A stretch of 63,387 bases of DNA, counting the filler, from Ministeria vibrans ATCC 50519 (lineage: Eukaryota; Protista; Filasterea), in NCBI GenBank assembly GCA_943704425.1. It is 9 parts of 9 records of this genome, joined end to end, with 100 filler letters (N's around TTAATTAATTAA, not from the genome) between each part and the next. Parts side by side here need not be neighbours in the genome. Positions count along the whole stretch, not along the records: positions 1 to 13,335 come from CALSCP010001897.1; 8 more parts are not named here. One strand, 5' to 3'. This document shows positions 1-63,387 of this stretch, one piece after another. How positions within the stretch are numbered: the first letter of the stretch is position 1; each line of letters opens with the position of its first letter. The notes below the pieces were generated by a model. The model was given only the letters and a program-made list of their open reading frames with translations. It was not told where the DNA came from and ran no database searches. The translations under genes and the position numbers were made by a program.

Positions 1-47
1 GAGCTCGATGGAGAAACCTCGCTCTTCCCAGCCGCCCTCACTCTCTA

Positions 48-79
<32 letters not shown>

Positions 80-109
80 ACTTGCTTTTGTCTCTGGCGC
101 CACCGCAGG

Positions 110-1969
110 TTCCTTCTCGGATTGAAGAAGTTGTCATCCCCCCCGAGGTCACCCCTGAGCATGTGACGACGTACGTCATCGACACAAACAGTACGAAATA
201 CACAATCATTTAATGCACTGATCACATTAGTCATATTATTCATTTTTGCTTTTTTCTTTCTTCTTCTCAGATGCTGCTGAAGAACGAGCGCTGCTTGAGG
301 AGCAAGTCCGCAACGCGAGCGTTATCTGCATTGTGTATGCCGTTGATTCACCCGCGTCCTTTCGCAACATCAGTCAGTATTGGATCCCGACCATTCGATC
401 GGTAAAGAACAACTTTATTATTATGCTTTCATTCCGATCTCATGTGATTTCTCTGTGAAGATTATCAATGGTGATCGAACACCGCTTATTCTAGTGGGAA
501 ACAAGACAGACATGAGATGTAAAAGAAAAATAGGGAACAAAGAACCGATCCTTCTTATGGTGTTTATATAGCTCATGACGAAAAGACGGATGTGAGTGCA
601 CAACTGGTTGCGCAAATGAAGCCACTGATGGCTCAATGTCGTGCCATTGAAACATGTGTTGAATGTTCCGCTCGTTCCCTCAGGCATCTTTCAGAGGTGA
701 GAGAAGACTCGTCATTCATGACAAGTCAGTCAACCCTAAAACATCCTACCCCTAGTGATAAGTTGAATCACAACCCTAATGGCAAGACGTGCAATCCTAA
801 TCCTAAATGTGTATCTTAGGTGTTCTATTTCGCCCAAAAGGCTGTTCTCCACCCGACCTCTCCTCTTTACGACGCAAAAACTCACCAGGTCAGTTTCAAG
901 GGAGTTAATTTGAATGCCGTTTACATCTGTTTTTTTTTTTTTTTTTTCTCTTTTTGAAATTACGCAGTTGAAAAGGGAATGTAAAAATGCATTGACTCGC
1001 ATTTTTCATTTGTGCGACACTGACAAAGACGGACTGATCAACGACAGAGAGCTCAATGAATTCCAAGTGAGATTAACAAACACACAAACGAACGACTCAA
1101 ACACAAACGGACGATTATTTGACACTATAATTACTTACTCTCACACTCAAATTCACAAAACCCCTGTCTCTCTGTCTCAATTTTTTATTTATTTTTTTCT
1201 CTCTCTCTTAGCGCAAATGCTTTAATCAACCACTCTCTGCCGCGGAGCTCACGGGCGTCAAGCAAATGGTCCAAAACAACAACAGTGAGGGAATAGTCTC
1301 CCTCTCGTCTGTGCGTGCTCCATCACCCCACTCCACATCTCCTCATCTCACACCCACTCCAACTCCCACTACTCCTACTACTCATGCTGCAAGTGCCTCT
1401 TCTGGCGATGACTCTGCGTCCACCGGTCTCTCTCTGTCGGGCTTTCTCACTCTTCACATGATGTTTATTCAGAACGGCAGAATTGAGACGACTTGGCAGG
1501 TTAATAGCACTCTCTCTCTCACACACACACAAACCCGCACTCACTTAATCGGCATACTCATATAAACTAATATTGTCTTTAGGCTCTTCGCGCGTTTGGC
1601 TATGCGAACAATCTCCAATTGCGACCCGACTTTTTGTTCCCTCCACTCAACTTTGACACTGTCCACACGAGCACCGAATTGGGTGCCACTGCTGTGATGT
1701 TCCTGTCGGATCTCTTTGGCACTTTTGATCGTGACAATGACTCTGCACTCTCTTCAGACGTAAATTTTGTATTTGTAAATTTTTGTATCATTTATTATTG
1801 TGTGTATTTATGTGTGTGTATGTATGGTGTCTGTCTGTCTGTGTGTGCGTTGACTCACTTGTTTTTACTAAGGATATGGCTCGTCTGATGGAAACGTGCC
1901 CTATTGTTCCGTGGGACTGTGATCCTCGCGCGTGCACAGAAGTTACCGAGCGCAAACTTATCAAACTCG

Positions 1970-2007
<38 letters not shown>

Positions 2008-3379
2008 GTGTCACTCACTGACTCGTAATAATAGTAAATTTAATGTACTATTAATGTACTATTACTACAAATAATAATAATAGTAATAGCAATAACGTTA
2101 ACATTTTTTTTGTTCTTTTAGGGATTTCTGTCGCTGTGGGCAATGGCTGCGCGTATTCAGCCGCGTCTGGTGATCACTGCGTTAATCTATCTGGGATACC
2201 GACCCGCTGCGGCCTCTAAAGCCATCAAGGTGCTACGTGGGCGAAAGGGCAAGAATGGCGACTTCCAGCGACGACGCACTGCTCGGCGGGTGTTTGTTGC
2301 GCGTGTTTTTGGTGGTCGTGGTGCGGGAAAATCAACTGTGGTGCGCTCGTTGGTGCAGAAGACGTATCATGGGAGTGTGCTCTACCAGCATCAGCTGCCG
2401 CCCCAGTGTGCCGTGTGTGAGCTCAACATGGGCGATGTGGCAGGTCACGAGATGGTCTTTGTGATGCGCGAGTCGGGCACGGCCGACGGCGAAGACGCTC
2501 TGCGCCTGAGAGCCGCGACCAAGAGCAAAACGAGTGAGGCTGACGATGGAAAGGATACTGGTGGTGGTGCAAGTGGTAGTAGTAGTAGTGGTGGTGGTGG
2601 TGGTGGTGCTGCTGCTACGTCAGGTGGTGGAGGCGTGACTGGTGGTAAAGGGGGTGGCAGCACAGGTGGCTCAGGCGTGGATAGCGAGACGGAGGGTGGC
2701 GAGACCCGACTGCGTTTTCATGACGATGGCTCAGAGTGTGATCTCATTGTGTGGGTCTTTGACGTGACCGATTCCCACTCGTTCGCCTACATTGCCGACC
2801 GTCTTCCCGGCGTCATTGAAGCCGATCCGACCCTCCCCTGTGCCATTGTTGCGACGCATTGTGATGTTCCCTTTGAGAATTGGGCCACTCAGGTAACGCA
2901 CTCCAAATTAAAACAAAACGTTTAATACGACTTTGTCTTGTTTTATTTATTTTTTTATATTTTTTATTTAGGAATCGGTTGATCCTGAGGAATTTTGCAA
3001 GGCGCATAACTTGCCACCTGTACTCTACTTTGACGTGAACGGAGACGGCAACACGCAAAAGAGTTCGCAACGACGCGCAAAGGAAGCCACTGTGCCCACT
3101 GTAGCACCCACAGCAGCAGCAGCAGCAGCAGCAGAGAATGTAGTGGAGGAAGCGGTGCAACAGACGACGGCGCCGCTGCCGCCACCGCTAGTGACACCTC
3201 GCAAGATGCGCTCAACTCTGCTCTCGTACGCCGTCTCGCCCCACATCCACGCACCCGCCGGTGGTGCCAGTGCGACCCAAGCCACTGGCGCACGCACTGC
3301 CACCGTGCTCGCCGTGGTCTCCACCGTTGCGGTTGTGGCTGCTGTCGCCGCCCTAGTATACTTGCGTACCAAGAAATAA
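110..3379 (+). CDS. RHOT: Mitochondrial Rho GTPase (Miro), multi-exon, 5' end outside window
   Basis: Exons read VPSRIEEVVIPPEVTPEHVTTYVID, VICIVYAVD, PLILVGNKTD, IETCVECSA, YFAQKAVLHPTSPLYD, EF-hands (CDTDKDGLINDRELNEFQ; FDRDNDSALS), GRIETTW, a second GTPase P-loop (GGRGAGKS) and a C-terminal tail anchor (VLAVVSTVAVVAAVAALVYLRTKK*). This is the Miro architecture. Confidence 0.93.
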
Positions 3380-4332
3380 AGTCAATTAGAAAAATAATTA
3401 ATAGAGAAATACAAATATTCCTCCCGATCGATCCAAAGATACAAGAATGATTCAAATCACAGCATTGCGTTGGGAAACGGTAGCACAGCGTAAAATCTGC
3501 AAGAGGGCACCTTGCTAACCACACAAAAGGAATTTAAGAATCCTGGTTTTGTTACTCAGGCTCCGTAGCGCGCTCTTGATGTTCGTTGCTTCTGTGGTAT
3601 TTTCGGATTATTATTCGATCTTCAACCTTTCTCCTTTGATCTTCCTTTTGAGGTTGAACTTTTATTTTCATTTCACTACCTCTCTCCCTGTGATCTTGTT
3701 TCACGACAATCCTCAGACCTCTGTTAGGTACGCATTGGTGCCAATTGCGCTCTGTTCGCGACGTGTGAATTTTTTTGTCACAATCTCATTTTTCAGACGG
3801 AATGTCAACCTTTTTTTTTTTTTTTTTTTTTTTTTTTTGACCTCCTTTCAACCTCAAATTCCACTGTCGACTGTGCAACGGCATGTCTAAGCCACATGGC
3901 CTGCGTGCGGGGGCCAGGGGAGCATAGGGCGCGGCGTGCATTGCGTTTGCTCTGCTCTGCTCTGCACAAACAGCGTTCAAAGACGACCACGTCACCCGAG
4001 CGACTGTCACATACCAGCGAATTCGCTCTCGTGCTCTGCAGCGCCTGCTCGCTCGCCCCTGACACTGCGACAAGTCCATTGTCATCCCATGCTGTGTTTT
4101 TTGCGTCCCTCGAGCGCTGTATGGGCCTCTGTGTGCTGTCGGCTTTTTTTTTTTTTGAAAAGAAAACGAGATGTACACTTTGCACTCACTCACTCGCGTT
4201 TAACTGCATTGTAGTGAGAGAGAACTGAAAGGAGGAGATCGAGGGAGTGAGTAAGTGAGAGGGAGAGAGAGAGCGCGCGCGTGCGGCAGCTGAATTTGTT
4301 GTTGGGCGGAAGAGCACAGAGCGAGCGCACCC

Positions 4333-7300
4333 ATGGACGATCGGGCGGCGAAACATTCTCGACGCCGATCGTACTCGGACAACCTTGCTCAGCGACCTGG
4401 GCGACGATCGAAGCGCACACGGCAGTCTGTCAATGTTGACCAGGACGAGACGCCCGCCAAGGCACGCGTGCAGGACGAGGATGCTCGGGTGAATGCGGTT
4501 TTCGATGAACTTGGCAGGGGACTGTCACCGACAGAGCCACAGCAACAGCAGCAACCGCCACAGAAACCGCAACCAGTACGCCAGCGTGTGACAGTCTCGG
4601 ACGGTGACAGTGCTGACGAAGACGGCGGTGACGTACGCGCCGTGAATCGACAAGGGGGGCGGGCACGACGCGGCAGTGGGCTTGGCGACAACGACGACGA
4701 CGATGATAATGTCGACGTGGACGAGGCACAGGGAATCGTGGAGGCAGAGGCAGGACGACACAAATCGCTCCTGTCCGTTCGTCAGCGGGTGTGGTCGCGC
4801 TGGTTTCGCCTTTATTTTCTTCTGTCGCTCGTGGTCGTTGCCTTCTTTCTGTCAGCACTCTTTACCGACCGCATGTTGCACCTCGCCTCGGAGAATGGCA
4901 TTTCGTACACGCGACAGGACCTTGGACTGGCGTACAGTTGTTTGACGCGAACGAGCATTTCGACGGGCATTGTGCTCGAGCAGGAGTGCGGCTGGAAACT
5001 ACCGACCGACGTGTACTTTATTCTCTCCTTTGGTCTGGTGGTCGCCGCTGCAGCGCTTGCCATCTTCCAGGTGATTGACGCCCTCGTGTGGGTGCTGGTC
5101 ACGTATTATCCCAAACTAAACTGTCTTGGGGGCGGCACCAGTCACATGTACGGCATCACGTCGGCACTCCTGGCCACCGCGTCGATGTTTGTGTACCCCG
5201 GCGGGTTTGGCAGTCTTGAACAGCAGTTTAATGGCGCGCCTGGTGGCTCCTACAAGCTCCCGACGCACTGGAACTTGTCGTATTCCTTCGCCCTGTTGGT
5301 CATGGGCACGTTTGTGTCGCTGTTCATCTGTGTTCTCTTCCTGGGCGATCCGCGACGCCGTCACCACCGCTCGGCTCTGCAGCGTCTCGAGCAGCGTCGT
5401 CGTGAGGTAATGCGGGCAAGCATGGCACGTCGCGAGCGTCGACGTGCTCACAACGACATTGAGCGCGAGGAACGTCATCGACGGCGTCAAGAACGCGAGA
5501 ACCGTCGCGAACAGGAGAGGAGCGCGCAGCAGCACGCGATTGCTTCCGGGCGCATTAGTGACTTGTCGGTAGCGGATGAGACGGCGGCTCTGACGGGGGC
5601 ACGTCGCTCGTCGGCCGTGATCAGTGCTGGTGGAGGTGGTGGCGGTGGCGGTGGCGGTGGCGCGCGTGCCGGAGGAGGCCGCAAGGGGAGACGGACGTCG
5701 CGAGACGAGCAGGCTCAGGCGGCATTGGTGCGTGCCACCAGTATTCCAACGCACCAGGCAAAGGAGGACCGGAGAAAAAATCGCGACGACGTGGACGATG
5801 ACAACCAGGACGATACCGGGAGTGCCGTGCTGGACGATCTCACGGCGATTTCGTCGCTTCAGCAGCATTCTCGTGCCGCTAATCCCGCGCACCATCGAGC
5901 CGTGTACGAACGCACCGATGAGGTGTCGATTGAGCTGTCGGACCTGTCGGGGGATGCAGCGCGCAGTTCTTCAAGCAACTATCAGAATAGCAACCGTAAC
6001 AAGGGCTTCGCACTCGCCCTCGACGCGCCCGTCTCGGCCTCAAACGACGCTGCCACGCAGTACACCGACAGCCGTATGTCAGACGAGACTGCCTCGCGCT
6101 TGGGTCTCTCGCCCGTCTACCGCGACATGAGCTCGCCGCTCGACGCCGACGACATGGACGTGGTGGTGCTCAACGACGACGACGATGGCGCGCCCATTCG
6201 ACACTTCCTCTACGACGATAACTCCAACGACGTTCTCGTGTCCACCTCGGGTCACCATGCCATGGTAGCATCGTTGCGCGCCGAGGGTCGACGTGGCAAA
6301 CGTGCACCCAGTGCTGACGACTCCCTTGAGCGTGCACGCAACCACACCGAGTTTATGATGCAACGACATGACCATGTGTCGTCGTCGGCGGCGTCCGACT
6401 CGGCCTCGTCACCAACCAAAGCACAGCCACAACAACAGCGACGCCGTTTCTCGCAGCCGGCACACCAACAATCACAGGCGCCACCCCCCTGCAGTTTTGA
6501 TGCAGGCTCTATCATTGCCGAGGCGGCTGCCGAGATTGTGGCCGAGCCCAAGACACGTCCTGTCGAGCCGAAACGTCGTGCCCGCGGAGTGCGACCGGGC
6601 CGCGTACGCAAACTCTCTCTTGAAGTGGGCTCACGTGCACGCTGGCCGCATGCCGTTGATGATGACGACGACGAGGACGACGACGACGAACTGTTCACCA
6701 GTCGACGAGTGCGTCAAGCGGTTGCTGGCGCACGCAATGCTGCAGGAGCACGTTTAAACGCTGGTGGAGGGGGTAGTGGTCATTCCCAATACCATCACCA
6801 CAGCCAGAAAGACAAGAGTGCCGGAGCTAGTCATGGCTCGCGACCCCGCCGCCTGTCGCTCGACAATGCACCTCAGGCTCGGTCGTCACGGTCACGATCC
6901 AAAGAGCGCGAGCGGAGCGGGAGTGTTGGAGATCAACATCACTATCAACAGTCTCAGCCACCCGTGTCGGCAACGCTCACGAGCACGGGCAGTCATGGCG
7001 AGGAGGAATACTCACGCAAACACATTGCGGACATTTTGCGGTTATTCTCGTCGGATTTGCAGTCGTCATCATCGGTCACGCCTGGTGGTAGTGGCGGAGG
7101 AGCGTCACGTCGGACACGACACGATCACCGTACGCCGCCGGCTATGTCATCGGCGTCGCCACCTGAGGTGAAGCCCATCTTTGTCATTAGCAACACAGTG
7201 AAGGATCCGCTCACCGATGAGGTGACCACCACCACACATGTGACGACGTCGTTGCGGGCCGCGCCTATGCTAATGTCGGGCGGGGTGTCGCTGGCAACGA

Positions 7301-7603
7301 GTGAACGAGCAAGCGCCAGCGACGCCTCACGCAGATCTTCTGGTGACAATACATCTCTCCAGCGCCCCAAGCAATTTGTCGAGCATCCTGCAGCGACAGC
7401 AGCGACCGCAGCGGCTGCCACTACGCCTGCGACAGCGTCTGCCCAACTATCTGCGTCGCGTGCAATGGACGCTCGATCCCGATTTTTGCAGCAGAGCAAC
7501 ACGTCGAGTGGTGGTCGCTCGAGTCGCGCTGGTGCGAGAGTGAGCACTACCCTGCCGCGACACCCGGGCTACCCAGCACCAGCACGTCCCTCTGACGATC
7601 CCC

Positions 7604-7637
<34 letters not shown>

Positions 7638-7809
7638 TCGCGTGCGTGCCACGTCGGTGACGAGCGAGTCCAGCTCAAGTCGTGCGCGGCATGCCTCTGC
7701 CAACCATCGCACGTCGGACGCACTCTGGGCTCGCATGAACGGCGACGAACTACTCCCACGCGATCGTGCCTCATCCGAGTCCTCGTACAAGGGTCGCAAA
7801 AGGAGATAA
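4333..7809 (+). CDS. 1158-aa protein with a four-TM claudin/PMP22/LHFPL-like module and long low-complexity termini
   Basis: Single long ORF with four hydrophobic segments at about aa 157-337. Loop 1 has GL..C...C (DLGLAYSC...QEC). The TM3-loop-TM4 stretch MFVYPGGFGS...SYKL...LSYSFALLVMG resembles LHFPL-type tetraspans. The CDS is well supported; the family call is tentative. Confidence 0.6.
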
Positions 7810-7910
7810 AGAGAGAGAGAGAGAGAAAAAGAAAGCAAGAGAGAGAGAAGTTTCATTGTTGTGTGTACAGCGTTTGACAAATTGATACGAATTTTTAAAA
7901 AAAAAACGAT

Positions 7911-10413
7911 TCAAGGCTTCCACAAGTGCAAGAGGCCATCCTCGGCAAAGGTAGCGAGAATGTTCTTGTAGGGGTGATGGGCGACGCCAATGACGTCCTT
8001 TTCGTGCACGGGAAAGATGTGCGCGAGCTCACCGGTGGCCATGCGGAAGCAGTAGAGACGGTGGTCCTCAGCGACGGCATAAGCAAAGTCACCGCGAGGC
8101 GACAAGGTGCACGCGACAAAATCGCCACCCCGCTCGACCTCGGAGCGCAGCGTCTTGACAACCTGGCCGTTGATATTGACAATGGAGAGGGTCGACGAGC
8201 GGTTACACACGAGAAACTGGTCCATGAGACGCGGAAGGAAGCGCGCACAAAAGATGGGTGCCTCCGCGGAAACACCGTAGCCGGGGCGGATGCATCGAAT
8301 GCACTCGGTAGTCTTGATGTCCCACAGCTAAAAAGTTGAGGAGGGGATTCAAGAAGGGTGAGTGATCAACACGTAAAAGACAGTGCATGTACATACGCGA
8401 ACTGAACCGTCGCTGGACGCACTGAGACACGTATTATGACCTTCGGGTGAGTAACGTGCGTCGTTGACAAAGGAGGTGTGGCCTCGAAACTCCTTTAGGG
8501 TCTTTCCTGACTTCAGTCCATGAATTCTTTTAAAATAGAGTGTGTGTGTGAGAGAGGAGAGAATGAGTCGGAGTGTGAGGTTGTACCGGACAGTCATATC
8601 AAAAGAACAAGTGAGCAATTGACTGTTGTCGCGACTGAACACCACTGAGGTCACTCCCAGTGTGTGTGCCTTCTCGTACTTGCGCAACAGTTGACCCGTT
8701 TGCACTTTCCACACCTAAAAAAGAGGAGAAACATATGAGAGAGAGAAGAGCGAGAGAGAGAAAGAAACAAGTGACCTTGATCTGGCCTTGAGCGGATCCG
8801 CCAGCAAGCATATCCCCATCGCGACTGAATGACAGTGAGAGAACACTCTTGTCCATCAGCATAAATTTATCTTGTGCCTAGAATTCACAAAGAGACAGAC
8901 ATAATATTTTTTGTCAGAGAACACAATAAACACACAGAAACAAAGTGATACATTTCTTTCTTCCTCCTCTCTCTCACTTTGTTTCTTTCTTTCTCCTCAA
9001 AGTAATAGAAAGGAGGAAGAAAGAAACAAAGTGATAGAGAGAGAAATTGAACAAGACAAAAAAGAAAAAAAAAAACACGCACGAGCCACAGGCGGAGAAT
9101 GAGAGTACCTGATAGGGCAGGTCCTTCCTGAGTCGGCCTGTCCCCACATCCCACACCTCCACAAATCCATCCACGGTGCCCGTTGCAATGCTCCGTCCGT
9201 CTGCTGCAAAGCAACTGCTCTCCACGTGCGATTTGCTGCCAAATTTGAGTGTTCGGCTGTGTTGTGTTGGAAAGGTTTCTTCTTCGCGTTTCTGTGACTG
9301 AACAAAGATATGAGTTGAGCATCTTTATCATTTTGTTTCATCAATCACTTTGTTTCTCTCTATTTGTTTATCACTTTGCTTCTCTCTCTGTCTCTTTAAC
9401 ACTTTCTCTCAATGATCTTTCTTTTTGCGCCTTTCACAACGTTCTTTTTCCCCTCTTTTAAAACTTACGTCTGTCTGAGCTGCATTCAAAAAGAGGTCAA
9501 ACCGCCCAGTCTTCAAGGCCTCTTCAGGAAGCATTTTTTGGCTGAGCTGCCACTTGAGTGATTGGTTGAGAAGTGACATCAAACGTGCCGGAGGAACCAC
9601 TGTCACTTCACCCGCAAGTGCTACAAATTTGAAACACAAACGGAATCAATGAAAGAAAGCCATCGTAATTTGAACCTTCTGCGATGGCTGCGCGTCTTTT
9701 TTCTTTGCTGGATCCGCCCGGGTATGCCTGAAAAGACGGAATGGTCGGTGTGAGACAAAATGCTGCGACAAATCTGTGGGTTTACCTCTCTTGCGTCGAA
9801 AGTGGGGCTTGAGAGGAGATTCTCCAGCTCAATGTAACGGTCGGGATTAGTCTTCTTCAGACGCACCATGACATCTGTTTGGCGCAGCACCGAACGAGCC
9901 GCACCAAGTTCACGCTGTTCAATGAGCTCGACGACCACCTACACAGAGAGGCGCAGTGCGTGTGAGGGGCGCACAGTGAACATAGTCAGTGGACACACCT
10001 GATCGTAGAGCAGCTGCAGCTTAGATTCGCCAATAGCGAGCGTCTGGATCGCTTGGATGACAGTGTCCCAATGGCCTGCAAGAGAGAGCGGCATGTGAGC
10101 AGGCGCGAGGGGCTCAGTCCAAGAGACGCTCACCATTGTGAATGTCAGCGACGAAACTCTCAACGCTCTCCACCGTATTCAGCGAGATGCTCGTTTCCTC
10201 CTAGACAGAGAGAGGAGGGGGTGGGGGGAGGATACACACATGCGTCAATGGCCGGCGAAGGGTACCTGCAGAGTGCTGAGTGTGCGGTGAAGATTGTTCT
10301 CCTTGAGAAACTGTTCGATCAATCGAATCACACTAAAAGACAAACCAGATGAGATCCGTTCGGTCAGTGCGGAGAGGTACATACTCGGATGATTCAATTT
10401 CAAGAGACGTCAT
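7911..10413 (-). CDS. SMU1: WD40 spliceosomal protein SMU1, multi-exon
   Basis: Starts [10 protein letters not shown]; contains [14 protein letters not shown] (LisH), [74 protein letters not shown]; ends [21 protein letters not shown]. Confidence 0.96.
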
Positions 10414-10800
10414 GTTGAAATTATTTATTAATTATTTTGAATTTTGATGATTTTATTGATTAAAATAATGAAGATTAAATAAGACAAATAATTGACCTGT
10501 AAGCTGAACATTGACAATGCTGTGTTATTTTCTATGCATATTGATATTGTAAATTGTAATTATATACGTAGTATCTCTGAAAAATGCGACGGTGAGTGGA
10601 TTGGTGGGTTGGAAATATATTTTTCTATGAGTCTCAACTTTCGACAAGAATATTGTCGCAAACCATACATAAAGTAAAGTCCTAGTCACTAGTGTATCGT
10701 ATTAGTATTGGAAGGTGAAAATAAAAGAGAAAAAATGAGAAAGTATTTTTTAATAAGTTTATATTACACTTTTTGAGGTTTCAGGATCAGCGCAAAAGAC

Positions 10801-10878
10801 AGCGAAGGGTTACGTGTTCGATTCACGTTCGAACCTTCTTTCGGTTCGATAGCTCAATGGTAGAGCATTCGCCTGCAG
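10801..10878 (+). tRNA. Circularly permuted tRNA-Cys(GCA): 3' half 10801-10836, 6-nt spacer, 5' half 10843-10878
   Basis: 5' half: GGTTCGA TA GCTC AATGGTA GAGC A TTCGC CT GCA G. Upstream 3' half: A GCGAA GGGTT ACGTG TTCGATT CACGT TCGAACC T. Rejoined, all four stems pair perfectly (7/4/5/5 bp), with a 7-nt anticodon loop and the U73 discriminator expected for Cys. The junction is at 37/38. Confidence 0.85.
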
Positions 10879-11164
10879 TCTTCGTTTAGATATTTCGACG
10901 TTGTGAGAGTACCTTTTCGCGCGTATTTTGCTTGCGCGNNNNNNNNNNTTCTTTTTTTTTTTTTTGTTTTTTTTTGATCTTTCGAATTCATTTTTTTTTT
11001 TTTTGAATTTTTGACACAACCAATCATAAATAATATAATTAATTATATTATTTATATTTTATTTATTATTATTTTAACAATTGTTTTCAATGCTCCTGTT
11101 GACTTCTGCAGCCGTGCAGCGGGGAGTGTGCGCTCAGTTTGAAAATGTCGGTTTTACTTCGGTT

Positions 11165-12670
11165 TTACTCAATAGTGACATTGGATATGTAGAAGGTGCC
11201 AGCATTGTTGCAGGGTCGGCCGGGCGAGCAGGGAGGCGAGTCAAGCCAATCAACGCCAGTGGATGAGCCCCAGTTGGACATCACAATTGTCATCCCTAGG
11301 AATGTAAAATTGTGAAATTATGATGCATTGTGTGTGTGTATATATATATATATATATGTGTGTGTGCGTGTGTGTGTGGCTACAAGAGAATGAGAGGGTC
11401 GGATAGGATACCTTCGACAAAGGAGGAAGAAAGCGCAGAGAGATAGGCATTGCCGCAGTCAGCGGTGTTGGAGAAGGTGAAGGAGCGCCCGTCCTGACTG
11501 AGCTCAGTTGAAATACCCGTCAGTTGTGTATGCGTTGCGTCACTCGAGTACTCAGAGGTCAGTGTGAATGGTCTACCAACACAGACAGACAAAGAGATAG
11601 AGAGAGAGAGATTGTGAAACGAGACACAGTATAAATCACACAGACCTCTTAGAGTTGATTTTGAATGCATCTGACGGACCAAACGCGTTCTGGTTGAGCT
11701 TGTAAGTGTTCTGGCCACACCCACCGCGGTCACAGGACGCATAGTAGTGTCCCTGAGGCGCATCGCACTTGTGAGGGGTAACCTGAAAACAGAAAGTGAA
11801 ATCAAAAACACGAAAGTGATCGTTCTATAGTGATCATTATTAGTCATACGGCGAGAGCGTTTGTGTTCGCTTCCATAATATCCATTTCCGGACACCACAC
11901 ACCGGAAACCTGATCATCAATTCAACATTGAACATGACGTATTGTCATAACATTAGTAATATAAAATGCTTTCTCCTTTCGTCCTATTTTACCTCGTTTG
12001 CGTCGCAGTAGTAGTCGCCCGAAGTGGACTTGTCTGGCTTTCCATCGCGTCCGTAGCCAGGCATCTCAACCAGATAGAAGGCAGCCACACAGCCACAGTC
12101 CATGGTGCTCAAGTCAATGGTGTAGGACAGTCTTTTCCCAAGCAACATGGCCTTGTAGAAGAGGGTGGCGTTGAAATGGTGCGCGGGCTCGCTGGCAAAG
12201 TAGATGCGCGCATTGCCTCCCACTGCGAGCTTGCCGTCGTCGCCAATCGTCACATTCCGGGTCGCACCACCCGACTGCACAATGAAGACGGACTGCGGCG
12301 CACCATCCACGTGTATTGTCATGTTACCGACGAGAACATCCGCCTACAACACACAATGTTGTCAATGTTGTGTTGATGTAAACAAACAAACACCGTCGCA
12401 TGACGCTGTACCGGCGGAGACGGCCCCGGAGGACACCACGTTCCTTTGCAGTCGCTCTCACAGTTACTCTGCGCTTGATTGCAGTAGTGTCCGGGTACAT
12501 TGCAGCCTAGGAAGCAGAAAAGAGCCCGTTGTGGTTTACGTGTGCGGTTATCGAGTTCTTTTACTTTCACAGTTTGACGCATAGCAGCATTTCCCCGGAT
12601 CCTCTGAAAGGGCAAATGACAGTGATGCCAGTACAATGAGGGTGGAGGCAAGGATACTTTGTGGGAGCAT
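11165..12670 (-). CDS. Secreted GH7-like (clan GH-B) glycoside hydrolase with N-terminal Cys-rich module, multi-exon
   Basis: Signal peptide MLPQSILASTLIVLASLSFA, a Cys-rich module and a PPGPSPP linker. Then YTIDLSTMDCGCVAAFYLVEM, YYCDAN, catalytic WCPEMDIMEAN (near 11870-11900), PHKC...CDRGGC and MTIVMSNW...WLDS...YISNV, which are GH7 motifs. Confidence 0.85.
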
Positions 12671-13141
12671 AGTGAGATTATTAATGTTTAGGATAATATT
12701 AATTTTTATTTTATAATAATTATGAATTATTAGTAGTGAATAATTTTTGTGAATTGGAAATGTTTTCTTCTTCTTTCTTCATTAATGTCTTGTTTTTTAT
12801 TTGTCGAATCTTGCCTTCAGAAATTACCGACGAGCAGTCTACAGCGGAACCGTGTGGTCCTCTCTTACCGACACCACTTATTTGTCAATATGCAATAAAC
12901 AATAATGACATGAGACTTACAGACAGGTTTCACAGTTGTATCCGAAATTAAACAACTTTTGCTCAAATTACATTATTATAATTTTATATTTATAGTCCTG
13001 TTTTGACATTGAGTATTCTCTTCTTCTTCTTCTTCTTCTTCTTAGAAATTATTATTATTAATATTATTATTGTTTTTTTTTACAATTATACACCATTAAT
13101 TATTACATTATTATTGCTCAAGGATATAATATACACAAAGG

Positions 13142-13335
13142 TCACTGACGCTTGCGGTGACGAACAAGCTTTGAAGAAGAAGCAGCGGAGCCCGATTTTC
13201 GCTGCTCGGGAGTACGGACAAAGGGAGAACTGGTGCGGTCGGAGACGGCTGAGACTGATTCAGAGGGTGCAGTGACATTAAGCCAGCGGGAAGCAAGACC
13301 CGACGCAATGGCAATCCACATGCGCAGTTGGTGGA
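13142..13335 (-). CDS. Probable 3'-terminal exon of a gene truncated by the contig end
   Basis: GC-rich open frame HQLRMWIAIASGLASRW...KLVRHRKRQ* followed by AT-rich DNA. No family recognised. Confidence 0.3.
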
Positions 13336-35600: not shown

Positions 35601-38600
35601 TCCAATCCGTGCCACAATGGCGGTGCGTGTGTCGACGGTGTCAACTCATACACCTGCAATTGCGCTGCGGGCTATGCGGGCACTATTTGTCAGACCAACA
35701 TCAACGAGTGCGCTTCCAATCCATGCCAGAACGGCGGTGCATGTGTCGACGGTGTCAATGGCTACACCTGCAATTGCGCTGCAGGCTATGCAGGCACTAT
35801 TTGTCAGACCAACATCAACGAGTGCGCTTCCAATCCATGCCAGAACGACGGTGCATGTGTCGACGGTGTCAATGGCTACACGTGCAATTGCGCTGCAGGC
35901 TATGCAGGCACTGTTTGTCAGACCAACATCAACGAGTGTGCGTCCAATCCATGCCAGAACGGCGGTGCATGTGTCGACGGTGTCAATGGCTACACCTGCA
36001 ATTGCGCTGCAGGCTATGCGGGCACTATTTGTCAGACCAACATCAACGAGTGCGCTTCCAATCCATGCCAGAACGGCGGTGCATGTGTCGACGGTGTCAA
36101 TGGCTACACCTGCAACTGCGCTACCGGTTTCTTTGGGAGCCAGTGCCAGACCAACACGGACGAGTGTGCGTCCAACCCGTGCCACAACGGCGGTGAGTGC
36201 TCCGACACTGTTGCTGGCTACACGTGCAATTGCGCTGCGGGCTATGCGGGCACTGTTTGTCAGACCAACATCAACGAGTGCGCTTCCAATCCGTGTCACA
36301 ACGGCGGTGAGTGTGTCGATGGCATCGACGGCTACACTTGCAACTGCGCCGCTGGCTATGCAGGCGTTGTTTGCCAGACCAACATCAACGAGTGTGCCTC
36401 CAATCCATGCCAGAATGACAACCCGTGCCTTGACGGTGTCAACTCGTACATGTGTAGCTGCGTAGCTGGCTATGCTGGTACCCATTGTCAGACCAACATC
36501 AACGAATGTTCCTCAAGCCCATGTCAAAATGGCGGTGCGTGTGTCGACGGTATCAATGGCTACACGTGCAACTGCGTTACCGGCTTTTTTGGGAGCCAGT
36601 GCCAGACCAACACAGACGAGTGCGCTTCCAACCCGTGTCAAAACGGAGGTGTGTGCTCCGACACTGTTGCTGGCTACACGTGCAGCTGTGCCGCGGGTTT
36701 TAATGGCGCCCAGTGCCAGCTCAACGTCAACGAGTGCACCTCTAACCCCTGTCAGAATGGCGGCGCATGTGTCGATGGTGTCAATGGCTACACCTGCAGT
36801 TGTGCTGCCGGTTATGTTGGAACTGTCTGCCAGACCAACATCAACGAGTGCGCGTCGAACCCATGTAAAAATGGCGGTGCGTGTGTCGACGGTATCAACG
36901 GCTACACCTGTGATTGTGTCGCTGGCTACACCGACGCCCAATGCCAGTCCAATATCAACGAGTGCGCGTCGAACCCCTGTCAGAACGGTGGTGCTTGTGA
37001 GGATCACGTTAGCCGGTACTCGTGCCACTGTGTCGCAGGCTACGCTGGCACCCATTGCCAAACTAACGTCAACGAGTGCACCTCAAACCCCTGTCAAAAC
37101 GGCGGCGTATGTGTCGATGGCATAAACTCGTACACATGCAACTGTGCCGCAGGCTTTGCCGATTCCCAGTGTCAAGCCAACATCAACGAGTGTTCGTCGA
37201 ACCCTTGCCAGAATGACGCCGCCTGCAACGATGGCGTCAATTCGTTTACATGCGGTTGTGTTGCGGGCTACACCGGCACACTGTGCGAGACGGAAATTGA
37301 CGAGTGTGCCTCGAGCCCGTGTGAGCACGACGGCACCTGTACCGACCTCGTCAATGGTTTTTCGTGTGTTTGTGCAAGTCCGTACGTCGGAAGCACGTGT
37401 GGGGTCATCTTCAATGCGTGCGCCTCCAACCCTTGCGAGGGTGAGTCCACCTGCACCTACTCGGTGCTGGGGTACGTGTGCGAGTGCCCCATCTGGCGTG
37501 TGGGCCCGACCTGCAGTGACGAACCCAGTTCGAGCTCCATGCTCGATGGCCTCATGGGCCACAGTGACTACACCGCAATCGAGGCCTACGGCGAGCTCGT
37601 CACGGTCACGTACACCAGCGACTCGGTGGGCCCTTACATCTCCATTGTTGGCATGCTCACGACCAATGCATCCGCTGTCAACGTGCAGACGATTCCACTT
37701 ATGACGCAGGTTTTGCAGAAGATGCTCAACGACGTGTTCGACATGAGTGCTCTCTCCGACGATCGTTTGCAGACGGCCATTGACATTTTTGACTCGCTGG
37801 ACAGCTCCGATTCGCTTGCCACCGCTCTCGACACCATTGTTGATGCCGAGCAGCAGCCTTGGCGACTCCTCGAGCGATTTGTCGAGCAAACAAGTCCCGT
37901 CGAGTCGCTCTGCTCGTCCCTCGTGCGCATCACCGCCTCCGGTTCGGGTGCCATCCACTCGTCGGGCCAAACTGTGCAACCAGCGGGCATTTTCGGCACA
38001 ACCGAATTTGGTGTGGTTGGCAACACCTCGTTTGCGTTTGACGCACGCCTCGCCAGTACCATTCAGTCCGAGAGGAGCTGCGCCAAACTCCTCGTCAACG
38101 TCTTCAAGTCGGCCGTCTTCTTCCACAACCCACTCCTGGCGCAGACCATTGTAAGCGGTGTGGTGCAGGCGAGCTTTCCCACCACAGCACTGCCCAACCC
38201 ATTGCCCAACAACGCCACTGTGCGTCTGGACATTGAAACGAACACACTCATTGCAAGCACCTTGGACCAGATGAAATTTGTGTGTGCCGCCTGGAATCCC
38301 ATCGCTCTCAAGTGGGAACGCGACGGATGCAAGCGTGTGCCAAGCTCGATCAATGGTGTGATTCGTTGCGAATGCTCGCACATGACCAACTTTGCGCTGC
38401 TGTTCGATGCCAATGCCTACAGCGAAGGTCTGCACACCACCAACGGCAAGGTGCTGAGCGTCCTTTCGTATGTCAGCGTCGGCCTGGCCATCCTTGGGAG
38501 CGCCTCTGTTATTGTGGCGTACACGTGTTTGCGCAAGTTGCTCACCAAACCCATGCGTCTCGTGCTCTTCTGCAGCATTCTCATTTGCGCCACCGAACTC

Positions 38601-40253
38601 ATGTTCCTTGTCAACTCGCTTGTGGCAAGCACAGCAACAGCCGAAACGTGCTTTGCCGTGGGTGTCATGCTGCACTACTCGCTTCTCGCGCAGTTTACTT
38701 CGGTGTTGTGCATTGGTGTGAGCTTCCATCGTCTGCTGCGCAACGCCAAGCAGCTGACGAAGAAGAGCGTCCCGCGCATCATTTTGCTTGTGCTTGTGGT
38801 GCCTCTTGTTGTTGTTGGCATCTATCTGGCGGTGCTCGCGCTGCTTCCGTCTACCTCGGTGTCCTCTGCATACACTGACGTGGGCAATGCGGGTGCGTTG
38901 TGCTTTGTGACGGGCTCTGTGCGTCTCTGGGCGACTGTCGTTGTGCCCATCATGGTCGTGCTTGCCATCAACACGCTGTACTTTGTGCGCATTGTGGTTG
39001 GGCTGCGCCGCCAGCAGAAACTGCTGGCGGCCAAGGCACGCGAAAACCGCACGCTCGTGTTTATTTCGCTGGCCATTCTCTTGGGTCTTACCTGGTTCTT
39101 TGGTTTGCTTGTGGTCGCGGTTGACTCGGTTGCCAGCGAGTACCTGTTTGTTGTGTCCAATGGTATTGTGGGCGTCTTCCTCTTAGTCAATTATGCCTTC
39201 TCGCGCAAAGTTCGCTCGGGCTTCCGCGAGCTTGTCTCGACCTGGCGCACGCGCAAGAACCTCTCGGCGGCCAGTGCGGTCCGTCAGAAGCTGGGTGAGG
39301 GTCGCTACAAGGCGGGCTCAGCATCGGGCACGCGCAGTGGCAGTGGCAGTGGTGGAGGCAGCGCCAGCAGTCACCAGCAGATTGCAATGCGTCTCAGTAT
39401 GGGTACGTCATTGCCACAGGCGCTCCTGCTCTCCGAGCACGGAGCCGAGTCGCTTGTGAGCCTGCCTGTGGCACACGACAGCCAGGTGTTGGTGAGCCAG
39501 CACAGCGAGGGTCTCGACGACGGTCAGATTCCCGTTTCGTACCACAGCTCGTCGTCTCACACTGTGCCCGCCAGTCGTCCCCCCTCGCAAACACTTGTGC
39601 GTCGTCTTGTTAATCTCTTTTCGCGTGGCGATTCCAGCAATGCGTCTCGCGTGGAATCGTGGAGTGTTTCACCTTCGACTTCGCTGGCGAGTCGCTCGCG
39701 TGCTTCCCAAGGATTGGTGCAGAGCATTGAGATGAGCCATCGCGACTCGATTTCGCGCCCCGACGCCGTCAGCTTCTCTCCCGACCGGTCGCGCTCCTCC
39801 GTCGTGGGCAACCTCACCAAGAAGCACCGTAGCTCGTCGGTGGCCACGCATGTCTTTGACTATCGCTTTGACGATGTCGAGACGGCCTCTTGCTCGACAG
39901 CGAGTCCGCCAGGTTCCCCATCGCCCACAATGCACTTGCTCAACCAAATCATATCGCCTGGCATTTCGCGTCGTACGCCCGTCACGGCCAATCTCGCCGC
40001 GTCGCACTCGATCTCATCACTGGGCAACTCCATGTCGCTCGTCGAAGTCAACTCGTCGGGCTTTGAGTCGATGCGCGACAGCGATGACCTCGCCGGCTGG
40101 GGCGATGACCAGGCCAACCTTGCCGACAGCATGCCTGTCTGGGTGAGCGACAATGCTGACTCATCCTTGTCCGACATGACCCGAGGAGCTCTCAGGTCGT
40201 TTGCCTCCAATCTTGATGCCACAAATTCGCATCAGAACACTCATCGTGTTTAA
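32673..40253 (+). CDS. Adhesion GPCR: DUF4082-like domain, about 38 calcium-binding EGF repeats, GAIN/GPS, 7TM, Ser-rich tail; 5' exon(s) missing
   Basis: 38-aa repeats NINECASNPCQNGGACVDGVNGYTCNCAAGY; GPS CAAW...WERDGC...CECSHM|TNFALLF; seven TM helices with secretin-class motifs (CFAVGVMLHYSLLAQF, LLGLTWFFG, YLFVVSNGIVG). No ATG or signal peptide in the ORF, and a splice acceptor TTTAG ends at 32672. Confidence 0.93.
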   Translation, partial: AQHPVVDVTGATGSIQSSPGYVLGYDFSFNEATTIVAFGVYDYEANGLTTAKEIGLWELSSQTLVTTATVATGTNSPFITKYRYVMLPTPLTLSANVEYVIGVLEPSSSTDKVGFRADGVNFHRAFTFGLRRRVAGSTLAFPSQTASGFIGYIGPMLLTQDEYSGYQCLQSPCQSNPCQNSGACSATSKYFVQAYACTCTPGYMGTDCEVNINECKSNPCQNSGVCVDGSNSYTCNCVAGFNGAQCHININECASNPCNNGGACVDGVNGYTCNCAAGYAGNVCQTNINECASNPCQNGGACVDGVNGYTCNCAAGYFGDQCQVDVDECLSNPCQNNGVCSDTVNGYICNCAAGYNGVHCQTNIDECASNPCQHGGACVDNVNFYTCNCVAGYNGAQCQTNINECASNPCQHGSACLDGIDQYTCNCAAGYAGIHCQTNINECASNPCANAGVCVDGVNGYTCNCAAGYNGAQCQTNINECASNPCLNSGVCVDGVNGYTCNCVAGYNGIHCQTNINECASNPCQNSGVCIDGINGYTCNCAAGYVGIHCQTNINECASNPCQNGGACVDGVNGYTCNCAAGFFGNQCQANVDECASNPCQHNGACSDTVNGYTCDCVAGYEGTHCETNINECASSPCQNNGVCVDNLNSYTCTCVAGYNGAQCQTNINECVSNPCQNGGACVDGVNGYTCKCNSGYAGAVCQTEIDECVSNPCQNGGNCVDEIDMYTCVCILGYDGLQCQTNINECASNPCHNGGACVDGVNGYTCNCAAGYAGTVCQTNINECASNPCHNGGACVDGVNSYTCNCAAGYAGTICQTNINECASNPCQNGGACVDGVNGYTCNCATGFFGSQCQTNTDECASNPCHNGGECSDTVAGYTCNCAAGYAGTVCQTNINECASNPCHNGGECVDGINGYTCNCAAGYAGVVCQTNINECASNPCHNGGACVDGVNGYTCNCAAGYAGTVCQTNINECASNPCHNGGACVDGVNSYTCNCAAGYAGTICQTNINECASNPCQNGGACVDGVNGYTCNCAAGYAGTICQTNINECASNPCQNDGACVDGVNGYTCNCAAGYAGTVCQTNINECASNPCQNGGACVDGVNGYTCNCAAGYAGTICQTNINECASNPCQNGGACVDGVNGYTCNCATGFFGSQCQTNTDECASNPCHNGGECSDTVAGYTCNCAAGYAGTVCQTNINECASNPCHNGGECVDGIDGYTCNCAAGYAGVVCQTNINECASNPCQNDNPCLDGVNSYMCSCVAGYAGTHCQTNINECSSSPCQNGGACVDGINGYTCNCVTGFFGSQCQTNTDECASNPCQNGGVCSDTVAGYTCSCAAGFNGAQCQLNVNECTSNPCQNGGACVDGVNGYTCSCAAGYVGTVCQTNINECASNPCKNGGACVDGINGYTCDCVAGYTDAQCQSNINECASNPCQNGGACEDHVSRYSCHCVAGYAGTHCQTNVNECTSNPCQNGGVCVDGINSYTCNCAAGFADSQCQANINECSSNPCQNDAACNDGVNSFTCGCVAGYTGTLCETEIDECASSPCEHDGTCTDLVNGFSCVCASPYVGSTCGVIFNACASNPCEGESTCTYSVLGYVCECPIWRVGPTCSDEPSSSSMLDGLMGHSDYTAIEAYGELVTVTYTSDSVGPYISIVGMLTTNASAVNVQTIPLMTQVLQKMLNDVFDMSALSDDRLQTAIDIFDSLDSSDSLATALDTIVDAEQQPWRLLERFVEQTSPVESLCSSLVRITASGSGAIHSSGQTVQPAGIFGTTEFGVVGNTSFAFDARLASTIQSERSCAKLLVNVFKSAVFFHNPLLAQTIVSGVVQASFPTTALPNPLPNNATVRLDIETNTLIASTLDQMKFVCAAWNPIALKWERDGCKRVPSSINGVIRCECSHMTNFALLFDANAYSEGLHTTNGKVLSVLSYVSVGLAILGSASVIVAYTCLRKLLTKPMRLVLFCSILICATELMFLVNSLVASTATAETCFAVGVMLHYSLLAQFTSVLCIGVSFHRLLRNAKQLTKKSVPRIILLVLVVPLVVVGIYLAVLALLPSTSVSSAYTDVGNAGALCFVTGSVRLWATVVVPIMVVLAINTLYFVRIVVGLRRQQKLLAAKARENRTLVFISLAILLGLTWFFGLLVVAVDSVASEYLFVVSNGIVGVFLLVNYAFSRKVRSGFRELVSTWRTRKNLSAASAVRQKLGEGRYKAGSASGTRSGSGSGGGSASSHQQIAMRLSMGTSLPQALLLSEHGAESLVSLPVAHDSQVLVSQHSEGLDDGQIPVSYHSSSSHTVPASRPPSQTLVRRLVNLFSRGDSSNASRVESWSVSPSTSLASRSRASQGLVQSIEMSHRDSISRPDAVSFSPDRSRSSVVGNLTKKHRSSSVATHVFDYRFDDVETASCSTASPPGSPSPTMHLLNQIISPGISRRTPVTANLAASHSISSLGNSMSLVEVNSSGFESMRDSDDLAGWGDDQANLADSMPVWVSDNADSSLSDMTRGALRSFASNLDATNSHQNTHRV

Positions 40254-40436
40254 AAGAGGCGGCGAGCTTAATATCATTATTATTATTATATTATTCATAA
40301 TCATCTCTATTCATACTATTCATATCCCAATTCATATTATGTGTACGAATAAATACCATCATGCAGTCTCATTATTATTTTTATATCTACTTCCAATAAA
40401 TTGATAATAATTATGTCTTTTTGTCGTCACAATAAT

Positions 40437-40477
<41 letters not shown>

Positions 40478-40681
40478 AACCCATTTATTAATTGTTACTG
40501 ATGGAGTCATCACGTGAAGAGTGAAGAGTCTCAGAGTGAAGACATAGCCAAACGGCCGTGCAAACTCAACCGAAACTGTGTGTATATATTAAACAAACAA
40601 ACAAACAGTCTCATTGTGAGTATCTTCCATTTTCACACACATTATTTAAATTTTTTTTCTCACTCTTGTGTCTCAATCGCC

Positions 40682-40842
40682 ATGGCCGATTCTATTGCCG
40701 AGGCCGTTGTCGGGCCCATTTCGGAGCTGCTGAACCACCTTGTGATTTTGGCGGAGGACAGTGCAGACGATCAAATGTCAGACGATATGTGCACTAAGGT
40801 AAGAGAGCGTCTTTGCTTGCGCCGTGCTGATGGGCCACCCCG

Positions 40843-40877
<35 letters not shown>

Positions 40878-42760
40878 CTAGGTCCCCATGGTGATCCAGA
40901 CTGCAGGCGCTTTCATTCAGGTACAATGTTCCCCGACAAACACACAAAAAAACAGTTTTCTACTTCCCACGCATGTTTGAGCACGTCTGCGTCCTATCGA
41001 AGCCGCCTATAGGCATGTAAAGCGTCGATGTGGGCTATATGCGTGGCAACCGGCGGCCGCCATGGTCTGTTTTGAGTCTACGGCATTCTTGACGTCATAG
41101 ATCGTCATCGCTTTTTTTTTTTTTTTTTTTTTTTTCGCATTTCCCACAACGCGTCGCCTGTAAAGGGGTATTCTGGCCTCTGACCAACTTGCATCGCTTT
41201 GTGTGCGCCCAGGTGGTGGACAGCATGCGGCAGCAGAGTGGCGACGACGAAGAACTGGCGGTGGGGCTGCAGAAGAGCAAGGACCGCTGCGAGCAGGGCG
41301 TGGTGGTCATGAACTCTGCCTTGAGCAACCGCAGTCTGAAGGGTAACACGTGCAAAGCGAGAGGGACTGAGTGATTTTTTGAACTTGATCATAATAATTA
41401 CTATTCATTTTTTTGATTAGAACTGATCCAGGGAGTGCTTGAGATCCTTGAATCGGCGCGTCTTGCACTTGCCGAGTACGATGCTGCCATTCTCCGTCGT
41501 GTGTTTTACATGATCAATAAGAGCGAGGAACAGACCAAGATTTGCCTCGAGTCCAAACAGGTAAAGAAACAAAGCGAAACATTTTATTGATCTTTGTTAC
41601 AATTCCTCTGAAACGTTTCGTTTAATTTAGTGGTCGACACTTGTGTCGGACTGTACGGAGACCACCAAGACACACAGCAACATGTTGACGCACACGAGAG
41701 ACCGGGAAAAGGAGATTTTGAGCATCCCGCTGCGCACAGAGCTGATGGACACAGAGGCGCAAGTGGAGCGTGTGTCGCCGCGTCTGATTGCGGCTGCACG
41801 CGAGGTGGTGTCATCCGAGGGCTCGGCGTCCGCCAACGAGTTGATCCAGTCGATTGGCAACCAGCTGTACATGCTGTTTGAGAAGCTGCGTGAGATTCTG
41901 AGCAAGAAGAATGTGTTTGAGACGGGTATTTCTGACGACGGAAACCTCTTCGTCATGATGGAGACGACGCAGCAGAAGCTGCAGGGGCTCGTGGCGAACG
42001 TGCGCAAGGCCACTGCGGTCACAGTGGCGGCAGGTCGGTCACCGGGCAAGATTGACAAGTTGGAGCATCAGTCGCTGGTGGTGCAGGCGCTTGACTTTCA
42101 GAAGCGGGCGGTGATTCTGGCGGATGCAGCTGCTGAGATTGTCGGGATGATCAGTGACGAACAGGAGGCCAAGGAGGTGCGCGAGGCCATCAAGGTGATG
42201 CGCAAGACGGCACCCGATCTAGTTTCGGCGATCAAGAAAAACAAGGATGTCGACGGCAAGGCTGAGTCAGCAATGCAGGTACACCACAATGACTGTTGCA
42301 TGTGGAGTGTGTCATGTTGATTGAATGTGTTTGTGTGTGTGTGTTTAGGCGATGGATACAATGACGACACTTGTGGCGCAAGCTCTTGAGGGAGGGGTGC
42401 AGGCTGCACTGGAGGAGTTTATGGAGGAGTTGTGTGCGATGGGACGAGCGACGGAGAATCACGATGAGAAAGACTTGAACGCGCGCGTGGAGAACATTGT
42501 GCGTCTGATGCGAGTGCTAACGGATCGAGCACACACGCGTGCCCGTGTGAGCGGTGACCCAGGTGCGCTGCAGCGGGTCACGGCTGCGACGGCAATGATC
42601 AAGGAGCTGGCGCACACTGCGGCGTCGGCAGCGCGTGTCGTGTGCCGTCGCGAAGGGGGCACCGACGCCACTGAGAACTTTGTTGCGTCTGTGGCGGACC
42701 TCAAGGCCTGTCTGCGTAATGTCACGGGTGCCTTTATTGGTAATCAGACGAGTGCAGAGG
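40682..42760 (+). CDS. Vinculin/alpha-catenin family protein, N-terminal part, multi-exon, cut by contig end
   Basis: SIAEAVVGPISELLNHLVILAED resembles vinculin [49 protein letters not shown] resembles [34 protein letters not shown]...RTELM...VERVSPRLIAAAR resembles DERQQEL...RVMLV...VKELLPVLISAMK. Confidence 0.75.
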
Positions 42761-42999
42761 TAAGACGCGAATCAAAGACTAGAGAGTGTGTGAAATGTGT
42801 ATGTGTCCGAGCGAAATTTGATTGATTGTACTCTTTTGTTTTGTTTTGTTTTTTACATAATTATAGTTTTTCAGTTTTCGTTTGAAGGTCCACCATAATN
42901 NNNNNNNNNNNNNNNNNNNNNNNNNNNNNNNNNNNNNNNNNNNTTAATTAATTAANNNNNNNNNNNNNNNNNNNNNNNNNNNNNNNNNNNNNNNNNNNN

Positions 43000-44374
43000 G
43001 GAAGGCCTCATTGTTGTTGGCTGTTGGATCAACACGATTATCCGCTAGCAACAGTTCAACCACCGCCGAGTGACCGTTCCTACTGGCCTTTCGGATTGCA
43101 AAATTGTCGTAGGCAGCCGGATCGACACGACTCTCTGCTAGCAATAGCCTGACCACAGTCGAGTGACCGTACTCACTGGCAGCTCGGATGGCATAGTTGC
43201 AGTCAACTGCCGGATCAACACGACCGTCCGCTAGCAACAGCTGAACCACCGCTAAGTGACCGTTCGCACTGGCGTATCGGATGGCATGGTTGCTGTTAGC
43301 TGCCGGATCAACACGACAATCCGCTAACAACAGCTGAGCCACCGCCAAGTGACCGTTCGCACTGGCGTATCGGATGGCATGGTTGTTGCAGGCTGCCGGA
43401 TCCACGCGACCATCCGCTAGCAACAGCTGGACCACCTCTAAGTGACCGTTCAGACTGGTGTATCGGATGGCACGGTTGTCGTGGGCAGCCGGATCAACAC
43501 GACCGTCCGCTAGCAACAGCCGAGCCACTGCCGAGTGACCGTTCTCACTGGCGAGTCCGATGGCAGAATTATCGTTAGGTGCCGGATCGACGCGACTGTC
43601 CGCTAGCAACAGCTGAACCACCGCCAAGTGACCGTTCTCACTGGCGTATCGAATGGCTTCATTGTCGTCGGCGGCAGGATCAACTCGAGTATCGCTCAGC
43701 AACAGTTCAACCACTGCCACGTGGCCAGCCTCACTCGCGCGTCCGATTCCGTTTGTTCTCGTTGTTGAAGGGTCCACTTCACCAAGAAGACGCCTCACTG
43801 TCTCTTCCATGCCACACCCGCAAGCATACTCAAACAAGTCGCCAGCCTCAATTGCACTCACATCCACTCGTGGGTGCTCCAGTATCAACGCCCCCATTGA
43901 CCATTGAAGAGCGTCTAAAGAGCACTCCAACAAAAACTGAATGTCTCCAATTTCCAAATCGCGCTGTGACAAAACCTCACTGACAATGTCGGCCCGTCCT
44001 GCACGGCACGCGTGTTCCAACGCATGTGTAAGGCTGTCTGCAGCTGGATTAACGCATTGCGCAAGGAGCGACATGAGGCGAAAGAGCGACCGTTTTGTAG
44101 CGTGAGACAGCAAATGGCGAACAGTCTCAGAAGACATGCGACGCGCACCGTGCCATTTCGGGGGCGGTCGCCGCGTGCTCAGACGCAGCAGAACCTCCAG
44201 AGCAATCGCCACATCTTCGGCGTCGTCAGAGATCTTCGCCCGTGGCAGTGTTGTGAAACCTGTGTACGCGACAATTTCGCGCCACTCGTGGCTGACGCCC
44301 GACAAAATCACAGCCGATTGTGGGGTACACCAGCCGACAATAGCGCACTTGCAATCGAATGAGAGTCGTTCCAT
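43000..44374 (-). CDS. F-box-like plus ankyrin-repeat protein, intronless, 3' end cut by contig end
   Basis: The N-terminus MERLSFDCKCAIVGWCTPQSAVILSGVSHEWREIV is F-box-like. At least seven 34-aa repeats of the type DPAADDNEAIRYASENGHLAVVQLLLADSRV follow. Confidence 0.88.
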
Positions 44375-44413
44375 TACAAGAGTTAAAAATTTAATAATAA
44401 GAAGAAGAAGAAG

Positions 44414-44445
44414 AATACAACCCATTTATTCATTACAGTCACCAG
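44414..44445 (-). repeat. Short interspersed repeat, copy D (3' end only); copy E at about 40473-40492
   Basis: Reverse complement CTGGTGACTGTAATGAATAAATGGGTTGTATT followed by (CTT)n. Confidence 0.7.
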
Positions 44446-44692
44446 ATCTACAACAAAAGCACAAGTGCAATCGCTATCCAGTGAGGTAATCGCAATAATA
44501 AGAAGAAGAAGACATTTCCAATTTTTTTTACAAACGAAAAGCGACAACACACAAACAGCTCAGAACCACTTTCTAATAATATAATAATAATAATTATGTT
44601 ATTCAATATGATAATTCAATAATAATTGTTACGTCTCTCTCTTTCTCTCTCTCTCTCTGCATCTCTATCTCTTGTTGCATCATTATATCCTG

Positions 44693-47600
44693 TCAGACTC
44701 TTGAGGCGGTACACATCCCCGCCTCCATCGGAAACAGTTCAGGGGACACTTGGCGGAGCTTGCGGTTACGATGCCACCAGTAGACACCGCAGATGACAAG
44801 AATGAGGAGCACAATGAGAAAGATGGCCAATGGCCACCAGGTGAGCGAGCCACGTTGGCCACCGGCACTGCCACCGGTGCCGCCCACGAGAACCGTCTCA
44901 CAAGCTACACCCGTCACCGACTGCGGACACACACACGTGTAGCTGCGATGACCGTCGGCACATGTACCACCGTTCTGGCAAGGCGACGAGAAACACTCAT
45001 CCACACTCGACGTGCAATGCGTGCCCGTCCAACCTGCCGCACATGTGCACACATAGCCATTGAGAAGCGTCTCAGTGCAAGTGGCGCCATTGCCACAGGG
45101 GCTTGAAGCACACTCGTCATGATTGGCGCTGCACGTTGGGCCCGTGTAGCCGGCGGCACAAGCACACACGAAACGGTTAGTGCCGTCGATACAAGTGGCG
45201 CCATTGTTGCAGGGACTCGACGCACACTCGTCAATGTTAGATTGGCACAAAGAACCGGTGAAACCTGCTGCACACGTGCATGCAAACGACGAAACGAGGT
45301 TGGAACACAGGCCAAAGTTGAGACAGGGGCTCGACAGGCACTCATTTAAGTCGTCGTTACACTGCGCGCCGCCAAAACCACTGGGACATTGACAGGTGAA
45401 GGCATTGGTGGCGTCGTGGCACGTTGCGCCGGCGTGACACGGGCTTGAAGCGCACTCGTCGGTGTTCGTCTGGCAGTCGTCGCCCGTAAACCCTGCGACA
45501 CATACACAGCTGTAGGCGTTGACGCCGTCGAGGCAAGTGCCTCCGTTGGCACACGGGGCGGAGGCACACTCGTTGCTGTCGAGATCGCAGTGTATTCCAC
45601 TGTATCCTGCCACACACGTGCAGAAATATGCGTTGTTGCTGAGCTCGGTGCATGTAGCGCCATTCTGGCAGGGGCTCGATGCACATTCAACAACATTTTG
45701 GGAGCAGAGTGGACCAGTAAAGCCGGCAGCACAAGAGCACACGTACGAATTCACGCCATCGAGACATGTACTCCCGTTGGTGCACGGTGCGGACGCACAT
45801 TCGTCGATATTAATGTCGCAGAGAGCCCCAGCAAATCCTGTTGGACAGGAACAGGAAAACGAATCCAAAAGATCAATACAGATAGCCCCGTTGCTGCATG
45901 GACTTGACGCGCACTCAATGATGTTACTCTCGCAGAGAGTGCCAGTGAAACCCGTCAAGCACACGCAGGAAAACCCATTAACAGTATCCGCACAGAACCC
46001 ACCAACGTGACAAGGGTTGGACGCGCACTCGTTGACATCAGTTTGGCACTGAGAGCCAGTAAACCCCGCTAGACAACTACAGCTATAACTGTTGATGCCA
46101 TCATTGCACGTCGCGCCGTTTGCACATGGGTTGGATGCACATTCATCGGTGGTCGTCGAGCAAATTAACCCCGAAAAGCCGTTCGCACAGACGCAAGAGA
46201 ACCCGTCGATCAGCTCAATACACGTGGCTCCATTCATGCAGGGTTGCGACACACACTCGTTGAGCTTGGACTCGCAGAGCGCGCCAGTATAGCCGGAGAC
46301 ACAATTGCAGACAAAGCCGTTGATCAAATCGTTGCAGACTCCCGAGTTGTGGCACGGGCTTGACGCACACTCGTTCACATTCGACTCACAGTGTACACCG
46401 GTGAAGCCAGCAAAACAATTGCACACATACGAGTTGCTGCCATCCGAGCACACTCCGTTGATGCAGGGCGACGATGCACACTCGTCAGCTGCGTTGTCAC
46501 ACACTGTGCCAAAGAAACCCGACGCGCACACGCACACATACGAATTCACACCGTCAAGGCACGTTGCGCCATTCTGACACGGGTTCGACGCACACTCGTT
46601 CACATTCGATTCGCACTGTGTGCCAGTGAAACCAGTGACACAAGTACACGAGTAGCCCCCCACGAGATCATTGCACACGCCATTCACGCACGGACTCGAC
46701 GCACACTCGTTCACATTCGACTCACAGTGTACACCGGTGAAGCCGGCAGCGCACGAGCACGAGAAGGTCCCTGTACCTTCGTTGCATGTGCCGCCGTGTA
46801 GGCATGGGTTTGAGGCGCACGCCACAATGGGGCTTTCGCACCTGGCGCCTGTGAAATGGGACGGGCAGGTGCAACCAAACGCATCGTCAAGGTTACTGCA
46901 GACGCCTGAGTTGATACATGGCGACGAAGCACACTCGTCAATGTTAGACTCGCACGTGGTTCCGGTGAATCCCGAGTCACAGATGCAAAGGAAGAAGGCA
47001 GGGGAGCCAAAGCATGTTCCCATGTTCTGACACGGATTTGAGAGACACGGAGTGTTCATCGTCGTCTCACAATGTGTGCCTGTAAACAGTGTCAGGCAGT
47101 CACAGGAGTAGCCTGCGCCATGGTCGTTACAGGTTCCGCTGTTGAGGCAGGGACGCGACGCACACTCGTCAATGTTAGTCTCACAGTGTAATCCTGTATA
47201 TCCTGCAGTGCACGAGCATGAGTAGCCGTCAAAGAGATCATTACAGACGCCATCGTTGTGACACGGGCTCGATCCACATTCGTTGACTTCCACATCGCAC
47301 TGTGTGCCTGTAAAGCCGGCAGCGCACGTGCACAAAAAAGAGTTTATCCCGTCATCGCACGTCGCGCCGTTGACGCACGGCAGCGATGTACACTCGTCGA
47401 TTGTCGTTTCGCATGTGTTACCCGTCACTCCCGCCGGACAAAGGCAGACAAAGAGTCCAATGGAACTGAGACACGTGCCATCGTTAAGGCAGGGCGACGA
47501 ATCGCAGTTGGTATCCAGTGATGTCTCGCATAGAGTACCCGTGTACTCATTCGCGCACGCACATATGTACTGATCGAGGCCGTCGGTGCATGTACCGCCA

Positions 47601-48387
47601 TTGTGACACGGTGACGAATGACATTCGTCAATAGCTGATTCACACAGCGCACCAGTGAACCCCGCGGGACAGGTACAGTCAACGGAAAGCAATTGGCTCA
47701 CACAGGTGGCGCCGTTGAGGCACGGCTGACTGTCACACTCGTCAGCAGTGTTCTCACAGTGTAGTCCGCTTGCGCCGGCGGGGCACTCACACTGGTAAAA
47801 GTTGAGAGCTGTCACGCGGTTCTCCGGAATAAATGGCGACGCAATGTAAATGTATTCACCACACGTGCCACCATTCTGACACGGAGACGAAGCACACTAG
47901 AAAATAATCATAAAAATAGTTGAGTTTTCCTCTCCTATTTTTCTCTCGCAGGAGTTGTTCTTCTCAGTTTGTTTCTTTCTCCCTCCATCCGTTTGTTTCT
48001 TCTTCTTCTTCTTCCCTTTGTTTCTTTCTCCCTCCTCTATCAGTTTGTTTCTTACTCCTTCCACTTTTTCTCTCTCTCCCTCTCTCAAATAGCCTTTGTA
48101 GTACCTCTTCAATGTCGGTGGAGCAAGTGCCACCTTGAGAGCCAGGAAAACAGTTGCACGTGTACGAGTCGACACCCTCGACGCAAATTCCATTGACGCA
48201 GGGACTACTGCCACACGTGGTACTCATGCGTCGCTGACGGTCCATCTCAGTGCAATCTGTTCCGGTGAAGCCTTCGGTACAATGACACACAGGGCCTTGA
48301 TTGTCAATGTTTTCGCAATGTCCGCCATTCGCACAGGTCGTCGGAGAACACTAAAAATAATACAGATAGTCATACAGTGTATAAACA

Positions 48388-48447
<60 letters not shown>

Positions 48448-49729
48448 TTTAATAATAATAATTTAATAATAATAATTAATTAATAATAATAATTTAATAA
48501 TAATAATAAAAATTATTTTAATAATAGTAATAAAATTTAATAATAATAATAAGCTTATTTAAAATATTATGCCTTTATTGTACCTTGATTGCCGTGTCGC
48601 ACTCAGCCCCGGTATATCCAGCAGAACATTCGCAATCGTAAGAATCCAACGATATTAATCGGATGTGATCAAGCGTAACTTCTTCAATCTAAAAGCAAAA
48701 CAAACAACAATTCAATGATCATTGGACACGCTGACAGACAGACAACAACGGCAGAGAGAAAGAACACAAATACAAACACCTCCTCACCGTGGCGTCGGCT
48801 CCTGCAAGAGTAACATCGCACACGAACACGACAGTCTCTGCTGCATGGATGACAGTCGATGGTCGCAGTTCAATGTCACTGAGCGACGAGCCTCGTGCGT
48901 CAATCAACGCCATAGCAACCTCAACGGCTGAAGTGCGGTGTTGAGAGCGAAGAGAGCACTCCAGACGACTGTCGCTGCGAAACGAACCAACGGTGGCAAT
49001 GGATACGGAGAACAATGCCCTAGACAGTCCATGGAGCGACATGGGTGCGGTTTCAAAGCGGACAGTAGCGCCAATGTTGCGAATCTGAATCGAGAAGAAG
49101 TTTCAAAAAAAAGAAGAAAAAAAGGAAAAATAAAAAGAACTCACTTTGAAGGCCCTCTTTCCCTCTACGTCAACTTGGAGTTGGGAACGACTTTGGGAGA
49201 CGTCGTAAACGCCAATGACACCAAAGTTACGCCAGGTCGATTCCTGTGTGTGGCGGTAGGACGTGTTGAACGGAGTGTCGCCAAAGGTGTGAGAGAAATC
49301 GTCGACAAACGGCGGCACAGGGCCGTTGGTGAGGTCGTGATGACCCGTCGATGTGGGGGTGGTGCTGACATAGACGGGATAGCTACTCACTGGCACGTGC
49401 TCGAAGGTGGTAGCGGCAAGTATTGCAGGAGTACAGAATGAGCTGTTCCTTAGCAACGAGGTGCGAAAACCCACAATGTGTTCGCACTGCGCCCCTTCGA
49501 ACCCCGACGGGCACACACACACATAGGAGTTGCCATCGGGCAGACAAGTGGCGCGATTCTCGCAGGGGTTCGATGTGCACGCTGTCGATCGAGATTCGAT
49601 TGCAGGCTGACAATGTGTATCAATGTGGGACGAAAGAACAACTGGTTGAGTGACGAACTGGCCGTGAGGTGTTTAAATTCGTACCAACAATGCAAGTAGC
49701 ACTCCAAGGACAAGCATCGGCAGATGCAT
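44693..49729 (-). CDS. Type I membrane protein with roughly 30 EGF repeats, multi-exon
   Basis: Signal peptide MHLPMLVLGVLLALL, one EGF, an unassigned non-EGF region, then tandem cbEGF repeats (about 26 in the last exon), TM LAIFLIVLLILVICGVYWW and a short tail ending TASRV*. Confidence 0.88.
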
Positions 49730-50038
49730 GACGAGAAAATTTGTATTTTGTGAAGACGTATTATTTTAACTTGAAAGAACAGGTATTTTGATGATTGTGA
49801 CGATGGCATAATTATAATGATAATGATATTGATAATAATAATAATAATAATTATTGTTATTATTAGAGTACAGCTCTTGATTCTCTATTTAGTATTATTA
49901 TTATTATGCACTCTAAAGGCCAAATGCAAAGCTATTGTTTTTTTTTTTAATTTTTTTTTATTTTTTTTTCACGATGATCAGTCAGTAAAACAAACAGCTG
50001 TTGATACAAAAAATAAAATTATTAACATTTACTTGAGT

Positions 50039-52449
<2,411 letters not shown>

Positions 52450-52670
52450 TTGAGTAAATTTTTTGATCTCTCCAATTATTCCAGTAAGAGTCAATTAATG
52501 TGCTCTAAATTTCAGTTTGAATCGGTGTGAAGAGCCTCATCTAATATCTATCAACTTTCAAATTCCTATCGCTTAGAACGTGGTTGACACTTGATTGTGT
52601 TGTCGCCTTTTTCGTTTGTGATTGAAAAAGAAGAAGATTGATTGAAACTCACTTTACTTCTTTTCCTCAG

Positions 52671-55384
52671 ATGAACAAACTCACTGCCGAGCAGTCTGCG
52701 AAGATTGCTGCTGATGCGGCGCGTCAAGAGGCAGAAGTTCGGGTTGATGCGTTGCGAAAGACGCACAGTGTGCAGGAGAGGATGATCAAATCTGCGATCG
52801 TCGACGCCACTGTCTTGATCGAGTCGGTACGCGCACGACGGCCTCCTTCTGACACGCATGCACCCCACGCCAACCCCACCCCTGTCTCTGGTAGGTGCGG
52901 CATCTCCTGCCTTCTCACTACGAGGATGTCGTTGAAGAGCGTCGTCGAGTCGATCGCTGTGGCTATCCTCTGTGCAGCGCATCTCCCTCCAGCGTACGTC
53001 CCACAAGCGGCGTCTTCTCCTCCTCTCACCCACACACACATACACACACCCCCTCTGTCCGTGTGCACCCCTCCTCCTTCTCCTCCCCCATCTCCTATGG
53101 CGTGTAGTGGCCGTCGACGTTGGATCGCGTTCAGTTTCGCATAGACAAGGTTTCGTTGGACTCTGCCCTGCGCTTTTGCTCGCGCCTCTGCATGGTCGCG
53201 TCAAACCACCTGCAGCACCAGATCCCAAGCGACCCTATTTGGACGCGCAACTCTCGGTACCACCAGAAATGAAAGACATAGACATAGTACAATGACTGAC
53301 TGACTTTGCTCTTGTCCTTTCCATCAGATGGAAACATCCCGAAGTTTTGCTGCGCAGTCACACGCCAGAAGAGCGTCTACCAAAGACAGTGTCTGCCACC
53401 ACGACGGTTACACCAAAGAAGAAACGCCAAGAACCCCAGAGCGGATTACAAGACGATGAGACAGACTCAGCTGATGGGTAACACTTGGAGAGCGAGAGTG
53501 CGAGAGAGAGAAAGAGGGAGAGAAGAGGGAGAAAGAAGCAAAGTGACGGAAGGGAGAGGTTTCTAATTGGTTTTGTTTGTTGGTTGCATTTGTAGTGGCG
53601 GATTTCTTGTTGAGCGGGTGGTTCTCAATGCAAACCCATGGTCAGGGGAACTGCCCAGAGGCACAGACACAAGCACACTGACGGTGGTGGAGCGAGAGGC
53701 GCCTCTTGAAAGCCAACGCGTTGAGGAGGAGAAGAAGAAAAGTGTATCGTTGGACACGGAGCCCAGTCAGAAGCATCAACTAAAAGAAGAGGAGGATGAA
53801 GAAGTTCTTGTACGATTTCGGTTTTTAAAAAGGAACAGTACGAAAAATGATAAAATGATTCTTTCTGTGTGGTTTTAGACGGACAGCGACGATCAATCGG
53901 TGACGATAGTCAACGAAGGAGACAACGTAATGAAAGAGAGTGAGAGAGGGAGAGTGGAGGGAGAAAGACACAGAGTGATAGGGAGAGAGGGAGGAGGGAG
54001 GGAGAAAGAAAGAAACAAAGCGATAGAGGAAGAAAGAAACAAAGTGATAGAGAGAAACAAAGTGACTGAGAGGGAGAGTGGAGGGAGAAAGGCACAGAGT
54101 GATAGGGAGAGAGGGAGGAGGGAGGGAGAAAGAAACAAACAAAGTGATAGAGGAAGAAAGAAACAAAGTGATAGAGAGAAACAAAGTGACTGAGAGGGAG
54201 AGTGGAGGGAGAAAGGCACAGAGTGATAGGGAGAGAGGGAGGGAGGGAGAAAGAAACAAACAGAAAACAAATTAATAGAGAGAAACAAAGTGACTAAGAC
54301 ATAAAGTGATCGAGAGAGAGAGAGAGAGAATAAGAGAGAGAGAAAGAAAGAAAGAGAGAGAGAGAGAGAACGCAGTGAGAGATTGGGAAAGAAACAACTT
54401 GACTCATTGGCTCACGTTTGTGCACCGATTGTTGATTAGGAGACGGATAGCGATGATTTGAGCGAAGGAGAGGTGGAAGAGGCGGTGAAGCAACGGGGTT
54501 ACTTTGAAGAGGCGCGAGCAACGTTTGTGGAAGATGAGGAAGCAATGCACAATGAGAGTGTGACACTACCCCAGCAAAAGGTGTTTGCCGCTGCGAAGGT
54601 CAAGGTTGCATGTGTTGTCGGAGCAGGAGAAGGAGGGGAAAGCGATGGAAGTGAGGGGTCTGATGATGACTGGCTGAATACAATGAGTGGCGATGAAGAG
54701 GATGGGGCAGGAGAAGAGGTGCGAGGGAGCGATGTGGCGAGTGGGTTGGGGGTTGTGCGTCTGACAGAGTGTGTGCCAGTGGAAACTGAGCGCATGGTAG
54801 TCAATGGGGCGCTTATGCGATGGTGCACAGCGCAGACTGTGCGCTTTGTGCGTTCTGGAGCAGACAGTGCCGAGGCCTTAGCGAGTCATAGCGATGTGAC
54901 GGATGTGGAGACGGTCGGCGATGACTGGGAGTTTTTCAAGAAGGGACTCGCTCAACTGAAAGACAAGCCCAAATCAAAAGCCAAAGAAGCAGCGAGCAGT
55001 GGCAAGGAAGCGACTGCTGCACGACACACACAGTACACATTCCCAACTGTCGACTCAGTGCACACTCCATCGCGACGCACCACCGCCCTTACATCGCTCA
55101 TCAACGCACGTCTACCGTCCCTGAACGAGTCACTCGCGCTCACTCCGTCACAGTACATCCATCAGCTCACCACTCTCCTTTCCACTTTTGATCTCTCTCG
55201 CACTCTCCCGTCCTTCTCGACTGCCCAGTGGCACCTTATTGCTCTCACTCTGCTTGCAGTCCTTCCCTCTCATCCCATTTCTGTCTCGCCCGACAATCCA
55301 CTTTTGACTACTCATTTGGACCACATTGGTTGCGATTACGATTTCTTTTGCGTTCTCTTGGCCAATTTTGACACTGACCTGTAA
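52671..55384 (+). CDS. RPAP2: RNA polymerase II CTD phosphatase RPAP2/Rtr1 homologue, multi-exon
   Basis: LLPSHYEDVVEERRRVDRCGYPLC is the RPAP2 zinc-binding signature. An acidic middle region follows, then C-terminal LTTLLSTFDLSRTLPSFSTAQWHLIALTLL. Confidence 0.82.
53935..54300. repeat. Intronic compound minisatellite built on AGAAACAAAGTGATAGAGAG and (GA)n
   Basis: The same core recurs in either orientation at about 8935-9045, 9340-9385, 13540-13890, 51215-51600, 60440-60600 and 61740-61970. Confidence 0.85.
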
Positions 55385-55942
55385 AACATAAACAAAAAAA
55401 GAGTTGTTGTTATAGTTACATTTCAGTGGGCGGTTCCTTCATCACAAAACACATATGAAGAATGCGACCGACCTAACAAGAAAGAGAGGAGAGGGGAAAC
55501 ACAGTGATAGTGAGAAAGAAGGAAGGAAAACAAGCAAAGTGATCGAGAGATGGAGAGAAATAGAGAGAAAGAGAGGAAAAGAGAAAATTGGAAAGAGGAA
55601 AACAGAAAAGGGAGAGAGGAAAAGAGAACAGGGGAAAGAGAGGAAAAGAGAAAAGGAGAAAGAGAGAAAAAGAGAAAAGGGGAGAGAGAATGAGTGCAAG
55701 ATCTTGTAAGTGACTTTTAAGTGGTACTTCTTCTCCTGAGTCAATAATTGCGCTGATCACTTCTTCAATCTACTCAGAGAAGAGTGAGTGAGTGTGAACA
55801 TGATTAGGGCTTCGTTTTTTTTTTTTTTTTTTTTTTTTATTTNNNNNNNNNNNNNNNNNNNNNNNNNNNNNNNNNNNNNNNNNNNNTTAATTAATTAANN
55901 NNNNNNNNNNNNNNNNNNNNNNNNNNNNNNNNNNNNNNNNNN

Positions 55943-57635
55943 CATACACGTGTGCGGGCTTGAGGAACCCAGCCGGGATCACAAGCTGCGACGAGGTCTG
56001 CACAATCGATGTGTTGTTGAGCAGATCAGTTCCCTCCGAGTCAGCCTTGTCAATGAGCTGCCACGAGTACATTGGCGTCATACCCGCCCCAACCTGGCAC
56101 TGACTCAGTTGAAGGTCGGCATTGACGTGAACGGGCTCCGAGACAGTGGTTGTGATCGGAAGCACACCCGTAAGTTGCATAGTGGGCTGCGCAATGGCGA
56201 GAACCTTGAACGTGAAGGGTGCCGAGGTGCCAACGACGCCAAGGAAGTTACCCACGCCCACAGTGAGTGTGTAGTTGCCGGACAGTGTATCGTCGGCGGG
56301 CACAGACACGACCAATTGTGTTGTAGGCAGTCCATCGAGGTAGTTTTGCAACTTCTCACCTCCGTCCGACGCATCCGACGTCACCTGCCAGATCACATCG
56401 ACGTCACGTCCGCCCGCGCCGCTTGTCACGGCCGCATTGATATCAAGCGTGCCGCACGCGTCAACCACCTGCGAACCCGTAATGGACACAACGGGTGTAG
56501 GCGGTGTTGCTGTCGGGTGCATGTCAACCGTCATCGCACCCGTGGAAATATCGGAGAATTGTTGCTGAGCGACCACGACGCCATTGACATTCTCGGCAAG
56601 CGCAGCCGTATCGCCGTTCTTCACGCTTGTGCCAGGTCCCAGGTTCACCACCATCGTCCCAGTGTTGCGCCACGTGCATGTTGAGCCAGTGCCAAAGATT
56701 GCAAGAGCATCCGTCGCCCACATCTGTCGGCAATCGGCAGCACCATACGACGTCGTGATGGTGTCACCAGTGTCGGCGGGTGCCGTAAAGTTCGCCTCCA
56801 GATTCGCATAGTCCGCCGTAAACGTGATGCTGAGGTAGCGCGGCTGGTACGCGTACACGTCCACCGGCATGCCACTGCCCTCAATAAAGAACGCACCACT
56901 GCTATCAGTCAGGTACACGAGGATGCGGCGCGAGGGCATGGGAATCGACTCGAGAACACACGTCGCGGACGTGCCTCCGCCTACCGTGTCCACCACAGCA
57001 ATATCCTGCTGAAGAAGCGTGCCCACAGTGTCGTCTTCAATGAAGAAACACTGGAGCACTTCGTTATTTTCAAGCGCAGCATTGAAGTTGACGCCAGTCA
57101 GTGTGATCACCGTACTTGCCTCCTCCACCATAATACGACTCGGCGACACACCCGTCAGCGTCATCGTCGAGGTGCGCGGAACGGTAGCATTCTTAGGCAC
57201 TTGCTCAGGCTGCAAACAGCCACTCGCGCCCATACCGTCGTTGAGACGCACGTAGCCCAGGTTGCACGAGCATAGGTACGACCCATCCGTGTTGAGGCAC
57301 TGTTGCGAGCAACCGTGCGAGTCAGTTGTGCACTCGTTGATGTCGCGCGCCACTCCACCAGTGCAGTTGTAGCCGGCCGGGCACGAGTGTATGCGGCCAA
57401 ACACACAATAAACACTGCCGTCGACGGGACACGAAGCACACGTGTCCTGCGCAAGTGTCTCCGTGAACGTTTCGTTGCTGCACATTGTTTCCACACCGGT
57501 CACACAGAAGAATCCCTTGTTGCAATCCTTGCACGCTGCCTCGCCAGGTGTGTCCTGGAACAGGCCCGGCTCACACTCAATCTGGTCAACAGTGCCCTGG
57601 GGACAATAGTGACGCTCCGAGCAGGTGATGCAACT
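55943..57635 (-). CDS. Internal fragment of a large extracellular protein: GCC2/GCC3-like Cys repeats, cbEGF, IPT-like, REJ/PKD-like region
   Basis: One open frame spans the whole contig: HYCPQG...CEPGLFQDTPGEAACKDC, DINECTTDSHGCSQQCLNTDGSYLCSC, VSPSRI...ITLTGVNF, PVVSITGSQVVDACGTLDINA...SGAGGR...W, YSWQL...LVIPAGFL. Confidence 0.75.
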
Positions 57636-57736
57636 NNNNNNNNNNNNNNNNNNNNNNNNNNNNNNNNNNNNNNNNNNNNTTAATTAATTAANNNNNNNNN
57701 NNNNNNNNNNNNNNNNNNNNNNNNNNNNNNNNNNNC

Positions 57737-57819
57737 CCGAGAATAACTCAGTTGGCAGAGTGCTCGACTGTAGACGTAAAGTTATCGAGCTGTCCGGAGT
57801 TCGACTCTCCGTTCTCGGA
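57737..57819 (+). tRNA. tRNA-Tyr(GTA) with 10-nt intron (57774-57783)
   Basis: CCGAGAA/TTCTCGG acceptor stem (C1:G72, A73), ACTC/GAGT D stem, CTCGA/TCGAG anticodon stem, CGGAG TTCGACT CTCCG T arm, then an oligo-T Pol III terminator. Confidence 0.95.
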
Positions 57820-58113
57820 TTTTTTTTTTTTTTTATTCTTTATCGATTCTCTGTAGTTATTTTTTTTTCTTATTAAAATTAATTTTTTTATAGTAGTTCT
57901 AAATTAATAGTTATTATAATCTATATGGGCTTCTTTCAGACGTTCTGTCGTTCTCATTCAGTAGTCTACGGCGGTCGGCGCCTCGGCGGAAGTATTGTGC
58001 TGCTCTCTGTTTTGTATTTAGTCTTGTTTTACAGCTCTCGATTCTAAATTACTTTCTTATTACATTTTAAATATTGTTATTATTGTATTATAATTATATA
58101 TTTTTAGATTCAG

Positions 58114-60360
58114 ATGGACCTCGACGCTGCACTGCCGATTGATCCGACCATTGTCAAACGAGTCCTTCCCAATGGCTTGACCGTCATGGTGAAGAGAAAT
58201 CGCGAGGTACAAACTCCACTTGCGCACTAGCGACGACTGACGCGGGTCTCCCCCACTGTGCATCGATGTGTGTGCAGCCCTTGGAGCGTGTCGACGTCCA
58301 GCTTGTGTTGAATGTCGGCTCCATCGTCGAGGGAGAGCGCGAGCGCGGCCTGGCCCACTTTTGCGAACATCTCGCCTTCCGCGCCAGCTCGTCGCAATTT
58401 CAGAACCACTATGACGTCGTTCGTCATCTTGAGAGTCTCGGCAGTCGTTTTGGACCGTGCCAGAATGCCATGACGGCCTTTGACGAGGTAAGTGGAGTCT
58501 CTGATCTGAAATTGTGCAATAAAGTGCAAACGAGTGATGTTTGCACTCTTGATCTTAGACGGTGTACGAGCTGCATGTGGCCACCGAGGTTCTGCCACAA
58601 GCTTTGCGTGTATTACAACACTTTGCGACGGCCGCAGTGCGCGCTACAGACGAGGATGTGAACGAGGAGCGCAAAATCATCCTCGAAGAGCTGCGTCAAG
58701 ACGTATTTATCTGAGTTTGCCAAGGCGCTTTTTGCTTACACTTGATCTTTATTAGGGTCATTCGGCAGAGACGCGCTCTAGAGAGCAGTTTTTTGAGACT
58801 GCTTTGGGAGAGTGCGTGTATGGACAGCGTCTGCCAATGGGTCTGCAGGCTGTGATTGAGGACGTACCGCCAGCGGTGGTGCGCAACTTTGCTCGATGTT
58901 GGTACCGTCTCGAGAACATGTGTGTGGTCGTTGTGGGCGATGTGGATGACGAAGAGGCCGTAGTGGCCATGGTTTCCGCCGAAATGTCACCTGACGGACC
59001 CAGAGAGACACTTCCGCCGCCGCGATCGCGTCCAGAGGCGAGTCGCCTGACCGACTGGCACGCGACGCCGCGTGTGTGTCTGTTTCTTGATGACTGCGAA
59101 ACCAGCGAGTCATCTGTCTCACTTGACTACATGTACCCACGCACACACGTCCAGAATGTGCGTGATGTTCGCCGGTCGACTGTCGAGACGCTGTTCACAC
59201 TCATGTTCAACGAGCGCTGTGCCAAGGTCGCCGCGCGTCCGTCACCGCCCTTCTACCGGGCTGAAATGGCCATTGTGGAGCACACACTGACCATGCGCAC
59301 GCTGACGGTGCACGCCGAGGCTGTCCAGGGCGAGGAAATCGCATCGCTGACGGCCCTTCTCACTGAAATCGAACGCATCGCGCGCTTTGGATTCGACGCC
59401 AACGAGCTGCGCATGGCCACTGCCAATGTGCTTGCCTCTCTCGAAGCGCAGTTCATAGAGCGCGACCAGACCGACTCGACGCTCCTTGCCAGTGACCTTG
59501 TCGACTATTTCCTTAGTGGCAATACGCCCTGTGCTATTCAGTGTCTCTTTGACCTCACTTCTCAGCTGCTCGAAGATATTTCTCTGTCCGATTTGAACGA
59601 TATTTCTCGTTTGCTTCTGCCAACCGTAATGTTTTTTTTTGATGTTCTTATGCTACCTTTCTTTTTCTCATCTTCTCTTGCACTGTGTAGAACAACTTGA
59701 CGGTAAGCATAAGTCGGCCAGGACAGCGTGCGCCGTCGCTTCTGTCGTTCCTGGGCGCATCTGGACAACGCTATCCGACCATTACGGAGCAGCATGTACG
59801 CGATGCATTGTGTGCGGCGACTGCACGGTTGCCCGTGGACGCACTGGAGCATTGGACGGATGTGCCCACCGACGCGACTTTAGACGTGCCGTCGCTGCCA
59901 CCGCCGGGTCACACGGAGGTCGAGCATACCTTTACCGGCGAGCTTGAGCTGCATGAGTTTGTCCTGTCGAATGGTGTCCGCGTGTGTTTCCGACGTACCG
60001 AATTTGCACATGATGACATTGTCATGCGCGCGTTTGCGTTTGGGGGCACATCGAGTCTCACGCGTGAACAACTCAACAACGTGCGAGTCGCATCGGCGGT
60101 TGCCGAGGCAGTTGGTGAGTTTGGCATTGTGCCTGCGCGACTCGCAGAGATGCTCGCGGGACGCCGCGTTACTTTGAGCACGGCCATTGAGCTGTACACA
60201 CGCACTCTTGCGGGCCTTGCGTCCCCGCGTCATCTTGAGGACTTTTTCCGGTTGCTTCATTTGCGCTTTGTTTCGCGTGTCGAGCACAGTAACACACATG
60301 TGCAGTCGGTTCTTACGCAGTTGCGTCAATCTTGTCGAACGCTCAACCACTCAGTGTACG
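58114..60360 (+). CDS. M16 family zinc protease, PqqL-like, multi-exon, 3' truncated
   Basis: LPIDPTIVKRVLPNGLTV, LNVGSIVEGERERGLAHFCEHLAF (HxxEH), FGPCQNAMTAFDETVY, RLPMG, WYRLENM, second module LSNGVRV...AFGGTS. Confidence 0.9.
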
Positions 60361-60529
60361 ATTCAAGTCACATTTCGTTTGAAGTGTATTCATGCTGTCA
60401 CTTTGTTCCTTTTCTTACTCTTTTCTTTCTTTCTTCTTCTCTCTATCGCTTTGTTTTTTTTCTACCACTTTGTTTCTCTCTCTGTCTCCCTCTATCACTT
60501 TGTTTCTCTCTCTCTCTCTCTCTATCACT

Positions 60530-60567
<38 letters not shown>

Positions 60568-60569
60568 CT

Positions 60570-60601
<32 letters not shown>

Positions 60602-60701
60602 NNNNNNNNNNNNNNNNNNNNNNNNNNNNNNNNNNNNNNNNNNNNTTAATTAATTAANNNNNNNNNNNNNNNNNNNNNNNNNNNNNNNNNNNNNNNNNNN
60701 N

Positions 60702-60810
<109 letters not shown>

Positions 60811-61013
60811 CACTTTTTTCTTTTCTCTCTCTCTCTCTATCACTTTGTTTTCTTTTCTCTCCTTCTATCTCGCTTTCTCTCTATCACTTTGCTTCTTTCT
60901 ACTTTGTTTCTTTCCCCTATCTCTCTCTTTATCACACGCACACACACACTTTCTCACTTTTTTTCTTTCTCCCTCCCTCCTCTCACTTTATCTCTTTTTC
61001 TTTCTTTCTCTAG

Positions 61014-61655
61014 GCGTCCATTTTTGGTGCCAAGGTTAGCACAACCAAGCGTCACTCGACTGCCAACATTGAAGGCGACATTCCTGTTCGGCCAAAGGAG
61101 ACAACAGCCTCCGAGCCGGCGCAGTCACACTTGCAACCCCTTCGGCGCACACTCAAGCCCGCCATCAACACCACAGAACTACCCACACCAACGTCAACGC
61201 TAGCATCATCATCATCATCATCGTCATCATCATCAACGGCACACACCTCTGCACCAAGAGCGAGTGCTGAGTCATTCTCATTCGAATCGGCCGTGTGCAA
61301 CTGGGCATCGGCTGTCTCGGGTCGACCTATCACTCCTCAAAGCTGTGCAGGCGCCTTTGCCGACGGAACCTATCTTTGGTACTCTTTTATCTCCCGATTT
61401 GTGTTGTTTACTAGCGTAATACTCATGTTCCACTCTCTTTTGCTCTATAGTACTCTTGTGAACTGTCTGGCCAAAGGCACAATCGACTCCCGCGCACTCT
61501 CGACGGGCCGGTCAAGCTCTGCGGCGCTGGGGAATGCGACGCTGGGCATCACATCAGCATCGTCCATTGGCTGTGACACAAGCAGCATAGACGCACTTGC
61601 GCTCGTTGAAGCGACACCCGGAGTCGCGCTTGAGCTGCTCGGTCGTCTCGCATCG
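61014..61655 (+). CDS. Two internal exons encoding a calponin-homology (CH) domain
   Basis: ESAVCNWASAV...FADGTYL / TLVNCLAKGTID...NATLGITSASSIGC...IDALALVEATPGVALELL resembles fimbrin-type CH1. Confidence 0.6.
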
Positions 61656-62214
61656 GTACAACATAAATTATTCTGTACACCTTTTCCTTCTCTATATCAC
61701 ATTGTTTACTCTTTCCTTCTCTATACCACATTGTTACTCTTTTTCTCTCTCTATCACTTTGTTTCTCTCTCTCTATCACTTTGTTTTTCTGTATCGCTTT
61801 GTTTCTCTCTATCACTTTGTTTTTCTCTCTCTATCACTTTGTCTCTCTGTCACTTTGTTTCTCTCTCTCTATCACTTTGTTTCTCTCTCTCTATCACTTT
61901 GTTTTTCTGTATCGCTTTGTTTCTCTCTATCACTTTGTTTTTCTCTCTCTATCACTTTGTCTCTCTGTCANNNNNNNNNNNNNNNNNNNNNNNNNNNNNN
62001 NNNNNNNNNNNNNNTTAATTAATTAANNNNNNNNNNNNNNNNNNNNNNNNNNNNNNNNNNNNNNNNNNNNAAAAAAAAAAAAAAAAAAAAACAAAAGAAC
62101 TGAAAAGCTTAGAGAGACAGGTGTGACTGGCAAGAAGAGCGTGTGAGGAGACATGCGGTCAAGGGGATGGGCGCCAGTAAGCGGGGCGAGAGGCGATGCA
62201 GCAGTGGAGAGAGA

Positions 62215-62701
62215 GGAGTGAACAAAAAAGAGCAAAAGAGTGCCCCAAGAAGAGTTTGACGGGTGAAATGAGGTGCATTGGAGCCGTTCGCTGGCCAAAA
62301 GAAGGACACCACACTCCGCAGGGTTGAATATGGCAGGGGCGAGGGCGCCGACTGCGCCGATTTCGAGATATGGCACGAGGTCATGGAATTTGTGTGTTTC
62401 GCTGGCGCACTCGTAGCTCTTCCCTCTCTCTCTCTCTCTCTCTCTCCCTCCTTACACGAAGCTTCAAGCGACAGTGCTGCACAGGTCCAAAGACGCTGAA
62501 TGCAGCGGCAATCTGTTCCTGTGTGACGCTGGCCGCCACGTTGCCGACGTACCTGGACAGCGCGAGACGAGACACACAGCAAAGTTCGGTAAGAGAGAGA
62601 AAAAAAAAAAAAACACAACAACAGAAAAAATAAATAAAAATATATATATATATATATCGAAGAGTGTCGTCGTCTTACAAGCACGTTGACGAGTCAGCCA
62701 T
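62215..62701 (-). CDS. N-terminal exons of an RRM-containing protein
   Basis: MADSSTCL / YVGNVAASVTQEQIAAAFSVFGPVQHCRL (RNP2 and helix 1). The downstream extent is uncertain. Confidence 0.55.
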
Positions 62702-62919
62702 ACTGTTTAAAGTAGTAAAGAGAAGAAGAAGGAAAATAAGTTAAAGAACTATAGAGTAAGATTTAAGTTTATTTTTAAGACGAACAATAAAAACGACTAG
62801 CGCTTCATTATAAGTTTGCCGTATCAATAATGATCATGAGCTGTATTCACACATATTTCTTTGTATGTAACAGCGAATCCTCGCTAAATATGTGTTGTGT
62901 GTGCGCTCGACAGAAGTTA

Positions 62920-63310
62920 CTAGAGTCGCAGTCTCTTCTTGCGATTGTTATCCCACACGGCGCGCAACTGATCGTGGAGCTGTTGCACAGTATTCGCATA
63001 CTCCGCACGATTGGCCAAATTGACATTTTCATACTCATCAAAATTGGTTCCTGCGTCGCCACGATGGTCATAGAGCTCACGACCGACCTGCTCAGACCAT
63101 AAAGGCTGTGCCGACAGATAGTCAAAGTGACACCAAAAGGTATAGCGCCACTGAGAAGTGCGCAGACTCAGTCCCATCGTGTTGTTTGCGCGTGGGTACT
63201 GCGACAGCGCAAACGTTGAATAGTTCTTAAGCATGGGATTTGCAAGCAACGGCGCAAGAGACACTCCTTCAAGATCAGTCGGCACACGGAATCCCGCAGA
63301 TTCAACAATT
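62920..63310 (-). CDS. Last exon of a sulfatase (iduronate-2-sulfatase-like)
   Basis: AGFRVPTDLEGVSLAPLL...ALSQYPR...MGLSLRTSQWRYTFW...ELYDH...ENVNLA. Confidence 0.85.
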
Positions 63311-63387
63311 CTACACCACACAGCACATCAACACCATACATACAGCACATCAACAACACGCATGTACACACAATAACAACAACAACA

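Follow-up and report, generated by a model that had tools for sequence, protein, structure and literature searches.

Eukaryotic permuted tRNA genes are regarded as an algal curiosity and are debated as either ancient relics or innovations of the plastid lineage. A 2026 review names only a few algae and nucleomorphs as their eukaryotic hosts (PMC13578239). In Cyanidioschyzon merolae (2007, 2013; PMC3978253, PMC3728597), about 11 genes are affected. Their 3' half is preceded within less than 50 bp by a TATA-like element that is common to non-permuted genes, the intervening sequence is free of signals and a T-stretch follows the 5' half. The junctions of C. merolae fall at many positions of the cloverleaf and carry bulge-helix-bulge (BHB) motifs, some permuted genes possess a T-arm intron in addition, e.g. 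Gly(CCC) at 55/56, and the circular intermediate was demonstrated by RT-PCR. The type II permuted genes of Ostreococcus, Micromonas and the nucleomorph of Bigelowiella natans (Maruyama et al. 2010, via PMC3978253) place the 3' half first and are broken at 37/38, with a short intervening sequence, an AT-rich upstream region and several isoacceptors per genome. O. lucimarinus likewise has a permuted tRNA-Cys(GCA) (PMC3978253). The archaeal permuted tRNA (2011, PMC3218864) shares the permuted order and an AT-rich upstream promoter with the genes described here, but differs in its junction at 59/60, an encoded CCA, a spacer of down to 1 nt and its dependence on BHB motifs.

The locus under study lies in a window of 63,387 nt joined from nine parts of the Ministeria vibrans ATCC 50519 assembly (GCA_943704425.1), and positions are counted along this window. 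A cytosolic tRNA-Cys(GCA) in circularly permuted form is very probably encoded by the plus-strand stretch 10760-10975, which would constitute one transcription unit of the RNA polymerase III type. From 5' to 3', the unit consists of the TATA-CAC element, the leader, nt 38-73, the spacer TCTTTC, nt 1-37 and the trailer. The TATA-CAC element TATATTACACTTT (10760-10772), a putative pol III upstream promoter, begins 41 nt 5' of nt 38 and is followed by the leader (10773-10800). The 3' half (10801-10836, A38 to U73) comprises A38, the 3' strand of the anticodon stem, the variable loop GGGTT, the T-arm, the 3' strand of the acceptor and the discriminator U73. The intervening sequence TCTTTC (10837-10842), read between U73 and G1, leads into the 5' half (10843-10878, G1 to G37), which contains the 5' strand of the acceptor, the D-arm, the 5' strand of the anticodon stem and the loop C32 U33 G34 C35 A36 G37. 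The trailer extends from 10879 to 10938, where it meets a scaffold gap. Judged by the definition of a circularly permuted tRNA gene given by Soma et al. 2007 (PMC3978253), the two halves share one strand with the 3' half first, both complete a canonical cloverleaf, the spacer of 6 nt falls inside the range of 1-74 nt, and TATATTACACTTT at -41 represents the TATA-like element called for in the 50 bp or so before the 3' half. On the minus strand, a protein gene with short introns (8349-10403) was tentatively assigned to the SMU1 type with LisH, CTLH and WD40 domains from ORF translations read by eye; as a neighbour of the locus, it marks the latter as ordinary nuclear DNA. The mitochondrial atp6 showed 100% identity to Ministeria vibrans (Filasterea) and the photosynthesis genes psbA, rbcL and LHC were not found in the assembly, in line with the heterotrophic host that the original prediction had assumed.

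The positions proposed for the two halves and for the TCTTTC between them were exact, and the claim of a mismatch-free cloverleaf broken at 37/38 was borne out. Once joined, the halves form a 72-nt sequence which ARAGORN calls tRNA-Cys(GCA) and whose unconstrained MFE fold is the cloverleaf, at -23.2 kcal/mol. All stem pairs (21/21) are Watson-Crick, and the rejoined tRNA-Cys has U8, A14, G18G19, U33, G53, the T-loop TTCGATT, C61 and the Cys discriminator U73. In the native DNA of the locus, ARAGORN detected no tRNA and Rfam gave no match at gathering thresholds, as expected of a gene predicted to escape standard scanners. With relaxed Rfam thresholds, RF00005 matched the 5' half alone (model positions 1-40, 16.8 bits).

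The search for further permuted genes, which the original prediction had proposed on the strength of a single gene, widened the finding to a genome-wide set. Permuted genes were sought by a pattern scan and ARAGORN, supplemented by two covariance models of the permuted layout. The first model (R1) rested on one sequence and proved too specific for the pre-filter of the genome search, so that the second (R2) took its place; the MAFFT alignments A1 and A2 of the permuted genes were set aside because stems next to the spacer of variable length came out broken. The pattern scan and ARAGORN revealed permuted Val(AAC), Arg(ACG), Ser(UGA), Gly(UCC), Thr(UGU) and Gly(CCC), each broken at 37/38, and R2 contributed two copies of Ile(AAU). 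With two copies of Val(AAC) and the Cys locus itself, the set amounts to ten clean loci for eight isoacceptors, and the nine others are found on seven other contigs. Their spacers measure 3-26 nt. The clean loci obtained R2 scores of 43.5-86.7 bits, with 86.7 bits at the Cys locus, and the only other scores in this range came from the tandem ordinary genes of the cluster on contig C2083. In nine matches from eight loci (eight isoacceptors, two Val copies), 95.7% of the cells were paired in the permuted cloverleaf compared to 33-49% in a slid-partner control, and 19/21 pairs showed compensatory changes on both sides; chance is therefore excluded as the source of the permuted cloverleaf. Two further permuted loci carry inserts in the T-stem, namely Lys(UUU) on contig C437 with 44 nt at 51/52 and Arg(CCG) on contig C335 with 29 nt at 50/51, comparable to the T-arm introns of C. 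merolae, and another two (contigs C883 and C2431) look decayed. Pattern matches on contigs C1671, C2781, C2759, C1313, C2330 and C1301 and at C883:24025 were dismissed as chance matches in coding DNA, and the R2 matches on C2083, C585 and C1523, together with the tandem Leu(AAG) on C1275, as neighbouring ordinary genes. A metagenome scan with the exact Cys junction gave zero matches, and the sole match of a looser scan was an unrelated GC-rich contig.

The best Rfam match over 10789-10891 was YrlA (RF02553, 37.7 bits, E = 5e-7), which raises the question of a Y RNA-like, tRNA-mimicking non-coding RNA of the YrlA type instead of a tRNA gene. We attach almost no probability to this explanation. 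YrlA is a bacterial family, and the score is far below its gathering score of 69. Furthermore, the anticodon arm of the Cys locus is complete and carries GCA, the discriminator is U73, and the sister loci bear seven other anticodons, each with matching stems. In the curated Rfam model of YrlA, the tRNA-like module is ordered T-arm, acceptor and D-arm, and its alignment gives an independent view of the permuted order at the Cys locus.

Of 11 permuted loci, 8 have a TATA-CAC element, which invariably lies between -36 and -42 relative to the 3' half, and as in C. merolae such elements also occur upstream of ordinary tRNA genes (7/18). As background, the motif is found in 1.9% of 80-nt windows drawn at random and in 7.0% of those rich in AT. 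Runs of at least seven Ts follow the 5' half within 3-15 nt in the six other genes analysed by script and in Ile(AAU), and the terminators of ordinary and permuted tRNA genes in the Ministeria genome range from T7 to about T30. Before the scaffold gap, the trailer of the Cys locus (10879-10938) contains just TTTT at +36 and +48 (10914-10917 and 10926-10929). The sequence continues with the gap of 10 N (10939-10948), which need not be its true length, and with the long T-runs T14, G and T9 (10952-10975, plus strand). Provided that the gap is small, the latter are most likely the pol III terminator.

A scaffold gap 60 nt downstream of the 5' half could hide a further 3' half. In that case intron-containing tRNA-Cys genes of the ordinary type would have stood in tandem here, one copy ending with 10801-10836 and the next starting with 10843-10878, and the locus would be their remnant or a collapse in the assembly. 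Ordinary tandem genes do occur in this genome, as exemplified by the two Leu(AAG) on C1275 (R2, 42 bits), and permuted genes have been proposed to evolve by way of tandem duplication (PMC3978253). However, the two Leu(AAG) genes are separated by T9 and a TATA element CTATATAAATGTGTAC, whereas the 6-nt spacer of the Cys locus contains, on inspection of the sequence, neither a T-run or terminator nor a TATA or promoter element. In a tandem, the TATA-CAC element at -41 would fall within an intron or a 5' half. ARAGORN and Rfam at relaxed thresholds found no tRNA 5' half upstream of 10801, as predicted, and no 3' half in the readable 60 nt of the trailer (10879-10938). An intron of more than 60 nt would be required, while the five ordinary introns measured had 13-29 nt. 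The locus, including each of its halves, is single-copy in the 29.7-Mb assembly, and the same layout, with terminators right behind the 5' half, recurs at the remaining nine clean loci, which are spread over seven further contigs. We thus regard a collapsed tandem as very improbable and retain the permuted gene of the original prediction, given its promoter-like element, its signal-free spacer, the lack of extra halves and at least nine sister loci.

All permuted junctions found in Ministeria are located at 37/38, as in the type II genes and unlike those of C. merolae. The original prediction had described a leader pattern AAAG-NN|A with a G at -3 that pairs with C32. The pattern proved not to be general; only position -3 is constrained, and the pairing itself held, formed at the Cys locus by G10798 and C32 as the anticodon-intron pair. 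A pair between leader position -3 and nt 32 is present in 11/11 permuted loci (7/7 genes by script, four more read by eye), as C:G in nine of them and as U:A in Val(AAC) and Gly(CCC). All five ordinary 37/38 introns of the same genome have this pair as well. These ordinary genes, Arg(CCU), Ser(GCU), Leu(CAG), Ser(CGA) and Leu(AAG), are likewise cut after nt 37 and before nt 38, and share with the permuted genes the pairing of nt 32 three positions before the 3' cut, the upstream element and the T-run terminators. They differ in that an internal piece is removed to give a linear product, while permuted genes lose both ends of the transcript. In contrast to the BHB motifs of C. merolae, Ministeria conserves the eukaryote-type -3:32 pair and its central helix is often incomplete; at the Cys locus a strict bulge-helix-bulge is absent, with just two of the four central-helix pairs formed. 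GCGCAA in the leader (10790-10795) can pair with TTGCGC in the trailer (10932-10937), and the resulting helix is part of the MFE as well as of the centroid structure. The stability of the precursor fold was no better than that of shuffles (z = -1.28).

The supply of tRNA-Cys by a normal identical copy was considered in the original prediction. A pattern search for an ordinary canonical tRNA-Cys gave 18 hits versus 16 in the control; none of the 17 nuclear hits was a tRNA, and the one true tRNA was the mitochondrial gene. For ordinary Val(AAC) or Ile(AAU), seven hits versus nine in the control were obtained and none was a tRNA. These searches cover genes that lack introns and whose loop and T-arm are canonical. 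Since the RF00005 genome scan scored 63 of 508 candidates and the assembly is fragmented into 2860 contigs, the statement that there is no ordinary copy is a bounded one. An identical copy was not found, the Cys locus being single-copy, yet a second, non-identical nuclear tRNA-Cys(GCA) is encoded on contig C585, with U73 present and C33 replacing U33, and might supply the cell.

This gene leads to the explanation that the permuted architecture is real but the Cys locus itself a silent relic, with the C585 gene or an undetected ordinary gene providing the cytosolic tRNA-Cys. Decay of permuted loci does occur, as the loci on C883 and C2431 look decayed, and the Cys locus is without a nearby long T-run. 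On the other hand, none of its 21 pairs or invariant nucleotides has been lost, and the promoter element and the -3:32 pair are preserved as well. The C585 copy with its C33 is part of an atypical array that has (GTT)n spacers and tRNA fragments alongside, and neither TATA-CAC elements nor T-runs; no other canonical tRNA-Cys was found in the pattern search for intron-less genes. We consider a silent relic quite unlikely.

Judging from the sequence, we infer that the Cys locus is expressed and matures through a circular intermediate like that of C. merolae. The primary transcript would fold into the acceptor, D, T and anticodon stems. Leader and trailer would then be situated where the canonical 37/38 intron would be, with G(-3) paired to C32. 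The tRNA splicing endonuclease would cleave after G37 and before A38, and RtcB would ligate G37 to A38, yielding a circular RNA. As the removed pieces of a permuted gene are the two ends of the transcript, ligation must circularise the RNA. After circularisation, the 6-nt spacer at the acceptor end would be cut out by RNase P and tRNase Z, followed by the addition of CCA. Genes for the splicing endonuclease and the ligase are present in the genome: tRNA_int_endo domains, corresponding to two catalytic subunits of the splicing endonuclease, are encoded on contigs C1244 and C1078, and an RtcB gene on contig C2497. The RtcB gene is broken into short exons. Animal tRNA intronic circular RNAs (tricRNAs) are made by TSEN and RtcB, and ligation of the RtcB type readily gives circles. 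The proposed maturation would employ the same two enzyme activities within the same supergroup (Holozoa). The circle of the tricRNAs is the discarded intron, whereas in Ministeria it would be the tRNA body.

In comparison to the type II genes of green algae and Bigelowiella, those of Ministeria share the order of the halves, the 37/38 junction, the short intervening sequence, the AT-rich upstream region and the occurrence of several isoacceptors. They differ in having a well-delimited TATA-CAC motif at a fixed distance as their upstream element, and in that the host is a heterotrophic filasterean (Opisthokonta) and not a plastid-bearing organism. An origin independent of the algal permuted genes seems likely. 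With C. merolae, the Ministeria genes have in common the TATA-like element close to the 3' half, the T-stretch behind the 5' half (in most of the Ministeria loci), the signal-free intervening sequence and a similar number of affected genes. A Cyanidioschyzon-like system of disrupted tRNA genes may have arisen independently in Holozoa, in which the permuted genes are the sole Val-IAC, Ile-IAU and canonical Cys genes and the inserts of Lys(UUU) and Arg(CCG) are ectopic introns; we put this forward tentatively, as a rather doubtful extension of the data. If true, a holozoan splicing endonuclease would handle non-canonical sites, and a circular tRNA intermediate would be obligatory for translation in a close relative of animals.

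None of the papers in the literature collection searched reports permuted tRNA genes in Ministeria. At least ten such genes in a filasterean would place the trait in Opisthokonta, beside the animals, and would argue for repeated independent origins in any lineage where tRNA genes, by virtue of an upstream promoter, no longer depend on the order of the internal A-box and B-box. Protist tRNA annotations would systematically lack genes; in Ministeria this concerns every Val(AAC), Ile(AAU) and canonical Cys gene that could be detected. The formation and resolution of circular tRNA intermediates could be investigated in a heterotroph with kinship to the model systems of TSEN and RtcB research.

The 3′ half of a tRNA-Cys(GCA) gene (nt 38-73; positions 10801-10836, plus strand, AGCGAAGGGTTACGTGTTCGATTCACGTTCGAACCT) precedes its 5′ half (nt 1-37; 10843-10878, plus strand, GGTTCGATAGCTCAATGGTAGAGCATTCGCCTGCAG), with the plus-strand spacer TCTTTC between them (10837-10842). 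When the 5′ half was joined to the 3′ half, the resulting 72-nt molecule was called tRNA-Cys(GCA) by ARAGORN, and the cloverleaf was its unconstrained minimum-energy fold (-23.2 kcal/mol), with Watson-Crick pairing in 21 of 21 stem pairs. The order of the halves, the coordinates and the clean cloverleaf of the original prediction were thereby reproduced. The rejoined tRNA carries the T-loop TTCGATT, the anticodon loop CUGCAGA and the discriminator U73, the Cys identity base. The gene had been expected to escape tRNA scanners, and this held for the native DNA: ARAGORN found no tRNA, Rfam gave no match at gathering thresholds, and the locus was absent from the results of a genome-wide RF00005 search in which 63 of 508 candidates were scored. 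The best Rfam match at relaxed thresholds was the bacterial Y RNA YrlA (10789-10891; 37.7 bits against a gathering threshold of 69), whose consensus places a T-arm-like hairpin, an acceptor-like helix and a D-arm-like hairpin on the locus in that order. A YrlA identity was rejected because the score lies below threshold and YrlA has no anticodon arm; the model match is taken as an independent sign of a permuted topology.

The whole assembly (29.7 Mb, 2860 contigs; C1897:1-13335 forms the first part of the window) was scanned for a T-loop followed after 19-49 nt by U8 and a D-arm. For each hit, the 5′ part, trailer, leader and 3′ part were assembled and passed to ARAGORN with an intron allowed. 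Six further loci rejoined as full tRNAs, all broken at 37/38: Val(AAC) in two copies (contig C40, spacer 26 nt), Arg(ACG) (C491, 5 nt), Ser(UGA) (C738, 10 nt), Gly(UCC) (C2280, 6 nt), Thr(UGU) (C2373, 9 nt) and Gly(CCC) (C2647, 9 nt). A covariance model of the permuted cloverleaf, R1, was built from the Cys gene of the window and rebuilt as R2 from an Infernal structural alignment of the confirmed permuted loci. R2 added a permuted tRNA-Ile(AAU) in two copies with an enlarged D-loop (C1769, spacer 3 nt) and a decayed paralogue of Arg(ACG) (C883); a permuted-type locus on C2431 appeared degenerate. Over the genome, all clean permuted loci scored 43.5-86.7 bits under R2, a range otherwise occupied only by tandem ordinary genes of the C2083 cluster. 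The tally is ten clean loci for eight isoacceptors, two loci with T-stem inserts and two decayed ones. The original prediction had proposed a search for other permuted genes, and at least nine further clean loci with the same layout and 37/38 break were obtained. An alignment fitted to the model comprised nine matches from eight loci, which represent eight isoacceptors with Val in two copies; 95.7% of its cells were paired in the permuted structure versus 33-49% with slid partners. Across the nine matches of this model-fitted alignment, two-sided changes occurred in 19 of 21 pairs.

Nucleotide 32 pairs with the third leader nucleotide before nt 38 (-3) in all seven genes of the pattern scan, the Cys gene included, as C:G in five and as U:A in Val(AAC) and Gly(CCC). 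The pair was also seen by eye in Ile(AAU), Lys(UUU), Arg(CCG) and the C883 copy, and the same rule applies to the 37/38 introns of five ordinary intron-containing tRNAs of this genome. Eukaryotic splicing endonucleases such as the yeast and Xenopus enzymes require an anticodon-intron pair for the 3′ cut, and the 32:-3 pair of the permuted genes is presumably this pair. The strict archaeal-type bulge-helix-bulge motif was mostly incomplete, with two of four central pairs at the Cys locus and four of four at Gly(CCC). The genome encodes RtcB (C2497, several exons, model positions 23-426 covered) and two genes with a tRNA-intron endonuclease catalytic domain (C1244 and C1078). By analogy with known systems, and with the conserved signals as a further basis, we infer that the splicing endonuclease would cut the Cys precursor at 37/38, that RtcB would join the cut ends to a circular RNA and that RNase P and tRNase Z would open the circle.

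Upstream of the Cys 3′ half lies a TATA-CAC element (10760-10772, plus strand, TATATTACACTTT), which reads TATATATCACTTT in the permuted Ser and Gly(CCC) genes. Its strict form was present at 8 of 11 permuted loci, each time 36-42 nt before nt 38, against a background of 1.9% for random 80-nt windows and 7.0% for AT-rich ones. As the strict form also precedes 7 of 18 ordinary tRNA genes of the same genome, it is a putative general tRNA promoter element of the organism. A T-run of at least seven starts 3-15 nt past the 5′ half in the six other genes of the pattern scan and in Ile(AAU). The Cys locus is the exception, with TTTT at +36 and +48, a 10-N gap and T14-G-T9 at 10952-10975. Since tRNA gene terminators in this genome range from T7 to about T30, the T14-G-T9 run beyond the gap is likely the Cys terminator, and the Cys trailer probably measures at least 70 nt. 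A helix between leader GCGCAA (10790-10795) and trailer TTGCGC (10932-10937) was present in both the minimum-energy and the centroid fold; the stability of the precursor fold was not above that of shuffled sequences (z = -1.28).

The 10-N gap is the single place able to conceal another 3′ half, and the Cys locus might be read as a tandem of ordinary intron-containing tRNA-Cys genes. Such tandems do occur in this genome: two tRNA-Leu(AAG) copies, each with a 26-nt 37/38 intron, lie at C1275:64290-64560 (locus L124), separated by T9 and then CTATATAAATGTGTAC, a terminator and a fresh promoter. Unlike these copies, the Cys halves are only 6 nt apart, and the promoter element precedes the 3′ half. 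No 5′ half was found by the scan upstream of the Cys 3′ half, in agreement with the original prediction, and no 3′ half within the 60 nt between the 5′ half and the gap. Both halves are single-copy in the assembly, and with a hidden 3′ half the intron would exceed 60 nt, against 13-29 nt for the five ordinary introns measured here. The tandem reading is thus highly improbable, and the locus is very probably a true tRNA-Cys(GCA) gene in circularly permuted form. Of the words sampled from window 8500-10938, 94-95% were present in sequencing runs labelled as the same organism (2011 and 2022) and 93% in algal-culture metagenomes (2024); this is no independent proof of the junction, because the 78-nt locus makes up about 3% of that stretch. 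The C1275 pair was itself matched by R2 and discarded as a false positive; its arrangement is the state proposed as evolutionary forerunner of permuted genes.

Two permuted loci regained a canonical T-arm only after removal of one insert, with a single solution each: tRNA-Lys(UUU) (C437, L042 about 1442-1590, plus strand; 44 nt at 51/52) and tRNA-Arg(CCG) (L038, around C335:19989-20105, minus strand; 29 nt at 50/51). Both loci show the usual TATA-CAC element, -3:32 pair and terminator, and both inserts contain T5-T6 runs. The inserts may represent ectopic introns of the C. merolae kind or else a first step of decay.

A pattern for an ordinary tRNA-Cys (intron-less, loop YUGCAR, canonical T-arm) gave 18 matches in this fragmented assembly versus 16 with the reversed pattern as control. 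The sole true tRNA among them was the mitochondrial one, and ARAGORN rejected 17 of 17 nuclear matches. The search for an ordinary tRNA-Cys suggested in the original prediction thus yielded no canonical intron-less nuclear gene. The genome does contain a non-identical nuclear tRNA-Cys(GCA) on C585 in which C33 replaces U33. Similar patterns for intron-less Val(AAC) and Ile(AAU) genes with canonical loops gave seven matches versus nine in the control, and no tRNA. The C585 gene belongs to one of several densely packed tRNA arrays, which differ from the standalone nuclear genes (C585:35680-37080, L002 1149-2547; C2093, L001; C2083, L003 and L005). In these arrays the spacers are (GTT)n, the CCA ends are encoded or partial, and fragments of tRNAs occur; TATA-CAC elements and T-run terminators were absent from them, the C585 array included. 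They may be of viral, retro-copied or polycistronic origin. The C2083 array carries G34 'bacterial-type' anticodons, e.g. Val(GAC) and Arg(GCG). At C1793:34874-34983 (L103 175-284), the ARAGORN call was tRNA-Thr(CGU), its intron set at position 36. If the intron is taken at the canonical 37/38 site, the gene can be read as an 81-nt class II tRNA-Ser(CGA), and the intron appears to have been misplaced.

Contig C1523 (L084-L089; 55,949 bp, 25% GC) has terminal inverted repeats of about 60 nt or more and several ORFs, 900-2000 aa long, in which TGA occurs in frame dozens of times. It was identified as the mitochondrial genome because of its size, GC content, terminal repeats and heavy in-frame TGA. 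It encodes a tRNA-UCA (UGA being read as Trp), a copy of tRNA-Asp and of tRNA-Gly at each end, and an atp6 with 100% identity to the UniRef entry of Ministeria vibrans (TaxID 134558; Opisthokonta, Filasterea). Searches for psbA, rbcL and light-harvesting-complex genes found none. The assignment of contig C1897 to Ministeria presupposes that the assembly is of one organism and draws on the tRNA promoter motif common to its contigs. The nuclear contigs sampled encode giant intron-poor EGF/hEGF/teneurin-type repeat proteins. Intron-free frames of 700 to >1000 aa, clipped at the locus ends, occur on C945, C324 and C932 (L058, L059, L037, L057) with EGF, hEGF, teneurin-type and Delta/Jagged-type EGF repeats, and one of them is a fusion with an amidoligase domain. 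The gene adjoining the Cys locus contains introns and is SMU1-like by reading. On the minus strand at 11984-12322, the motif DLSTMDCGCVAAFYLVEMP...YYCDAN in an ORF fragment recalls the active-site region of a glycoside hydrolase (GH7-like); the overlapping plus-strand ORFs had no Pfam match.

Thirty-four permuted tRNA genes have been tallied in C. merolae, four prasinophytes, the B. natans nucleomorph and Thermofilum pendens (Soma 2014, PMC3978253). Their hallmarks are a TATA-like element no more than 50 bp from the 3′ half, a stretch of T past the 5′ half, an intervening sequence of 1-74 nt that is free of signals, a junction of the splice type and a circular intermediate (PMC3978253). The Ministeria genes share the 37/38 junction with the green-algal type II, and a permuted Cys(GCA) gene is also found in O. 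lucimarinus. In their shared upstream promoter and in their putative extra T-arm introns, the Ministeria genes resemble those of C. merolae. Two adjacent permuted-type units (886-966 and 1034-1113; 36.9 and 57.2 bits under R2) were observed on the metagenome contig Ga0302314_10018930 (L126; 62-70% GC), where ARAGORN found no tRNA. Their junction may lie elsewhere than at 37/38, because the anticodon loops cut there have no U33. The host is clearly not Ministeria and may be a GC-rich prasinophyte.

Eukaryotic permuted tRNA genes were confined to algae in a 2026 review (PMC13578239), and a literature search combining Ministeria or opisthokonts with permuted tRNA, its coverage excluding most subscription journals, returned nothing relevant. 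This kind of gene is already known; its presence in a heterotrophic lineage closely related to animals and its extent there, with at least ten genes, appear to be new.
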